Shown in pieces: positions 1 to 64,000 of a stretch of 64,000 nucleotides of DNA. Both the position numbers and the translations under genes were made by a program. The stretch lies in assembly GCA_964645535.1 (NCBI GenBank), contig CAZYCQ010000010.1, positions 1 to 64,000 of the forward strand, written 5' to 3'. This stretch comes from an uncultured archaeon. Lineage in GTDB: Archaea > Asgardarchaeota > Heimdallarchaeia > Heimdallarchaeales > Kariarchaeaceae. The notes under the pieces are model-generated. The model was given only the letters and a program-made list of their open reading frames with translations, made no database searches and was not told where the DNA came from. How positions within the stretch are numbered: the first letter of the stretch is position 1; each line of letters starts with the position of its first letter.

Positions 1-922
1 AATTTATTTCTCCTTTTTTGGTGAAGTTGAGAAAAGAGAGGAAACTGTAGAAATTAAAATTCTCTCGAAACAATGTTGGTTCACCTTGAGCGAAGAATTC
101 TGTAAGACATTCTCTTCTACAAAGAGTAAATCTAAATTTCAGCATAATTGAAATAAACTGTTTTTCTTTATCGCAGGGATATTAAGAACTTCTAGCATTG
201 CGATGTAATCCTTGCATGTCTTTGCAGTTTTTTTAGATTTTTTTGAGTTCTAAAGTATTAAGTCTTGATTTATTGAATTTAATCTTTTTTCTTAGAAGGA
301 TTTAATCTTGCTGTACCAACTTTCCAGCCCAATATCAACACACCGTATTTTGAATGAATGTCCACTTAATAACTTTCAATTCTTTTACAAGACGATGAAA
401 TCATTTTTTCTTATCTTCTTATTCCAATTGGCATCAGAATTTATGGCAATAAGTATATCAAAATAATTTGATGTAACAGAATTGATAATCTTATTGCAAT
501 TTTTCTTTTTCATGTTTTTTTCATAGCAAAAAAGATTAACATTGGCCAAGCTAGGAAACGATGAAATCAAAAAAATTCGACCTGTCTTTTCTTTTACAAA
601 GATGAAAATTTGTTTGTTCCCATTCATTTCTCGAATGTTGTTGACTGCAGAGTTCTTTTTGGCATTTTCGACTATGCAGTTTCTTCTCAATACCCTCATC
701 TGCTTGTTAGGATAAATAACTGGGAAAATACAAAATTGATAACAATGATGTCTTCTTTACAAATTTTTTATAATTAAGAAATTTTTGTGTATTAGACTTT
801 TTGATGTTTTTGCAAAAAATCCAATTTCGATTGACAATTGTAATTTGATTGAAAATCTATTAGTCAAGGCTTGAGAGTTGGGATGTTAATTGGGGAAATT
901 CTTGAGAAATCATGATAATTGC

Positions 923-1828
923 TTATTCTCCAAGAAGGTTTTTGAGGTCTTCTTCTGTAAATTCAGGAAAGAGAATAAGAAGGACCTTTCTTTTCAGTTC
1001 ATTGCTGGGTCGCATTTCATTTGAAATATTGCTGAGCAAGTCAATAAGCAAATTTTCTTTTATTTCTGTTTTTTCAAGCTGAAGAACATCGAAAAAAGCG
1101 TTCCAACCGATTTCATTGATGATCTGTTTGATTCCGATTTCTTCAGCCACTCGTTTGATTCCAATTGTTTCAACAGCCGCTTTAATATTTAAAGACATCG
1201 GATCAATGGGTCTGTCAAGTTTATTCGCGATAGTCAACAGTTTTTCGCCATATAGAAAATATCCTATAGAATTGATAAAACTATCGTCATTTTGGATAGA
1301 ACGTTCAAAAGTTTGTTCAATGGATTTTTGGCTTCCGAAGAGGCCTAACCAATATGTGTCTTCATTTTTGGTCAGGTCATCAATTTTGAGAACAAGGAAA
1401 TGAGGGAGGTTTTTTCCATCTCCTTCGTAAATTCCTGGTTCTCTTTCCTTAAGATTGAATTCCTGCCTTATTATTTTTGGAATGTTTAATTTTCCTCCAA
1501 GTATCATGACACAAGAACCATGATGATGGTTCAATTTTAAATTGACTTTTGATTTTTTTCCATATCCATGAGTTGTTGAGATATATGTGAAGAATTTCCC
1601 TGCTAGGTCATTAAAATTTCCCGCAGATACCTTGTCTCGATTGCTTTTGAATTCACCTATCAAGAACAGCTTGGCTCTTTGGAAAGGAAATGGCTTGGTC
1701 TTTAGATCCTGAATCATGAAATCGATTTGTTGATTGGAAACACTCAGTTCAACCCCAACATCAACTTTGATTCCCTTTTCTCCAAGTTTTAATTTAAGGA
1801 TATTTTTGAATGAGAGATCCCACGCCAT
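923..1828 (-). CDS. PD-(D/E)XK nuclease-fold protein, Rpn/ISNCY transposase-like, with C-terminal 9-aa IG repeats
   Basis: QIDFMI...IGEFKS (D...ExK), PGIY, W-L-x-L-F; C-terminal IGIKRVAEE/IGIKQIINE/IGWNAFFDV. Confidence 0.55.
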   Translation of the reverse strand: MAWDLSFKNILKLKLGEKGIKVDVGVELSVSNQQIDFMIQDLKTKPFPFQRAKLFLIGEFKSNRDKVSAGNFNDLAGKFFTYISTTHGYGKKSKVNLKLNHHHGSCVMILGGKLNIPKIIRQEFNLKEREPGIYEGDGKNLPHFLVLKIDDLTKNEDTYWLGLFGSQKSIEQTFERSIQNDDSFINSIGYFLYGEKLLTIANKLDRPIDPMSLNIKAAVETIGIKRVAEEIGIKQIINEIGWNAFFDVLQLEKTEIKENLLIDLLSNISNEMRPSNELKRKVLLILFPEFTEEDLKNLLGE

Positions 1829-2005
1829 AATATTGCAATATTGTATTTGATAGGGGGATTAAATATTTACGTAAATCAATTACCAAGAAATTCAATGATA
1901 TGAATGACTGGCTAATGAATATTTTATCAGAATCTTTGTCTCATTTTCCAGCATTCAATGGTTGATTTCGCGTTACATATATCTTGATACGGATTTCATA
2001 AGTTA

Positions 2006-3166
2006 TTGAAGAAAAGACATTCCGTATTTGCCATTTCAATTCTTTTTGGCTTGAATTCCCTGTTTGCGGATATCCTTTATGAAGGTGCAAGATCCGTTAT
2101 TCCTCCATATCTTCAGGAATTTGGTCTTAGTCTTGTTGCAGTTGGCTTTATCGTTGGTCTTGCTGAGTTCATTGGGTATGCTGTAAGATTGCTCTCTGGT
2201 TATTTTTTGGATCGTTGGAAACTTTACTGGACTTTTCTTGTTATCGGTTATCTTGGAACGATTACAGTGCCATTGATGGGAATGGTCACGGCAACGGAAA
2301 GCTTGGTTCTTCTGATTTTTCTGGAACGTATTGCAAAAGGCATTAGATCTCCTGCAAAGAGTACCATCATTTCTGTTTTGGTTATTCCTGAAGAAAGGGG
2401 GAAAGCCTTTGGGATGATTGAGGTATTGGATGAGCTCGGAGCAATGCTTGGTCCCTTTATTCTTTTTTTGGTCTTTTTAATGGGAAATGGGATCTCGTTT
2501 GGTCTAAGAGTTATGTTCATATTCTATGTTGGGGTACTTGCACTTCAGTTGTTTCTTCCATATTTTTTGTATGGGCAGTTCAGGGAAGGGCTCAAGACTG
2601 CCGAATCACTCACAGATCCTGAAATGGAAGGTTCTTTGGGCTCTTCATATTGGAGATTTGTCATTTCCATCTCGGTCAGTTTCATGTTCACCTTTCCTAT
2701 TGCAATAAATTTGGTTTTGAGTTCCGATTTTCTTCCCTTGTGGAATATTCCTTTGCTTTACTTGGCAGTTCATTTGAGTGATATGCTTTCAGCAGGGATA
2801 TTTGGTCGGCTTTACAGAAAAACCAATTTATGGGTGCTTTACTTTCCATTTATTTTGAGTCCCATAACACTGATTCTCCTTTTGTCCAAGACTGAATTTT
2901 CTGTATTTGTGTCTGCCCTTGCATTGGGTTCTATTTTGGGTATCCATGAATCTGCGGTTCGTGCAAGGATTTCTGATCTTTCTCCAACAGGAAGCCGAGG
3001 TCGAGGGTTTGGAATTTTCTATTTTGCAATGGGTATTTCCTCATTTCTTTCCAATTTTCTGTTTTCATTGATTGAAACCTCTCCATTGAGCTGGCTTTTC
3101 GGAATTGGTGCAATCATGGTGCAGGTCTTTGCTCTTCGTTCAATCATGGGTCAACCTACGCAATAA
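2006..3166 (+). CDS. MFS transporter
   Basis: About 12 hydrophobic segments; GYFLDRW motif A, LERIAKGIRSPA, ERGKAFG, RGRGFG. Confidence 0.9.
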   Translation: MKKRHSVFAISILFGLNSLFADILYEGARSVIPPYLQEFGLSLVAVGFIVGLAEFIGYAVRLLSGYFLDRWKLYWTFLVIGYLGTITVPLMGMVTATESLVLLIFLERIAKGIRSPAKSTIISVLVIPEERGKAFGMIEVLDELGAMLGPFILFLVFLMGNGISFGLRVMFIFYVGVLALQLFLPYFLYGQFREGLKTAESLTDPEMEGSLGSSYWRFVISISVSFMFTFPIAINLVLSSDFLPLWNIPLLYLAVHLSDMLSAGIFGRLYRKTNLWVLYFPFILSPITLILLLSKTEFSVFVSALALGSILGIHESAVRARISDLSPTGSRGRGFGIFYFAMGISSFLSNFLFSLIETSPLSWLFGIGAIMVQVFALRSIMGQPTQ

Positions 3167-3204
3167 GCTAGTGTTTATTATCAGCAAGTCCCATTCTCGA
3201 AAGG

Positions 3205-4155
3205 ATGGCAATCATTGAACTGGCTAAATCAGGACGGGCAACATGCAGAACCTGCAAGGGTAAGATTGAAAAGGATACTCCACGTGTTGGGGTGGAAAAT
3301 GTTTTTCGAAAAGATGGAAAGGAGTATATTAGCTATAAATGGCATCATTTTGATTGTGCTCTTTCAAAGATTCCTGAAATAGTGGCTGAAGCAGATGGGT
3401 ATGAAATTCTCTCAAGAGAAGACAGGAAGCGTTTTGATGAGTTGATTGAGTCACTTAATCGTTCCCCAACTGATTTTATTCCCATAAATGAGGTATCAAT
3501 TGACCATCCTCGTGGTAATTTTGTGGGCCATGTAGTTCGTGTCTTTGGATCTCGTGATCTTGAAACCCCTGACGGTGAGGTTAGGGAAGGACGGATTGTT
3601 CAGTTACAAAACGCTGATAGACGTGTCAAGATCATTGTATGGGAAACGAAACGAGAAATTACAAAAGGTGACACCATGTATATCATCAATGGAGAAGTTA
3701 TGATAGGTGAAGATGGTAATCCTGTGATTCATGTCGGTCTTGCGGAGGGTTCCCATTTCTCATTGAATGACAAACCAAAAATCAAAATTGTTGAGAAATT
3801 TATTTCCAATGCTTGGGAACGCCCTCCGAAAAAAGTCTGCAAATTCACTCTTGCCAAATCAAGTCGTGCCACTTGCCCAGTTTGTGAGGAACCTATTGCC
3901 AAGGGTTCTGTCAAGGTGATCCAACCCATCTGGATAACCAATGAGGATAGCAATGCCAATTTTGCAGGAGACCGGAGCTTCCATCCTGTTTGTGTGGAAA
4001 AGGCAGAACATGGCAAGGAAATCATGTTGGAAGCCATTACTCATCTTACCCTTAACGATCTTGAATCCCATGACTCCTTTCTTAGGCAATTGCTTGATCA
4101 ATTGGAAAGTCTTGAATTAAAGTCAACGTTGCAACAGGTTTTGGGCTTGACGTGA
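3205..4155 (+). CDS. PARP-type zinc finger / OB-fold / PARP-type zinc finger protein
   Basis: ELAKSGRATCRTC...KWHHFDC and TLAKSSRATCPVC...FHPVC; central RPA/SSB-like segment GHVVRVFGSR...VKIIVW...KGDTMYIING. Confidence 0.8.
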   Translation: MAIIELAKSGRATCRTCKGKIEKDTPRVGVENVFRKDGKEYISYKWHHFDCALSKIPEIVAEADGYEILSREDRKRFDELIESLNRSPTDFIPINEVSIDHPRGNFVGHVVRVFGSRDLETPDGEVREGRIVQLQNADRRVKIIVWETKREITKGDTMYIINGEVMIGEDGNPVIHVGLAEGSHFSLNDKPKIKIVEKFISNAWERPPKKVCKFTLAKSSRATCPVCEEPIAKGSVKVIQPIWITNEDSNANFAGDRSFHPVCVEKAEHGKEIMLEAITHLTLNDLESHDSFLRQLLDQLESLELKSTLQQVLGLT

Positions 4156-4185
4156 CCTTTATAGTCTATTTCCATATTTTAACCT

Positions 4186-4845
4186 ATGAACGACCATGTT
4201 CCTCTTTCATATACAAAAGTTGAACCTGATGAGACCAGAAAAAGAGCCGAGGAATTTTATGAACTAATGCGGACGCGTCGATCAGTTCGTTTTTTCAGCA
4301 ATGAACCAGTTCCTGAAGAAACAATCCAGTATTTGGTTGCTACTGCTGCCCGTGCACCAAGTGGTGCCAATAAGCAGCCTTGGACTTTTGTGGTGGTGAA
4401 AGACCCTAAAGTCAAGCGTGAGATCCGTATTGCGGCAGAACAAGAAGAAAAGATCTCATATGAGACACGCATGACTGAGGAATGGCTTGCAGATTTGGCT
4501 CCATTGGGAACAGATTGGCACAAACCTTTTTTGGAAACGGCGCCTTATTTGATCATTCCCTTCAAACAACTGTATGGGATTGATTCAACTGGAAAAAAGA
4601 GGAAACATTATTATGTCAACGAATCAATAGGCATCGCCATCGGGATGCTCATTGCCGCCATTCATTATTGTGGCTTGGTGACGTTGACCCACACACCCAG
4701 TCCAATGAATTTCCTGAGGAAAATTTTGAAAAGACCTGAAAATGAGAGACCTGTGGTTGTCTTACCTGTCGGCTATCCTGCAGAGGACGCTACCGTCCCT
4801 AATCTACAGAAAAAAGCTCTTGACGAAGTGATGAAAGTAATTTGA
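4186..4845 (+). CDS. Iodotyrosine deiodinase-like nitroreductase (FMN)
   Basis: RRSVRFF, APSGANKQPW, AAEQEEKISYETRM, TDWHKPFL, GLVTLTHTP. Confidence 0.85.
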   Translation: MNDHVPLSYTKVEPDETRKRAEEFYELMRTRRSVRFFSNEPVPEETIQYLVATAARAPSGANKQPWTFVVVKDPKVKREIRIAAEQEEKISYETRMTEEWLADLAPLGTDWHKPFLETAPYLIIPFKQLYGIDSTGKKRKHYYVNESIGIAIGMLIAAIHYCGLVTLTHTPSPMNFLRKILKRPENERPVVVLPVGYPAEDATVPNLQKKALDEVMKVI

Positions 4846-4854
4846 ACAGTTATT

Positions 4855-5136
4855 TTATTTTTTCTTGAGATTTTCGAGAATATCGGTGTCAATAGTCTGG
4901 ACTTTGGGCTTTGCGTTGAGGGTCTTTCCGATGGAATTGTCAGGAGTAGCCTCAATGTCCTGATGTGTCCGATCAAAGTCGGCCTTGGTCGCTTTGCCGA
5001 TGCATTCCGAGATAACCTTATCTCCGATTCTTCGGCTCTTATACCAGTAGTAGTAATCCTTTTGTTTTACTACCCCGGATTTGTTTTTCCATGTGCGAGT
5101 TATCTTTCGTACATAAACCATGATATCAAACTCCAT
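4855..5136 (-). CDS. Small basic protein resembling the N-terminal beta domain of IS1634-type transposases or mobile-element DNA-binding proteins
   Basis: YVRKITR...KDYYYWYKSRRIGDKVISECIGK; start moved to ATG 5136 (5121 is an alternative). Confidence 0.5.
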   Translation of the reverse strand: MEFDIMVYVRKITRTWKNKSGVVKQKDYYYWYKSRRIGDKVISECIGKATKADFDRTHQDIEATPDNSIGKTLNAKPKVQTIDTDILENLKKK

Positions 5137-5536
5137 TGTTTGGTTCAAGTCCTCTCGAGCCTTTCGCCGCGAAGGTCTTGAGCTATTATTATAAGAAATT
5201 TCATGTAATTTAAAAGTTACCTTTGAAGGGAAAAACAAGGTTTCGATTTTTCACACTTATTCCACACCTCTGACTTTGAGAACGGGTTTGAGACCGATTT
5301 TATGTACAAAGTTAAAGCCTAATTATGTGATGAAAAATTGATTTTGCCACAATCCGTTGGGGAAAATTTCCTTCCTCTATGGAATTTGGAGTGAATGTGG
5401 ATTTCCAATACATCACCTCCCCAACTGAAAAAATTTGTTGTCGGTTTAATTGGCGCTTATCAGCATGTTTTTCTTAGGTCTAAGAATTTTTCTCCTTCAG
5501 TCTAAACATAAGAAATAAATTAGATATGATGTTTCA

Positions 5537-6010
5537 ATGCCTATGGGCATTTCAGAGGCATCACCTCTTGCAATCACTGGCTTCATCACTATTTTTTTAG
5601 GTTTTTTGGTGCTACTGTCGGGAATCCTGATGGCAAAACGAAAGGACTATTCAAAGCACAAAAACCTCATGTTATCTGCTGCATTCATTAATTCCGTTTT
5701 TATCATGCTTTATGTTGTTCGATTTCTGACAGGCGATGAAACCCATTTTCAAGGGCCTTCAGTTATTCGGAATTTTGTATATTATCCTATTTTGATAGTT
5801 CATATCCTGTTTGCCCTTATCTCTATTTATCTCATTTTCAATCATTTGAAAGCAACCTATTCGCATGTCCAATGGCAGGAAAAGAATCCCTATTTCGGAA
5901 AGGATTATCGTAACATTCATCGTAGATATGGTCGGATCACGTTCTTTTTCTGGTTTACATCCTATATTGGGGGCATCACCGTATTCATTATGTTGTATAT
6001 CCTATTTTGA
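5537..6010 (+). CDS. DUF420 family membrane protein
   Basis: 4 TM; HKNLM, YYPILIVHILFA, HRRYGRITF, GITVFIMLY. Confidence 0.85.
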   Translation: MPMGISEASPLAITGFITIFLGFLVLLSGILMAKRKDYSKHKNLMLSAAFINSVFIMLYVVRFLTGDETHFQGPSVIRNFVYYPILIVHILFALISIYLIFNHLKATYSHVQWQEKNPYFGKDYRNIHRRYGRITFFFWFTSYIGGITVFIMLYILF

Positions 6011-7774
6011 TTTGCCTATGGTAAGTGTTTTTGCCAGTTCCTGAATTTCTTCAACCGTTGAAACACCTTCAGGAACTGATTTGTCGTCTCTTCTGTTTCC
6101 GGTATATCTTGGAAAACGAAGTGAAAGAAAATCTCCTGTCGGCGAAGGGACGGAATGGACTGGTGATTCTGTAATTTCAGCGGCTGCCACTTCCAAAATG
6201 ATTTTTGGTTTTACCCAGATGTCGGGTACCAGATTGGAGATTACATCTTTTGGTTTTGTCGGAACCTTTAACGACTCCATTTCATTTGTCAATTGTTCCA
6301 TATCCTGTTCGGTCAGTCCAGCCCCGAGCCTACATATCGTTCGATAAACCTCTTCCTGTTCATCATAGACAGCCATGAGAAGGGTTCCGTAAAATCCTGC
6401 ACGTTTGCCTTTTCCTTTCCAACCTCCTACAATAACAAGATCCAAGGTATCCCCGATAGTTTCAGTATAATCTGCCTTGTATTTCATCCAGAGAAATGAT
6501 CGTTTTCCAGGTTCATAAACTGAGTTTTCACCAATGGATTTCACCATTATTCCTTCAAGCTTACGGTTTTTGGCTTCAAGCAAGGATTCATCTATGTCTT
6601 CTGGAGTTGAACATGCCCATGATGGGCTGATCTCAAACAAATTCTGTGGAGGCAAGATTTTTCGTAGAAGGTCAACTCGTTCTTTAAGCGGCTTATTCAT
6701 GAGATTCTGATTGTCTGCATAGAGGATATCAAACACAAAGACCTTGACTTCCACTTCTTTTTGTATCTCTTTTATTCCATAGACTCTTCTTCTGTTGGTT
6801 AATTTCTGGAAACTTTCCATCTCTCCTGTTTGGGAATTATAGGCAACAATCTCTCCATCAAGAATTGCCGAATGATCTCCTAGGGCTTCCTTGATTCCAT
6901 CGATCACTTCAGGAAAGATTGAATTATATGATTCCTCGTTTCTTGACCAAAGGTTAACTGATTGTGGAGAATAATGTATCTGTATCCTGAAGCCATCATA
7001 TTTAGTCTCAATTTGGCATTGTCCTTCCATCCTCTCCCAGATATCTGTTGCCGTGGTTGCACGTTGTGGAAGCATTGGCATGATTGGAATTCCCACTTTT
7101 GGATTCTTCAGCTCTTCAATTCCTGTTTTGCCTTCTTTTAAAGCGGTTTGAATGACCAAGCCTGTATTGCTCCTTACTGCAAAAGCAGTATCAAGCTCTT
7201 CAATAGAGATTCCCGTTACATTGGAAGTGGCATCCAGCCATGTGGAATCTTTTGCCCCAAGCCTCATTTTTCCAACAAGGGTTCTGACAAGATATTTCCT
7301 TTCTAAAGGACTCATGTCCCGAAGAAGGTTAACTGCAATGTTGGTTTTTTTGTTTTCGGAATCTTTTCCTGAAACAGAAGCTATTTTTTCAAGCTCATTC
7401 CAAACCTCGAGAATTGTCCAAATTTTACTTTCTGTTTTATTGTCAAAGAATGAATCCAAGGTTGTTTGCTTGCCTTTATCCTCCAAATTTTGGATTATGT
7501 CGCCCAAATCTCCAATAACTTTGAACTGTTCCTCAATTTCATCAAGGGGGTGGGCAGTAAGGGATGCAAGAATCTTCATTACCTGTCGTTCCTGAAGACC
7601 TAGAACCAGCATGTCATATTTCGGTCCCAACTCACCAGTGGAAAGATAAATTGCAGGGGGAATCTCTTCAAGAAGGAGTTCCGAGAGGAGTTCCTCTAAA
7701 ATGGCGGTCATTTCAAGTCTTTTGGAGGTTCTCTCTATTCTTGCAAACCAGTCACAGAGTGTTCTGAATTCCAC
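6002..7774 (-). CDS. lig: ATP-dependent DNA ligase
   Basis: KYDGFR motif I, LDGEIV, EGIMVK, WMKYK, DLVIVGG, LRFPR; probable GTG start 7774 with TTTTATAT box upstream (ORF track start 7846). Confidence 0.97.
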   Translation of the reverse strand: MEFRTLCDWFARIERTSKRLEMTAILEELLSELLLEEIPPAIYLSTGELGPKYDMLVLGLQERQVMKILASLTAHPLDEIEEQFKVIGDLGDIIQNLEDKGKQTTLDSFFDNKTESKIWTILEVWNELEKIASVSGKDSENKKTNIAVNLLRDMSPLERKYLVRTLVGKMRLGAKDSTWLDATSNVTGISIEELDTAFAVRSNTGLVIQTALKEGKTGIEELKNPKVGIPIMPMLPQRATTATDIWERMEGQCQIETKYDGFRIQIHYSPQSVNLWSRNEESYNSIFPEVIDGIKEALGDHSAILDGEIVAYNSQTGEMESFQKLTNRRRVYGIKEIQKEVEVKVFVFDILYADNQNLMNKPLKERVDLLRKILPPQNLFEISPSWACSTPEDIDESLLEAKNRKLEGIMVKSIGENSVYEPGKRSFLWMKYKADYTETIGDTLDLVIVGGWKGKGKRAGFYGTLLMAVYDEQEEVYRTICRLGAGLTEQDMEQLTNEMESLKVPTKPKDVISNLVPDIWVKPKIILEVAAAEITESPVHSVPSPTGDFLSLRFPRYTGNRRDDKSVPEGVSTVEEIQELAKTLTIGKSK

Positions 7775-7795
7775 AATCTGTCTTGGAATATAATC

Positions 7796-7866
7796 ATATA
7801 AAACAACCTGATAGACTTTGAACAATGATTCAAGGTTTTTGGTCATTAGATAATATCTTTATAAAG
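7796..7866. promoter_or_regulatory. Divergent archaeal TATA-box promoters for lig and the GIFT gene
   Basis: TTTTATAT on the minus strand ~25 nt before GTG 7774; TTTATAAA at 7858 before ATG 7889. Confidence 0.55.
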
Positions 7867-7888
7867 TGGAAGAGGCAAATAGCTTATA

Positions 7889-8914
7889 ATGAAAAAAGTG
7901 AGGCAGGTGGGCTTTGATATCTCACAAGGCCAAGGGATTCTCCTGACAGAGAAATTCCAGAAGCTTCAATCCTATTTTATCTCTAATCGTTTTCTTGTCC
8001 AAACGCTTCGCAATAGGTTAGATCTTGAAAACCTCGATCAATTGGACCTCTTGGTCATTCTTTATACAACAGGTTGCAGATATTCGGAAATGGAGAAACG
8101 CGCGCTCATCAATTATGTCAGACAAGGTGGAAACCTCCTTCTACTTGCAGGTGAACTCAGGACAGAGGATGAAATTGATCGGTTAAATGAATTGGTTAAG
8201 GAATTTGGAATTCAATTCAAAGCGGGAGTCATCTATGATCCTTCATCCAATTTCAATCAGGATCCATCAACTATCTTGGTGATGCCGACAGATATTGTAC
8301 CAAATCCCCCTAGGGTAGACCATATCATCATGCAGAATGCCATAGCCATTACGACAAAACCCCAACAATCACTGCTGATCACCAGTCCTTCTGCATCAGG
8401 AGGAATGCAGACAACTTTGGCCAAATCCTGTGATGATCAACGGGGTAAGGTGATTGTTGTGGGTTCATTGTCAATATTTGAAGATTCAACCATTGGATTG
8501 CTGAATGAATCAAATAGGCTTTTGCTGAAGAAATATGTCGACTGGCTTGTAGGTGAATATGATCCGCTTAATGAACCTGTACTTACAGAACAAGAGGAGG
8601 AGACTCCCTCCAATGAACCGGAAACCGAAGATGAGATCCTTAGCGCGGCATCCCAGAAACTCATTGAAGATTTTATGAAAGAGGTGGATGTCGAGGAAAT
8701 CTCGTCTGAACTGGGAAAAGACAACTTCAATGTGGAAGACCTCACTGTAAGGATTTTAAGGGCTTTTCTTGCAAATGCCATTAAAGAAAGCAAGGAGATA
8801 GAAGCACGACGGTCTCGCCCAATCCTGACAATAGAGGGCATGGATCAGATTATGTTGATGCTCTACAATATCAACAAGACTTTGGAAAAAATAGCAGAAA
8901 GACAGGAGGAATGA
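7889..8914 (+). CDS. GIFT-domain (IFT52/GldG/DUF4350-like) protein with acidic helical C-terminal tail
   Basis: VGFDISQG, LDLLVIL...YSEMEKRALINYVRQGGNLLLL, LNELVKEFGI, GKVIVVGS..IF...N..L...VDWL. Confidence 0.75.
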   Translation: MKKVRQVGFDISQGQGILLTEKFQKLQSYFISNRFLVQTLRNRLDLENLDQLDLLVILYTTGCRYSEMEKRALINYVRQGGNLLLLAGELRTEDEIDRLNELVKEFGIQFKAGVIYDPSSNFNQDPSTILVMPTDIVPNPPRVDHIIMQNAIAITTKPQQSLLITSPSASGGMQTTLAKSCDDQRGKVIVVGSLSIFEDSTIGLLNESNRLLLKKYVDWLVGEYDPLNEPVLTEQEEETPSNEPETEDEILSAASQKLIEDFMKEVDVEEISSELGKDNFNVEDLTVRILRAFLANAIKESKEIEARRSRPILTIEGMDQIMLMLYNINKTLEKIAERQEE

Positions 8915-9478
8915 CTACTCCAGTGCCATAATCTCAAAGGAGGCAAGAAGTTCTGCCCTTTCCTTTAGTGATGTTGCCAACTCATTCACATTTTTCTGGA
9001 TAATCATGATCTCCTTTTCAATTTGTGCTGTTTCTTCCCTTTCAAACCTTTCCAGCACTGTTTTCATATGATTTTTGATATCTTCCGCCACCAATATCAT
9101 TTCTGATTCAATAATGTAGAGGACATTGATGTCAATCCATTCCTCAACTTTGGGACTGTCAAAGAAAGTTGAATGTCGATATACTTCGTCATTTGAAGCG
9201 GTCAGTATCCATTTCATTTCTTGCAGTCGTTTCGTGATCTGCTCACTTGCATGCCATGTCGAAAGGATTTGAAGCTGGAGCAGGTATCCTTTTATTCTTG
9301 AGAATATATCTATCAAATCCAGAAGTTGAGTATAAAGAAACTCCTTGAAAGCTTGATCAGTTTTCAGTCGTTCTTCCGGAGTTTCATAGGAAACATACCC
9401 TTTTACCTTTTGAACCATGGTCTTGTGAATATCACTACTGTAGGTTCGTTGTTTCTTCTTTCGTTTGAAAAATGACAC
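8915..9478 (-). CDS. Hypothetical helical protein
   Basis: 187-aa ORF, basic N-terminus, predicted helical bundle. Confidence 0.75.
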   Translation of the reverse strand: MSFFKRKKKQRTYSSDIHKTMVQKVKGYVSYETPEERLKTDQAFKEFLYTQLLDLIDIFSRIKGYLLQLQILSTWHASEQITKRLQEMKWILTASNDEVYRHSTFFDSPKVEEWIDINVLYIIESEMILVAEDIKNHMKTVLERFEREETAQIEKEIMIIQKNVNELATSLKERAELLASFEIMALE

Positions 9479-9527
9479 AAACCCGTTATGGCTTTCTCAT
9501 ATTTTAACATGTTTTTTTTTGGACAAT

Positions 9528-9890
9528 TTAAGGACGAACTGCATTTGCCATTCTAGCAATTTCTGCATAGGCAACCATGCTTTGGAAGGATGCAGGGGTC
9601 CATGCCACCACAAATCCATCCCAAAACATGCACTTGGCGACTATGATATGCCCTTGACCCTGAATGTTGGTGAGGACATATTTATCGTCACCTTTGTTGA
9701 TAACGCTGAATTTGATATCATTGACCACAATGGAGTTATCTCCCCTTTGCCAGGCTGCAATAACTGCCATTGGATCGAATCCTGGCCATTCGCCTACTGA
9801 CCAGTAAGTGTTCCCTTGAGGATCAAGTAGGAAACCAACTCCAACAATTCCTTCTCCAACAACTCGTTCAGCAATTTCATTGAAAGACAT
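9528..9890 (-). CDS. Profilin (Asgard-type)
   Basis: 120 aa; LLDPQGNTYW..GEW, SIVVNDIKFSVI, YVLTNIQGQGHII, C-terminal helix. Confidence 0.85.
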   Translation of the reverse strand: MSFNEIAERVVGEGIVGVGFLLDPQGNTYWSVGEWPGFDPMAVIAAWQRGDNSIVVNDIKFSVINKGDDKYVLTNIQGQGHIIVAKCMFWDGFVVAWTPASFQSMVAYAEIARMANAVRP

Positions 9891-9988
9891 AAGGTATTAC
9901 CTCTGCTACTCTTATTATTTTCTTCTTATAATGCTTTGTGGTTTTTAAGAGTACAAAATTAAATTAATTCTGGAAACAAAGGCAATTT

Positions 9989-10282
9989 ATGAATGAAAAG
10001 GCTGTATGGGAGGTTGATGGTACAACAACCCGGTTGCGGATCTTGGTCAAACCCAAATCAGGGAAGTTTAGCATAGCAATTGAGGGAAATGATATCTTGA
10101 TTCATGTCAAATCCCCTCCTGAAAAGGGAAAAGCAAACAAAGAGATCATTAAGGGGTTGGCTAAAATCTTGGGATTATCAAGTTCTGCCATTAGATTGAT
10201 CTCTGGACAGACGACAACCGAAAAAATTTTGGAGATTGATGCACCTTTCGCTCAAGTTCAACAAAAATTAACCAAACACTGA
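9989..10282 (+). CDS. DUF167 / UPF0235 (YggU-like) protein
   Basis: VKPKS...VKSPPEKGKANKEII..LAK.LG...I.LISG.T...K. Confidence 0.92.
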   Translation: MNEKAVWEVDGTTTRLRILVKPKSGKFSIAIEGNDILIHVKSPPEKGKANKEIIKGLAKILGLSSSAIRLISGQTTTEKILEIDAPFAQVQQKLTKH

Positions 10283-11419
10283 CTTGAAACCTCTTTCAAG
10301 ATCGTTGATCAGATCTTTGACATTTTCAATTCCTACACTTAATCTGATGAGATTGGGATTGATTCCTCGTTCCAATCTCTCTTTTTCGGTGTAGGATCCA
10401 TGGGTCATTGTAGGTGGATATTCAGAGAGGCTTTCCACACCTCCTAGGGATTCTGCCAGATGGAACAGTTCTAGACTTTTCAGGAAGTCATTGGCTTCTT
10501 TTTCACCACCCTTGATTTCGAAGGAGATCATCCCTCCTCCTCGTTTCATTTGACTCTTAGCAATCTTTGCTTGATCTCCTCTGAAAGGATAGTATATTTT
10601 TTCTACCAATCCCTGTTCTTTCTTTGTTTCCAAATACTGGATGATCTGTTCTGCATTTTGTGAATGTCTTTCTGCCCTAAGCGCCAATGTTTTCAAGCCC
10701 CGCAATACCAGCCAGCAGTCAAATGGGGAGGGAACTGCTCCTGCTGCATTTTGAAGAAATTTCAAATCCTCGTAAATCTTCTCGTCATTCATCACGACAA
10801 TTCCGCCAACCACATCCGAATGCCCGCCGATGTATTTTGTTGTTGAATGAATCACAATATCCGCTCCCAAATCCAATGGCTGCTGCAGATAGGGTGAGGC
10901 AAAAGTATTGTCAACTACAAGCCAAATTCCGTTTTCCTTTGCGACCTTGGCAATGGCTCGAATATCTGAAACTTTCAACAAAGGGTTGGTGGGGGTTTCC
11001 AACCAAATCATCCGCGTATTGTCTCGAATGGCTCTTTCCACATTCTCTACTTGGGTGGTGTCAACATAGTCGTATTGTATGCCAAATCGTTTCATGACTT
11101 TGTCAAAAAATCGGAAGGTACCGCCATATACGTCATCTCCACAGATTACATGGTCTCCTTTATTCAATAGGAGTTGAATGGTGGTGGTTGCCGCAGAACC
11201 TGAAGCAAAAGCTAGACCAAATTTTCCATTTTCAAGAGAGGCTACGTTTTTTTCCAATATCAATCGTGTGGGATTTCCGGTTCTGCTATATTCAAAGCCC
11301 TTATGCTTACCCACCTCCTCTTGCTTGAAGGTGGTGCTTAAATGGATGGGTGGAACAACTGCTCCAGTTAGCTTATCTGGTTCTTGTGCAAAATGGATTG
11401 CCTTGGTTTCAAATTCCAT
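10268..11419 (-). CDS. Cystathionine gamma-lyase/synthase (Cys/Met metabolism PLP enzyme)
   Basis: YSRTGNPTR, ETPTNP, VDNTFASP, HSTTKYIGGHSD, AESLGGVES, IRLSVGIE. Confidence 0.95.
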   Translation of the reverse strand: MEFETKAIHFAQEPDKLTGAVVPPIHLSTTFKQEEVGKHKGFEYSRTGNPTRLILEKNVASLENGKFGLAFASGSAATTTIQLLLNKGDHVICGDDVYGGTFRFFDKVMKRFGIQYDYVDTTQVENVERAIRDNTRMIWLETPTNPLLKVSDIRAIAKVAKENGIWLVVDNTFASPYLQQPLDLGADIVIHSTTKYIGGHSDVVGGIVVMNDEKIYEDLKFLQNAAGAVPSPFDCWLVLRGLKTLALRAERHSQNAEQIIQYLETKKEQGLVEKIYYPFRGDQAKIAKSQMKRGGGMISFEIKGGEKEANDFLKSLELFHLAESLGGVESLSEYPPTMTHGSYTEKERLERGINPNLIRLSVGIENVKDLINDLERGFKSVFG

Positions 11420-11455
11420 GAGGAGAGATATACTTGTTCCTATTAAACTGATTAG

Positions 11456-12412
11456 TTAAGCTCCATTATTCTCTTCCAACTTTAGCTGAAGGAGCTTGGC
11501 GACTTTCTTGGCAATCTGGTTGAAGGATTTGGCAAATTCGGTTTCCAAAAGTGCAGAGGGTTTGCCTTCGTCTGCTTGGATTACCACTTGCGGTTCAAGT
11601 GGAATATCTCCCAAAAATACGAGACCAAGTTTGTCAGCCAGTTCTCGTCCACCTCCTTCTTTGAATACTGGAACTTTGTTGCCACAATGCGGACAGGTCA
11701 GGCTGGACATGTTTTCAATTATGCCCAAAATTGGCATGCCGACTTTGGTTGCAAATCCAATCGATTTACGGACATCATGAGTTGCTACCTTTTGGGGAGT
11801 CGTTACAATCACTGTTCCCGAAATGTTATCGAACAATTGCGCTACTGTCAAAGGTTCATCACTAGTACCTGGAGGAAGATCGATGAAAAGGACATCCAAT
11901 GGTGGCCATTTCACATCAGAAAGAAACTGGCGGATGGCGGCAATCTTCAGTGGCCCTCTCCAAATGACAGGTGTGTCCTGATTTAGAAGAAGATCAATGG
12001 AGATGATATGAATCCCATTTGTTTTTGTCGGAAGTATCTTCCGTCCTTCAATTTTGGCGAACTGTCCTTCCAACCCCGCCATTAATGGAATGGATGGTCC
12101 TGTAACATCTGCATCTAGGATACCGACTTCAAATCCTGCCCGGGCAAATGCTAGTGCAAGGTTATAGGTAACTGTTGATTTGCCTACTCCTCCTTTTCCA
12201 CTTTGCACAACAACTGTTTTCTTAATATTTCTCAGCGTTTCTCTCAAGGAAACTTCTTGATGTGCTCTTGCGGCAACATTGGGATCAACCATTGGTTTTT
12301 CAGGAGGCTTTTGCAAAAGAGAATCCGGAGAAATAATATTATCATTTGTCGTTGTTTTCTCCATTAAATCTGGAACTTCATTTGGATTGGGGTTTTGAGA
12401 CAGCTCAATCAA
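11456..12412 (-). CDS. Mrp/NBP35 (ApbC) Fe-S cluster carrier ATPase
   Basis: SGKGGVGKST, DADVTGPS, IWRGP, DLPPGTSD, ENMS..CPHC. Confidence 0.95.
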   Translation of the reverse strand: MIELSQNPNPNEVPDLMEKTTTNDNIISPDSLLQKPPEKPMVDPNVAARAHQEVSLRETLRNIKKTVVVQSGKGGVGKSTVTYNLALAFARAGFEVGILDADVTGPSIPLMAGLEGQFAKIEGRKILPTKTNGIHIISIDLLLNQDTPVIWRGPLKIAAIRQFLSDVKWPPLDVLFIDLPPGTSDEPLTVAQLFDNISGTVIVTTPQKVATHDVRKSIGFATKVGMPILGIIENMSSLTCPHCGNKVPVFKEGGGRELADKLGLVFLGDIPLEPQVVIQADEGKPSALLETEFAKSFNQIAKKVAKLLQLKLEENNGA

Positions 12413-12482
12413 CTCCTCTATACTTCAGGGAAATAATGGAATGGATCATTTAATACATTTAGATAAATTCCACTGGAATTCC

Positions 12483-13682
12483 TTAATCCAAGTGCATAAT
12501 CGCTGCATTTCTTCCATGGAAAACCATGCGGGTGTAGATTTCATCTTTATCGATTGACCGGTGAAACAACCATTTGGTTCCATTGAAATAATTTCCCTTT
12601 TCCAAGGACCAATTCTTGAAGCCAGAGATATTTGCCCCTCCAACAGTGGCCATTTGAAGGATCTCTCTTGCAGAGAACGATGAATTATCAAAAATCGCCT
12701 TAATATCCTTCCACATGACAGGGGAATGAAACATGGCATTGTCTGAACCGATCCCAATTTGCAAAGGTGACAAACCTGCTTTCTGGATAAGATCATAGGG
12801 ATGCAATTTGGTTTTGGTGAAAATATTTGACCTAGGACACAGGATCAATCCTATGTTCCCTTCTTTGAGGGCTCTATAATCTTCAATAGTACCATGGTTT
12901 CCATGAACGATCGCATTAGGTTTTAAATTTTCTGCACAGAATTGGATGTCCCCCATCCCGTTTTCGATATTGGAACGTTCGGTCAACTTAGGATCCTCTC
13001 CTGCATGGATTTGGAAATGAGAATCCCGTTTTTCCACGGTTTTTGCCATATGGAAAAGATCTTCCATATTATAGGCATAGAGATCGCGAATTCCAAGACC
13101 ACCAATATCCAGAACAAGATCCAGTTCCTCCAAATCTTTTGGTCTTCCCAAAATCTGGACAAAGGGGAGGAAGTAATCCAATGTTTCCTCTATGGAATTC
13201 TTGGCTTCAATTCCTTCAAATCCCGTGATTTTTGTCCTATATCCTGCCTTCTTCACCTTTTTCTTCAAAAGAGGTGATTCAAGGTATGGGGTTAATCCTT
13301 GGACTCCTCCCTCTCTGAAATCATTGTATCCACCAATTCCCAAAATGGATGATTCATAATTGAAATTTTCTAAGTTGAGTCGTAATCTCTGATCCGAAAG
13401 CGAAGTAAGATACTTGACCTTCAATCCTTCAGGACCCACCAAGATTGAGAGATCATTTGGTTTGATTCCTCTGAGCCCATAATCCCCTGCATGGGCATGA
13501 GCATTGAAAAAAGAAGGTAACAGGACTGTAGTTTCCTTCTCAACTTTTGTTGTCTCTGAAATATCTAGGATTTCTAGATTTTTTCCAATAACCAGCTCAA
13601 CATTTTCCATTAATTCAAGACTATCTCCAACCAAAGCATATCTTGAATGGATTATGGCCGGATCTTCCATCTCCTGACTCAC
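12483..13682 (-). CDS. Amidohydrolase / deaminase superfamily protein
   Basis: PSFFNAHAH.GD, DFREGG, IHAGE, VHGNH, CPRSN, GSDN. Confidence 0.9.
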   Translation of the reverse strand: MSQEMEDPAIIHSRYALVGDSLELMENVELVIGKNLEILDISETTKVEKETTVLLPSFFNAHAHAGDYGLRGIKPNDLSILVGPEGLKVKYLTSLSDQRLRLNLENFNYESSILGIGGYNDFREGGVQGLTPYLESPLLKKKVKKAGYRTKITGFEGIEAKNSIEETLDYFLPFVQILGRPKDLEELDLVLDIGGLGIRDLYAYNMEDLFHMAKTVEKRDSHFQIHAGEDPKLTERSNIENGMGDIQFCAENLKPNAIVHGNHGTIEDYRALKEGNIGLILCPRSNIFTKTKLHPYDLIQKAGLSPLQIGIGSDNAMFHSPVMWKDIKAIFDNSSFSAREILQMATVGGANISGFKNWSLEKGNYFNGTKWLFHRSIDKDEIYTRMVFHGRNAAIMHLD

Positions 13683-14104
13683 ACAGAAAGTCTATTCATT
13701 TCTCGCCATAACTTGACTGCCGCTTCAACAGATTTTGTGGCGAATGATTCAATTCGGGCTTTTGACTGCATCATGGTTAGGTTAGGACCGGAAATTCCCA
13801 ATGCAACAGGTTTATTGTATTCAAGACTTAAATCCGTTATTTTCCTTGCAACTTGATTTGCAATCAGTACATCATGATCTGATTCTCCTTTGATGATAGT
13901 TCCCAAAGTCACAACGGCATCAATATCTTCCCTCTGCAACATAACTTTCAAGATTAGCGGCATATCATATACTCCTGGTACGTGGGCAATTTCAACAATT
14001 TCGCAACCCAGAAATTCTGCATGTTCTTTGGCTCTCATTTCCATGAGGTATGTATGGTCATAGTTGGTTTGGCTTGTGACAATTCCTAGCCTTGGATTTT
14101 TCAT
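13679..14104 (-). CDS. ribH: 6,7-dimethyl-8-ribityllumazine synthase
   Basis: VPGVYDMP, DAVVTLGTIIKGESDHD, KPVALGISGP (archaeal type). Confidence 0.95.
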   Translation of the reverse strand: MKNPRLGIVTSQTNYDHTYLMEMRAKEHAEFLGCEIVEIAHVPGVYDMPLILKVMLQREDIDAVVTLGTIIKGESDHDVLIANQVARKITDLSLEYNKPVALGISGPNLTMMQSKARIESFATKSVEAAVKLWREMNRLSV

Positions 14105-14174
14105 TCGAATCCTTTGAACAATTGTTTCAATATATCAGTTATGATCAAAACCAATCCCATTGTAGGAATTTGCT

Positions 14175-14729
14175 TCAATCATCTTCTGCAACTGCAAGAT
14201 GCAATAGAATTGATATGGCAAGAATACCTGTTATCATCCATTGTCGATGAAGGAACCGGATAAACGTCCTGCTTTCTCGGAATTTCCAGAATGGTTTGAA
14301 CTTGAAATAAATGAATAGTCCAGAAACTGAAAGAACTACCATTGCAAGCACTGCAATCCATCCACTGTAGTAAGTAAGGCGGGTATACTCATGCATGGAA
14401 AGACCATGCAAAGCTCCAAAAATTGTGGCAAGGATGTTTGTAATGAGATGGGCAATCATCATCGGTCCTCTCAATGATTTATAGGTGGTTTTGATTAAAT
14501 CACCATATTCCTCATTTTCTGTAAGATTGAGTTTCTTTGCCAATACATATCCTCTTCTTAAAATGACGTATCCCCCTCCAAGTACCAACATAACTATTGC
14601 AAGGGATCCCAGTCCTTTTCCAAAATCATCTCCAAATCCTTCATTTTCATAGCCATCATCTGCCATTGATTGATAGATTGATAACAGCAAGAGAGCAAAA
14701 ACGATACCTGCAAACAATTTTTTCTTCAT
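14175..14729 (-). CDS. Membrane protein with paired histidines (cytochrome b / ferric-reductase-like)
   Basis: Signal-like N-terminus plus 4 TM; His pairs AHLIT...ALHG and LHRQW...LLHL. Confidence 0.55.
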   Translation of the reverse strand: MKKKLFAGIVFALLLLSIYQSMADDGYENEGFGDDFGKGLGSLAIVMLVLGGGYVILRRGYVLAKKLNLTENEEYGDLIKTTYKSLRGPMMIAHLITNILATIFGALHGLSMHEYTRLTYYSGWIAVLAMVVLSVSGLFIYFKFKPFWKFRESRTFIRFLHRQWMITGILAISILLHLAVAEDD

Positions 14730-14838
14730 ATTTTCTACATCTAATCCATTGTATTTAAATTAACTCAGAACAAACTCGCCCATTAATCATGACCATTACA
14801 TAGATTTCATAAAGCCAAATGAAAACTTAAGATTGAAA

Positions 14839-14909
14839 GCGCCTGTAATGTAGTGGAAACATGTAGGCCTCCGGAGCCTAATTCCTGGGTTCGAATCCCA
14901 GCAGGCGCG
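14839..14909 (+). tRNA. tRNA-Arg(CCG), intronless, CCA not encoded
   Basis: Acceptor GCGCCTG/CAGGCGC, D-stem ATGT/ACAT, anticodon arm TAGGC-CTCCGGA-GCCTA, T-arm CTGGG-TTCGAAT-CCCAG; TTCATAAA upstream, T-tract downstream. Confidence 0.95.
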
Positions 14910-15381
14910 TCTTTTTAATTGCTCTGAAAAGTCCGAAAAGCAGAGCTGGAATGACTGCGAGAAACTTAACAGTTGCAAAAAGACTCAAAGTAAAAGCAAT
15001 TCCATCATTGATGATCCCGAATAGCATGACAAAAGTCAACAAATTTTCCAGATAATCGGCAATCATGCCAAAAAGGGAGATTCGTTTCCAAGTTTCAAAT
15101 CCTGTTTCTACATATGAATGCAGGCTATAGTTCAAGGCAAACAGTGCAGCAGGAAAGATCATATCGACCAGCATAAAAAGGAAAACATATTGTTTGATTG
15201 GCTCCCATGCATTAAAAATTTCATTTGCTCTTTTGGCATTCCATGCAAATTCCTGATCAAGGATATTGAAACCTTGTTCTTCCATTGGACGGCCTAGGAT
15301 AATGAAGAAGACTTCACAAATCACTACAACTGACAATGAAATGGTCACTGATTTGTTCATATTTTCGTGTGTTGGTGTCAT
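14878..15381 (-). CDS. Hypothetical 4-TM membrane protein
   Basis: LVDMIFP and IADYLEN motifs; 3' end runs antisense into the tRNA. Confidence 0.8.
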   Translation of the reverse strand: MTPTHENMNKSVTISLSVVVICEVFFIILGRPMEEQGFNILDQEFAWNAKRANEIFNAWEPIKQYVFLFMLVDMIFPAALFALNYSLHSYVETGFETWKRISLFGMIADYLENLLTFVMLFGIINDGIAFTLSLFATVKFLAVIPALLFGLFRAIKKTRLLGFEPRN

Positions 15382-15407
15382 CCTTAAAACTTCTTTGCAC
15401 TTTCGAC

Positions 15408-16238
15408 TTACAAATCCTCAATATCGTTGTCCTTCATTCTGTCAATGATAAGATGTTGAAGAAATTCATTTCCGATCAAACGCAAGGTCAACAGATGTTC
15501 CGTTTTCTTTAACCTTCGAATGATGCATCGCAAAACATCTTGATGTTTTGTGAGTGTCGCCAAATGAATCAGTTTTTCAGGGTTAACAATACGTTTGGTA
15601 GCCACAAAACGAACATTTTCATCAATATCGTTCATTGCTACTTCCATAAGGAAATCATCATCTTCTATCCTATCAACGGCAGTATATCTGACCCAATTGT
15701 CGCTATCTTCAACGGCTATTTTCTTTAGAATTGGCTGGGATTTGATGACGCTTGCACATGTTTCCCGTACCGCTCGATCCAATGATTTTTTCCAAATCTG
15801 ATCGAGGATCTCATCATCTTGGATGCGCTTGGTGGCTTCCACTCGTACCTTTGGATCATCATCATTGATGACGATTTCCGCAAGATCTTTTTCTCCTTTG
15901 ATTCCTTGAATAGCTGCTGTTCGAACACGTGGATGGGGGTCTTTAGTGGCTATACGAATAAGGGTTTTTGGATTCTTGATTTTCCATGCTGCAACATACC
16001 TCACTGTCCAACTGGGGTCATTCAGCGCCGCATGACAAAGACATTCTTCATTCTTGATTTTCTTCACGGCTAATTCGCGAACACTTGAATCCGGGTCTTT
16101 CCTTGCAACATATTCCAATTTTTCTTGTTCCTGCAAAACTTCGACAATTTGACGGCGTTGAGAAGGGTCCCTGAGATAGGCCAATTGCCTGAAAAGCTGC
16201 TCATCGCTTACCCCTGAAATCCTCCTCTGAATATTCAT
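15408..16238 (-). CDS. Short HEAT/LRV-like repeat protein
   Basis: About 8 repeats of ~25 aa of the form L..IA..D....VR..A...I. Confidence 0.85.
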   Translation of the reverse strand: MNIQRRISGVSDEQLFRQLAYLRDPSQRRQIVEVLQEQEKLEYVARKDPDSSVRELAVKKIKNEECLCHAALNDPSWTVRYVAAWKIKNPKTLIRIATKDPHPRVRTAAIQGIKGEKDLAEIVINDDDPKVRVEATKRIQDDEILDQIWKKSLDRAVRETCASVIKSQPILKKIAVEDSDNWVRYTAVDRIEDDDFLMEVAMNDIDENVRFVATKRIVNPEKLIHLATLTKHQDVLRCIIRRLKKTEHLLTLRLIGNEFLQHLIIDRMKDNDIEDL

Positions 16239-16292
16239 CGCTTCAATAATTTTTCCAACCCCACATTATTAAGCAATTGCTTCGTTGCGTAG

Positions 16293-17102
16293 TTAGAATC
16301 GAAAAATTAGTTTTCTCATCCGTTGTTTCTGTGAGCGTTTGACAAACTTGCGCAAGTCATCTTCATATCTTTCTTTTCCTGTTAAATATCCCTTGAGCAT
16401 CTGTACAATGGTTTTTGGATTTTTCTTTCTTAAGGCTCTTCCAATGGCAAGCGGCCAATAATATCCCAATGCACGCATTGCCTCTCCATAGGCATTGTAA
16501 TCCGTTCTTTTACCAGTTGGCCTCTGAAGTTCCATAATCAATTCAGGAATGGCGTAAGCCTCAAATCCCATTTCCCTTGCCTTGAAAACAGGATAGGATT
16601 CCCACCCGACCTTTACGGGATATCTCGCTCCGATCCTTTCCCAAAACACCCGTTCAATCATCCGTCCTGTTCCTCTAACCTCCGGTTTTGCTCCTGGTCG
16701 GTATGTTTCATTTTCAATGATGCCTGATGCCATTACCAATCTTTTATTGGTCTTGAATTCCTCAAGCAACCTTTTGACATAATTCTCAGGAAGAATGGTG
16801 TCTGCTCCAACGACAAGGATGAATTCATGATCTGGAAATCTGCGTTTCGCCTCTTGAAATCCTTCATTGAATGTTTCTGCAAGCACTGCCTTTCCAACGG
16901 CTCCATATCCCCGATCCGGTCGATCAACAACGACGACTTTTGAATATGATAATGCAACTTCTCTTGTTCTGTCAGTGGATCCATCGTTGACAACAATAAT
17001 TGCTTCTAGTTCTTTTTCCTGACGAAGAAGACCTTCAAGGGTTTTTGGAAGATAAGCTTCTTCATTCCGGGCAGGGATTACCGCGATAACCTTTCCCATC
17101 AT
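16293..17102 (-). CDS. Glycosyltransferase family 2
   Basis: VIPARNEE, VVNDGSTDRT, GAD at the DxD position. Confidence 0.92.
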   Translation of the reverse strand: MMGKVIAVIPARNEEAYLPKTLEGLLRQEKELEAIIVVNDGSTDRTREVALSYSKVVVVDRPDRGYGAVGKAVLAETFNEGFQEAKRRFPDHEFILVVGADTILPENYVKRLLEEFKTNKRLVMASGIIENETYRPGAKPEVRGTGRMIERVFWERIGARYPVKVGWESYPVFKAREMGFEAYAIPELIMELQRPTGKRTDYNAYGEAMRALGYYWPLAIGRALRKKNPKTIVQMLKGYLTGKERYEDDLRKFVKRSQKQRMRKLIFRF

Positions 17103-17143
17103 CTCAACGGTTTAATCCTCAAAGAAAAGGATTTCTCAACAAA

Positions 17144-17572
17144 TCACTCTCTGATTTGTCGCAGTCTCATAGCGATTTGACCTCTATGGGTTGCAAGATG
17201 TTCAAAAAAATGATAAAGGAGGTATTTGTAGGAATACCTGTTTCCTGTCTTTTGGGATACCCATTCTTTATCAAGGTCTGTCGGTTGCAGGTTTTTGATT
17301 GTCTTGAGGTGTTGTTCTTTTGAGATATTGAAGGCGCGTTTCAACTCTTCCTTGTCTTCCTTGTCCGAGATTTCAAGGGTACTGTGTTCATCTGGGAAGA
17401 GGTATTTGGCCATCATGAATTCAGCAAGAGCCATATGAGCAAATCTGTCTCCTATGGTCTCTCCATCCGAAATTTCTACTTTTAGTTCGTCTGTTTCAAT
17501 TTTGTCCAGAAGTTGATCAATGGACTTGTGTTCCTCTTCTATCAAGTAAGCGAAGAATTCATTGAAATCCAT
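17144..17572 (-). CDS. DinB/YfiT-like four-helix metalloprotein
   Basis: TIGDRFAHMALAE...HFFEHLATHRGQI; start taken as MDFNEFF. Confidence 0.85.
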   Translation of the reverse strand: MDFNEFFAYLIEEEHKSIDQLLDKIETDELKVEISDGETIGDRFAHMALAEFMMAKYLFPDEHSTLEISDKEDKEELKRAFNISKEQHLKTIKNLQPTDLDKEWVSQKTGNRYSYKYLLYHFFEHLATHRGQIAMRLRQIRE

Positions 17573-17597
17573 GATTTCAGAAAATTGGTTTGATCCT

Positions 17598-18386
17598 TTA
17601 AAGATATGGGTTTTCCCCATTCTTATAGAATTCAAAATAAATGTCTGTTAGAAACGTACTTTCATTTACTCTGAAAACTTTCTTGAATTTATTGACTTGC
17701 TGAAAGATGGGTAGTCGATCAGTAATGTAATTGATTGCCTCAATCAAGCCATCAGTCATCGGATTAATATGGGGATCTCCGACAGGATAGATCTGTCCAT
17801 TCTTATCAAGAATGACTAAGGAAAAATGAGTCATATGCGAATCAAAGTGTTGCATATACTCTCGGAAACCAAGTTCTGATTTGATCTTCAAATTCTGTCT
17901 TGTTAGTTGCTTCATGATTTCCCCAGTGGAAGAAACCAGAAGGAAAAATCCGGTGCACCCCCGATACACTTTGGTATTTTGATCTAAATTAAATCCTAGG
18001 GCATGACTTTTTGCATCCTTATGAATGAATACCTGATCCGAAATTATTTGTGGCAATCCAAAATTTTCAACAAATTTATACTTCAGATATCCGAAAAGAT
18101 AGATGTAGGTCAGAATCGGACTTGACAAGACAAGGTAATACAATATCCCTTGAATATCTCTCTGTTGAAAAACAAGTCCCATCAACCCATAGAATAGAAT
18201 CTGCAAATAAAGGATCACAAAAAATTTCACCCATCCTTTTTCAATGTAGAATAACCCTTTCCTGACAATTATTCGAAATCCCTGATTTCCCAATTCGATT
18301 TGGAATTCATATCCTTCACCCCTGAAAGATCTATCGATTGTGTAGTTTGAAAAAACCTTGTCAGAGATATAGGGAATCAATGCCAT
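17598..18386 (-). CDS. Hypothetical protein with two TM segments
   Basis: 262-aa ORF, two central hydrophobic helices. Confidence 0.7.
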   Translation of the reverse strand: MALIPYISDKVFSNYTIDRSFRGEGYEFQIELGNQGFRIIVRKGLFYIEKGWVKFFVILYLQILFYGLMGLVFQQRDIQGILYYLVLSSPILTYIYLFGYLKYKFVENFGLPQIISDQVFIHKDAKSHALGFNLDQNTKVYRGCTGFFLLVSSTGEIMKQLTRQNLKIKSELGFREYMQHFDSHMTHFSLVILDKNGQIYPVGDPHINPMTDGLIEAINYITDRLPIFQQVNKFKKVFRVNESTFLTDIYFEFYKNGENPYL

Positions 18387-18486
18387 TAAGGATCACTTCT
18401 GTTTTTTCATAGCATCGGAATTTATTTACTCTTCCTTTCGGAAAGAAAATTCGAGGAATAATTCTAGAGTTGTTTCAAACAAAGAT

Positions 18487-19728
18487 TTAGTCACCCAATA
18501 CCGGAATTTGCGGATAATCTTTGATTTCGGTCTTAAATGCGGTTTCTTTCCTGAAATTAAGAAACATGGTCATGATTGTACTTATTCCTCCCATGATTGC
18601 TGAGATCCAAAATAGGGTTGTCATGGGGTCTCCAGATGCATGTTCGTAATAAAAGCTTCCAATCAGGGGCGCAACAATCTGACTCAATGCAATTGCTGAA
18701 TTGCCAATACCAAGCACAAGTCCATGATTTTCCTCATTTGTCACTTCTGTAATCAGTGCATTCAATGCAGGGTTCATCAATCCTAATCCAATTCCAGCAA
18801 CGATGGCAGCAATATTAAGCAGAAAGAAGGTCTTTGCATAAACCATCATGACATAAAATGTGGCATTGATCATTGCTCCTATAAAAATGACTGGTTTTCT
18901 TCCATATCTGTCTGATAGACCACCGAGAAGACCTTGACCAATTGCAACCATAACCCCATAAACACTTACGAAAACACCAAAATGGTAAGGTTCCAAGTTC
19001 AGATCATCATAAATGTAAAATGAAAAGCTGGGTTCAATGAGCATCCATGAGGAAACAGAAAAGATTGTAACCAGAAGGTAAGCCGAGAATGCAAAAAAGG
19101 GTTTTGGTATCTTTGAATAGATCTGACTGAATGAAAACCGTTTGGCGGCCAAATTTTGATTTTTCTGAATTACTTTGCTTTCCTCCAACAGATAGAAGGC
19201 AAATGCGACACCGATCAATCCAAATGATGCCGAAACAAGAAATGGAATTTCAAAGGATGGAATTAGTGCAAAAAGGAAGCCTCCTACCATGGGTCCAACG
19301 ACAATGCCAATGGAACTTCCAGCAGTTACTATTCCGATTGCCTGTGCACGTTCTTCCTCCTCACTCAATTCAGATGCAAGGGCAATGGCCGCTGGATTAA
19401 TTCCTGCGGAGAATGATCCCTCCAGAAATCTGAAAATCAAAAGATGGATGAATGATTTGGAAACAAGAAAACCGATGTTGGAAAACGAATATCCCACGAG
19501 ACTTATGATAATTACCAACCTTCGTCCATATCGGTCTGCAAATGATCCTAGCAAAGGAGAAAACAGTGTTGCAGAAAGGGCCCATGCGGCAGTAAGAATT
19601 CCTAATTCCCAGACTCCACCTCCAAAATGCTCTAAAAATTTCGGAAATATTGGGAAAATAATGCCAAAACCTGTCATGATCGTCATTGCCACCAATGACA
19701 AGAAGTAGATCTGCCTTGATTGACCCAT
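18487..19728 (-). CDS. MFS drug:H+ antiporter-like transporter (TetA/Bmr type)
   Basis: GFGIIFPIFP, GSFADRYGRR, GIVVGPMVGG, GGLSDRYGRK. Confidence 0.93.
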   Translation of the reverse strand: MGQSRQIYFLSLVAMTIMTGFGIIFPIFPKFLEHFGGGVWELGILTAAWALSATLFSPLLGSFADRYGRRLVIIISLVGYSFSNIGFLVSKSFIHLLIFRFLEGSFSAGINPAAIALASELSEEEERAQAIGIVTAGSSIGIVVGPMVGGFLFALIPSFEIPFLVSASFGLIGVAFAFYLLEESKVIQKNQNLAAKRFSFSQIYSKIPKPFFAFSAYLLVTIFSVSSWMLIEPSFSFYIYDDLNLEPYHFGVFVSVYGVMVAIGQGLLGGLSDRYGRKPVIFIGAMINATFYVMMVYAKTFFLLNIAAIVAGIGLGLMNPALNALITEVTNEENHGLVLGIGNSAIALSQIVAPLIGSFYYEHASGDPMTTLFWISAIMGGISTIMTMFLNFRKETAFKTEIKDYPQIPVLGD

Positions 19729-19752
19729 AGGTTCAGTTCAGTTTTGTCCCTA

Positions 19753-20532
19753 TTAAGAATGAAGGTTGTGGGCAATTTTGAGAACGTTTTCCTTGAATTC
19801 AGTCATGAGTTCGATAATTCCCGAATCGATATGCACCAATTGACCTGTTCTTAATGCGAGATCCAGACGATCAGTATAGTCTTTCCGTAAATTTGAAAGC
19901 AGTTCAAGGATGGGTTCATCAAGTGCATCGGCATCCCCTTCGCCCAATGCTGCAAAAATCAGTCCATCATGGTCTTTTACATAGAGGAATTCCCCTTCCA
20001 ATTCTATTTTTCTTACTTTGTTATGGAGAGCTTCTTCCATGATTGAAAATATTGCCGTAATCGCTCCTGAAAGCAAAACCTCATTCAATGTACTGAAAGC
20101 GCTTTCCGGATCTGTCAGGTAATCTGCGGTATAGTCGAAGGTCATTACGGGTGAACCTGAAGAAGTCAGAATTAAAACTTGATTGATTGTAAAGGGATCT
20201 TGCAAGGTGTGTTGCTCTTGGGGGACTACGATAGAAGGCGTATCTTGGACAGAGCCGGGAGGCAGGGGAAGATCGACTTCGTTTTCATCTTCGGGATAGT
20301 CAACTTTTGGAGGTATATCTCCCTTGATCTTTGCTTTCATTTTTCTTGCATGGTCGATCAACATTTGTGCTATGTTTCTTAATCGTTCCTTATCCTCACC
20401 AAATGCACTTTTAGCCAACTCAACAGCATATGTTGCCGCATCAAGATAACAGTTCTTTGCCTTCTTCAGTTCCCCCATTTGTTCATATTTCCGTCCTTCA
20501 CGGAATACCTCCACAACAAGATCCACATCCAT
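19753..20532 (-). CDS. MIT domain + longin-like domain fusion
   Basis: N-terminal three-helix A.NCYLDA...L......KERLR.....LIDHA; linker VDLPLPP; C-terminal VLILTSSGSPV...LLSGAITAI...IELEG. Confidence 0.7.
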   Translation of the reverse strand: MDVDLVVEVFREGRKYEQMGELKKAKNCYLDAATYAVELAKSAFGEDKERLRNIAQMLIDHARKMKAKIKGDIPPKVDYPEDENEVDLPLPPGSVQDTPSIVVPQEQHTLQDPFTINQVLILTSSGSPVMTFDYTADYLTDPESAFSTLNEVLLSGAITAIFSIMEEALHNKVRKIELEGEFLYVKDHDGLIFAALGEGDADALDEPILELLSNLRKDYTDRLDLALRTGQLVHIDSGIIELMTEFKENVLKIAHNLHS

Positions 20533-20690
20533 CTACTAATCCACCTGTTCCATGATGGTATATGATTTTGTGGTTAAAAACAGTTTTCTATCAACCTGAA
20601 ATCTGATTTATCTAATTGGAACGACAATAATGAAAAGATGAGGCAATCCTAATCTCAATGTTTTTTATGATTGGAAAGTGGTTGACTTAA

Positions 20691-21632
20691 ATGGGTTACA
20701 GCAAGATTGAAGGTTATCTGTTTATGGCCATAACTGTCATTAGTTGGGGCTTTTCGACAATCTTCATCGAACAAGGTCTTGAATTTGTCTCGCCGATATG
20801 GTTTCTTGCTTGGAGATTTCTTGTTTCAACAATTTTGATAACTCCGATTATCATGGGATCCCGATTTTCAGTAGCCATTTCACTGCTCCGCAATAGGCTT
20901 GTGTGGTTGATTGCTGCATCGGAAACAGCGGGACTTCTCTTCCAATATTTCGGTCAAAAATTTGGCGCATCTCCGGCTATCTCTTCTCTTATTTCCTTGA
21001 CTTTCCTTGTCATTGTTCCTTTCCTTTCACTGTTTCTGCTTCAGGAAAAAATCTACCCCTTTCATATTCTTTCAATTCTGCTTGGAATGATCGGCGTATT
21101 CACCATTCAGACAGAATGGCAGTTTGATCAGCTTAATCCATTGCAAGAATCCCAGATTGCAATTACCCTCCTCTTTCTTTCTGCGCTTTCCTATGCGTTC
21201 TATGTTGTATTAACCTCAAGGTTAACCACAATTGAATCCAAGGATGTTGATACGACGGTACTATTTTACGTTGTTCTATTCATCATTTCAATTCTGACTG
21301 TCCTTGCCGGTTTGGTTGCAGAGCCAAAGACTATTTTTCCTTCTGAGAAGGGTTGGATTTGGATACTCTCCCTTGCCTTGATTTCAACGATAATTGCATT
21401 TTTTACATATTTCAAAGCTCTAACCGTTATTTCTGCAAATGAGGCGAGTGTATTGCTTCTTTTGCAAATTGTGGTTCCGTTTTTTTATGAACTGGTGATA
21501 GAGCGAACCAGCTACTCACAAGCAAAATGGATGGGAATCATTCCGATTATTGTTGCAATGGTAGTTGTTGTACAAGGTTCAAACAGGATTGTCATGTCAA
21601 CAGAACAACATCCCGTTGAGGGAGCTCCTTGA
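20691..21632 (+). CDS. EamA/DMT family transporter
   Basis: ISWG, LAWRF, LLQEK, about 10 TM. Confidence 0.92.
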   Translation: MGYSKIEGYLFMAITVISWGFSTIFIEQGLEFVSPIWFLAWRFLVSTILITPIIMGSRFSVAISLLRNRLVWLIAASETAGLLFQYFGQKFGASPAISSLISLTFLVIVPFLSLFLLQEKIYPFHILSILLGMIGVFTIQTEWQFDQLNPLQESQIAITLLFLSALSYAFYVVLTSRLTTIESKDVDTTVLFYVVLFIISILTVLAGLVAEPKTIFPSEKGWIWILSLALISTIIAFFTYFKALTVISANEASVLLLLQIVVPFFYELVIERTSYSQAKWMGIIPIIVAMVVVVQGSNRIVMSTEQHPVEGAP

Positions 21633-22707
21633 AGGTTTCCAAAATGTTGTAGAGGGTGTCTCTTCTTGCAGGTATCCTCTCTGCATCCAGAATGAATCTT
21701 ATGAATTCTTCCTCTGGTTGATACACCCCATGTGAGGCTCCTGCAAAACGGGATATTCGTTCCTCGAACAAGGTTCCTCCGATATCATTCACCCCTGCTG
21801 TCAATGCAAATGTCGCAAATTTCATGCCGGTTTTGACCCATGATGATTGGAGATTGGGAATGACATCTCCCATGTAGATTCTTGATGCAGCAAGCAGTGC
21901 GAGATCTTCCATTCCCGTGGAACCTGCTCTTGCCTTTCCAGTCTGGTAGAGTCGAGTTTTTTGATGGATGAATGGAAGCGGGATGAATTCTGTAAAACCT
22001 CCTGTTTCCTCCTGTATTCCTCGGATGATTTGTAAATGGGTAGCAATCTCCTCTACCGTTTCAACATGTCCGTACATTATGGTTGCAGTTGACTTCAGAC
22101 CCGATGAATGAGCAGTCATAATGATTTCAATCCATTCATCAACCGTAAGTTTGTTCGGACAGATTATTTCTCTCACTCTTGGAACTAGGATTTCTGCGGC
22201 GGTACCACACAATGTTTTCAATCCAGCATTTTTCAGCTCTTGGATGATGGTATCATAGCTTTCCTCTTCCTTTTGGGCAAGATAATGGATCTCAAAAGGA
22301 GAAAACGCATGGATATGGACGTTTGGTGCAAATTCTGAAAATGTTCTCAGGACATACCGATAGTATTCCAGATCTGATTTTGGATCGATTCCAGCAGTTG
22401 AACAGATCTCACTCACTTGTCGAAGATGTGCATTCCTTGCCTGTTCAACCAATTCTTTCTCATCCATCCGGTAGGCATGATCAGATCCCTCATGTGCTGC
22501 AAAAGCACAGAATTTACATCCCACATAACATATGTTACTGAAATTGATATTCTGATTCCGAATGAATGTTACAGTGTCTCCTACCTGTTCTTCCCTGATT
22601 TGATCCGCTTCCATCATCATGGCAAGTAGATTCCGTCCCCTAAGTTTCAATCTACTTACCAATTGGTTTTGGACATCTTCACGTACAAATTCCTGCCATT
22701 GCACCAT
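21592..22707 (-). CDS. cofH: Radical SAM enzyme of the CofH/MqnC family, most like FO synthase subunit CofH
   Basis: NQNINFSNICYVGCKFC, HIHAFSPFE, GTAAEIL, STATIMYGHVET, TGGFTEFIPLPF, GVNDIGGTLFEE.ISR.AG. Confidence 0.8.
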   Translation of the reverse strand: MVQWQEFVREDVQNQLVSRLKLRGRNLLAMMMEADQIREEQVGDTVTFIRNQNINFSNICYVGCKFCAFAAHEGSDHAYRMDEKELVEQARNAHLRQVSEICSTAGIDPKSDLEYYRYVLRTFSEFAPNVHIHAFSPFEIHYLAQKEEESYDTIIQELKNAGLKTLCGTAAEILVPRVREIICPNKLTVDEWIEIIMTAHSSGLKSTATIMYGHVETVEEIATHLQIIRGIQEETGGFTEFIPLPFIHQKTRLYQTGKARAGSTGMEDLALLAASRIYMGDVIPNLQSSWVKTGMKFATFALTAGVNDIGGTLFEERISRFAGASHGVYQPEEEFIRFILDAERIPARRDTLYNILETFKELPQRDVVLLT

Positions 22708-22772
22708 GAATTGCTTTACTTTTTGTCTTCTTTAAAACATTTATCTTGAAGAAAAAATTGGAAGAAGAATAA

Positions 22773-22827
22773 GGCCAGCGACTCACAGCTAATCATCGAA
22801 CAATCTCATGCTGCTTAAGAACTGGCC
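22773..22827 (-). ncRNA. Candidate small structured RNA (55 nt)
   Basis: Terminal stem GGCCAG/CTGGCC, inner CAGC/GCTG, ATGA...GATGA K-loop-like motifs; TTTAAA 22 nt upstream; U-rich tract downstream. Confidence 0.4.
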
Positions 22828-22884
22828 AAAATATATAGGATTTCAAAATTTAAAGATTTGACCATTAATACCCTTTTATAGTGC

Positions 22885-25800
22885 CTACATTTCCTTTGCA
22901 GGTTCTTCCTCTTCAGGTTGGGGTTCTGGAGGCGAAATTGCATGCTCTGGAGTATCTTTAGGTTTTTCATTGTCCTTTACGTCTCTACCACAATTTGGAC
23001 AGACCGGAACTCTTGAGCTGATGACTTCATCACAGAATGGACATTTTCTAGTAATTCCGATTACCTGCAAGGAGAAACCACCCAAGAATTCAATTCCTTT
23101 TGCGATGGCCAGCGCGCTAAGGACTGAGAACAATGAGATTGCTACATCTTCAACTGTCGAGGACTCAATGACAATATTCCTTGCGGTAATTACTGGTCTA
23201 TGAATTTCAGGGACTTGAGCAAGACTCAGTCCAGGATTATTCGTATCGATTTCTACGGTGGAGGTTATCCCGTCTTTTTCTGCAATTATCAGCAATGTGT
23301 AATTGCCCGCTGGAAGACTGCTGACATCAACACTGAAGGTATATGGTGATAGATGCTTTTCAGCGGCATTCAATGGAACGATATCATTGATTTTTGGATC
23401 ACTCCAAGTAATCGAGACAAATGCATTAACAACTCTTGAGAAGATATCGCTAACTGCAACCTCTACGTCAATAGGGGGTATGCTCTGCTCAATGATATTG
23501 GCTTCCTTTACACTAAGTTGGACAGGGTTTGCAGTAATTACCAAAGAGTTGGGCAGGATGGTCAATGTTCTTTCAATAGTCCTGACAGGATATAATGAGG
23601 AATTCAGGGTCATTTCAATGGTCACATTGATTGTTTCAAGATTATTTGTATTCCTGCCTTGATTGGCAATAATTGCTAGATTGCTAAGCGCAAAAAGTTC
23701 CTGATCCCTAAAGCTTATTGTCGCTTCTCCATCCAGGTCTGTAAATACTGTATTCTTGATTTCTGGAATTTCTTTTACCCTATAGCTTATTGAAGCATCT
23801 TTAATCGGGTTTTGATTCTGATCTAAGGCTGTTACGGAGAACGTGAAGGTTTCAGTTGTTCCTTGGGTAATTTCAAGATTTGTTGGTGAAACCCGCATAT
23901 TGACCCGATTTAAAAGCACACGAACAGGAACAACAAGAATACGGCTTTCAAGATTAAATGCACCTGAATTTGTGATGTTGAGATAGAGGAAGATTTCCTT
24001 GAATGGTGGGATTGGATCCTGACTGTAAAGCTCCGTAAGGTTGACCAACCCATCATCACTCAAATCCTTGACTGAGAAGGTCAATTCGAGTTTTCCAGAA
24101 GTGTCCGTTCTTCCTGATCGAATATACTTCTGGTCGAACTTGGGAATTGAATCGTCAAATGGGAGTCCCAATGATCCAGAGACTTGTAAAGAGCTTAAAA
24201 CATCCCCTTTCTCATCAATGAAGGTTAGATCAGTCGCATAAGTTGAATCAGTTATTGAGAAAGCTTCAATTCCAAATTCTGTTCGAGCTACTCCTAAAGC
24301 TCTTGACTGAACTGTCTGTGACAACAGAACCAAACCTTCTGTTGAAAGTTCAATTTGCACATCATAAACACCTCGTTCAGTAATTTCATAAGTGAATGGA
24401 ATATAGAGGGTATCTTGTGCATTGAACGAATCTAGAAGAACCGTTTCTGTCTTTACATAATCGAATTTAGGAATGGTGACCTTTATATCAAAGGTAAAGG
24501 GTTTAAAGGGATCCCACCAAATCCAAGTTCCATCAGTGACAAACTGACTCAGACCTAGCGTGATTTGTCCTTCATCACCCACTAAAAGGTCTGGTTGTTC
24601 AATTGCAACCATTTCTACAGGAAACATATCTGCAAGAACGGCTTCAATGAAGGTATTTGCCAAGAAGATGTTTTTGTCGACTTGGTTATTGTCCACGATA
24701 AACTTCTTTCCTTGATCATCCCAATAACCGAAATAGAAATGTTCTCGTTCATCAAAAAATCTTTCATGAAGGGCATCAAGACCTAGAAGGGATCGGATCT
24801 TCCAACTTCGAGTGATGGCGGCTCCGGAATTTCCGGGATTGTAAGTTTCCCAATTGACAGCAATCCTGTTCATGGCGAAAATTGCTGCCACGTTGTCTAT
24901 ATTTCTAATGGCTTTTTCATTGAGGGAACTGTCCTTTGAATTTACTTTTGAATAAAGAAGGAAGGAATCTCCATTATCTTCCGAAAAAATTCGAAGGATA
25001 TTCTCCATCAGTTGACTTGCCACTTGGAGAACTTCTTCAGGTCCCTTATTGAGTGCTGTTGAAAATGCTGTTTGCTTGGCATAGGTATTCAGATGTGAAA
25101 CAAGGAAACTATTTCCTATCAAATCTATTTCATCGGATGGTCCTCCTGAAGTGGCGTTGTAGTAGCTTGCAAAGATTCCTGCATGATTTAATGTCTTCCC
25201 GGCAACTGACGTGACATTCATGTTGGTGATCAAGTAAGACACAAGATCTTCCATTTCATTTGCTGGACTAAATTGGAAAATCGGAAATAATTGTGCCCAA
25301 TAGAAGTTTTCTGCAAGCAATGCATAACTCTCCAAAGAATTAATGGGTGAAACGGTCAAGCTGGCATAATCGGATGCGTCAAACACGTCTGTATTTGCAT
25401 CTTCATTGTATCCAGTAATCTCCAGACGCTCTGTATAATTACCTTGCGATTGCTTGAACATAGCCACAATTCTTTCATTTATTTTTACGATAAACTGGGT
25501 GATTTGTGATAGATCAAAGTTCAAAGACGCTGATCCGCTTTTTCCAGCAAAATATTGGATTTCATTAAGCGCAATAAGCATATACACATTATCAGAGAGG
25601 TACGTAACAAAATTGTTCAATCCCGGATTGGACTCATTCGGTCGATAATAGAACAGTCCGTTGGTTGGCTCCAGCATTGTATTGTTTGCCAGTTTAAAAA
25701 TTTCATAGGCCAAGTTGACATATCTGGCCAAAGTCTGTTGCATTTGAGTAATGTCTGGATTGTTGACTTTTGCCAATGTTTCAGAGGTTTTAAGCAATCC

Positions 25801-26568
25801 ATAGACAGAAAGACCAATAACTTTTGCAAAATCTGGATCATTTTGGTCTAATAGACCTAAATTCACTGTTGCAGTATCAAGATCAATGAAATTCGAAGAA
25901 GAAAGATAATCCTGAACTGCAAAGATCAGGTTAATCGGATCGGATTGAAAAGTGCTTGTTTTTTCATTGCTCCTGACAGCCCCTGCCTTAAAATGCTGAA
26001 TGGTAACATTCAAGCTGACGAACTCGCCAGGTCCAAATTCAAAATCCACAAGATCAGTTGCATAAACTACAACAAAATGGTCACCTGTTTTATCGGCAGG
26101 ATAATCGGTTGTCATGGGTAAGTCAAATTCTGAAGTACTTTTGAAGTCTACCCAATCTTCATATCCTGATCCTTGATAGACATCCATGGCGACCTCATAT
26201 TGGTTTTCATCAACAGTGGTTCCAGTAGCTGCATTGACTGTCACACTTACTGGAGATGTTTCATTGATATTGTATTTGAAGAAGATAAAAGAGAATGAAC
26301 TATTCAGTTGAAACTCCCGTGTTCCTCTTCTAACATTGCCTTCCTTCACCATAGGAATTGATATTGCATCGGAAAAATCAGTCCCTGAAGCTAAAGAGAT
26401 GTCTTCTTTTTGAGGATGAGTATTATCAATTCTTTGGGTAGAAGATATTTCACCCAATGGCTGGTCGACAATCCGTATTGTTTTGATCTGACTTTCAACA
26501 GGGCTGAAAGACAACAACATCAAAAGAATGATCGGAATTGCAAAATAGAACCGGTTTCGATCTTGCAT
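22885..26568 (-). CDS. Large single-pass cell-surface protein (helical toroid-like and Ig-like domains, TM, cytoplasmic double zinc ribbon)
   Basis: Signal peptide after MQDRNR; beta-rich repeats (DQNQNPIKDASI); C-terminal TM then CPFC-x10-CPNC; many N-x-S/T. Confidence 0.8.
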   Translation of the reverse strand: MQDRNRFYFAIPIILLMLLSFSPVESQIKTIRIVDQPLGEISSTQRIDNTHPQKEDISLASGTDFSDAISIPMVKEGNVRRGTREFQLNSSFSFIFFKYNINETSPVSVTVNAATGTTVDENQYEVAMDVYQGSGYEDWVDFKSTSEFDLPMTTDYPADKTGDHFVVVYATDLVDFEFGPGEFVSLNVTIQHFKAGAVRSNEKTSTFQSDPINLIFAVQDYLSSSNFIDLDTATVNLGLLDQNDPDFAKVIGLSVYGLLKTSETLAKVNNPDITQMQQTLARYVNLAYEIFKLANNTMLEPTNGLFYYRPNESNPGLNNFVTYLSDNVYMLIALNEIQYFAGKSGSASLNFDLSQITQFIVKINERIVAMFKQSQGNYTERLEITGYNEDANTDVFDASDYASLTVSPINSLESYALLAENFYWAQLFPIFQFSPANEMEDLVSYLITNMNVTSVAGKTLNHAGIFASYYNATSGGPSDEIDLIGNSFLVSHLNTYAKQTAFSTALNKGPEEVLQVASQLMENILRIFSEDNGDSFLLYSKVNSKDSSLNEKAIRNIDNVAAIFAMNRIAVNWETYNPGNSGAAITRSWKIRSLLGLDALHERFFDEREHFYFGYWDDQGKKFIVDNNQVDKNIFLANTFIEAVLADMFPVEMVAIEQPDLLVGDEGQITLGLSQFVTDGTWIWWDPFKPFTFDIKVTIPKFDYVKTETVLLDSFNAQDTLYIPFTYEITERGVYDVQIELSTEGLVLLSQTVQSRALGVARTEFGIEAFSITDSTYATDLTFIDEKGDVLSSLQVSGSLGLPFDDSIPKFDQKYIRSGRTDTSGKLELTFSVKDLSDDGLVNLTELYSQDPIPPFKEIFLYLNITNSGAFNLESRILVVPVRVLLNRVNMRVSPTNLEITQGTTETFTFSVTALDQNQNPIKDASISYRVKEIPEIKNTVFTDLDGEATISFRDQELFALSNLAIIANQGRNTNNLETINVTIEMTLNSSLYPVRTIERTLTILPNSLVITANPVQLSVKEANIIEQSIPPIDVEVAVSDIFSRVVNAFVSITWSDPKINDIVPLNAAEKHLSPYTFSVDVSSLPAGNYTLLIIAEKDGITSTVEIDTNNPGLSLAQVPEIHRPVITARNIVIESSTVEDVAISLFSVLSALAIAKGIEFLGGFSLQVIGITRKCPFCDEVISSRVPVCPNCGRDVKDNEKPKDTPEHAISPPEPQPEEEEPAKEM

Positions 26569-26785
26569 TAAGCAATAGTCCTTTCCCTCCAAAAAAATAT
26601 ATCGAGATGGCAAAGAGTAAATGCGAATTTATTATTGTTTTTACGTAAAGCAATTCTCCATGCTTTTTTTCAATGATATAATTTCCAAGAATTCATTGCG
26701 GTTTTACCAGTATTGGATATTCAATCTTTGAGATATTTCAACAGGAAAAACAATAATTCTTTAACCAGAAGAACAACGAAAACAT

Positions 26786-27649
26786 ATGGATGCTTCGAAG
26801 ATTGGGATCCTAATTGATTCTGCCTTAGATGTTGACAAATCATTCAGGTTGCAAAACAATGTGAAAGTCGTCCCTGTCTATGTAAATTTTGGTGAGAAAT
26901 CTTACAAGGATCGGGTTGATCTATCGATTGCTCGGTTCTTCGATATGATTGACTCCTCAAAAAATTGGCCTACTACAAGTCAACCCCCTCCTTCTGATTT
27001 TTACCAAGCGTATAAGGAACTTTCCGAAACCACAAAAGAAATCTATTCATTCCATGTCAGCAGTAAACTTTCTGGAACCATACAGTCTGCAAGAATTGCA
27101 AGTGAGGAATTCATGGATGATCATCCTGACGTTTCGATAACAATAATAGATACCCTTTCGGTATCAATTGGCGGGCAAATCATTATCGAAAAATTTCTTC
27201 AACTCTATCAGGAATCCAAAACAACTGAAGAGATATGGGAACCTTTGGATCAATTCATACATGACCTTAAGGTTTTTCTCTCCCTCTATACCTTGAAATA
27301 CCTTGTAAAAGGAGGACGACTGAAGAAATCCCAATCGTTTATTGCCAACCTTTTCAATATCAAGCCAGTCCTTGTCTTGGAAGATGGAGAATTGAAACCA
27401 TTTGTCAAAACCAGGGGATACAAGGCATGTGTTGAAAAAGGAATTGAACTTGCATTTCAAAACAGGTCACCTGATGAACAATTCAAATTTGTCATTGCGG
27501 TTATCAAAGATCAGGAATATGCACGTGAATTGAAAATGGAACTAGAAAACAGATATCCGAAAGCAGAAGGTACAATCATCTCAATAGGACCTGCCTTAGC
27601 AGTCCATGCGGGGCCACGTGCGGTTTGTTGTGTGGCTTACAATGTCTAA
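26786..27649 (+). CDS. DegV/FakB fatty-acid-binding protein
   Basis: IDSALD, PTTSQP, SSKLSGT, YLVKGGR, IKPVL, VHAGP. Confidence 0.95.
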   Translation: MDASKIGILIDSALDVDKSFRLQNNVKVVPVYVNFGEKSYKDRVDLSIARFFDMIDSSKNWPTTSQPPPSDFYQAYKELSETTKEIYSFHVSSKLSGTIQSARIASEEFMDDHPDVSITIIDTLSVSIGGQIIIEKFLQLYQESKTTEEIWEPLDQFIHDLKVFLSLYTLKYLVKGGRLKKSQSFIANLFNIKPVLVLEDGELKPFVKTRGYKACVEKGIELAFQNRSPDEQFKFVIAVIKDQEYARELKMELENRYPKAEGTIISIGPALAVHAGPRAVCCVAYNV

Positions 27650-29019
27650 AAAGGAAAATTATCAACCAAATCCTTGAGAGTAATTACACCGATAATCTCA
27701 TCTGCCTTTGAGACAAGAACAACTCCTGATTCCACTACTTTTCTTTTTAAGGCAGCTAGGCTACTTCGATAATCGATTTTCGGAACAAGTTTAAGAGGAA
27801 GTTCATTTACCCTGATATGTGTCGCGTCATCCATATCCATGAGAAATCTCTTGAAAACATCTCTTCGATCCAAGGCAAAATATAGCTGATTATGCTTTAT
27901 AATTACTTGAGTTATGCTTTCAAACTTGCGGAATTTTTCGACAACCTCGCTAAGACTTGCACTCCAATTGACAATAATTGGATTTTGAAGAACAGGAGAT
28001 TTACTATTGAGGATTTCCTCAATGGATTTTGGTGGAGGCAAAAACCCGTTTCTTCTCATCCATGCATCATTGAAGATTTTTGTCAGGTATCTTTCTCCTG
28101 TATCGGGAAGCAAGACGACAACAAAAGACCCTGCTGGAAATTCATCAGTGAGCTTGCTGACTCCTGCAACCGCAAGCCCTGATGACCCTCCAACCATCAA
28201 CCCCTCTTCTCGTGCCAATTTCCGTGTCCATTCGAAAGCTTCTGCATCATTCACTTTTACAAACTTGTCGATTACCTCAAAATGTACATTTGTCGGGATG
28301 ATATCCTCTCCTACCCCTTCCACTTTGTAGCTATGGGCTTGGATATCGGTATTTCTATGTTCATGGTAATGAGCCAAGATTGACCCAACAGGATCAACTC
28401 CAATTACTTTGATATCTGGATTCTTCTCCTTGAGAAATCGACCAGTCCCACTGATTGTTCCTCCTGTTCCGACTCCTGCAATGAAGTGGGTTATTTTTCC
28501 ATCGGTCTGTTTCCAGATTTCTGGACCAGTTTGCTTGTAATGAGCAGAGGCATTGTTTTCATTCCAATACTGTTGGGCATAGAAACTATTGGGAATCTCC
28601 TCTGCAAGACGTTGAGCTATTGAATAATAAGATCGGGGATCATCAGGTTCCACTTCTGTCGGAGTGACGATAACTTGACATCCCATTGCCTTAAGTAGAT
28701 CGATCTTTTGTGGACTCATCTTGTCAGGCATGACAAGGATTACCTTGTAACCTTTTACAATCCCTGTCAGAGCAAGGGCAAGTCCGGTATTTCCGGAGGT
28801 AGCTTCAATGATTGTTCCTCCGGGTTTGAGGATTCCCTTTCTTTCCGCATCCTCAATCATTGGAAGAGCGATCCTGTCTTTGCTGGAATGACCTGGATTG
28901 AAGAATTCCACTTTTGCATAAATTTGAACTTCTTCGGTTGAAAGAGTTCGTAATTTCACCAAAGGGGTATTCCCCACAGTCTCAATTATGGAATCAAAAA
29001 CTTGTTGCACATGACTCAA
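27646..29019 (-). CDS. cbs: Cystathionine beta-synthase with degenerate C-terminal CBS domains
   Basis: GNTPLV, KVEFFNPGHSSKDR, EATSGNTG, PDKMS..K, GVGTGGT, YKVEGVG, YLTKIFNDAWM. Confidence 0.9.
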   Translation of the reverse strand: MSHVQQVFDSIIETVGNTPLVKLRTLSTEEVQIYAKVEFFNPGHSSKDRIALPMIEDAERKGILKPGGTIIEATSGNTGLALALTGIVKGYKVILVMPDKMSPQKIDLLKAMGCQVIVTPTEVEPDDPRSYYSIAQRLAEEIPNSFYAQQYWNENNASAHYKQTGPEIWKQTDGKITHFIAGVGTGGTISGTGRFLKEKNPDIKVIGVDPVGSILAHYHEHRNTDIQAHSYKVEGVGEDIIPTNVHFEVIDKFVKVNDAEAFEWTRKLAREEGLMVGGSSGLAVAGVSKLTDEFPAGSFVVVLLPDTGERYLTKIFNDAWMRRNGFLPPPKSIEEILNSKSPVLQNPIIVNWSASLSEVVEKFRKFESITQVIIKHNQLYFALDRRDVFKRFLMDMDDATHIRVNELPLKLVPKIDYRSSLAALKRKVVESGVVLVSKADEIIGVITLKDLVDNFPF

Positions 29020-29066
29020 AACAATGCATATTTATTAACAACTTTCATTATCCCAATTGTCTTACT

Positions 29067-29576
29067 TCAGGTTTTCAGTTTATTGTGGATTATGAATGCA
29101 TTGATCAAGGTAATCGTATAGGTAAAGATTCCCAAACCAAGATGACCTGTAACAATGAGGGGGTGAAGCTTATAAATGACCGTCAATCCTCCAAAAATGG
29201 ATTGAAGAACAACAAGAACCACAAAAAGGTAAATAATGATCTTGATTTCAGGGAATTCCTCCTTGTTTTTCAATGCAATGATGAACAGATGAAGGATTAT
29301 TAGAATTACAATAAGAGCCACCAACCGATGCGTGAATTCAGACCATAATCCCCAATTGAAGGTAGAGAGGTTATGTTCTGAACCTATGAACCAAAACTCT
29401 CTTTCAGGGATCAGTTGACCATGGCAAAGAGGCCAATCAGGACAGGCAAGCCCTGCTCCAATGGATTTGACATAACCTCCTAGAACCATCAGCAGATAGA
29501 CTCCAATGACAAGAAAGTATGATTCCTTCTTGTACGTCTCAAGAGAAAAAAAAAGTGACCTTTTTTGATCATTCAT
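29067..29576 (-). CDS. ctaA: Half-size (4-TM) heme A synthase, CtaA/COX15 family
   Basis: GAGLACPDWPLCHG, EFTHR, Q...GGLTV, VTGHL. Confidence 0.85.
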   Translation of the reverse strand: MNDQKRSLFFSLETYKKESYFLVIGVYLLMVLGGYVKSIGAGLACPDWPLCHGQLIPEREFWFIGSEHNLSTFNWGLWSEFTHRLVALIVILIILHLFIIALKNKEEFPEIKIIIYLFVVLVVLQSIFGGLTVIYKLHPLIVTGHLGLGIFTYTITLINAFIIHNKLKT

Positions 29577-29644
29577 GGTCTTCAGACCCTGATCATGGAA
29601 AATAATTTATAGGGTTTTAGGTCAGTTCTCCTTATATTGTCAAA

Positions 29645-31003
29645 TCATAAAGGATCATATCTAATGAACTCGCCGAAAGGTGGTTCAACTGAAGTGGTCA
29701 TGACCCAAAGAACCGGATAATCTATCGGAATCTGGGATTGATCTGGAAATGAACCGTATCCATCTGTGAAATAAACCAAAAGGTCTGGTTGTAATCCATT
29801 TTCCAAAACGTATTCAAAGACTGGAATAAAGTCAGTCCCACCTCTTCCCTTGAATTCTCTCCCTTCCCAAGGTAATTTGCTTCCGTCAATGCTTTCCCCA
29901 TTCTCAAATACACTGACCTGTTGGATTGCAGCATCACAATCGATCAAAGTAAGCTTAAGTCTGGTTACTGAAGCAAGGATGCCATAAACTTCAGAAACGA
30001 AATTGGATAACTCAACTGAACTAATTGATCCTGAAGTGTCTACTGCAACCACCACGTCCATGTATTCCTTTTCAGCACTTGGGAAATGGTAATCATAAGA
30101 CATCATCCGTTTGTTGGGGGGGTTCCATTTCCAATCCACCATGAGAGTTCTCTGGATATAGTGTTCTAGTAGGGTCTGCCAAGGAACCTTCGGGTTCAAT
30201 TCCGCTTCAATCATTTCCTTCAGTCCAAGTGGAAGGTTGCCTTTGTCCTTGTTCATTTGGTAGCTTGCTCTCAATATTCCTTCAAATCTTTCCTTTTGCA
30301 GATCTAAAAGTTCACTTGCATCAATGAGTTGCATTTCTTTCAATGATTGGTTAAAATCACATTCCTTGGGAACACCATGCTTGTCGGCAATGGCTTGAAG
30401 TATATCATCTGAGAATCCCCCTTCATTGTTGTTTTCTCCTTCTCCTTGCTGTTCTGAAGCCTCATCAAAAAGGATATTGTAAATTTCATCGGTTGACAGA
30501 TCGCCGAATTCGTTTCTGTATTTAGAAACATCGGGGATTTTCCATTCATACCGGTTTTCCCTCTTGATTTCGTCAAGCATCAGGTTTGCGGAAATATCTG
30601 AAGCCATTCCCCAAATGTCCGTATTTCTTCCAGCACCTCTGTCCATATGTTTCATAATCATATGAAGGACAAGGTGCATCAGCAATCCCTTGATTTCGGG
30701 AATTGGTTTGGTTTCAAGAAAAGAAGGTCGGAAATAAAGATTTCTCACATCAATAGCCATCGTTTTAATTCTCGGGTCATCAACCGGGAAGATCTGGAAA
30801 TGACCGAGAATATACCCAAAGAAGGGCATATCCAGATAAAGAGTCCCTCTGGCCTGTGAAACCCTGTTTGCTTGAAATTCGCCTTCAGGACTGGTGTCCT
30901 TGATGAATGGAGCATCCCATTCAAGGAATTTTTTCATGGTGAGGATGTCGTCCATATTTATCCTTACTATACATGAGTCATAAACATTCAAAAGTCCTCT
31001 CAT
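29645..31003 (-). CDS. DUF2201-type metallopeptidase-like + VWA domain protein
   Basis: PFFG, HLVLH...H, W.MA.D..AN.ML, VAVDTSGSI MIDAS, GRGGTDF.PVF, YFTDGYG. Confidence 0.9.
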   Translation of the reverse strand: MRGLLNVYDSCIVRINMDDILTMKKFLEWDAPFIKDTSPEGEFQANRVSQARGTLYLDMPFFGYILGHFQIFPVDDPRIKTMAIDVRNLYFRPSFLETKPIPEIKGLLMHLVLHMIMKHMDRGAGRNTDIWGMASDISANLMLDEIKRENRYEWKIPDVSKYRNEFGDLSTDEIYNILFDEASEQQGEGENNNEGGFSDDILQAIADKHGVPKECDFNQSLKEMQLIDASELLDLQKERFEGILRASYQMNKDKGNLPLGLKEMIEAELNPKVPWQTLLEHYIQRTLMVDWKWNPPNKRMMSYDYHFPSAEKEYMDVVVAVDTSGSISSVELSNFVSEVYGILASVTRLKLTLIDCDAAIQQVSVFENGESIDGSKLPWEGREFKGRGGTDFIPVFEYVLENGLQPDLLVYFTDGYGSFPDQSQIPIDYPVLWVMTTSVEPPFGEFIRYDPL

Positions 31004-31389
31004 TCTTGAAAACTACTTTCCTCTCTTATCGCATTTGAAATCAATTCCAGTTCTTTGGTATTGAACAGAACCACTTTGACATTGTCCACTTCATTGATTC
31101 TGTTCACCTGATCCTCTGCTGCGGGAGAATATTTGTTTGTCACGATTATTGCACCATCAAGTCCTGCGCTTTTGGACTTCCTTGCCACCTGATTGATCTT
31201 GTTGACTCCAAGAGATCTTCTCCAAGGAAGGAACATGACTCCAAGATTAACTTCCCGATCCTGAGATGATTTGATTTTCCCATTGAAATCCGTAATCTTT
31301 CCCCGTTTATCAAAAACCTCAGATGGGTCGTAATCTCCCAATCTTTTGAGTACATTGATCCATTTCTCAAATTTGTCGTTGTCATTCAT
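31000..31389 (-). CDS. Mrr-catalytic / restriction-endonuclease-fold protein, probably inactive
   Basis: WRRSLGVNKINQV...GAIIVTNKYSPAA...VVLF..KEL; no Q/ExK. Confidence 0.6.
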   Translation of the reverse strand: MNDNDKFEKWINVLKRLGDYDPSEVFDKRGKITDFNGKIKSSQDREVNLGVMFLPWRRSLGVNKINQVARKSKSAGLDGAIIVTNKYSPAAEDQVNRINEVDNVKVVLFNTKELELISNAIREESSFQE

Positions 31390-31499
31390 TGGCAGGAAGA
31401 AGGTTGTCGGGGAGTGGTTATATGTATTTGAAACATGTAGGCTATACCTGAGTATGCTTAACCTTTATCATCGAGCACAATCTTCACATTCTTTTATGA

Positions 31500-32474
31500 T
31501 TGGTGTCCGTTGGAATTATGCATCATTTGGATGATCGGAAAGAAATCCACCATTTCAATCCGTATTCTGTAAAAAACATAACAAATCTCCTTGACGAATA
31601 TTTCAAAACAGGCGTATTCGGTGGAGGAAATCTGGGTAAGGCTTTTGACATTCTCAAAAAAGCTAAAGAGGATGGCGCAAAGGTTTTTCTTTCCATGGCA
31701 GGAGCTATGGTTCCTGGAGGGATGAGAAAAACAGTAACCACTGCAATGAAGGAAGGAATGATTGATTTACTCGTGACAACTGGTGCAAATATCACCCATG
31801 ATTTGATTGAGGCGTTCGGTGTACCGCATCTCAAGTACGTCAAGCATATTGATGACAAGGAACTGAATGAACGGGGTATCGACAGGGTCTATGATGCATA
31901 TGTTCAAGAGGATGGGTTTCCGAATCTTGAAGATCACCTTCGGAAGCTTATTGATCGTTTCCATGAAGAAAATAATAAGGAAGGGGTGGTTATTACTTCC
32001 TCACACGAATTCCTCAAGTGGTTGGGTTCCCAAATCGACGATCCAGAAAGTATAGTCCGTGTTGCCTATGAAAAGGATATCCCGATCTTTGTTCCTGTCA
32101 TTGCAGATTCGGTTCTCGGTCTCCAGATCTGGTTACGAAGTCAATTCCATAAAATCATCATGGATGAAATGCGTGATCTGACCTCAATTCAGGATATTTT
32201 CCATGAATCCCCTAAAACAATGGCATTCATGCTTGGTGGAGGAGTTCCAAAAAACTATATGTTGCAGGCAAGTCTCATGAGCAACAAGCAATACGAATAT
32301 GGGGTTGCCGTGACTATGGATAGGGTTGAAACCGGTGGTCTTTCCGGAGCAACCTTGACAGAAGCGGTTAGTTGGGGAAAATTCACATGGGACGCTCCGA
32401 AGGTAACCGTTTATGCAGATGTGACAATCGTATTTCCACTTTTGGTAACTGCTTGGCTAGAGTTTAGGTCATAG
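31500..32474 (+). CDS. dys: Deoxyhypusine synthase
   Basis: AGAMVPGG, VTTGANITHD, GIDRVYD, GGGVPKN, GGLSGATL.EAVSWGK (catalytic Lys present). Confidence 0.95.
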   Translation: MVSVGIMHHLDDRKEIHHFNPYSVKNITNLLDEYFKTGVFGGGNLGKAFDILKKAKEDGAKVFLSMAGAMVPGGMRKTVTTAMKEGMIDLLVTTGANITHDLIEAFGVPHLKYVKHIDDKELNERGIDRVYDAYVQEDGFPNLEDHLRKLIDRFHEENNKEGVVITSSHEFLKWLGSQIDDPESIVRVAYEKDIPIFVPVIADSVLGLQIWLRSQFHKIIMDEMRDLTSIQDIFHESPKTMAFMLGGGVPKNYMLQASLMSNKQYEYGVAVTMDRVETGGLSGATLTEAVSWGKFTWDAPKVTVYADVTIVFPLLVTAWLEFRS

Positions 32475-33434
32475 AGATTTTGAAAGTTTGAGTTTGATGA
32501 AAAGCCAAGGACAGACAAATGTCGAAACCAATCCAAAGGAAAAGTATCTGATAAAACGAAGGAGAAACCCAAGCAAAGTATTATCCTCTGCAATTGCCGC
32601 AAAAGCTGTATCGAGACCAAAAAGAACAGTGAATGCGACAACTGCCCCCATGACAAACCTTCCCAAACCATTGAGAATGGAATGTGCCTTAGAATCGAAA
32701 TTGAGCTTTTGTTTCTCTTGGTCAAATCCTATCATGATCCCGAAAAGAATCCCCATAAATGTTGTAATATCCTGGCTTGCCTGACCGAAATTATTGACAA
32801 CACCAAAACCAATTGACACCCCGAGGGTAACAATGAAAAAAGCAAAATACTTCTGCAAACGGTTGGTTTCAAAACTCAGGTTAGGAAGGGTTTCCTGATA
32901 TCTGATAAAGATGTATGTGATCAATAAACCAATGATCCATCCCAAAATGACATCTTCTAGGTAGTGAACGCCTAGATATGGTCTAGAAATTCCAATTCCC
33001 AAAATCATCAGGACAAAGAAAATCTGGTGTGATCGAGATTTGCTTTTGTATGCAAGATAGGAGAAGAATGTGGATGCAGTTTGTGCATGGCCTGAAGGAG
33101 TACTGAATGATCTTGCAGTTTCTTCTATCTCACTTGGAGAACGTAATCCCCATTTATCACGATAGGTGCCATCTGTGACATACGGTCTCGGATTTCGAAT
33201 AAGCTCCTTAAGGGCTAGGTTTGTCAAGGCAGTAGCTACAAGAAGAACGGCAAGATCATATACGATATCTTTTCTGAAAAGCCAGTAGATTGCCAGAACA
33301 AGAATAAAGTAACCTGTTGAACTTCCAAGAAATGTAAGAAACTGGAAGAAAGAAGTCAAAGGTGCTGCCCAATCGTTTTGGCGGATCTGAAAAAAGAAAT
33401 CAACAATTCCTTCATTAAACGGGAGGGTTGCCAT
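32469..33434 (-). CDS. PAP2 superfamily membrane phosphatase
   Basis: K......RP, PSGHAQ, SRPYLGVHYLEDV..G. Confidence 0.93.
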   Translation of the reverse strand: MATLPFNEGIVDFFFQIRQNDWAAPLTSFFQFLTFLGSSTGYFILVLAIYWLFRKDIVYDLAVLLVATALTNLALKELIRNPRPYVTDGTYRDKWGLRSPSEIEETARSFSTPSGHAQTASTFFSYLAYKSKSRSHQIFFVLMILGIGISRPYLGVHYLEDVILGWIIGLLITYIFIRYQETLPNLSFETNRLQKYFAFFIVTLGVSIGFGVVNNFGQASQDITTFMGILFGIMIGFDQEKQKLNFDSKAHSILNGLGRFVMGAVVAFTVLFGLDTAFAAIAEDNTLLGFLLRFIRYFSFGLVSTFVCPWLFIKLKLSKSL

Positions 33435-33497
33435 GTTTTCATGTAATCATAAATACTTCATATACCTTTGTTGCCGGATAAATAAAAAAGATGGTTC

Positions 33498-34652
33498 TTA
33501 CATCAAAGGTTCAAGGAAATCTGTCAAACTCAGTTGTTTGGAATCCAATGGTTCCAAGCCAGAAAATCCGACTCCCATCAGTCGTATTCCTAATGGATTG
33601 TCCAAATGGGGCTCCAATAACGAAAGGGCAATTGCCCTTAATCTATCTTCATCATCAGTTGCCGTTGGAAGTGATTTTGAACGGGTAATCGTTCGGAAAT
33701 CTGAAAATCTGAGCTTGACCGTCACGGTTCTTGTTCTCCATTTTTCTCTGAACAGGGTTTCATATGATCGCTGAAACAATCTATGGAATTTCCGATAATA
33801 AAGTTCAAGGTCTCCAGGCTTTCCATGGAATGTACTTTCATGACTAATCGATTTTCTGGCTTCTCTTTCCCGTATCCGATTCGAGGTTTGACCTCTGAAC
33901 AACCTAAAAAGGTGCTCTCCCATTGATCCGAAAAGGGACTGAAGTTCAAATAATGAAAGATCGATCAATTGGTCGCAAACTTCGATTCCTTTCTGCTTTA
34001 ATTTTTCACTTGTTTTCGTCCCAATGCCGGGAATTTTGCTGACCTTGAGTCCAATAAAGAAATCTGGAAGATCTTCTGACCTAACAATGGTTATTCCTTT
34101 GGGTTTGTCATAGTCAGATGCCATTTTTGCAATTTTGAGGGTTGGACCGATACCAATTGAACAGGTTAGTTTTTCCATTTCAAAAAGATCTTCTTGTATT
34201 TTCCATGCCAATTTGTGGGCATCTTCCCAAGTTTCCGTGATATTCGTAATGTCAAGGTACGCTTCATCTATACTTGCAATCCTTATCGGGACACCAAAGC
34301 CTTTCAGGTATTTCATGATTCTTTGAGAAGTTTCTGTGTATTCTGATCTTGAAGGGGGTACGATTATAGCTTGAGGACATCTCTGTAATGCTTCAAACAT
34401 GGACATTCCGGATCGAACACCATATTTTCTTGCTTCATAGGTACAGGTAAGTACAACTCCCTTGTTTGTCTCTCTTGCCTTTGGATTGCCGACAATGACT
34501 GGCTCTCCCCTCAGAACAGGATTTTTTCTCAGCTCAACTGCCGCGAAAAACATGTCCAGGTCAACATGCATTAACCTTCTTTGCCTTTCTTCTACCTTCG
34601 GCGAAATGTCATCCTGTTCCGGTATCAATATTATCCAAAAGAATTGGAACAA
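33498..34652 (-). CDS. dinB: Y-family DNA polymerase IV
   Basis: HVDLDMFFAAVE, YEARKYGV, SIDEAYLD, AKMASD..KP.G, IPGIG; true start probably slightly downstream. Confidence 0.96.
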   Translation of the reverse strand: MFQFFWIILIPEQDDISPKVEERQRRLMHVDLDMFFAAVELRKNPVLRGEPVIVGNPKARETNKGVVLTCTYEARKYGVRSGMSMFEALQRCPQAIIVPPSRSEYTETSQRIMKYLKGFGVPIRIASIDEAYLDITNITETWEDAHKLAWKIQEDLFEMEKLTCSIGIGPTLKIAKMASDYDKPKGITIVRSEDLPDFFIGLKVSKIPGIGTKTSEKLKQKGIEVCDQLIDLSLFELQSLFGSMGEHLFRLFRGQTSNRIREREARKSISHESTFHGKPGDLELYYRKFHRLFQRSYETLFREKWRTRTVTVKLRFSDFRTITRSKSLPTATDDEDRLRAIALSLLEPHLDNPLGIRLMGVGFSGLEPLDSKQLSLTDFLEPLM

Positions 34653-34769
34653 TCACTCAAAAAAAGGATTTGATCTGAGGAAGTTCCCCGGTATTAAGAT
34701 CAGATTTCATGTGAATTGAAGATTGCTACAACCATCAGTTTCAAATTCAGTCCTTGATGTTTAAAAGCT

Positions 34770-35342
34770 ATGGATATCCCCCTTACTGTGTTTCTGGCGC
34801 CTGTTTTCACTCGAACCAGTTTCAATGTGGTAGCCTCTTTGGCACAAAAGGGATATCATTTGGTCTTTATCAGTGATGATGAAGATCTTCTTGAACTTCT
34901 TTCTTTTGAAGTTGAAAATCTTGGTGGAATTCCTTATCCCTTCTTCTGTTCGTTTGGATCAGAAAAACAATTCAAGAGCACATTGAGGATGGTAGAAAAG
35001 GTAATTGATCATGTCAGCACGGTGATTCTTTTTTCAGAGGAAAATCTCAGTCATTCAAGGGCAACAATTTCTACACAAGAAATTGCAGATGTCCTTTTGA
35101 AAACTGATTGGATTTCCAAAGGAATTGGGAATGAACTTTTCTTGGTTGATCTCGGAGGGTACCAAGATCAATGGACGGAAGGGATTGAGAATTCAATGGA
35201 ACAATTGACGGTGATCCAGAGTACAGACCATGGAGACCGACACAATTTTGAGAAGTATGTGGTAGAACAAGTCGAGAAATCAATTAACAACGAAAAAAAG
35301 AGAAGATTCGTTGCATTATTGGGAAGATTTAGATTTTGGTAG
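34770..35342 (+). CDS. Degenerate SDR/Rossmann-like protein
   Basis: VASLAQKGYHLVF...L...VENLGG...; glycine-rich and YxxxK motifs absent. Confidence 0.45.
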   Translation: MDIPLTVFLAPVFTRTSFNVVASLAQKGYHLVFISDDEDLLELLSFEVENLGGIPYPFFCSFGSEKQFKSTLRMVEKVIDHVSTVILFSEENLSHSRATISTQEIADVLLKTDWISKGIGNELFLVDLGGYQDQWTEGIENSMEQLTVIQSTDHGDRHNFEKYVVEQVEKSINNEKKRRFVALLGRFRFW

Positions 35343-35344
35343 TA

Positions 35345-36763
35345 TCACTTCTTTTTCCTGACATTGGGGACATGGATGGCCTTGCCTTCTATGGATTCAG
35401 CAGCTTCCATGATCATTTCCGGCAATGTGGGATGAGGATGGACGGTATAGCCTACATCTTCAACGGTAGCTCCCATTTCTAGAGCCAACGCGATTTCAGA
35501 GATCAGATCTGACGCATGAGGTCCTACGATCTCAGCACCTAATAGAACATTGTTTTCAGGATCTGCAATAAGCTTGACAAAGCCGTCCGTTTCTAGTTGG
35601 CTCATTGCTCTTCCTGAAGCGCCAAATGATGCGCGTGAAGTCACCACCTTCATTCCTTTTTTCTTGGCTTCTTCTTCAGTAATTCCTGCCACTGCAATTT
35701 CTGGATCTGAGAAGATTGCTGTAGGAATGGTTACAAAATCCACTTCTGACTTCAAGCCAGCCAAAACCTCTGCCGCAATGATTCCATGTTTGGTGGATCG
35801 ATGTGCCAAAAATGGACCTCCAGTACAGTCTCCAATCGCAAAAATATGTGGGACGTTTGTTCTGAGTTGCTTGTCAACTTTGATGAACCCTTTCTCATCC
35901 GTTTTAATTCCTGCTTTTTCCAAACCCAAGCTTCCAGTATTGGCGCGCTTGCCTATTGAGAGCAGAATTTTGTCAGGTTCAAGTTGCATTTCTCCCTTAG
36001 GTGTCTTGACTTTCAGTTTCATTTTTGTCTTGAGGATTTCTACAGTTTTTGCTTCTGAAGATGTATAGATTTCTACCCCTAGAGCTTTGAGCTTTTTCTT
36101 GACCACATTCACAATACGTTTCTCAACGCCCGGTAGGATTTCCGGCATGAATTCAATTATCGACACTTTTGCCCCTAGTTTGGCGAAAACAGTACCCAGC
36201 TCAATGCCAATGACTCCTCCTCCAATGCAGACAAGATGTTTTGGTACTTTGGATAAGGCTAGGGCTCCCCTTGCACTAAGGATTTTCTCTTCATCTATCT
36301 TGATGTTTGGGAGTGAAATAAAACTTGCCCCGGTTGCAAGGATGCAGTAATTAAACCTGATGGTTTCTTCCTTTCCGTCATTGAGTTTTATCTTGGCAGA
36401 ATATCTTCCTTCAAGCGTGGCGGTTCCCTCAAGGTATTGGATTTTATGTGCCTTGAAAAGCTGTCTAATACCGTTCTTAAGGTTTGATACGATTCCATTT
36501 TTCCATTCCTGAAGTTTCTCCATATTGATTGACGATTTTTCTACCATTATCCCCATCTTATAGGCATCATGATTGATCGTATGATAGAGTTTGGAAGCGG
36601 AAATAAGCGCTTTTGAAGGAATGCATCCCCAATTGAGACATTCTCCTCCAAGGAACCCTTTATCAACGATAACAACCTTTTTCCCCAGCTGTGCTGCCCT
36701 GATGGCTGCTGGATAACCTCCAGGTCCAGCCCCAATTATCAGAACTTCTGTTTCCAATGCCAT
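35345..36763 (-). CDS. lpdA: Dihydrolipoamide dehydrogenase (E3)
   Basis: IGAGPGGY, GGECLNWGCIPSK, GGGVIG.E, HPHPTLPE; start taken as MALET. Confidence 0.97.
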   Translation of the reverse strand: MALETEVLIIGAGPGGYPAAIRAAQLGKKVVIVDKGFLGGECLNWGCIPSKALISASKLYHTINHDAYKMGIMVEKSSINMEKLQEWKNGIVSNLKNGIRQLFKAHKIQYLEGTATLEGRYSAKIKLNDGKEETIRFNYCILATGASFISLPNIKIDEEKILSARGALALSKVPKHLVCIGGGVIGIELGTVFAKLGAKVSIIEFMPEILPGVEKRIVNVVKKKLKALGVEIYTSSEAKTVEILKTKMKLKVKTPKGEMQLEPDKILLSIGKRANTGSLGLEKAGIKTDEKGFIKVDKQLRTNVPHIFAIGDCTGGPFLAHRSTKHGIIAAEVLAGLKSEVDFVTIPTAIFSDPEIAVAGITEEEAKKKGMKVVTSRASFGASGRAMSQLETDGFVKLIADPENNVLLGAEIVGPHASDLISEIALALEMGATVEDVGYTVHPHPTLPEMIMEAAESIEGKAIHVPNVRKKK

Positions 36764-36897
36764 TGAACTGTACTCCTTTTCACTTTTTATATCTCTATGG
36801 TAATCCACCATGGTTTCTGCAAAGTTTTGTCCCTTGTGAAATATCAAATTCCATTGATCGGAAACCCTTTAATACAGGTCTTTTCTCTCCTGATTTG

Positions 36898-37119
36898 ATG
36901 AGTAGAGACCTTATTGTAAAAATGTTGGATACCGGATCATGTCCCGTTTGCGGAGGAGAAGTTGAAATGGATGATCAAAAACTGACAATATACAAATGCA
37001 TAGTGGATCCTACTCACTTCACCCTTGAAGTTGACTTTGGAGAAGATGGAAATACCATCAGTGCCAAGCTAAATGGTGAGGAGGTAAGTCAATCAGACCT
37101 TGAATCAATTAGTTGGTAG
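36898..37119 (+). CDS. Small zinc-ribbon protein
   Basis: CPVC...C....H; ATG 36898 follows a TTTAATA box. Confidence 0.65.
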   Translation: MSRDLIVKMLDTGSCPVCGGEVEMDDQKLTIYKCIVDPTHFTLEVDFGEDGNTISAKLNGEEVSQSDLESISW

Positions 37120-37120
37120 G

Positions 37121-38239
37121 TCAGATCTGCTTTGCAATTGCAGTCCCAACTTCTGTGGTAGATGCATTCCCTCCAAGATCGTAGGTAAGCGTTTTACCCT
37201 GTAAGATCACCTTTTCAACTGCTTTTTCAACAGATTCTGCAGCATCCTTTGCATTTTGATCGTCATGCTTATAGCCCAAGTATTCAAGAAGCATTGAGGC
37301 AGAAAGAATCATCGCCATGGGATTTGCTTTGTTTTTCCCTGCATGTTTCGGTGCAGATCCATGAACCGGTTCGAAAAATGCATGATTATCTCCAATGTTT
37401 CCTGAAGGAGCCATTCCTAAAGATCCAGCAAGAACCGAACTCAAATCTGAAGCTATGTCTCCCAACATGTTTGTAGTGACAACCACTTGGTAGAAATCAG
37501 GCTCCCGTATCAACCATTGTGTATAGGCATCAATGTAGGCGTAGTCTTTTTCAACCTCTGGATAACCTTCCGCAACCTCGTCATAGACCTTTCGAAATAA
37601 TCTACATCCGTCAAGAACATTGCTTTTATCCACACAGGTGACTCTTTTCTTTCCATCTTTTGGTGCACCTTGCTTTTTACGCATGGACAGCTCAAATGCA
37701 TATTCAATCACTCTCCGAGACCCTTTATCTGTAATGATGCGTGTGTCGACTGCCAACTCATCGATCCCTCCACGAGAAAGTTTTCCGTGGGTGGGTGAAT
37801 ATAGGCCTTCCGTGTTTTCTCGGACTGTGATGAGATCTACCAGTCCCGGTTTCCAAACTTGGACACTTTCACCATGGACTTTATGTTTGATCCCCTTGTA
37901 GAGTTTAGTAGGTCTGACGTTTGCATAGAGATCCAATCCGAACCGTAGACCAAATATGACGCCGGCTCCTGCAATGCTTCTATTGGGAAGAACAGCTCCT
38001 GGCCAACCTACAGCCCCAAGAAGTATTGCATCCGCCTTTTTGCAATCATCAAAGGCATCATCCTCCCATTCCTTCCCTGTTTCTAGATAATATTGACCTC
38101 CACATTGATATTCCTTGAATTCAAAGGCAAGATCAAACTTCTCTTGTATCTTGTTAAGAACTTTGATTGCCTCAGGCATCACATCCTTGCCGATTCCATC
38201 ACCTGGAAGAACGACGATCTCATAGCTGTCTTTACTCAT
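37121..38239 (-). CDS. Isocitrate/isopropylmalate/tartrate dehydrogenase family enzyme
   Basis: PGDGIG, VRENTEGLY, VDKSNVL, NMLGDI.SD, FEPVHGSAP, ANP.A.ILS. Confidence 0.95.
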   Translation of the reverse strand: MSKDSYEIVVLPGDGIGKDVMPEAIKVLNKIQEKFDLAFEFKEYQCGGQYYLETGKEWEDDAFDDCKKADAILLGAVGWPGAVLPNRSIAGAGVIFGLRFGLDLYANVRPTKLYKGIKHKVHGESVQVWKPGLVDLITVRENTEGLYSPTHGKLSRGGIDELAVDTRIITDKGSRRVIEYAFELSMRKKQGAPKDGKKRVTCVDKSNVLDGCRLFRKVYDEVAEGYPEVEKDYAYIDAYTQWLIREPDFYQVVVTTNMLGDIASDLSSVLAGSLGMAPSGNIGDNHAFFEPVHGSAPKHAGKNKANPMAMILSASMLLEYLGYKHDDQNAKDAAESVEKAVEKVILQGKTLTYDLGGNASTTEVGTAIAKQI

Positions 38240-38304
38240 TGAACCTCTATTTTCTTGAATTTTAAATACCTAATCAACCCATATGTGGACTTAAGCTCTA
38301 TCGT

Positions 38305-39582
38305 CTAAGAAGATTCAAGCCAAACCAATCCCGGATTTTCCATGTACCTGATCAGGTCTCTTGTAAATCGGGCTCCAACTGCACCATCTACAATCCTGTG
38401 GTCTAGGGAAAGTGAAAGGTACATGATCGGTCTGATGACGATTTCTGGTTTTCCATTGATTTCTTTTACAACCGGTCTCAATTTAGATCTCATAAGGCCC
38501 AAAATGGCAACATTTGGCCAATTGATAATGGGAGTGGCCATCATTCCACCAATATTGCCGATTGATGTGATTGTGAAGGTCGAACCTGTAATGTCCGCCA
38601 ATTTGAGTTTTCCTTCCCGAGCCCTTTGTGCTAAATCCTGAACTTCCGAGGCAATTGTCCAAATATCTTTCTGATCCACGTGTTTGACTACAGGAACTAT
38701 TAACCCTTCAGGGGTATCAACAGAAATTCCGATATTGATATCATGGTGGATGACGATCTCCTGTGTCTCTTCATCAAGAGAGGAGTTCATCAAAGGATAT
38801 TTCCTTAGGACAGGAACCAACAGTTTCATGACCAAGGCCACATAGGTAACTTTTACCCCTTTCTCTTTGAAAAGAGATCTAAGCTGCTCCCTTATTTCAT
38901 CAAGGGCGGACATGTCAACCTCTTCAAAATAGGTATAGTGAGCCGCCAAATCTTTGGATCTTCTCATGGCTTTGGCAATGGTCTTCCGAGTTCCTTTCAA
39001 TGGGATTCGTTCTTCTCCTCCTTGGACATAGACCTTGGGTGCAGCAGTGACTGGTCGTTTTGCTGATGAGGCAACGTAGGCCTCAAGATCAGACCTTGTG
39101 ATTCTTCCTGCTGGTCCGGAACCCGGAACAAAACGGAGATCAATTCCCATTTCCCTTGCCCTCCTTCGAACGGCAGGGGCAGCAAGAACCCTTTCATTTA
39201 CGACCTGTCCTTGAGAGGGTGCCTGTTTGACCTGTGAAAAACTCCTGAATTTGAGGGGCTCTGAAGGTTTGAACAACGAAGGGTCTTCGGCCTTTCCTTT
39301 TTGTTTGGGCGTTTCCTTTTGCTCAGGAGATGTTTTTGCACCTCCAGAAGGTTCAATTTTGGCGAGTACATCACCTACATGAATTGTCTCACCTTCTTCT
39401 TTTTCAATGGAGAGAATAGTACCGTCCACTGGCGAGGTTATTGGTTCGGTCATTTTCTCAGTATGGATCATGACTATTTCCTGACCTCTTTTGACAGCAT
39501 CTCCCACTTTGACCAGCCATTCTTCAATTTCCCCTTCATGGATTCCTTCACCGAAATCTGCAAATTTAACTTCAACACTCAT
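38305..39582 (-). CDS. pdhC: 2-oxoacid dehydrogenase E2 (dihydrolipoamide acyltransferase)
   Basis: Lipoyl domain (TEKM), E3-binding A.PAVRRRARE.GIDL, DHRIVDG; GGTGA Shine-Dalgarno before ATG 39582. Confidence 0.95.
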   Translation of the reverse strand: MSVEVKFADFGEGIHEGEIEEWLVKVGDAVKRGQEIVMIHTEKMTEPITSPVDGTILSIEKEEGETIHVGDVLAKIEPSGGAKTSPEQKETPKQKGKAEDPSLFKPSEPLKFRSFSQVKQAPSQGQVVNERVLAAPAVRRRAREMGIDLRFVPGSGPAGRITRSDLEAYVASSAKRPVTAAPKVYVQGGEERIPLKGTRKTIAKAMRRSKDLAAHYTYFEEVDMSALDEIREQLRSLFKEKGVKVTYVALVMKLLVPVLRKYPLMNSSLDEETQEIVIHHDINIGISVDTPEGLIVPVVKHVDQKDIWTIASEVQDLAQRAREGKLKLADITGSTFTITSIGNIGGMMATPIINWPNVAILGLMRSKLRPVVKEINGKPEIVIRPIMYLSLSLDHRIVDGAVGARFTRDLIRYMENPGLVWLESS

Positions 39583-39592
39583 CGGAATCACC

Positions 39593-40570
39593 TTAATAAT
39601 TGTAAGATTCGATGATCTTGGAGAGAACCCGCTCAGGGGTAGGTAGATATTGATTCTCCAAAATCATTGGGAAGGGTGTATCATACCCTGTCACCCTCAT
39701 AATGGGGGATTCCATGTATTCAATCCATCGTTCTCCAACCAATGCAGATAGTTCCGCGCTGAACCCTGCGGTTCTTGGTGCTTCGGTCACACTGATGAAT
39801 CTCCCTGTTTTGGTAACTGATTTTCCGATGGTCTCGATGTCCAAGGGAACAATTGATTTCAGATCAATCACTTCACAGGAAATCCCATGTTCTTCCTCTG
39901 CCATCAATGCAGCGTCCATTGTCACATGAAGCATTGCTCCAAAGGAAGCGAGTGTTACATCGGATCCTTCCCTGACTACCGTAGCTTCTCCAATAGGTAC
40001 TGTATAATCGCCTTCTGGAACCTCCTGAGTGAATGCACGGTAGATTCGTTTCGGTTCCATAAAGAGAACTGGATCTGGATCGCGGATTGCAGCAGTCAAT
40101 AATCCTTTGGCATCATATGGATTACTTGGGACAACCACCTTAATTCCAGCAGTGTGCGCAAAAATCGATTCAGGGGATTGACTGTGATAATGAGCGCCCT
40201 TAACCCCTCCACCATATGGTGATCGGATTACCATGGGAACTGTAAATTCTCCTCCACTTCGGTACCTGAACTTTGCTGCCTCTGATATGATTTGATCTGC
40301 TGCTGGCCAAATGAAGTCAATGAATTGGATTTCCGCTACAGGACGTAATCCCTTCAGCGCCATTCCAATTGCAAACCCGACAATTCCACTTTCACTTAAA
40401 GGAGTGTCTAAAACCCTTTCCGGTCCAAATTTATCGATCAACCCTGCAGTTGCTCTGAAGACACCTCCGTCCTTACCTACATCTTCTCCCAACACCACTA
40501 CGTCGGGATTACGTTCCATTTCTTCCTTTAATGCTAAATTGATTGCACCTACGATATTTGTATCTACCAT
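39593..40570 (-). CDS. pdhB: 2-oxoacid dehydrogenase E1 beta
   Basis: GEDVG..GGVFR, DTPLSE, EIQF.DF, HSQSPE. Confidence 0.97.
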   Translation of the reverse strand: MVDTNIVGAINLALKEEMERNPDVVVLGEDVGKDGGVFRATAGLIDKFGPERVLDTPLSESGIVGFAIGMALKGLRPVAEIQFIDFIWPAADQIISEAAKFRYRSGGEFTVPMVIRSPYGGGVKGAHYHSQSPESIFAHTAGIKVVVPSNPYDAKGLLTAAIRDPDPVLFMEPKRIYRAFTQEVPEGDYTVPIGEATVVREGSDVTLASFGAMLHVTMDAALMAEEEHGISCEVIDLKSIVPLDIETIGKSVTKTGRFISVTEAPRTAGFSAELSALVGERWIEYMESPIMRVTGYDTPFPMILENQYLPTPERVLSKIIESYNY

Positions 40571-40573
40571 TTT

Positions 40574-41647
40574 CTAGGCCTCCTTATAGAAATTGAGCAA
40601 TTCCTCTTTTTCCTCTTGCAAGAATGGCGGAATTTCCTCGAACACATCGTCAAATAAGGTTGAGAGTGAAGGTTTAGGTAATTTTTCAGCTTCATCAATC
40701 AACTTGTCTAGCAATTCGCTTGTGGAGTTCACCATTTTTTCATAATCAGCTTCCTTGATGACACCTTTGTTGATAAGATAATTCTTGAATCGCTTGATGG
40801 GATCTTTCTTTTCCCATTGCTTTACCTCATCCTCTGATCGGTATACTTTAGGATCATCTGAAGAAGTATGGGGGGTTACCCTATAGGTTATGGATTCAAT
40901 CAAGGTTGGCCCTTCTCCTCTAAGTGCACGTTCTCTTGCTTGCTGTATGGCGGTGTAAAATGCCAGAAAATCGTTTCCATCGATCTGAATCCCCTCGATT
41001 CCATAACCGGGGGCTCTATCGACAATCTGTTTTGCAGCGGTCTGTTTCTCAAAAGGAACTGAGATTGCCCATTGGTTGTTCTGACAGACAAATATAACCG
41101 GGGATTTAGTGACTCCGCCAAAGTTCAATCCTGAGTGAAAATCATTTGATGAAGTTGCTCCATCACCAAAGAAAACTGCTGTCACATTTGGTTCACCCTT
41201 CAATTTCATGGCATAGGCAGTTCCTGCTGCTTGAATGATTTGGGTGCCAATAGGTGCAGAAGGATTGACAAAATTGTGTTTTTTACTTCCAAACAATCCT
41301 GGAAGCCGTCTCCCTTTTTCCTTGTCTTTTACATTTGCGAAGAGATGATTGACCAAGTCTTCCAATGAAAAACCTCGGTAAAGAGCGATTCCATGTTCCC
41401 TATAGGCAGGATAAACCCAATCCTCATCTTGAAGGGCAACTGCAGCTGCCACATGTGCTTCCTGTCCCTTCGTGAAAATATGGAATGTAACTTTTCCCTG
41501 TCTCTGAAGCCTGATCCCTTTCTCATCCAGAAGCCTTACTTGGATCATGGTCTCTAGAGCCCTTTTCAATTCTTTCTTGCCGATCTTTGGTTCAAGATCG
41601 GGTGCAATTAAATTTCCATCGTCATCTAATATTTGAAGCCTTTTCAT
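40574..41647 (-). CDS. pdhA: 2-oxoacid dehydrogenase E1 alpha (pyruvate or branched-chain)
   Basis: LQRQG, GQEA, GDGATS...NNQWAIS TPP motif, HTSSDD; GAGGTGA Shine-Dalgarno upstream. Confidence 0.97.
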   Translation of the reverse strand: MKRLQILDDDGNLIAPDLEPKIGKKELKRALETMIQVRLLDEKGIRLQRQGKVTFHIFTKGQEAHVAAAVALQDEDWVYPAYREHGIALYRGFSLEDLVNHLFANVKDKEKGRRLPGLFGSKKHNFVNPSAPIGTQIIQAAGTAYAMKLKGEPNVTAVFFGDGATSSNDFHSGLNFGGVTKSPVIFVCQNNQWAISVPFEKQTAAKQIVDRAPGYGIEGIQIDGNDFLAFYTAIQQARERALRGEGPTLIESITYRVTPHTSSDDPKVYRSEDEVKQWEKKDPIKRFKNYLINKGVIKEADYEKMVNSTSELLDKLIDEAEKLPKPSLSTLFDDVFEEIPPFLQEEKEELLNFYKEA

Positions 41648-41773
41648 TTTTTTAGTTCACCTCAGAATCATATAATTGGGCTTTAACCATTAACAAGCTT
41701 CATTAGATAGTCAGTATTTATCTTCTCCGAAATCGATGAAAAAAATTACCCTAATTAAAGGATCTTTACGTAC

Positions 41774-43585
41774 TTAGCCCATCAAACGGGAAATTATTTT
41801 GGAAACCTTTTTTGCATAAGCCATTAGATCAGATTTTTCATACACTTTCAATTGCTGATCCAGCAATAAGCTAATTTTCTTCCATTCCTTCAATTCATTT
41901 ATCATTGATTTCTTATGTACCTCTATTAATTGTGATTGATAATTCATTCCTTTTTCATCCGCAATGTCCTTTGCTTCATCAAAGAGATTTAGGGATTTTG
42001 GGACATCTCGGAATAACCAGAATACCTTTGAACTAAGGATTTTAGAAGAGATCTTGAACTGGATGGATCTGTCTTTTTCAGCAATGCTTAACAGTTCTTC
42101 AATCAGTTTTTTCAATCGAGTCTCAAGATCATTTGTAGCTTCCAATTTATATTCAAGTAGCCTGATTTGGATCTGCAAGACAATTGCCAGTTTCATCAAA
42201 CGCTTGTCACTGTATTGCAAAACATTGGTCTTATCATCTAGAAAATTGAATTCCATAGTTCCATGATTTAAAATCTTGTTGAGATAAGAGTACATCTCCA
42301 ATATCTCCAATTTGATTTGCAATGTAGGAATTGAATTTCCAAATCTAGTTCGAAACACCTCGATTCCTTCGTCAATTTTCTTTTCAAGAGAAGGGATATT
42401 GAGATAAAACATGATGAGAAGAATTTGGAATATGGTTTCCGGAAGGAGAAACCTAAACGAAATTCTTCTTGCAATTTCTTCAATTCGTGACACCCATTCT
42501 GTATCTTCTACTGTTGATCCTTTTATTTCATTTTCAATAATGCGTCTTCTTGTTTCAAAAAGAAAGAGGTCTTCTGGCCTATTTGTTGTATCACAGAGAA
42601 GAATGGCTTCCTTGATATTCAGCATTGCCGTATCCAAATCCCCTAATTCAAAATAGATAATTGAGATTTCAGAAAGAAGGTGCGGAAAAGCGGAATTTAT
42701 ACGATAGATTCTTGCAAATTCTAATGCTTTTCCCAATTCATCCAAGGCTTTCTTATATTGTCCGTTCATTTTGAAGCAGAGTCCAATAATGGTACAATAT
42801 TCAACAAGATCTTGGAATTCCACTTTTTCGGAATTTATTCTTGGCGCGATCATCTGATCATATGTTAGACAAGCTTCAATGTCTCCCTTTTCGAAAGTTA
42901 TGCTCAAAAGATACTGTTGAGACTTGAATTTTAATTTTTCATTTCCATATTTAGAAGAAACAACAATGGCTTCATCATAAATCCTCTCCGCTTTCAGAAA
43001 TTCATTCAGATAGATCATTACGGTTCCTAAATTCAACAAAGTTTTTACAAGTAGAACCCCGAACTCTGTCTGTCGAAAATATTTTGTGGCTTTCTCCAAG
43101 AAAGATTTGGCTTGGTTTAAATTCCCTTGTAAAAGATTCTGAATTCCATTGATGTAGTTGAAAAGTCCATTGAGATAAGCCCATTCTGGTTGGATTTCGT
43201 CGCTTTTCAATTGTTTGAGCTTTTCGAATGCAATCTCCTCTTCTCCCTTCAATGTATAGGCAAGAATTATCATTAATTGAAATTCAATCTTGAGTTTTGT
43301 TCTTTCTTTAAAATCCTGCGGATCGATGCTATTCAATCCAAAAAACATGCCATCCCTATCATTTTTCAATGCATAGAACCTGATCTTCCAGATAGTACCA
43401 AGAAGAGTGTCACTCAACGTTGAAGCCAAAACAACCCCGTTTTCCGTCTCCCCTCTGTTGAAATAATCCAGTATTTTTTTGGTGTGGGAAGACATTGCTT
43501 TACTCGACATTGTTTTCTTAGGTTTTAATCTTTTTGAAGTATCAACCCCATTGTTCTCTTTTAACTTTTTCGGGTGGAATTCCAA
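41774..43585 (-). CDS. Tetratricopeptide-repeat protein
   Basis: Repeated G....A......A helical pairs (GNLNQAKSFLEKA, GQYKKALDELGKA, GDLDTAMLNIKEA); start probably near 43510. Confidence 0.85.
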   Translation of the reverse strand: MEFHPKKLKENNGVDTSKRLKPKKTMSSKAMSSHTKKILDYFNRGETENGVVLASTLSDTLLGTIWKIRFYALKNDRDGMFFGLNSIDPQDFKERTKLKIEFQLMIILAYTLKGEEEIAFEKLKQLKSDEIQPEWAYLNGLFNYINGIQNLLQGNLNQAKSFLEKATKYFRQTEFGVLLVKTLLNLGTVMIYLNEFLKAERIYDEAIVVSSKYGNEKLKFKSQQYLLSITFEKGDIEACLTYDQMIAPRINSEKVEFQDLVEYCTIIGLCFKMNGQYKKALDELGKALEFARIYRINSAFPHLLSEISIIYFELGDLDTAMLNIKEAILLCDTTNRPEDLFLFETRRRIIENEIKGSTVEDTEWVSRIEEIARRISFRFLLPETIFQILLIMFYLNIPSLEKKIDEGIEVFRTRFGNSIPTLQIKLEILEMYSYLNKILNHGTMEFNFLDDKTNVLQYSDKRLMKLAIVLQIQIRLLEYKLEATNDLETRLKKLIEELLSIAEKDRSIQFKISSKILSSKVFWLFRDVPKSLNLFDEAKDIADEKGMNYQSQLIEVHKKSMINELKEWKKISLLLDQQLKVYEKSDLMAYAKKVSKIISRLMG

Positions 43586-44270
43586 GCTTAAGAAGATCGG
43601 CTTTCATTGCCTCAATAAATGATGGTGAGCCACAGAGGTAAAAATTGGCATCTTCAAAACCTTTGATCTGTTCTGCCAAATATTCCTCATTGATTCTCCC
43701 TTGCCGTGCATAATCAATTCCCATGGGATCTCTTGTGATTGTAAGGTGGTATTCTCCATTTTTCATTTGGCTTACCAATTCCTGAAGTTCTTTTTCATAG
43801 ATGATATTGTTTCCATATCGAACAGAATAAAGAAGCTTGAATTTGGTGTCAAGATCCTTGTCAATTATGTATTGCATGAATGCTCGAAAGGGGGTTATCC
43901 CACTTCCGGCAGCCAAGCAGAACAATTTGTCAGATACATTCTCATTCCAGATGAATTTGCCGTATGGTCCTTTGATGGCAAGCATATATCCTACAGGAAT
44001 TTCATTCAGGTATTTGCTCATCGTTGGGTTTGCCGTTTCTCTTACGGTGATTTCCAAGTATCCCTTTCTTGTCGGGGAAGAAGCAATGGAATAGGCTCGA
44101 CTCACAGTTTTTCCATCAATTTCTGCCTTTACCATGATGAACTGCCCAGGTTGCCATTCAAATGGCTCTGAAGGCTGAAGCCTCAATGTTCTGGTATCCA
44201 CTGTTTCTCTTCTATCCGCTATTATTTTTGCCAATTGCAATTTTGGTTTTACCTTACTCTTGACTGACAT
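43542..44270 (-). CDS. FNR-like FAD/NAD(P)-binding oxidoreductase
   Basis: PGQF, RAYSIAS, GPYGKF, AAGSGITPF, YLCGS, terminal EQWG. Confidence 0.93.
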   Translation of the reverse strand: MSVKSKVKPKLQLAKIIADRRETVDTRTLRLQPSEPFEWQPGQFIMVKAEIDGKTVSRAYSIASSPTRKGYLEITVRETANPTMSKYLNEIPVGYMLAIKGPYGKFIWNENVSDKLFCLAAGSGITPFRAFMQYIIDKDLDTKFKLLYSVRYGNNIIYEKELQELVSQMKNGEYHLTITRDPMGIDYARQGRINEEYLAEQIKGFEDANFYLCGSPSFIEAMKADLLKLGIPPEKVKREQWG

Positions 44271-44601
44271 TGAAAATTCCTCCTTCTTTGACAAAACTTC
44301 TGAGTTTGTCAATCAGTTTTTGTTCATCGGTTGTAATTATTCCATCAAGTTTGGCTTCGTTTACAACATTCTTGATGATGTCATTGAAGACCTCTGTGAC
44401 AAGATCTACAAACTCATTCTCATCAAGTTCAGATTCCAGCATCTGGAGGATCTGATCCTCAAGGTTGGATATTCCCGTATTGACAATGTCCAAGATAGCT
44501 TGCTCTTCTTGGGTAATTTCATTGTCTTCCATGGCAACCTCCTTGAGTGCAATGCAGACACTGTTCAAAATGGTCGAGATTTCAGCCCGATCCCGGTACA
44601 T
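44254..44601 (-). CDS. Small acidic protein with two TerB/EF-hand-like D(G/N)xIxxxE motifs
   Basis: MEDNEITQEE and KLDGIITTDE. Confidence 0.6.
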   Translation of the reverse strand: MYRDRAEISTILNSVCIALKEVAMEDNEITQEEQAILDIVNTGISNLEDQILQMLESELDENEFVDLVTEVFNDIIKNVVNEAKLDGIITTDEQKLIDKLRSFVKEGGIFNVSQE

Positions 44602-44790
44602 TTTATTTCACCTGAGAAATGAAGGACTCATTTACACTTAAGTATTACCTCGAAAGGTTGATGAAGTGAAAATAAAAAAACAAATTTCCCTCATAAGCTT
44701 CTTGTTTTCTGCTTCCTATTGCAAAGCTGAGCAGTTCACAGGTTCTGCAATTGAATGCTTTTTATTGCAATTTTCTTGTAGGACTATGGA

Positions 44791-45561
44791 ATGCACAAAT
44801 TTGACGAGGCAAAACGTCTTATAAGAAATTCAAATGCCATTACTGTTCTCACAGGTGCTGGTATAAGTGCTGAAAGCGGGATTCCTACTTTCAGGGGAAA
44901 AAACGGTTTTTGGGTATCTGGATCCAAAAATTATACACCACAGGATTTCGCAAGATTTTCCTATTTCAGAAGTCATCCTATTGAAGTTCTTAAATGGTAT
45001 CGTGAACGTCAAATCCAAATTAGCCATGCACAACCCAACCAAGCACATTATGCCCTTGCAGAACTTGAGCGCCAAATGAGTGAAAACAAAAAATCCTTCT
45101 TAATAATTACGCAAAATATTGACAATCTTCACCGAAAAGCAGGTTCCAAAAAAATAGCAGAGATCCATGGCAACATCTTTGAATTCAGATGCAGCAGCAC
45201 CTATTCAAGTGATAAGCATCATCTCAGAATCTTCAATCTTGATCTATCAACAGTCGAAAATGTTGAAACATTAAGATGTGAAAAATGCAATGCCTTTCTC
45301 AGACCGAATGTTCTTTGGTTCGATGAAACTTATGACCCTCGGTTTTTTGATATTGAACTTGCAGAAACTCATTTTCAAAAAACTGACCTTCTTATTGTTG
45401 TAGGAACCACCCTTCAGACCACTTTCCCTTATCTTCTTGTCGAGTCAGCCATTGGACGAAATCTCCCAATCATTGAAATCAATCCTGAACCGGTAATGGG
45501 GAAATTACCGGTTTTTTCTTTTGCAGATTCTGCCGCAACAGTCCTTCCGAAGCTGATTTGA
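44791..45561 (+). CDS. cobB: Sir2/CobB NAD-dependent deacylase
   Basis: GAGISAESGIPTFRG, TQNIDNLH, IHGN, LRPNVLWFDE, IEINPE. Confidence 0.95.
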   Translation: MHKFDEAKRLIRNSNAITVLTGAGISAESGIPTFRGKNGFWVSGSKNYTPQDFARFSYFRSHPIEVLKWYRERQIQISHAQPNQAHYALAELERQMSENKKSFLIITQNIDNLHRKAGSKKIAEIHGNIFEFRCSSTYSSDKHHLRIFNLDLSTVENVETLRCEKCNAFLRPNVLWFDETYDPRFFDIELAETHFQKTDLLIVVGTTLQTTFPYLLVESAIGRNLPIIEINPEPVMGKLPVFSFADSAATVLPKLI

Positions 45562-45563
45562 TT

Positions 45564-46022
45564 TCAATGTGGTGCTATTAGGTCAAGAATTAACCCTTCC
45601 CTTTCCTTTTGAGGCTTGATATATTTCTCTTTAATCACCAGCATGTGACGGCATTCATCCCGAGCACATTCCTCTTTGACATCCAAATGTTTGACTGCCC
45701 AAGCCCTCATTGCTAGAAGAACATTCAGGAATTCAAATCCCTTTGCACTCAGTTTATATCTGACTTTTTTCGGCGTTTTTGGATCAGGAACAATTCTGTC
45801 AATAATTCCTTTCTTACTGAGAGAAGCCAATCTGGTCGAAAGTATTCTTGGATTTATTCCCGTGATCAGCTTTTCAAAATCTGAAAAAGCCAAGGAATTT
45901 GATCCTGCAACAATCAATTCCAAAATGATTTCCATTGTCCATTTTGGTCGAATAAGATTCATGATCTTATTGATTGAGCATTTGTCGTATTCAGTCAGAC
46001 TATTGATGATATCGGACGACAT
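45564..46022 (-). CDS. HxlR-family winged-helix regulator
   Basis: C.I......I..KW...II, FSDF....GI....LS.RL..L...GII.R, VRYKLS.KG. Confidence 0.9.
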   Translation of the reverse strand: MSSDIINSLTEYDKCSINKIMNLIRPKWTMEIILELIVAGSNSLAFSDFEKLITGINPRILSTRLASLSKKGIIDRIVPDPKTPKKVRYKLSAKGFEFLNVLLAMRAWAVKHLDVKEECARDECRHMLVIKEKYIKPQKEREGLILDLIAPH

Positions 46023-46149
46023 TTACCATTTTATAGTAAAATGACTATAAAAATGATATTATCTCGCTTAAGAATTTGCGTACTTTTTTTTAATTGAATT
46101 TAGCAAAGTAATTGCAACAACTACCTTTCAAATGGTATTTTGCGAAAAT

Positions 46150-46833
46150 TCATGGGGATTTTTGCTTTAGGAAAAGAAAGATCATGATCCCGACAATGGA
46201 AAATGCCAGAAAACCAATGAAGAACGGGTTGTTTCCTAAATCTAAATTATCTTCGATTTCAGCTGCATCAGTGGAATGGACTGGTTTGGTTGTGGTGACA
46301 ATTGTGGACCCACTTTCATCTGTCGTTGTCACAGTGACTGGATCAATGAGTTTATCCAGTTCTTCCATCAGTTCCGAAGAACTTACAATGGAATAGTTGT
46401 AGGCCTTTGCTATTTCAAGATTCTTGTCTATTATCCAAACATATCCGTTTGATACATCGTATTGGTCAGCATAGTTATTGATATCAAGCCCAAACAACCA
46501 TTCATAATTTCCTTTCATTTCCTGAACATCCTTCAGATCATCACCTGAACCTCCATAACTAATGGATACAAAAGTCACAAAATCTTTGTAATCATCATAG
46601 ATTGCATTCATGCTTCTTTGAGTTGCCTTGCAGGTTGGACACCAGCTAGCCGCCCAATCCAGTACAACAGGTTTCCCCTCAAAGGCAGAGGTGCTGACAA
46701 TGGTTCCATTAAGGGCTTGAAACTCAAATTCAACACGGAATCCATTGGTTAAAGGATATGCCATTGTCGCTTGATTTGTCTGAAGCAAAGCAAAAATCAT
46801 GAAGAAGGATACCAATAGCTTTCTTGAATTCAT
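46150..46833 (-). CDS. Exported TlpA/ResA-like thioredoxin with C-terminal membrane anchor
   Basis: Signal peptide, GKPVVLDWAASWCPTC, Thr-rich linker, C-terminal TM. Confidence 0.9.
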   Translation of the reverse strand: MNSRKLLVSFFMIFALLQTNQATMAYPLTNGFRVEFEFQALNGTIVSTSAFEGKPVVLDWAASWCPTCKATQRSMNAIYDDYKDFVTFVSISYGGSGDDLKDVQEMKGNYEWLFGLDINNYADQYDVSNGYVWIIDKNLEIAKAYNYSIVSSSELMEELDKLIDPVTVTTTDESGSTIVTTTKPVHSTDAAEIEDNLDLGNNPFFIGFLAFSIVGIMIFLFLKQKSP

Positions 46834-46911
46834 CTATCGATAGAGAGAGGATGTTTTTAATAATTTTTGGATTTAAAAGAAGAAAATAACACTTAAAAGA
46901 TATATGGACAA

Positions 46912-47625
46912 TTGCAGATAATGATCACTGAATTTGTAGTGGCACTATACCTAGGAGTTGCTACTAGCTTTTCCCCATGCCTTTTTCCCGTTCTCCCATC
47001 ATTTCTAGCCTTTCTTACAGGCGGAGACACAAATCGCGGAAGGGGAATTTTTACTGCGATTGCAGTTTCTTTGGGGATTTTGACCGTCTTCCTATTCCTT
47101 GGATTGATTTTGGATTTCTTCAATGAGGTTGTTACGGATTTTTTCAATCCGAATTATGTCAATTTCCGTTTCTTCCAAGGATTGCTGCTTGTTATTTTTG
47201 GTTTAATGTATTCTTTCAACAAAAACCTAGGTTCTGGTTTCTTCTCAAATTTATCTGACAGAGTACAATCTTTTCTCACCAAAGTGGAAAACCCTTGGAT
47301 TACCGCTTATCTAATTGGCATCTTTTTTTCCGTTCTTGCAGCCCCCTGTGCAATTATCCTTTTTGTCACCTTTTTTACATTGCTTATTGCGACTCCCACT
47401 TTGGTTGCCAAGATTTCATTGAGCCTGACATTCTCCTTGGGCATTGGTATCCCTTTTCTGCTAATGGGTGCCTTAATTCCATCAATAAAGGAAACTTTGG
47501 ATGATTCAAAAGATAAGCTCTTTCGATATATGCCCTATGTTACAGGAACCATCATTTCTTTGACTGGCGTTTACCTGATGGTTGATGCCGTTTTCCTAGG
47601 TTTTGATCCTACAAATCTAGTTTGA
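46912..47625 (+). CDS. ccdA: CcdA/DsbD transmembrane disulfide reductase
   Basis: SFSPCLFPVLP...AAPC, 6 TM, LGIGIPF. Confidence 0.92.
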   Translation: MQIMITEFVVALYLGVATSFSPCLFPVLPSFLAFLTGGDTNRGRGIFTAIAVSLGILTVFLFLGLILDFFNEVVTDFFNPNYVNFRFFQGLLLVIFGLMYSFNKNLGSGFFSNLSDRVQSFLTKVENPWITAYLIGIFFSVLAAPCAIILFVTFFTLLIATPTLVAKISLSLTFSLGIGIPFLLMGALIPSIKETLDDSKDKLFRYMPYVTGTIISLTGVYLMVDAVFLGFDPTNLV

Positions 47626-48427
47626 TGCCTTTTGTTCCTGTACCCCGATGGGCAATGATGGGTTTCTCCCCCGCTTTTGCATACCTTGGAAATTTCTTGA
47701 GATCGTCTGAGACTCTAAGCAATTGAGGATATTCAGGCTCAATTTCTGCATTTCCAAGATTGGTTCCCAATTCCAAACCTAGATTTTCCGCAATAGACAG
47801 TTTTTTCTTTAAGCTACCATGGTATCTTGAAAGAGGACCGACAAAGTATTCTCTCGCAGTATATACCCCTGAGTAACCAGCTTTTCTTGCGTTTTTCAAA
47901 ATACGTGGCAATCTTCTGCTGAAGAATTTTCCAAGGAGTTTAACATATGTAAATCCGGATATTTCCTTCACTGCACATTCATTCAAATTTGGCAGGAGCG
48001 GAGCACAGTTGAATTCTTCGACCAATGGTTTGAGAAGGTCTTCTTGGAATGAGATGACCGTAATGTTTTCTGTGGGAAATCCTGTCTCTTCCAAAGAAGA
48101 TCTGAAGCTTTTGGCCAATGTCTCGGCAATGTCCTTGCAAACTGCTTTCTTTCCTTCGCAGTTTGGTTTCAACTCGAAAAGAAAACGTTTCCCATTCTTC
48201 GCAAAACGTTGCACCTCTTCATCTGAAACAAATGCCTCGAATGAAGGAATGCCTTTATCCATTAATTCCTGAAGGGTGAGTTGGGCAACTACTTCTCCAG
48301 ACTTCAATATAGGGTCATGATGGATTGCCAATCTGCCGTCTTTTGTCAAACGCAAATCAGTTTCGATCCCATCAAAATTCTTCAGCCCCCATTTGAGCCC
48401 TTCGATCGTATTGGGTTGCAATTCCAT
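47609..48427 (-). CDS. Glycerophosphodiester phosphodiesterase family protein, apparently circularly permuted
   Basis: PNT, DGIETDLRLTKDG.LAIHHD, FELK, VISF; the IIAHRG motif is at the C-terminus. Confidence 0.85.
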   Translation of the reverse strand: MELQPNTIEGLKWGLKNFDGIETDLRLTKDGRLAIHHDPILKSGEVVAQLTLQELMDKGIPSFEAFVSDEEVQRFAKNGKRFLFELKPNCEGKKAVCKDIAETLAKSFRSSLEETGFPTENITVISFQEDLLKPLVEEFNCAPLLPNLNECAVKEISGFTYVKLLGKFFSRRLPRILKNARKAGYSGVYTAREYFVGPLSRYHGSLKKKLSIAENLGLELGTNLGNAEIEPEYPQLLRVSDDLKKFPRYAKAGEKPIIAHRGTGTKGIKLDL

Positions 48428-48518
48428 GATATTCCCTCTGCTTTTGATCTTAAACGTTTACTGATCACTGATCATTCAATGAACAATTTTAATAGAGATA
48501 ACCTCATTTTTAATTTGA

Positions 48519-49214
48519 ATGGGATTTCCCTATGTCAAGGAAGCCGAATATAAATGCAGAGAATCCGGTTTTATGGTTCCTCATTCTGTGATAGATGCAA
48601 TGAACAAAATCGATCGAACCCTTTTCGTTCCTCAAAGGGAACGGGCAAGAGCAAAGAATGATTGGGCAATACCGATATTGGATGGTCAAACCACCTCTGC
48701 CCCACATATGGTCATGATGATGCTTTCTGCTGCTGAAATTAAAGAAGGGGACATTGTTCTGGAGATAGGAACTGGATCTGGATATAATACTGCCTTGCTT
48801 TCTCTTTTGGTGGGCTCAAAAGGAAAGGTGTATTCAATTGAAAGAAAGGAATTATTGATCGAATTCGCCAAAAGGAATCTTTCAAAGGTTAATCTTCCAT
48901 CCAATTATGAAATCCTCCATGGAGACGGCACCAAAGGAATAGAGGGACAGGAGTTTGACAAAATCTTGGTGACTGCTGCCGGTCCATTCATTCCTTCACC
49001 ACTCTGTTGGCAACTGAAAATTGGTGGAATCATGATCATCCCTGTTCAAAGAGGGAGTTTCCAATACCTTTTGAAGGTCAGCCGTCTGCCTGAGGGCAAA
49101 CAGGAAGAATGTATTTATTGCAATCCGGAAGATGAATACCCTCCTCTTGCGGTCAAGGAATTGACAGGAGTCCGTTTTGTTCGTTTAATTGGCGATTATG
49201 GGTTCAAAGACTAA
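48519..49214 (+). CDS. pcm: Protein-L-isoaspartate O-methyltransferase
   Basis: R..FVP, GQTTSAPHM, VLEIGTGSGY, GDG..G, FDKILVTAA, QLK.GG, VRFV.L. Confidence 0.95.
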   Translation: MGFPYVKEAEYKCRESGFMVPHSVIDAMNKIDRTLFVPQRERARAKNDWAIPILDGQTTSAPHMVMMMLSAAEIKEGDIVLEIGTGSGYNTALLSLLVGSKGKVYSIERKELLIEFAKRNLSKVNLPSNYEILHGDGTKGIEGQEFDKILVTAAGPFIPSPLCWQLKIGGIMIIPVQRGSFQYLLKVSRLPEGKQEECIYCNPEDEYPPLAVKELTGVRFVRLIGDYGFKD

Positions 49215-50388
49215 AATTCCAGGTATATTCATGATTTCCCCAACCTTGACCAACTGTGCCTCTCGAGATTATCTTGTTGCCAACTTTGCCTTTGAGGTGG
49301 GTGACTTTAAACATAAATTCATTGTAATTATGTCTTGAATGCCATATTCCTCCAAGAATACTTTTATCAAGCAAAAACTGTGCCCTTCCATGCGCATTTG
49401 CAACAAAATTGATATGATCACCAGCCTTATTCTTGGCTTGGACTGTAAATTTCGGAAACGGTTTTTCTCCAACAAATGCCCTGACACTTATTTTCTGGAA
49501 CGACGTCATCTCTCCAGTTTGATTGTCATAGAAATACCCTGTATTGAAAATGTTTTTCGTTGCAGATTCTAGGCTTTTTGGAAACCACCAGTTATTTCTT
49601 CTCAATATCTGTAGCCCAACATAGGGTCCGAAACTGGAAAAAATCGATCCATCTTCAAAAACCGTATATATCCATTTCCAGGGAAACATGGGAATATTCA
49701 TGCAGACTCTCTGGAAATATCCGACTCCTTCTAGGACTTCCTTTCCTGAAGGTGATGAAAATTCTCCCTTGAAATTAAATTTTGGCCAAGCAACGAGATG
49801 TGTTCCGCCAAATTTTGTTCTGATATCCGCCACCCTTGGTGCGTGAACAGGGTCATGTTGTTTCTCTGACCATACCACAAACTCTGCACTTCCCCGTTTT
49901 CCTTTGAAATGACCTTTGATTCCATCCGGCAGATTGGGATGGGCTTCGATCCGCGCACCAAATCCCTCTTTGGACCATGCTTCCAGTGATCCCTTAGCAT
50001 CAAGGGTTGCTAAAGCTGGTTGATGGACAATTTCTTCATGGACTTCCTTGCCGTCATTGATCCAACCGACAACAGTTGTCCAAAACTTATCAATTCCATT
50101 TACAACTTTACGCGGCAATTGAACTCCAGGTTGCCAATTGTTTTTTGCTTTACTGGGGTGAGAACTTACACGGATGCTACGACCCACTCTAGAAGCAAAT
50201 GTAAACATCATCTGTTTGGGGCCATAGCCATTTTCCTGTTTCGGAAAAAAAAGAAAGAACCACCATGATGATGAACTCCAATTTTGGAGCTCAGGTACAT
50301 GGTGCCAGATTGTCTGGAATGGGGTTAGATTTTTCAAATAAGCTGTGGACTTTTCCGGGTTCAACAAACGGGAACAAAATTTCGACAA
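49204..50388 (-). CDS. Hypothetical beta-rich protein (AttH/CrtC/tocopherol-cyclase-like barrel suspected)
   Basis: SWWFF, GVGYFQRV, PWKWIY; fold assignment tentative. Confidence 0.6.
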   Translation of the reverse strand: MSKFCSRLLNPEKSTAYLKNLTPFQTIWHHVPELQNWSSSSWWFFLFFPKQENGYGPKQMMFTFASRVGRSIRVSSHPSKAKNNWQPGVQLPRKVVNGIDKFWTTVVGWINDGKEVHEEIVHQPALATLDAKGSLEAWSKEGFGARIEAHPNLPDGIKGHFKGKRGSAEFVVWSEKQHDPVHAPRVADIRTKFGGTHLVAWPKFNFKGEFSSPSGKEVLEGVGYFQRVCMNIPMFPWKWIYTVFEDGSIFSSFGPYVGLQILRRNNWWFPKSLESATKNIFNTGYFYDNQTGEMTSFQKISVRAFVGEKPFPKFTVQAKNKAGDHINFVANAHGRAQFLLDKSILGGIWHSRHNYNEFMFKVTHLKGKVGNKIISRGTVGQGWGNHEYTWNFSL

Positions 50389-50445
50389 TTATTATCTTTT
50401 CATTGTAGCCCTCTAAGATTTGCAGTCCATGTGAAACTTGCCTTT

Positions 50446-51276
50446 TTATTCAAAAAGCTTATTGAGTAGTTTTCTGCTGTCAATTATATCAATAAGAGTT
50501 CCATCAATATCTACAAGAGGTACGACCGACAAATTATATTCATTCATAACGAACCTGATGTTTCTGATCTTGGGAGGACTTGAAAAGTAAAGATTTGGAT
50601 GATGAATAATGGAAAACAGACCTGTTCTGTAAAGGAAATCCTCATTGATATCGGAAAACTGTGTCTGCTTGAATATTTCCAAGATTACTTCTCTGACGGA
50701 AATGACCCCTTTCCATAACTTCGTATCCGGTTCAATGAGGACAAGGTACTCAAGATTCTGTGTCGACATATGACTGATGAGGTTCAACAATGATGAATCC
50801 TCAGATATCTTTAAGTGAGGAAGCGAACGATAATCAAAAATGCGTTCTTCCCCTGTAAGTATTTCTTCGTCGATTCCTGTCCATATGAAGTTATAGGAGA
50901 CCAAATCATTAGGGGTAATCAATGAATAAAGGATATCTTTTTCCATAACTGGTAGGCAGCTTTGAAGAGAAAGAAGGACTTCAACCGCATCTTTGATTGA
51001 TAGGTCTTTAGGAAATGATTCAATCTCTTTTATCTTTAAGTCTTCAATTTTTGTGTAAAGTGTTGCTGAATATGGATTCCGATGAAACTCTTCTAGAATT
51101 GCCATTCCGTCGATTATTCCGAGAAATTCGGATCCATGAATTACAGGTATTACAAAAGTGTCAAAATCTTTCATTAACGTGATTGCATTATCTACTGTCC
51201 CATCCAGGCCTATTGTCAACACATGCTTTGCACCGAGGCTTTCGAGGGTGAGATCCTTTAGTAGGGTGCTTGTCAT
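50446..51276 (-). CDS. CBS-domain protein (four CBS repeats)
   Basis: AITLM...IPV....FLGII, DAVEVL...LPV....ITPNDL, KGVISVRE, VPLVD.DG.L.DII. Confidence 0.85.
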   Translation of the reverse strand: MTSTLLKDLTLESLGAKHVLTIGLDGTVDNAITLMKDFDTFVIPVIHGSEFLGIIDGMAILEEFHRNPYSATLYTKIEDLKIKEIESFPKDLSIKDAVEVLLSLQSCLPVMEKDILYSLITPNDLVSYNFIWTGIDEEILTGEERIFDYRSLPHLKISEDSSLLNLISHMSTQNLEYLVLIEPDTKLWKGVISVREVILEIFKQTQFSDINEDFLYRTGLFSIIHHPNLYFSSPPKIRNIRFVMNEYNLSVVPLVDIDGTLIDIIDSRKLLNKLFE

Positions 51277-51475
51277 GTGAAACCTAATCTATTAGCTTGA
51301 GACTTTATTTATACTTTTTTACAGAAAGAGAGACCAAATTTTAAATCAAATCACAATTCATCATGCACCCAATCAAGAAAAGAGGAAAATAAATCCTCAA
51401 TTGGAATATAATATTGCAGATCAATTTATGGCTGACCAAAATTCAGATAAAATAGAATTCTCAAATTAATTTATC

Positions 51476-53164
51476 ATGACTGAGAGTTCCAATCTAATTC
51501 GGGAACTCAAGCAAAATGCCAACGAATTCATTGAATTCGTCAAATCGGATCGCTTTAAGTCAAATTTGACTCCAAGGAAAATCATGTTGTCAAATAAACT
51601 CGATGCTCTTTCAAAAAGCCTTACCAAATTTGAAATGGATGAAACCGTCTCAAATACCGAAAGAATGGAAATCCTCAATGATATACAAAATTTACTTACA
51701 CAGGCAAAGAATTGCTTGAACATACAAAAACAACAGCTTGCCTATTTAGAAACAGAAAACCTTATTCAGTTCCTTAACCTAAGAAGAGCTTCCCTCTTTT
51801 TCTTTAATGAGAAACACAAAGTAATTTCCAGCGCTTCAATGCTTGCGGAGATTCTTATTGGATCCAAAATCAAGAAATTTGAGCTACCATCTCCAGATAG
51901 CTCGGATTTCAGAAGAATCGTAGCAATTTCATTGAACATCCTCATGAATACAGCAGGAATCTATGAAATGGCTATCGATAATCTTCAACTTGTCGATATG
52001 GGTTCTTTTGTTTCATGGTCAAAAATAGTTCTTGATGCATACCATGAACAATTGAAAATATGGGAAATTACCAGGGATGACGAAGTCGCAGAATTATATA
52101 GGAAGGGAAATGCCCTTGCAACTTACTTGCAAAATGAAATCATCAAAGCTTTCAGTCTTGAAGGCTTGGGATACATGATTTATCTTTTGGAAATCCTTAG
52201 GAAGTACATTCCAAATTCCATTTTTGACCATCCATTGCTCATGGAACATGAAATCCAGTCATACAAAGACTACTTGGATTTTGTTCTCAAGGAATCAATT
52301 GCATTGAGGGAACGAGTCGACCATTATGTTCTCAAATATTCTTCAATAAGAGTTGAGGATCTTCCTACTCTTGATAACCTTGATTTGGTTATTAATTTGA
52401 ATGACCTAAGGAAAAAAACCTACCATGCACTTTCAATCAGCACTGAAGAATTGTCAATTTTAATCTTGGATTGGTACAAACTTCTCAATAAAATCAGGGG
52501 AAAAAACGAAATAACTTCAGATTGGATCCAATCAGATACAGGTGAAACGTATTTGGCGGTTTTTATGGAATTTGTCCATCTTTTGGCCATAGAAGGTCAA
52601 GCCGAACCTCTTCTTGTTTTTCAAGAAAGGTGGAATGGCTTTTCGGAATTGTTTGACATTATTCCCATTTCCGATTATCCATCCTTTGTCCAGTATATCA
52701 CACTTATCGAAATGTATGTTCGTTTTTCCCATAACGATTATTCACACATTGAAAGACATTTCCAAACCATATGGAGATTGAGAAACGAAGTAGAGCTTAA
52801 CCTGACTCTCTTTGTGGAAAATAACATCCTGCAAGCCCTTCTGGGTTATTATTCAGATATGATGTCTACTTCACAAATAGAAGAGCTATTGAATGACCTA
52901 TTGAAATTAGTGGATGAAGTTATGCCTTGGGAAAAATACAAGAATGAATTGAGGGAATATGTTGAAAACGTGTTTAAAGCCATAAAAGGGGAGGAACATG
53001 ATTTCAATAGAATCATCGCCAAAAGATTCCAAATAGACGATTTAGATCCGGTAACTTGGTTATTGCCTGATTTTTCAGGTCTAGCCTCAGCGACGAACAA
53101 AACCGCTATTCCGTTCCTTCCATTCAACAGGAAGCGAGATAAATTCTATATGTCCCCAACATAA
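51476..53164 (+). CDS. Hypothetical all-helical protein
   Basis: 562-aa ORF, no recognisable motif. Confidence 0.8.
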   Translation: MTESSNLIRELKQNANEFIEFVKSDRFKSNLTPRKIMLSNKLDALSKSLTKFEMDETVSNTERMEILNDIQNLLTQAKNCLNIQKQQLAYLETENLIQFLNLRRASLFFFNEKHKVISSASMLAEILIGSKIKKFELPSPDSSDFRRIVAISLNILMNTAGIYEMAIDNLQLVDMGSFVSWSKIVLDAYHEQLKIWEITRDDEVAELYRKGNALATYLQNEIIKAFSLEGLGYMIYLLEILRKYIPNSIFDHPLLMEHEIQSYKDYLDFVLKESIALRERVDHYVLKYSSIRVEDLPTLDNLDLVINLNDLRKKTYHALSISTEELSILILDWYKLLNKIRGKNEITSDWIQSDTGETYLAVFMEFVHLLAIEGQAEPLLVFQERWNGFSELFDIIPISDYPSFVQYITLIEMYVRFSHNDYSHIERHFQTIWRLRNEVELNLTLFVENNILQALLGYYSDMMSTSQIEELLNDLLKLVDEVMPWEKYKNELREYVENVFKAIKGEEHDFNRIIAKRFQIDDLDPVTWLLPDFSGLASATNKTAIPFLPFNRKRDKFYMSPT

Positions 53165-53201
53165 GACAATCAAGATACTCAACCCACCAGATTCAAAAAG
53201 C

Positions 53202-53969
53202 TCATTGGTTTTGTATTGGATTGAGATTTCGAATAAATTTATCTGGTTCCTTGGTTTGCGAGATGGAGGTTCCAACTAAGATTCCACTTAAGTTCGATTT
53301 GTATGCATTGATAACCCCCTTTCTTTCAGAATATCCTGAAAATCCAAGTAATATTTTTTCAGTCTCTATCTTGTTTGCCAATCGTTCGGCATGATTTACT
53401 TTCAATTCAAATGTTGTCAAGTTTCTATTGTTAATTCCTATGATTTCTGCATCTAATTCAATAGCTTCCCTAAGTTCTTGTATTGTATGAACTTCGACAA
53501 CAGGAACAAGCCCCTTTCTGTGACATTCCTTAATCAAATCATCCAAAACATTGTCACGAAGGAAATTTTTGATAAGAAGAATGCCACATCCTTTTGGTGC
53601 CACACTTAACTGTACTGGGTCAACTATAAAATCCTTCATCAGAAGAGGAATTCCAAGATTGGAGGCATAACTCAGATAATTGATTGATCCACCAAAAAAA
53701 TTGGGCTCAACCAAAATGGATAAGGCATCTGCTTCAGAGGCCATCAGTTTCAAACGTTTCTCTGCGTCTTCAGGATGAAAAAATGGGAATTGGGCATTTG
53801 GAGCTTTTACTTTAAGCTCTGCAATGATTGAGAAAGGTTTGGAACGAATGGCTTCATAGAGATTGGGGACATTCGCTAAAATTCTCGATGAATAGTATCC
53901 TTCCTCAATCAAATCTTGAGAGTTTTGAAAGAACCTCTCAAGACCTACCAATTTTTTCGATAATGGCAT
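53202..53969 (-). CDS. trpC: Indole-3-glycerol phosphate synthase
   Basis: IIAELK, LSILVEP.FFGGS, PLLMKDFIVD..Q, VEVH, GINNRNL, LVG.S. Confidence 0.92.
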   Translation of the reverse strand: MPLSKKLVGLERFFQNSQDLIEEGYYSSRILANVPNLYEAIRSKPFSIIAELKVKAPNAQFPFFHPEDAEKRLKLMASEADALSILVEPNFFGGSINYLSYASNLGIPLLMKDFIVDPVQLSVAPKGCGILLIKNFLRDNVLDDLIKECHRKGLVPVVEVHTIQELREAIELDAEIIGINNRNLTTFELKVNHAERLANKIETEKILLGFSGYSERKGVINAYKSNLSGILVGTSISQTKEPDKFIRNLNPIQNQ

Positions 53970-55026
53970 TGAACTTCTCCTCATATCCTCCGGATAACTT
54001 AACGAATTGCTCCAGGATATCAATGGCTCTTGTCGAATCTAATGCGTCTTCAACCATGACGGCTCCTTCTTTTAGATCCTCGACCATACCAGCCACTTTT
54101 AGCGCCATGGATCCGTTTACAATGACAAAATCCCTCTTTTCTGTAGGTTGGCCAAGTAAAATTTTGATGCATTCTTCAGCTGCTTTCTCTGCTTCAATGT
54201 TCTTGATGGAATTGGGATTCCCTTCTTTTAACCCAAAATCTCTTGCTGATACAGTATATGTTGATATTCTATCCTCATTCAATTCCGTAACCAATGTAGT
54301 TCCCACATTAGTTATCTCATCAGCACCAAGATTGCTATGAACTAGGCTTACCCGCTTATAGCCCCTTTCTCTCAGGGATTCCGCAATTGGTTTCAATAAC
54401 TTAGGATCATATACACCAGTAAGCTGTCGATCAACACCACATGGGTTTGTCAAAGGACCCAGAAGGTTGAAAATCGTTCGAAATCCCAATTCCTTTCTCA
54501 CAGGAACAACCTGTTTCATTGCAGGATGAAATTTGGGTGCGAACATAAAGGTGACCCCAATTTGATTGAGGCATTTCTCTGAAGTCTGAGGATCCATTGC
54601 AATGTTTATCCCCAAAGCTTCCAATAGATCTGCTGAACCTGATTTGCTTGTTGAACTTCTATTTCCATGTTTAGCAACAGAAACCCCTAGACTCGGCATG
54701 AGAAGGGAAGTTGTAGTTGAAACATTGAAGGTTTTGAACGAGGCACCTCCTGTCCCTACGATATCAATCAATGGATTCTTGCCAGAATAATGTATCCTGT
54801 TTGCTTTGTCAAGCATTGCCTGTGAAAATCCCGCAATTTCCTCAGGAGATTCACCTTTCAATCTCAAAGATGATAGAATTGATGAAATTTGGACAGGCGA
54901 TAATCTTCCATCCATGATGGACGCCATGAGGGAATATGCTTCCATATAGGAAAGATCCATTTTTGCAAATAGCTTTGAAGAACAATGATGAAATTCATCG
55001 TCGACTTTCGCTAACTTCTGTATCAT
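53938..55026 (-). CDS. trpD: Anthranilate phosphoribosyltransferase
   Basis: KGE...EI.G, DIVGTGG, TFNVST, VAKHGNR, GSADLLEALG, RTIFNLLGPL.NP, DE. Confidence 0.97.
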   Translation of the reverse strand: MIQKLAKVDDEFHHCSSKLFAKMDLSYMEAYSLMASIMDGRLSPVQISSILSSLRLKGESPEEIAGFSQAMLDKANRIHYSGKNPLIDIVGTGGASFKTFNVSTTTSLLMPSLGVSVAKHGNRSSTSKSGSADLLEALGINIAMDPQTSEKCLNQIGVTFMFAPKFHPAMKQVVPVRKELGFRTIFNLLGPLTNPCGVDRQLTGVYDPKLLKPIAESLRERGYKRVSLVHSNLGADEITNVGTTLVTELNEDRISTYTVSARDFGLKEGNPNSIKNIEAEKAAEECIKILLGQPTEKRDFVIVNGSMALKVAGMVEDLKEGAVMVEDALDSTRAIDILEQFVKLSGGYEEKFNAIIEKIGRS

Positions 55027-55177
55027 ATCTCAATTGTTTTCTTGATCAACTTAACCAATGGTGGTAAGATTGGTGGCTCTTATCAGCAAAATCCGCAAAA
55101 ATGTCCAATATTCCCCGAAAATTCCTCCATATTACGAAAGACTAATTTTTTAATCCCTTGGAAAAGTTTCTAGAATA

Positions 55178-56419
55178 TTGCCATTTTCTAGCAATCACAA
55201 TATTGGCAATTCGATGTTTCGGATTGGTGGTGTAAGCTTTATCAGTGGCATAATCAAAATCATGTTTCCACTGTTCATTGGATTAAAGTATGGATCTGTG
55301 ATTTTGGGGCAATATTCTTTTCTTTACCATTCTGTTCTCGTTTCTGCAATCCCTATCGAATCGGGATTGGGTTTTGCAATTCTCCGATATGCAAAAGAGA
55401 TGGATCAAAGAGCGGTCTACTCGATTTCAGTTCTGTTACTAGGGGTCTATATTGTGGTCATTGGTGTTCCCATTGCCTTTTTCCTTCCAGTTCCGGTAAG
55501 CTACTTTATCATGGGTTTTATCTTTTATTCCCTTCAAGTTGTCAATCGATATGCTCTATGGGGATCTCGGAAGTATAATCAAGCATTGATCTTTGAATTC
55601 ATATCCCTCCTTTTCGTATTAGTACTTCTTACCTTTTTGGATCAGGTTACGGATGGCTATCAATTGATGATTGCTCCCATTGCTTATGGATGCGTTCATT
55701 TTTGCCTTTCCTTGCGATTTTCCATACAAAATTTTTCGATCTCAGCTACATGCCGTAACTCAATGAAAAAGATTTTCCGGTTTTCAACCTTCCTCTTGAT
55801 TGCGAATGGGTTGGGTTTCGGTGTCATGTATCTTCAATATCCGATGATTTCTGTCCTGTTCAATTTTTCAATAGCTGGTACATTGACCTTTCTTAACCTG
55901 ATTTTTTCACCTTTACAGCTGGTATCTTATCCGCTTGTTGTTTTCTTTCTTTCAGGATCTGCTGAGGAACATTCGATTTTGAACACAATTATTGGACGGC
56001 TTGATCTGATCACTCTTATCTCAGTGTTTCTTTATTTTTTTGCAAAATCTGATATCTTGCTAATCTTAACCGCTGTTGATACCGTACAGGAATTTCTTGA
56101 CATCCAGATATTCAGCATCCTTCTTTTTGCCAATCTCATAATGATTTCGAATTCCATTAAGTCGATACATTTCATGAAAGATGAAAAGCTTGAGTCTGTT
56201 ATTCCCATCTCTTCCGTTTTTGGTTTCTTTTTGACCATTTGTTGTTGGTTCATCATCCCGTTTGTTTCCAATCCCTATCTAATTCCGTTTGGTTTTCTCT
56301 TGAATTTGGTGACAATCAATTTGATATTTACCTTTTCAAGGGGTAAGACACATCATCAACAATGGGTTAGTTGGTTAATGAACGTTCTTACCTTGATTTT
56401 AGGTCTTACCTTCATTTGA
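55178..56419 (+). CDS. Wzx/MOP-family polysaccharide flippase-like membrane protein
   Basis: About 12 TM; YG...LGQYS, GLGFAILRY, KKIFRFS. Confidence 0.65.
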   Translation: MPFSSNHNIGNSMFRIGGVSFISGIIKIMFPLFIGLKYGSVILGQYSFLYHSVLVSAIPIESGLGFAILRYAKEMDQRAVYSISVLLLGVYIVVIGVPIAFFLPVPVSYFIMGFIFYSLQVVNRYALWGSRKYNQALIFEFISLLFVLVLLTFLDQVTDGYQLMIAPIAYGCVHFCLSLRFSIQNFSISATCRNSMKKIFRFSTFLLIANGLGFGVMYLQYPMISVLFNFSIAGTLTFLNLIFSPLQLVSYPLVVFFLSGSAEEHSILNTIIGRLDLITLISVFLYFFAKSDILLILTAVDTVQEFLDIQIFSILLFANLIMISNSIKSIHFMKDEKLESVIPISSVFGFFLTICCWFIIPFVSNPYLIPFGFLLNLVTINLIFTFSRGKTHHQQWVSWLMNVLTLILGLTFI

Positions 56420-56478
56420 TGGATTCATCCTGTTCAAAGCAAGAGAATAAAAAGCCAGTTTCTTTTATCTGAATTGGA

Positions 56479-57345
56479 TTGCGAATTATTGAATTCTCCA
56501 ATGCCACAACAATTCCCTCACTGAATTTGGCGCTAGATCATGCTTTGTTCCTAAGCCATAAATCTCCTGATGAATTATGGATACGCTATTGGATCAACCA
56601 AAAAAGTGTGATTCTCGGAAAAGGGCAGCTACTTGCTGAAGAAGTTGATACAACTGTCTGTAAAGAGAAGAAAGTTGGAATCTACCGCAGAATTTCAGGT
56701 GGGGGTGCGGTTTACCATGATCTTGGCAATCTCAACGTCAGCATGATTTTCAATGTTGGTCTTTTAAAGACAAAATCGATCCCGTCCACCATTGCATTGA
56801 TCATGCAAAAGGTTCTTTCCTCTTTCGAGGAAATGTTTCCGAGTTACCGGTTTGATGTAAAAGGAACAAGCATATTCATGGGAGATCGTAAAATTTCAGG
56901 AAGCGCCTCCTACAAAAAAGGAACCAAAATCCTTTTTCATTTCACAATTCTCGTCAATGCAGACCTCGCAACTCTTAACGAAGTCCTTATTTCTAGGGAA
57001 CCAAATCCCAAATCATCAAGGAAAAGTCGATATGCTCCAACTGTAAATTTGAAAATGTTTGATCTGAATACTTGGAGATTACATTTTCTTGAAAAGATAT
57101 TGGGATTTGTCCCTTCACCTCCTTCTTTGTCTTGGAATAAGGAAAACGGTGATATCCATATTCCAGTTGAGGAAAATGGAAATGTCTTGTCCATAATCCC
57201 AGACAAAACGACAGAAAGGCTTGCCCATTTTTTGGATCACTATCTCTATAAGAATCAAGAATGGATCCAAGAGGGTAGATGGGCAAAAATCTATAATGCG
57301 GTCATGAGGAAAGCAGATCCTGAACTGGGATATAACCCATTCTGA
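56479..57345 (+). CDS. lplA: Lipoate-protein ligase A catalytic domain
   Basis: NLALD, VILGK.Q, RRISGGGAVYHDLGNLN, RKISGSA. Confidence 0.92.
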   Translation: MRIIEFSNATTIPSLNLALDHALFLSHKSPDELWIRYWINQKSVILGKGQLLAEEVDTTVCKEKKVGIYRRISGGGAVYHDLGNLNVSMIFNVGLLKTKSIPSTIALIMQKVLSSFEEMFPSYRFDVKGTSIFMGDRKISGSASYKKGTKILFHFTILVNADLATLNEVLISREPNPKSSRKSRYAPTVNLKMFDLNTWRLHFLEKILGFVPSPPSLSWNKENGDIHIPVEENGNVLSIIPDKTTERLAHFLDHYLYKNQEWIQEGRWAKIYNAVMRKADPELGYNPF

Positions 57346-58210
57346 TAGCTGCAAAGAATGCAATTGTCCAGAAAATGTTTTTCAATGTCTTTGATTGAAC
57401 CTTTTTAGCGTGGGTTGAGCCTAGTCTTGCTCCAATGACTGATCCAATTGCCAACGGAAGGCCATAAGAAAGAATATTGAGAATATCCCCATCGTATAGA
57501 CTCAATCGTGTAATCAAGACAAAAGCCACAACAAACATGATCATGAAAGATGAGGTTGCAGCAGCAATATGAAAGGGCAGTCCAGATATTGAGCTTAATG
57601 TAGGCACGTATATGATCCCCCCTCCGACACCCAAAAGACCTGCAAGCATACCTCCAAAGAAAATTGCAATCGCTCCAATCCCCAATCTGACCTCATACTC
57701 TATGACATCGCCATCGGAATCCTTGAATTTTCTGACATCGCGTATGATTCTCTTTGCAAATGATGTATCTGGATCTGTTGGTTCTATGACTTTTTCTTCA
57801 CTTTGTTCTGGTTGTTTTCTATTGTTTCTGTAAAGATTAAACAAGGCAGTGAACCCAATCAGAAAAGCAAACATAAGCTTAATCAAATCACTGTCCGTGA
57901 TCACTCTCTGAGCCAAATAGCCTCCGAGAATACCTCCGGGAATAGCTACTGCTGCAAATATCAAGCCAGATCTCACGTCCAAACGTTTTTTCCTGAAGTA
58001 ATTTAGCGATGCGCTTGATGATGTAAGGAAAACGGAGATTGAAGACATTAATGTTGCATCGGAAGATGAGCCGACTCCAAAAACAAAGATGAGAAGAGGC
58101 ACATTCACCAATCCCCCTCCAATTCCTATCATTGGAGCAACAGTTCCTATAAACAGACCTGCAATTATCAGAAGGACAATCGTCAGAATATCCATGTCCT
58201 GTGGAATCAT
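57302..58210 (-). CDS. TauE/SafE (DUF81) sulfite-exporter family protein
   Basis: GIGGG..NVP and GLLGVGGG...VP, A.ATS, G..IGA.LG. Confidence 0.92.
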   Translation of the reverse strand: MIPQDMDILTIVLLIIAGLFIGTVAPMIGIGGGLVNVPLLIFVFGVGSSSDATLMSSISVFLTSSSASLNYFRKKRLDVRSGLIFAAVAIPGGILGGYLAQRVITDSDLIKLMFAFLIGFTALFNLYRNNRKQPEQSEEKVIEPTDPDTSFAKRIIRDVRKFKDSDGDVIEYEVRLGIGAIAIFFGGMLAGLLGVGGGIIYVPTLSSISGLPFHIAAATSSFMIMFVVAFVLITRLSLYDGDILNILSYGLPLAIGSVIGARLGSTHAKKVQSKTLKNIFWTIAFFAAIRMGYIPVQDLLSS

Positions 58211-58337
58211 TTCCCTCTTTTATCTGTTGAGAAAATCCTCAATACACTTTGACAGCTTAAACTGTTTTTTGTCAAGAGGAATGATTAATCTATTTGAGCC
58301 GCAATATTCTTAAATTCATAATGTGTGATTCTTGCAT

Positions 58338-58607
58338 ATGGACAATGAGGCAGAAATTGATGCATATGAAGAAGGTGAACGTGTAATTGTTGAGGTTGAG
58401 TTCAAGGGAATCACATATACTGAGGAATTCAAAAAGGAAGGATCCATTGAGGATATTCGCGTTTCCGTTGCAGGCTTGATCGAGGAAATTCATAACGACA
58501 ACAACATTCCTCCTTCAAAACGTGAGAAAATTGAAAATTCAATTTTCAAATACCTTCACTCAAAGAGATACATAACCGATGATGATATCTTGGCTTTGAT
58601 TTCCTAA
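58338..58607 (+). CDS. Small acidic hypothetical protein
   Basis: ORF filling an intergenic gap, TTAAAT box upstream. Confidence 0.65.
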   Translation: MDNEAEIDAYEEGERVIVEVEFKGITYTEEFKKEGSIEDIRVSVAGLIEEIHNDNNIPPSKREKIENSIFKYLHSKRYITDDDILALIS

Positions 58608-59512
58608 GACTTGGATCGTCTAACTATTGTCCAAATAATTGGAACAGATAACAGAATAAATCCTCCGACAACGGATGCGATATAGAAAATTGTCTCTTTA
58701 CCAGTCTGAATTCTTTCTGACTTCAAAACATCCACTCTAGTAATATTGAAGAAAATATCAACCGGTGTTTGAGCAGTTGAATTGCCTATGGGGATGGTTG
58801 AATTAAATAGGAACGAAAGAGAATTCAGTCCCCCATCAGTCAAATTGTAATTGACACCTACCCCAAGAGTGATGTTTTCAAATAACCCTGAAGGTAGAGC
58901 AAAACCTGTTGCATTTAAGATGCCTGTCAGATTTAGGTTTTCGATCTGCATTGTCGCTTCAATTTTCAATAGACCTGAAATTTTCTCGGAATCAATAGCC
59001 AATCCTTCAAATGTAGTATTCAATGACGATCCGACAATGGATGAAATAAGACCTCCTGCCGTTCCAGAAATTGCTTCAATGTATTCGAGATAATCTGAAT
59101 AATCCGGTGTGGAAAGTGGAAGTGCAAAGGGTAAGGAGCCATTAGGAAGAACAAATAGCTGACCCCCAATATTTTGTGTTTCTATGGTATACGAAAGAGA
59201 TTGATTGACTTCTCCAAAAAGATTTGCTATATCTTCTGCGGTGGTTGTTTTGTTCACTTTAACCCCAGTTAACTGGAAATATTCCACATAATTGTCTGTT
59301 ACATTTGTAAATCCAACTACGGTTGTCCGGTTTGCATCAGTCATAAGTGAGGCCAAATTTTCCCCACCTGTAATCAATGAGGTGGATAAAGTCTCTAACC
59401 AATAAACATAGGCATCTCCACTTTTTACTTCCCAATGGTATCCCTGTCCATTACCCATTGGGACAAATATGAGAATGACCATCAGAGCCAAGGCACTATA
59501 TTTCGGGTTCAT
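58604..59512 (-). CDS. Secreted, C-terminally anchored surface glycoprotein
   Basis: Signal peptide, 13 N-x-S/T sequons, C-terminal TM followed by RRSKS. Confidence 0.8.
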   Translation of the reverse strand: MNPKYSALALMVILIFVPMGNGQGYHWEVKSGDAYVYWLETLSTSLITGGENLASLMTDANRTTVVGFTNVTDNYVEYFQLTGVKVNKTTTAEDIANLFGEVNQSLSYTIETQNIGGQLFVLPNGSLPFALPLSTPDYSDYLEYIEAISGTAGGLISSIVGSSLNTTFEGLAIDSEKISGLLKIEATMQIENLNLTGILNATGFALPSGLFENITLGVGVNYNLTDGGLNSLSFLFNSTIPIGNSTAQTPVDIFFNITRVDVLKSERIQTGKETIFYIASVVGGFILLSVPIIWTIVRRSKS

Positions 59513-59560
59513 TGTAGAAACAGCATTGACGGTCTATAAAATCTCTCCCATATCGGTGAT

Positions 59561-60709
59561 TTAATGTCGATAACTCGATATAATGACTTCCGATTGGACA
59601 ATTGGAATACATTTTCTCAACACCGAATCTGGATCAACACCATTTTCTTGTTGAATTGATCCATCAAAATGAACAATCTGATTTTTAAAATGTTTATGGA
59701 ATTCCCTGATGAAATATCGCATCGAACGTCTTAGAATTTTGGCGGGTCTTTCAGCTTGGACGATTACCTGAACATTCTCAAGATTCTCAAGCAAGATGAC
59801 ACCACCATCGTAATGATAGGCTCTCATTTCGATCTCTTCACGACCAACAAGTTCACCAATAAGCGAATTTACTGAAGCAAAAATGGGGGCAATCAAAAAT
59901 TCCTTTGATCCGGTGCTCTCTGATATTTCTACTGCATACAGCAGTTCTCCTGAATTAGATATCATTTGGAGAAACTTTATTCTTGATGGGGCAAGATAAA
60001 CAAAGTTCGGATATCGAATGTAGAATATTGCAAGTATGAGAAAGACGGGCAAAACCGTTGTGAATGCATTGACATCACCTATGGGGAAGAAATGTTCTGC
60101 AATCTCAATGAGATTGCCGAGATTGAATATTAACAGGGTGATGTTGAAGATGATCAGATATCTCTGAATTTGTTTGTCAGTGGTTAACTTGTACTGTTTG
60201 AAATAAACATACTGTAACAGGATTGAAATTTCCAAACTAAGCAGATCAAATAATAAACTGTCCACGCTGGTATGTTGGGCAAATGGCATGATTTCATCAT
60301 TGAAGATCAGATTCCCTGTACTTACATAGTAGATTGCAAGAAAAATCTGAGCACCTAAAAGTGCAGAGAGGATCGAACCTCGTAAAAGATTGATTCTGTC
60401 ATTGATGAAGTATTCTGCCATGAAATAAAGAATAAGCAATGCCACAAGATGCATGAACCTGACCGGATTAACGATAAGGGAATGTTGGTCGCTTGCATAT
60501 TTGAATAACCCCCATTCTCCTTCAAAGAAAAGTTTCAGAACCTGTAGAACCCCCATAAGGAAGGTTGAGGAAAAAACACCGATAAACCAATCCAATGCAT
60601 TGACTCCAGATTGTCTTCTGGAATAAAAGAAATAAGCCGCAAGAAAACCACTTAAAACAACAAGAATTACTGGTGGAAGTAAATCTTCCATTGCGACGCT
60701 GTTTACCAT
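59561..60709 (-). CDS. 7-TM membrane protein with C-terminal longin-like domain
   Basis: Seven hydrophobic helices, then FLQMISNSGELLY...LIAPIFASVNSLIGE...F.REFHKHF...I..FDG. Confidence 0.7.
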   Translation of the reverse strand: MVNSVAMEDLLPPVILVVLSGFLAAYFFYSRRQSGVNALDWFIGVFSSTFLMGVLQVLKLFFEGEWGLFKYASDQHSLIVNPVRFMHLVALLILYFMAEYFINDRINLLRGSILSALLGAQIFLAIYYVSTGNLIFNDEIMPFAQHTSVDSLLFDLLSLEISILLQYVYFKQYKLTTDKQIQRYLIIFNITLLIFNLGNLIEIAEHFFPIGDVNAFTTVLPVFLILAIFYIRYPNFVYLAPSRIKFLQMISNSGELLYAVEISESTGSKEFLIAPIFASVNSLIGELVGREEIEMRAYHYDGGVILLENLENVQVIVQAERPAKILRRSMRYFIREFHKHFKNQIVHFDGSIQQENGVDPDSVLRKCIPIVQSEVIISSYRH

Positions 60710-60768
60710 CAGATATGAACTATTTTTTGGTAATTTAAATGATTTGACCTTTTGATTCGGTAAATTCC

Positions 60769-61434
60769 CTAATCCAAAAAATCTTTGAGAGAGGAATAAA
60801 GATCATTGATTCTTTCAATCTCCTTCTGAAGAAGCTGTTGATAAACCTCTTTGAAATCTGATCCAAGGGTTACCAATTGGATTTCGATTCGGGGTTCCTC
60901 AAGGGTATAGTATTTTCCAGTTCCAGGAAGATATCCCACAATTAGATTGTCATCTTCCCAAAGGATACCGGTTGCAGCATCTTTGAACAGTTTGATGAAG
61001 TTGTCCAAATCAGGGCGCTTGACCGGCCGATATTGTTCAGTGACAACAAAGGGTCGATCACGTTTTCTAAGGGACTTCGGCACAGACCGGTAAAACCTCA
61101 TTCCAAGCATGGCTGCCCGTGCAATCGGTTGTTTTGGAATATCAGGGATTTCAAGAAGGAGTCTTTTGATGACTTCCTCATCTTCCTTTGAAGGATTTAC
61201 CCCATGAACCTTTCCGCCACGGCTGTAAACCCTTACCCGTTTTTTTGCCATTGGTTCGACCTGAATTGAAAACTCCAAAACCATTGATTTTTCAGAAAAA
61301 TGATCCGTGATCTGTGTCAGGTTAACGTCTTTTGTTTCCCTCGGTCGCTCATTGAGTAATGGAACATCTTTAATTTTTGCTTTCTTTAGCCTCTCTGTAA
61401 TTGTTTCCTTTTTTTGTTTCGGCATTGTTCTCAC
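60769..61434 (-). CDS. rusA: RusA-family Holliday junction resolvase
   Basis: P.AKKRVR, KRPDLDNFIK..KDA..GILWEDDNLIV, KYY...PRIEI. Confidence 0.88.
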   Translation of the reverse strand: MRTMPKQKKETITERLKKAKIKDVPLLNERPRETKDVNLTQITDHFSEKSMVLEFSIQVEPMAKKRVRVYSRGGKVHGVNPSKEDEEVIKRLLLEIPDIPKQPIARAAMLGMRFYRSVPKSLRKRDRPFVVTEQYRPVKRPDLDNFIKLFKDAATGILWEDDNLIVGYLPGTGKYYTLEEPRIEIQLVTLGSDFKEVYQQLLQKEIERINDLYSSLKDFLD

Positions 61435-61937
61435 GGGTGAAAGAAATCGTCAATTGCAATGGTGATTGCCGCCAAAATGAATGCCTCCATAGGTTCATAA
61501 GTTTTTACAATGAAAGAATCCCTTATGTCAAGTGTTCTTTTATCGACTGTGAAGACAATATTTCCTTCTTTGTCCTTGAAATCGAATGATTTTCCTGCAT
61601 CTATTGTCGTTGCTTGAATTTGCCTATTCTCTTCAACTTCTATAAGAACTTTCATTCCAATCGGATTTCCCTTGTAGAAGCTAATATCTGCAATTTTTTT
61701 ATCTTTGGGATCAAATAGTGTATACGATTTTAAAATAGGGTAATCTTTAAGCAATTTCCCCAAGTAAACATTTTCCTTTCCACTTCTGAACCTAAATTCA
61801 CCTTTGGCAGAAGCAAGTTTCTTTTCGACAATTATGATTGGATGATCTTCCTCCTTTGAAAAAATGGAAAAGGTATCATTTTTCTGCTTGATTAATAACT
61901 GGTCATCCTTTAGTTTCCCAAACTTTTTCCATGGCAT
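61431..61937 (-). CDS. LURP-one / scramblase / tubby-C-like beta-barrel protein
   Basis: LLIKQK, YTLFDP....IA.I, FDFKD.EG..V..VDKR...RDSF, terminal LAAITIAID helix. Confidence 0.75.
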   Translation of the reverse strand: MPWKKFGKLKDDQLLIKQKNDTFSIFSKEEDHPIIIVEKKLASAKGEFRFRSGKENVYLGKLLKDYPILKSYTLFDPKDKKIADISFYKGNPIGMKVLIEVEENRQIQATTIDAGKSFDFKDKEGNIVFTVDKRTLDIRDSFIVKTYEPMEAFILAAITIAIDDFFHP

Positions 61938-62088
61938 TCTTAAAATTGTAGTGTTTCTGTTTTGATAAACTTTCCTGACTTCAATTCCTCATTTGTATAA
62001 TTGATCATCAAATACTAAGGGTTTTTTCCGCATCTTCAATTCCATTGAGATAAAGAGTTATATTATTCCTAACGGAGCAAAATATGAA

Positions 62089-63180
62089 ATGTCAAATGAG
62101 GCTGAAAGGCTTTGGACTGAAGTCGTTACAAGGGCGTTTGTTATGGAACTTGTTGAAATGGTGGCTCCCATTTTTATTGGTCGAACTGTAGAAGGTTCGG
62201 TTCAAACAAGGTATATCTCAGTCCAAGATGTAGATTTTCAAGGAAAAAAAATCAATGATGTCATTCATATTGAATTGACCGCCAAAATACTTTCTGATCA
62301 AGGCCAATGGCTTCAACCCATGATCGTTCGAATCCACAAATTTCCGGATCGTTTCTCATCGGAAATTCGATTATACGACGTTCTTTGTGATCGTGCCGCC
62401 AAATTTGACGATATCCATCCGACAAAGTTGCTTCATTCTGATCCCCAAAAGCTCCTTATCGTGTATGAATCCATTGCAAGTGATCCGATTCTTAATCTTG
62501 ATCCCTTATTAATTGATTTTTCACTTGGCCGCATAGCTAGTGTCTTACATGGCTATGATGTCAATAATTTCCGTCTTGATGATCTTATTAATTCAATCAA
62601 ATATATTCTTGAATACATGCCCTTCCAGAACGACATTAAAACCAGCATTCAGCAATTTTTGGAACGAAAGGCTCAAATGGTGCCATATACCCAAAGTGGG
62701 TTCATCCCCTGCACCGCCTTTACCCCATCACTTCTGAAGATAAAATATAAGGTTGATAACCCTGCTTCCGTCGATCTATTCATGGTGGCCAATGGAAAGG
62801 CATTCGATACCTATATCCCTATGGGTGTTGTTGATGAGGATTTCCATGACCGATATGAAGATGTCGCCAATTTCTATGCAATAGATGCATTTGAGGAATA
62901 TCTGCGCACCGGTTCCATAAATGAGACGAAAGAACGGATTGAAAGATTTCTGACTGGCTATAACATGATCTCTTATCGAACATTCGGACTGGAATTTAAG
63001 TCATTGTATCCAGTAGGTCATACTCTTGACCTTCAACTCCTTCTTTCCATTTGGCTTAAAGAAGTCGCTTCATTTGATCAGAATAATCCCGATCTGCAAA
63101 GAATTCGTAATCTTGGTCATTTTTCGATTTATATCCTTTCTGAAGGTATTTTGGACGATTTGGAAATTGACACGTTCTAG
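62089..63180 (+). CDS. Hypothetical protein, degenerate APH/choline-kinase-like fold suspected
   Basis: EIRLY, LLIVYE, LGRIASVLHG, D.YEDVANF, FL.GY; no HGD or DxE. Confidence 0.5.
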   Translation: MSNEAERLWTEVVTRAFVMELVEMVAPIFIGRTVEGSVQTRYISVQDVDFQGKKINDVIHIELTAKILSDQGQWLQPMIVRIHKFPDRFSSEIRLYDVLCDRAAKFDDIHPTKLLHSDPQKLLIVYESIASDPILNLDPLLIDFSLGRIASVLHGYDVNNFRLDDLINSIKYILEYMPFQNDIKTSIQQFLERKAQMVPYTQSGFIPCTAFTPSLLKIKYKVDNPASVDLFMVANGKAFDTYIPMGVVDEDFHDRYEDVANFYAIDAFEEYLRTGSINETKERIERFLTGYNMISYRTFGLEFKSLYPVGHTLDLQLLLSIWLKEVASFDQNNPDLQRIRNLGHFSIYILSEGILDDLEIDTF

Positions 63181-63635
63181 ACTCTTTTCTTCAAGCTCCA
63201 GAATGTCTGATTTTCCTCTTTCCATTTCACATAATCTTTAAGTACCAATCCGTGATCAAAAGCAAGATCCATCTGTTCTAGCTCTTCAAGTTTTACCCAT
63301 TCAAAATCACTTGCATCATCTCCTGCAATCGGATCTCCCAATGCCTCAACAATAAAAACTATTGAAATCACATGCCCTCTTGGGTCTCTTTCAGGTGCTG
63401 AATAGACTCCCAATATCGCTTTTGGAAGTGCCTCAAGTCCAACCTCTTCCTTGACTTCCCTGACTACAGCATTTTCCACGGCTTCACCATAATCAACATA
63501 GCCTCCAGGAAGCGCAAGAAAACCATGAAAGGTCTTTCCTTTCCTTCTGATAAGAAGAACCTTGCTCTCATCTTCGATTATAGCATCTACAGTTACTGAA
63601 GGAAGCTTAAAGTCTCCCATAAGGTTAAGCTTCAT
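63177..63635 (-). CDS. NUDIX hydrolase (ADP-ribose pyrophosphatase-like)
   Basis: ALPGGYVDYGE....AVVREVKEEVGL, YS.P.RDPRGH, AGDDA, LAFDH. Confidence 0.95.
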   Translation of the reverse strand: MKLNLMGDFKLPSVTVDAIIEDESKVLLIRRKGKTFHGFLALPGGYVDYGEAVENAVVREVKEEVGLEALPKAILGVYSAPERDPRGHVISIVFIVEALGDPIAGDDASDFEWVKLEELEQMDLAFDHGLVLKDYVKWKEENQTFWSLKKRV

Positions 63636-63707
63636 TCATCCAATAAAATAATGGCGGATAAATAATCAATTCCGAATAAATTAAGAACGGAAATTTCATT
63701 GTCACTC

Positions 63708-64000
63708 ATGGAGTTACAAGTTTTGGGATGGATATTTGTCCTTCTTACTATTGGTTTTGGATTTTTGCTTGATTGGATGGTTCTTGAACAACAAATGGGA
63801 AATTGGTACCAATTTATTCGCAAATTCATGTTGGGAACAATTAACTATGGAATTCTGACCATGTTACCTTTCATGATGGTGTTTTTCCTGTTCAATGCCG
63901 ATGAAACGATCGATTTTGGAGAAATCATTGCTGTAGGCGTAATTCTCCTTTTTCCCCTGATTCTTATCTATGTGATCCGAAATTTCAACCCATATGTTGA
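63708..64000 (+). CDS. Membrane protein, truncated by window end (absent from ORF track)
   Basis: ATG 63708 open to the window end: MELQVLGWIFVLLTIGFGFLLDW..., three hydrophobic segments. Confidence 0.7.
   Translation, partial: MELQVLGWIFVLLTIGFGFLLDWMVLEQQMGNWYQFIRKFMLGTINYGILTMLPFMMVFFLFNADETIDFGEIIAVGVILLFPLILIYVIRNFNPYV

Follow-up and report, generated by a model that had tools for sequence, protein, structure and literature searches.

The open reading frame at positions 3205–4155 of the window (the whole 64,000 nucleotide stretch of DNA analyzed here, which contains Asgard marker genes detected by Pfam) raises the question of what a protein with two PARP-type zinc fingers, an OB fold between them and no enzymatic domain does in an archaeon. 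PARP-type fingers are the front-line nick sensors of eukaryotes and their prokaryotic history has hardly been discussed. A survey of ADP-ribosylation systems reports no PARP in archaea (PMC4245714).

The ORF list and its translation give a 316 amino acid reading frame on the forward strand, as the sequence-only reading of this locus had described. The order of domains is zf-PARP, RPA-type OB fold, AWxRP linker, zf-PARP and terminal helix, and Pfam, the pLDDT-90 model and the structure searches agree on this layout. The features are as follows, with the basis of each in parentheses.

3205–4155, forward strand: whole gene, encoding the 316 aa zf-PARP / OB / zf-PARP protein, P0001 (ORF translation, 17 full-length homologues, AlphaFold2 model)
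3205–3456, forward strand: PARP-type zinc finger 1, residues 1–84 (Pfam, phmmer, VIA, conservation)
3466–3783, forward strand: RPA-type OB fold, residues 88–193 (VIA, Foldseek, NCBIfam, hhalign)
3784–3840, forward strand: basic linker, residues 194–212, with the motif F-x-S-x-A-W-x-R-P (W204, P207) (conservation; coil in the model)
3841–4110, forward strand: PARP-type zinc finger 2, residues 213–302 (second Pfam stretch, domain model, Foldseek, VIA)
4111–4152, forward strand: terminal amphipathic helix, residues 303–312 (secondary structure of the models, conservation)
3174–3181, forward strand: TATA-box-like element TTTATTAT (read by eye from the sequence)

Judging from the alignment, the finger gene is a real gene and not a chance pattern, because 17 homologues that display 32%–79% identity conserve the zinc ligands and the key basic residues. 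The closest relatives are P0002 and P0003, with 78%–79% identity. The center of TTTATTAT is about 27 nt upstream of the ATG of the finger gene, which suggests transcription from a promoter of its own, with an mRNA that has a short leader or none. The next gene downstream has a TATA-like element of its own, i.e. TTTATA at positions 4158–4163, also read by eye. A scan for bacterial-type promoters and terminators, a type of scan that is ill-suited to archaea, gave results at chance level.

The AlphaFold2 model of the whole protein, with the 17 homologues as input, has a pLDDT of 90.4 and a pTM of 0.72. When the whole model is used in a Foldseek search, PARP1 F1F2 on a single-strand break (2n8a) is the first match and Pyrococcus abyssi RPA is the next. 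The fingers and the OB fold that had been called from the letters are therefore both recovered by structure search. Pfam shows no catalytic domain in the 316 aa protein, as had also been noted from the sequence, and Pfam and VIA show no recognizable protein-recruitment domain. The whole protein is mildly acidic (pI 6.1) and every folded domain is neutral to acidic.

The zinc site of finger 1 is C14-x2-C17-x30-H48-x2-C51 and is preceded by AKSGRATC. That of finger 2 is C224-x2-C227-x32-H260-x2-C263 and is preceded by AKSSRATC. The two PARP-type fingers with an AKS.RATC signature that had been read from the sequence are thus borne out by the zinc-site motifs, and also by Pfam and by structure matches. 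Pfam zf-PARP (PF00645) matches the protein in two stretches (E-value = 2e-22, 80.2 bits against a cut-off of 39.3), the first of which is at residues 5–79. In the zf-PARP search of the genome, finger 1 by itself scores 57 bits and finger 2 by itself scores 28.5 bits, the latter being below the cut-off. A phmmer search of solved structures places PARP1 Zn1/Zn2 at the top and the ligase III finger lower (E-value = 2e-4). Finger 1 (residues 1–83) aligns with PARP1 Zn1 (3oda) with a VIA-align Z-score of 11.2, an rmsd of 2.1 and 30% identity.

Finger 2 together with the tail was modelled separately (pLDDT 94.5), and the top Foldseek match of finger 2 is PARP1 Zn2 (3ode). In VIA all leading matches of finger 2 are PARP1 Zn1/Zn2 or the ligase III ZnF (Z-scores of 7.7–6.0; the next unrelated structure is at 5.5). 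The top seven are all zf-PARP domains, with Z-scores of 7.7–7.3 to 4av1 and 3odc over 82–86 residues. On the evidence of the model, finger 2 is confirmed as a zf-PARP domain despite its sub-threshold Pfam score. The VIA alignment of finger 2 spans model residues 12–106, including the helical half of the fold, and by VIA the models of both fingers display the beta-sheet as well as the helical half. A reading of the C-terminal helices as a separate partner-binding domain was rejected, since these helices match that half of the PARP finger. Only the last helix (residues 303–312) is extra to the finger fold; it is outside of the range aligned to PARP fingers and has no fold match of its own.

The zinc site C-x2-C-x28-32-H-x2-C is conserved in the family. 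In each site, ligands one to three are found in all 17 homologues, and the fourth ligand (C51 and C263) is Cys in 16 of the 17 and His in one. Residues that are invariant in the 17 aligned homologues are C14, C17, H48, C224, C227, H260, R11, R27, R221, K237, K142 and P207. Near-invariant residues are F34, W204 (kept in 16 of 17), P241, W243, D156, N188 and L309. The linker at residues 194–212, in which W204 and P207 are found, is coil in the AlphaFold2 model with a pLDDT of 82–86. In homologue P0012, both fingers have His as the last zinc ligand (CCHH rather than CCHC).

PARP1 residues R18 and R122 grip the phosphate backbone of DNA (PMC8150716). Both align with R11 of finger 1 in the phmmer alignments, and R221 of finger 2 matches the same position; R11 and R221 are both among the invariant residues. 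The loop that stacks on bases in PARP1 has a counterpart here. A Lys is found at the position aligned to the PARP1 stacking residue F44, and the nearest conserved aromatics, F34, Y41 and Y44, are in the same hairpin.

The middle segment had been read as an RPA-like OB fold and this reading holds. Residues 90–192 align with Pyrococcus abyssi RPA (8oej_D) with a VIA-align Z-score of 12.3 and with human RPA70 (1jmc) with a Z-score of 10.8, and VIA and hhalign together show a five-stranded RPA-like beta-barrel. Foldseek also matches the segment to archaeal RPA OB domains. At the sequence level, residues 98–196 match P. abyssi replication factor A weakly in a phmmer search of solved structures, and the NCBIfam replication factor A models match the OB stretch with E-values of 5e-4 to 3e-3. 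No Pfam OB model is above threshold on the middle segment; thus the Pfam check of the sequence-only reading was positive for zf-PARP and negative for OB.

The genome's true RPA is a separate gene, which encodes 710 aa and has a Pfam Rep_fac-A_C match. The family profile at residues 91–183 matches an RPA OB of this protein (hhalign E-value = 1.5e-5). It also matches the OB repeats of approximately 700 aa open reading frames in relatives, with E-values down to 5e-11, and these resemble the genome's own RPA in length and repeat pattern. Within the OB fold K142 is invariant, and W146 is present in 13 of 17 homologues, with an aromatic residue (W or F) in 15 of 17. W146 closes strand 3 as an h-h-W motif, and this motif aligns with the genome's own RPA in hhalign as well. 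We take the W146 position to correspond to the base-stacking aromatic of the RPA70 domains. At the second position where OB folds classically have an aromatic residue, the 316 aa protein has Gln and 12 of 17 relatives have Tyr or Phe.

The OB fold is an insert in the linker between the fingers, because OB-less relatives join the fingers directly. In P0019 and P0022, which are about 205 aa in length, finger 1 is followed by the AWxRP motif and this is followed directly by finger 2; both proteins share the AWxRP motif and the tail with the OB-bearing protein. A second case is found in another Heimdall family. P0034 (372 aa, UCE14218.1) has flanks that are both 57%–63% identical to an OB-less two-finger protein, and has an OB of approximately 110 aa at the same point between the fingers. 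This OB is of a different type and matches Pfam Ssb-like_OB at 2e-13. Against the OB profile of the 316 aa protein family it scores 0.7 bits, whereas RPA OBs score 12–40 bits. It is 61%–65% identical to a stand-alone OB protein of approximately 195 aa in the same genome and in a neighboring genome.

The simplest reading of these sequences is that a single-strand-DNA-binding fold was apparently inserted twice, independently, between two break-sensing fingers. Alternatively, the older fusion may represent deep divergence of a single ancestral insert. From the two apparently independent fusions we infer that the fingers and the OB fold act on one substrate, and the recurrence of the fusion is the strongest computational argument for a single shared substrate.

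Other features of these relatives can be mentioned here. P0034 (L037:6600–7715, forward strand) and the two-finger protein at L034:7612–8412 (reverse strand) have an extra conserved C-terminal segment of approximately 55 residues, ...GVPF..V..A.E.GL..G.YFEPSPG.IQKL. By eye, this segment, with which the two-finger proteins of that family end, resembles a small helical or winged-helix module. P0020 (363 aa, on a 1980 bp ENA contig) is missing the first half of finger 1 and has approximately 78 unrelated residues instead. The replacement displays a GEAPG...G.PF pattern that by eye is like uracil-DNA glycosylase family 4, and it has no Pfam match. A chimera, a frameshift and a real fusion are all possible origins of P0020.

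An exhaustive search of 1.84 billion representative proteins shows about 16 full-length clusters (309–333 aa) plus fragments. The family distribution was counted in 41 relatives. The full architecture is present in 10 of 11 other genomes of the source genome's own family within Heimdallarchaeia, with several copies truncated at the ends of contigs; the exception is G001, an own-family genome that is 82% complete, in which it was not detected. Among 400 Asgard genomes no other occurrence of the full architecture was detected at an E-value of 1e-25 or better, the sole exception being a shorter finger plus OB form in the sister family. There is one copy per genome in the rows listed and the neighborhoods are varied.

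The zf-PARP domain itself is present in 99 of the 400 Asgard genomes. Tandem two-finger proteins of 265–276 aa are found in one Heimdall family, and the two-finger core is the unit that is conserved across Heimdall lineages. A second and wider Asgard zf-PARP family, found in two other Asgard families, consists of proteins of about 231–258 aa with a single C-terminal finger and an N-terminal region of about 150–180 aa that has no Pfam match. The zf-PARP search gives these at the following positions.

L031:7246–7941, forward strand: zf-PARP protein of the 231–258 aa family
L035:7730–8449, reverse strand: zf-PARP protein of the same family
L035:9006–9785, reverse strand: zf-PARP protein of the same family

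One closed genome has two copies of this family 1.3 kb apart. In a closed Heimdall genome, a 613 aa open reading frame (L029:6693–8534, forward strand) has an N-terminal zf-PARP match (35 bits); its remaining approximately 550 residues have no Pfam match and are not a ligase.

The sequence-only reading did not know this architecture as a described protein. Database names are only "hypothetical protein" or "PARP-type zinc finger-containing protein", and no paper on prokaryotic PARP-type fingers, with or without an OB fold, was found in the literature. As far as found, the zf-PARP / OB / zf-PARP architecture is rare and undescribed. The occurrence of PARP-type fingers in 99 of 400 Asgard genomes and the second OB fusion, of the SSB-like type, are new here.

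The finger protein resembles several known systems in part. Like human PARP1 Zn1 plus Zn2 (2n8a, 4av1, 3oda, 3odc) it has two fingers per chain with CCHC sites and a conserved grip Arg. Unlike PARP1, it is without Zn3, BRCT, WGR and catalytic domains and is not a PARP enzyme, it has an OB fold in place of the flexible linker between the fingers, and it has Lys at the F44-aligned position. Searches of the source genome, which is 89% complete, also gave no PARP or WGR domain; this is weak evidence, as the PF00644 control was silent in every control genome. DNA ligase III alpha has a finger of the same fold (1uw0), which senses nicks in that enzyme, however it combines one finger with a ligase core, whereas the protein described here has two fingers, no core and no conserved link to a ligase gene.

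The middle segment is like archaeal replication factor A/RPA (P. abyssi 8oej and 8aa9, and the genome's own 710 aa RPA) in fold and in detectable sequence kinship. The protein is not an RPA proper: a single OB is found between the fingers, and there is no tandem array and no Rep_fac-A_C. The top-scoring sequence matches outside of the family are to plant ZDP, a polynucleotide 3′-phosphatase with several zf-PARP fingers (P0021 is named ZDP). ZDP-type multi-finger proteins target nicks and gaps. Unlike the finger protein, plant ZDP is eukaryotic, has a PNK3P phosphatase domain and is without an OB. The stand-alone two-finger proteins of Heimdallarchaeia (265–276 aa) and those of bacteria, which are mostly from Myxococcota and about 180 aa in length, are similar in being enzyme-less tandem fingers; they differ in the absence of the OB insert, and are uncharacterized as far as found.

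The function favored here, with moderate confidence, is that of a non-catalytic sensor of gapped DNA or of single-strand/double-strand junctions, in which the fingers would cap duplex ends and the OB fold would hold the single strand. We infer that the protein binds DNA, that it has a substrate preference and that it may have a partner. The targets would be duplex interruptions that expose single strand, i.e. short gaps, resected or overhanging ends and single-strand/double-strand junctions. Each finger would grip the backbone through its conserved Arg/Lys pair, as PARP1 Zn1/Zn2 do, and the hydrophobic loop of the finger would cap the exposed duplex end. The OB fold takes the place of the short linker of the two-finger relatives, and is therefore proposed to bind the single strand between the duplex ends or next to them. 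The protein might then mark or protect gap and junction sites and hand these over to repair or replication factors, possibly through the last helix. The distribution data and the second, apparently independent fusion make a gap or junction sensor more plausible.

Several properties count against a gap sensor: the protein is mildly acidic, unlike many DNA binders, Lys is present at the F44 position, the second OB aromatic is replaced by Gln, no Pfam OB model is above threshold and no repair gene is conserved as a neighbor. The gap specificity is a guess, in that binding by PARP-type fingers extends to intact DNA and other structures. A housekeeping role fits better than a mobile or defense role, because the gene is present in 10 of 11 relatives, the neighborhoods are varied and PADLOC gives no match for the finger protein or its neighbors.

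Other explanations of the locus are considered improbable to different degrees. The sequence-only reading had proposed an adaptor for the neighboring ligase, which would act in trans in place of the cis finger of human ligase III and would stimulate nick sealing. The ligase (6002–7846, reverse strand) has its edge 1847 bp downstream of the finger gene, is the sole ATP-dependent ligase detected in the genome, and displays only the Pfam domains DNA_ligase_A_N/M/C, i.e. it is a standard three-domain ATP-dependent ligase without a finger; the distance of about 1.9 kb and the absence of a finger had both been read correctly. In addition, the ligase III ZnF resembles finger 2 structurally (Z-score of 6.0). 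However, the finger gene and the ligase gene are not on the same strand. They are separated by three genes (nitroreductase, a small conserved ORF and DUF420), and each of the two apparently has its own TATA-like element. In relative G003 the ligase and the finger homologue are 183 kb apart on one contig, and in G002 they are on separate contigs. The available flanks of the homologue, i.e. about 10 kb per side in G003, 8.5 and 10 kb in G010, and 4 and 1.2 kb in G009, contain no ligase. The homologue search, which is weak evidence on this point, found no longer fused homologues, including any ligase fusion. The ligase III-like arrangement, where a finger is fused to or encoded with a ligase core, is not present. 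The proximity of the two genes is treated as coincidence and the ligase adaptor is regarded as quite unlikely. Thus of the overall interpretation made from the sequence, the domain reading stands and the tie to the ligase does not.

An end-capping factor, which would shield ends, nicks and gaps from nucleases or ligase, or would delay repair, without recruiting repair proteins, is unlikely, although the isolated two-finger fragment of PARP1 behaves as a break-shielding factor. The absence of an enzyme and of a recognizable recruitment domain, and the conservation of the two-finger core across Heimdall lineages, would suit such a factor; the sequence evidence is however the same as that for a gap sensor, and the near-universal presence in the family fits both. 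The kinship of the OB fold with RPA OB repeats, its closest relatives, and the shorter finger plus OB form in the sister family suggest an RPA-like accessory of replication, with the fingers anchoring the protein at primer-template or Okazaki junctions. This is very unlikely: there is a single OB without Rep_fac-A_C, a full 710 aa RPA is already present in the genome, and the natural OB-less forms indicate that the fingers and not the OB are the core. A binder of another target in gene regulation (RNA, a structured DNA regulatory site or chromatin) seems highly improbable. RNA binding is also known for OB folds and zinc fingers, and the protein is not basic and has no repair context, however the structural neighbors of the fingers are all DNA-break binders and the DNA-grip arginines are invariant.

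The PARP-type finger is common in Heimdallarchaeia, which are placed close to the eukaryotes, and it is usually found as an enzyme-less tandem pair like PARP1 Zn1–Zn2. If the proposed binding to gaps or junctions is true, the finger protein would be a simple and tractable model of break recognition without ADP-ribosylation, and a candidate, open to testing, for the source of the eukaryotic module. If the proposal is false, the protein would be one more lineage-specific DNA-binding protein. A further idea, which is doubtful, is that the Heimdallarchaeial two-finger zf-PARP proteins represent the stock of the eukaryotic tandem-finger sensor of PARP1, ligase III and ZDP, with the OB form being a dedicated gap or junction sensor on RPA-type substrates. 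There would then be an archaeal pathway of single-strand-break and gap sensing without ADP-ribosylation.

With regard to the neighborhood, the idea of a conserved operon was rejected; the one neighbor that recurs, and this within the genus, is a small DUF6788-like gene convergent to the finger gene. The flanks of relatives show no repair gene that is kept as a neighbor. The small open reading frame convergent to the finger gene in the window (4855–5238, reverse strand) probably starts at an internal Met, which would give a product of about 92 aa. Its counterparts in two relatives share 83% and 71% identity with it, a higher conservation than that of the finger protein, and they too adjoin the finger homologue. 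It has no Pfam match, and Atlas features point to an archaeal DUF6788-like protein (score 0.88–0.90), as a lead only. In G003 a RusA-type Holliday-junction resolvase gene (L023:5835–6377, reverse strand) is about 3.6 kb from the homologue; none was seen near the finger gene in the window. The first 2000 nt of the window (1–2000) have a low GC content, 0.32 compared with about 0.40 elsewhere, and the 301 aa open reading frame in this stretch (923–1828, reverse strand) is matched by neither Pfam nor PADLOC. The gene at 7889–8914 (forward strand), which is divergent from the ligase, displays Pfam matches to the IFT52 GIFT domain (E-value = 5e-10), ABC_transp_aux and OST48_N.

Follow-up and report, generated by a model that had tools for sequence, protein, structure and literature searches.

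The 259-residue protein P0001 is encoded, from an ATG start, by an intact open reading frame on the minus strand (19753-20532) of the window, that is, of the whole stretch of 64,000 nucleotides of Asgard archaeal DNA analysed here, and its translation joins an MIT domain homologous to that of Vps4, an acidic linker with a conserved MIM2-like proline motif, and a longin domain. This MIT-longin architecture is real and conserved and has apparently not been described before. As for its role, the reading that we prefer, and to which we assign about an even chance of being right, is that of a non-catalytic protein of the cytoplasm, an accessory adaptor to the Asgard ESCRT-III/Vps4 machinery, that arose by domain shuffling and whose binding steps we infer.

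Domain layout, MIT homology and distribution

In the AlphaFold2 model (input alignment of 21 sequences), three helices at residues 3-18, 22-42, and 46-70 with pLDDT values of 85-96 make up the MIT domain (residues 3-70; 20323-20526, minus strand). They are followed by a region of low confidence (residues 73-109) within a disordered linker (residues 71-113; 20194-20322, minus strand; pLDDT 40-52) that contains 10 acidic residues versus a single basic one. The linker includes the sequence VDLPLPP (residues 86-92) with the MIM2-like core motif LPLPP (residues 88-92; 20257-20271, minus strand), and the remainder of the protein (residues 115-258; 19759-20190, minus strand) forms a five-stranded longin-type domain. 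Neither a P-loop nor an AAA domain was found in P0001 by Pfam, which sets it apart from Vps4/CdvC proteins; the Vps4 of this genome is encoded by a separate gene on contig C52. An N-terminal MIT-like three-helix bundle, an acidic linker with VDLPLPP and the lack of an ATPase domain had all been proposed in an earlier note on this DNA, and all three are borne out.

Searched with P0001 itself, Pfam gave only sub-threshold matches to Fuz_longin_1 (E 0.049) and TPR_2 (E 0.24) and none to MIT. Together with VIA comparisons, in which TPR chains also score Z values of about 10-11, this is what can be said for reading the N-terminal domain as a generic bundle of TPR-like helices and the prolines of the linker as a product of chance. 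Such an explanation is highly improbable in view of the profile comparisons, which rule out a TPR identity of the domain. A profile of residues 1-72 searched against the own genome matched only P0001 and the Vps4 MIT domain (E 2e-6), whereas TPR proteins gave E values of at least 0.25, and hhalign against a profile of nine Asgard Vps4 MIT domains yielded 97.7 % with an E value of 2.4e-12. Pfam MIT was furthermore matched in 3 of 21 family members (best E 1.7e-6, below the gathering cut-off), and the family MIT profile repeatedly matched the MIT domains of VPS4A/B, calpain-7, and chitin synthases among PDB sequences. Structurally, the P0001 MIT model resembles the MIT domains of calpain-7, katanin, MITD1, VPS4, and CdvC with VIA Z scores of 11.0-11.6 (calpain-7: Z 11.6, rmsd 1.2 over 69 residues; CdvC: Z 11.0, rmsd 1.4), which are not decisive on their own for helical bundles. 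Judged by sequence and profile homology, residues 3-70 of P0001 are thus an MIT domain homologous to that of Vps4.

Full-length homologues comprise three close (about 60-79 % identity) and about 17 distant proteins (24-38 %). A relative from a genome of the same GTDB family clusters at 90 % with a protein deposited as Kariarchaeaceae, from which family the window most likely derives; the sample seems to be a hot-spring metagenome. Among the 400 Asgard genomes searched, 12 belong to Kariarchaeaceae, and 10 of these have the MIT-longin form, the two without it being 80 % and 84 % complete; one genome of the same genus as that of P0001 (G054) encodes two paralogues on contigs C102 and C444 (loci L013 and L070), both of which bear the motif. 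It is also found in four genomes of two further families, one of which is Baldrarchaeia by its cluster members, but in none of the 71 remaining Heimdallarchaeia genomes that were searched. The ESM Atlas returned only sub-threshold, unnamed Asgard clusters. Trees of the MIT and the longin domain both set the Baldrarchaeia apart from the Kariarchaeaceae forms, and an AU test on the longin domain did not reject a single clade (p 0.17); the trees would fit an MIT-longin form that perhaps evolved twice, in Kariarchaeaceae and in Baldrarchaeia. Its confinement to one Heimdallarchaeia family and Baldrarchaeia suggests a lineage-specific experiment and no clear ancestor of a eukaryotic protein.

In three genomes of the family to which P0001 belongs, the same MIT subfamily is also joined to a P-loop ATPase of HerA/TrwB-like type in proteins of about 490-515 amino acids (G047, L069:274-1749, minus strand; G055, L071:1498-3042, plus strand; G049, L072:265-1737, minus strand, with LP-rich motifs after the MIT domain). 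In Lokiarchaeia/Promethearchaeota, the proteins P0052 (L064:1003-1767, minus strand) and P0054 (L066:1021-1755, minus strand) consist of an MIT domain, a long acidic linker, and a C-terminal zinc ribbon. The linker of P0052 carries the near-canonical MIM2 sequence ELPDVP and thus represents a second design in which an MIT domain comes with its own MIM2.

The proline motif and the MIM1-binding face

Conservation of the proline motif was assessed in the linkers of relatives, which range from 14 to 85 residues in length and are otherwise unalignable. After dereplication at 90 %, phi-P-x-phi-P is found in 20 of 29 relatives, as compared to a mean of 3.2 and a maximum of 10 in 5000 shuffles, and at 50 % dereplication in 15 of 20 versus 2.2 in shuffles; these counts cannot be read as p-values for function since kin share traits. 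The chance explanation mentioned above fares no better here than it does for the MIT domain. Within the motif columns, L/F occupies 24 of 26 sequences and the two prolines 23 and 20 of 26, respectively. It is the motif rather than the linker that is kept, since it persists despite an upstream insertion of 12-20 residues in the P0001 clade. Nine of the 29 relatives, among them most Baldrarchaeia copies, lack the motif or have it in degenerate form. Inheritance from a Vps4 linker can be ruled out, as none of nine Vps4 linkers carries phi-P-x-phi-P.

The resemblance of VDLPLPP to MIM2 claimed in the earlier note is borne out. LPLPP has the MIM2 core phi-P-x-phi-P, lies in a disordered segment, is conserved and fits the archaeal CdvB MIM2, which ends in LPxPP (PMC5141497); variants such as LPAVP, LPRVP, and LPTIP come near eukaryotic MIM2. 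The strict core of Frohn et al., which requires a charged x (PMC8970359), is absent together with the CHMP6-type LP(E/D)VP and a downstream xLP, as x is leucine in P0001 and variable in its relatives.

The position of the motif bears on another of the proposals of the earlier note, namely an autoinhibited adaptor. In a fuller form, the motif would close the own MIT domain of a protein bridging ESCRT-III and a small-GTPase module until release, with the longin domain acting, as homo- or heterodimer, as platform or GEF. Support for a closed state may be seen in the P0016 model, where the motif block reaches a pLDDT of 77, as compared to about 42 in P0001, where it is unplaced. However, of the 20 relatives with a motif, 13 have it begin only 3-6 residues past helix 3 (in the P0016 model, helix 3 ends at residue 82 and the motif starts at residue 85), while peptides that bind as canonical MIM2 begin near L6/F39 (PMC11218997). 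In an up-down-up topology, these residues would lie at the bundle end opposite the C-terminus of helix 3, which a spacer of 3-6 residues cannot reach, so that canonical docking in cis is improbable for most members. Canonical MIM2 autoinhibition in cis is accordingly unlikely in most of the family and the proposal a poor fit to its geometry. Other modes remain, either in trans, with the MIT domain of Vps4 or of another copy, or by a reverse fold-back as in the MIM(N) of Atg13.

The opposite face of the argument concerns ESCRT-III itself. By reading of open reading frames, genes for Vps23, Vps28, Vps22, a Vps25-like protein, and Vps4 lie on contig C52 (G000:C52:1664-5647, with Vps4 at G000:C52:2355-3527), and two ESCRT-III genes on another contig, C42 (G000:C42:5500-6802), which encode ESCRT-IIIA (G000:C42:6185-6802) and ESCRT-IIIB (G000:C42:5500-6174). 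Both ESCRT-III tails contain an LP motif (LPTPV and LPEAG) and a MIM1-like helix with glutamate in place of the eukaryotic arginine. Across Heimdallarchaeia, 28 of 30 and 22 of 25 ESCRT-III tails, many of them close kin, have LxxE[LI]xxL[KR] at their end, whereas the eukaryotic MIM1 consensus has arginine where these tails have glutamate (PMC5141497).

On the side of the MIT domain, whose positions are numbered here via an alignment of P0001 with VPS4A, the face that would receive such a helix is well kept. I59 (L64 in VPS4A) is I/V/L in all 28 family MIT domains, L30 is kept in 27 of 28, and R63 (E68 in VPS4A) is a lysine or arginine in all 28 and likewise in 9 of 9 Asgard Vps4 proteins. F10, the V13-equivalent, is hydrophobic throughout; roles of V13 and L64 in MIT binding are documented (PMC11218997). 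From these alignments, P0001 and Vps4 seem to have a charge swap in common, by which a basic MIT residue complements the glutamate of the ESCRT-III tails. Complex prediction with the P0001 MIT domain and the ESCRT-IIIA tail of its own genome gave a score of 0.51 versus 0.00 for the best control, with runs that share at least 62 % of contacts and a partner pLDDT of at least 53. In the benchmark, the pass mark was reached by 58 out of 80 solved pairs and by 2 out of 110 mismatched ones, but the passes at or below 0.60 consisted of just 7 solved pairs next to both of the mismatched ones. Since 0.51 falls in this error-prone range and similar complexes have been solved (2jq9, 2v6x), the pass is weak and may stem from likeness to solved pairs. 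The link to ESCRT-III put forward in the earlier note thus gains indirect support from the retained MIM1 face and, weakly, from this prediction.

The same domain can also be read as a repurposed MIT without a role in ESCRT-III, which would form, together with LPxxP, a self-contained unit (a reverse fold-back or a clasp of dimers or oligomers) in longin signalling, where it would add a further input or oligomerisation module to the promiscuous Asgard longin. This is possible, if doubtful. Residues that are invariant in Asgard Vps4 have changed in the family (R66 to H/Y/W/Q, Y63 to L/I, A9 to I/V/L, and F39/L to A/S), and the aromatic residue often found at R66 would lie near the landing site of a folded-back motif. 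Occurrence of the same MIT subfamily on HerA/TrwB-like ATPases may likewise indicate repurposing, and the patchy distribution, the lack of ESCRT genes nearby (see below), and the extensive lineage-specific shuffling of such domains (Liu et al., preprint 10.1101/2020.10.19.343400), normal in Asgard over a narrow range, point in the same direction. Against it stand the MIM1 face, which is conserved over 25 % identity along with its basic residue complementing the Asgard MIM1, and the complex prediction with the ESCRT-IIIA tail, weak as that pass is.

The longin domain and its genomic setting

The C-terminal longin-like domain of the earlier note was confirmed by Foldseek and VIA, with matches to TRAPP subunits, AP-2 sigma, adaptor sigma/mu subunits, VAMP7, and Mon1-Ccz1. 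VIA aligned 126 residues with the TRAPP chain 3cue_A (Z 13.1, rmsd 2.7), and a second, independent model gave a Z of 13.0 to TRAPP longins. The topology (beta-beta-alpha-beta-beta-beta-alpha-alpha, with a five-stranded sheet and no N-terminal helix) is that of a longin. Ten of 25 members matched Pfam Fuz_longin_1, the best with an E value of 2.3e-5 (below the cut-off), and the longin profile found only noise among PDB sequences. The most conserved parts of the domain are a G-x-P hairpin (G126, P128) and a small-residue helix alpha-1 (SGAITA, residues 155-160).

These features are also what can be adduced for the GTPase half of the autoinhibited bridge introduced above. The top fold matches are longins of GEFs (TRAPP, Mon1-Ccz1), and in Mon1-Ccz1 the equivalents of hairpin and alpha-1 build the dimer and the GTPase platform, with alpha-1 serving as the GTPase interface and G232, G250, and T254 mutants losing activity (PMC5216073). 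Besides, the genome encodes 31 small GTPases, and the closest match of the P0001 longin outside the family is a longin-Rab-like fusion, P0023 (L111:919-2154, plus strand), whose longin groups with it in trees; this may serve as a hint only of a GTPase link, as P0023 sits on a long branch. However, these longin features are generic: the genome encodes about 49 proteins with the same longin type, and 17 of them have at least three TM segments. Nor does the domain carry the signature of GAP longins, a contiguous GP motif before beta-2 and an arginine finger (PMC12290439): it has G-x-P instead of GP and no column with arginine in more than 7 of 26 sequences, and a GAP-type longin as in FLCN/NPRL2/SMCR8 was rejected on this basis. 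The Mon1-type lysine at position 127 is also absent from the P0001 longin. One of the 17 membrane proteins is encoded in the window itself (59561-60709, minus strand); it has multiple TM segments and, at its C-terminus, a longin of this Asgard type.

Genomic neighbourhoods contribute little to either reading. P0001 and its close relatives are flanked by genes for transporters and cofactor metabolism (MFS, EamA, CofH), a setting that is kept only among them, while other members are found in unrelated surroundings; no ESCRT genes lie near MIT-longin genes in any locus read. Of about 11 independent contexts, 2 have a gene for a small GTPase no farther than about 5 kb away (9 % expected per locus). 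With neighbours that differ between members and GTPases at chance level, operon evidence for a function can be dismissed. The lack of GTPase neighbours itself weighs little, since the genes of Asgard GTPases do not, as a rule, share an operon with those of their longins (Tran et al., PMC10933270). With about 49 similar longins, no GAP signature, and unrelated neighbourhoods, the small-GTPase link of the earlier note is left unsupported, and given also the spacer that falls short of the L6/F39 site, the autoinhibited bridge as a whole appears unlikely.

Several features of these loci are recorded for completeness. The window also encodes a 1242-residue protein with a signal-peptide-like start, an Ig-like domain, and a C-terminal zinc ribbon (22885-26613, minus strand), whose gene has the same position in L003 and is absent from the syntenic L004, and a HEAT-repeat protein (15408-16238, minus strand). 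In L112:7273-11995, the homologue P0018 is flanked on one side by a Bax-inhibitor-1-family gene and on the other by the gene for a 1077-residue protein with a C-terminal PCI/UFL1-like winged helix, with a Ras-like GTPase 3 kb upstream. The loci L044, L047, and L113 (P0007, a P0024-like protein, and P0020) share a neighbourhood of a DEAD-box helicase and a chemotaxis cluster, which is probably plain synteny.

Proposed role and comparison with known systems

Taken as an accessory adaptor, P0001 would dock with its MIT domain on ESCRT-III filaments, the groove between helices 2 and 3 taking up the acidic C-terminal MIM1-like helix. LPxxP would mimic the MIM2 of ESCRT-III tails and bind a groove between helices 1 and 3, most likely in trans, with the MIT domain of Vps4 (as in yeast Vfa1) or of another P0001 copy as target and a reverse fold-back as the less likely option. 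The longin domain may pair with another longin via alpha-1 and an edge strand, thus tethering the protein to a membrane-bound or soluble longin partner. The net effect would be that Vps4 is placed or tuned on ESCRT-III at sites marked by the longin partner, conceivably with the involvement of a GTPase. Homology to the Vps4 MIT, the kept MIM1 face, conservation of the motif, and the LP motifs of ESCRT-III tails argue for this adaptor, whereas the absence of an ESCRT neighbourhood, the diverged MIT residues, the relatives with absent or degenerate motif, the failure of the strict MIM2 core, a motif left unplaced by AlphaFold2, and the existence of human MIT domains that do not bind count against it. 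A more elaborate version, in which a dedicated adaptor binds ESCRT-III through its MIT domain, recruits Vps4 through the built-in MIM2, takes part in a GTPase platform through its longin domain, and perhaps evolved twice, seems rather improbable.

Asgard archaea possess ESCRT, many longins, and small GTPases, yet almost no wiring among these systems is known. In the literature on Asgard, MIT, and longin, neither an MIT-longin protein nor an in-cis MIM2-like motif is described, an annotation in the asCOG tables being possible, and no Vta1/Vfa1-like Vps4 cofactors of Asgard were met in the literature searched. If P0001 binds, archaeal ESCRT-III would have an MIT cofactor that is free of an ATPase, and if the GTPase-platform version were true, the protein would connect GTPase signalling directly to ESCRT-III remodelling in a prokaryote. 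As the candidate partners (two ESCRT-III tails and the Vps4 MIT) are encoded in the same genome, the question is testable with few peptides.

Among known proteins, the MIT domains of Vps4/CdvC (Asgard Vps4; human VPS4A, 2jq9; Sulfolobus CdvC, 2w2u) are close counterparts, homologous three-helix bundles that have the hydrophobic L64- and V13-equivalents and, in Asgard, the basic residue at the E68 position in common with P0001. Unlike Vps4, P0001 is devoid of an AAA ATPase, is altered at the R66, Y63, A9, and F39/L equivalents, and has a MIM2-like motif built in. The longin platforms of GEFs and GAPs (Mon1-Ccz1, Fuzzy-Inturned, TRAPP Bet5/Trs23, FLCN/NPRL2/SMCR8) are alike in fold, and the G-x-P hairpin is as in the first longin of Fuz/Mon1, but P0001, with its single longin, lacks a tri-longin or DENN part as well as the GP motif and the arginine finger.

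Human VPS9D1 combines a predicted MIT domain with a Vps9 GEF domain. It resembles P0001 in that an MIT domain is joined to a small-GTPase-regulator module, the second domains being unrelated. While most human MIT domains bind ESCRT-III tails, those of NRBF2, VPS9D1, and ULK1 do not (PMC9477494), and the VPS9D1 case makes architecture alone an unsafe basis for a link to ESCRT.

In the way it would work, P0001 is analogous to eukaryotic Vta1/LIP5 (MIT-linker-VSL), Vfa1 (helix and MIM2), and IST1, ATPase-free MIT or MIM2 modules that join Vps4 and ESCRT-III (PMC5141497, PMC11218997). It differs from them in its single MIT domain and in having a longin domain instead of a VSL, and homology is seen only in the MIT fold. 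Finally, Asgard proteins that combine Vps28-C, adaptin-appendage, and longin domains likewise unite an ESCRT-derived domain with a longin in a patchy distribution, and a connection between ESCRT and small GTPases has been proposed for the Vps28-C/longin fusions (Makarova et al. 2024, PMC10936438), where we met no mention of MIT-longin. Vps28-C fusions draw on a module of ESCRT-I, whereas P0001 would employ an ESCRT-III-binding MIT domain together with its MIM2-like motif.
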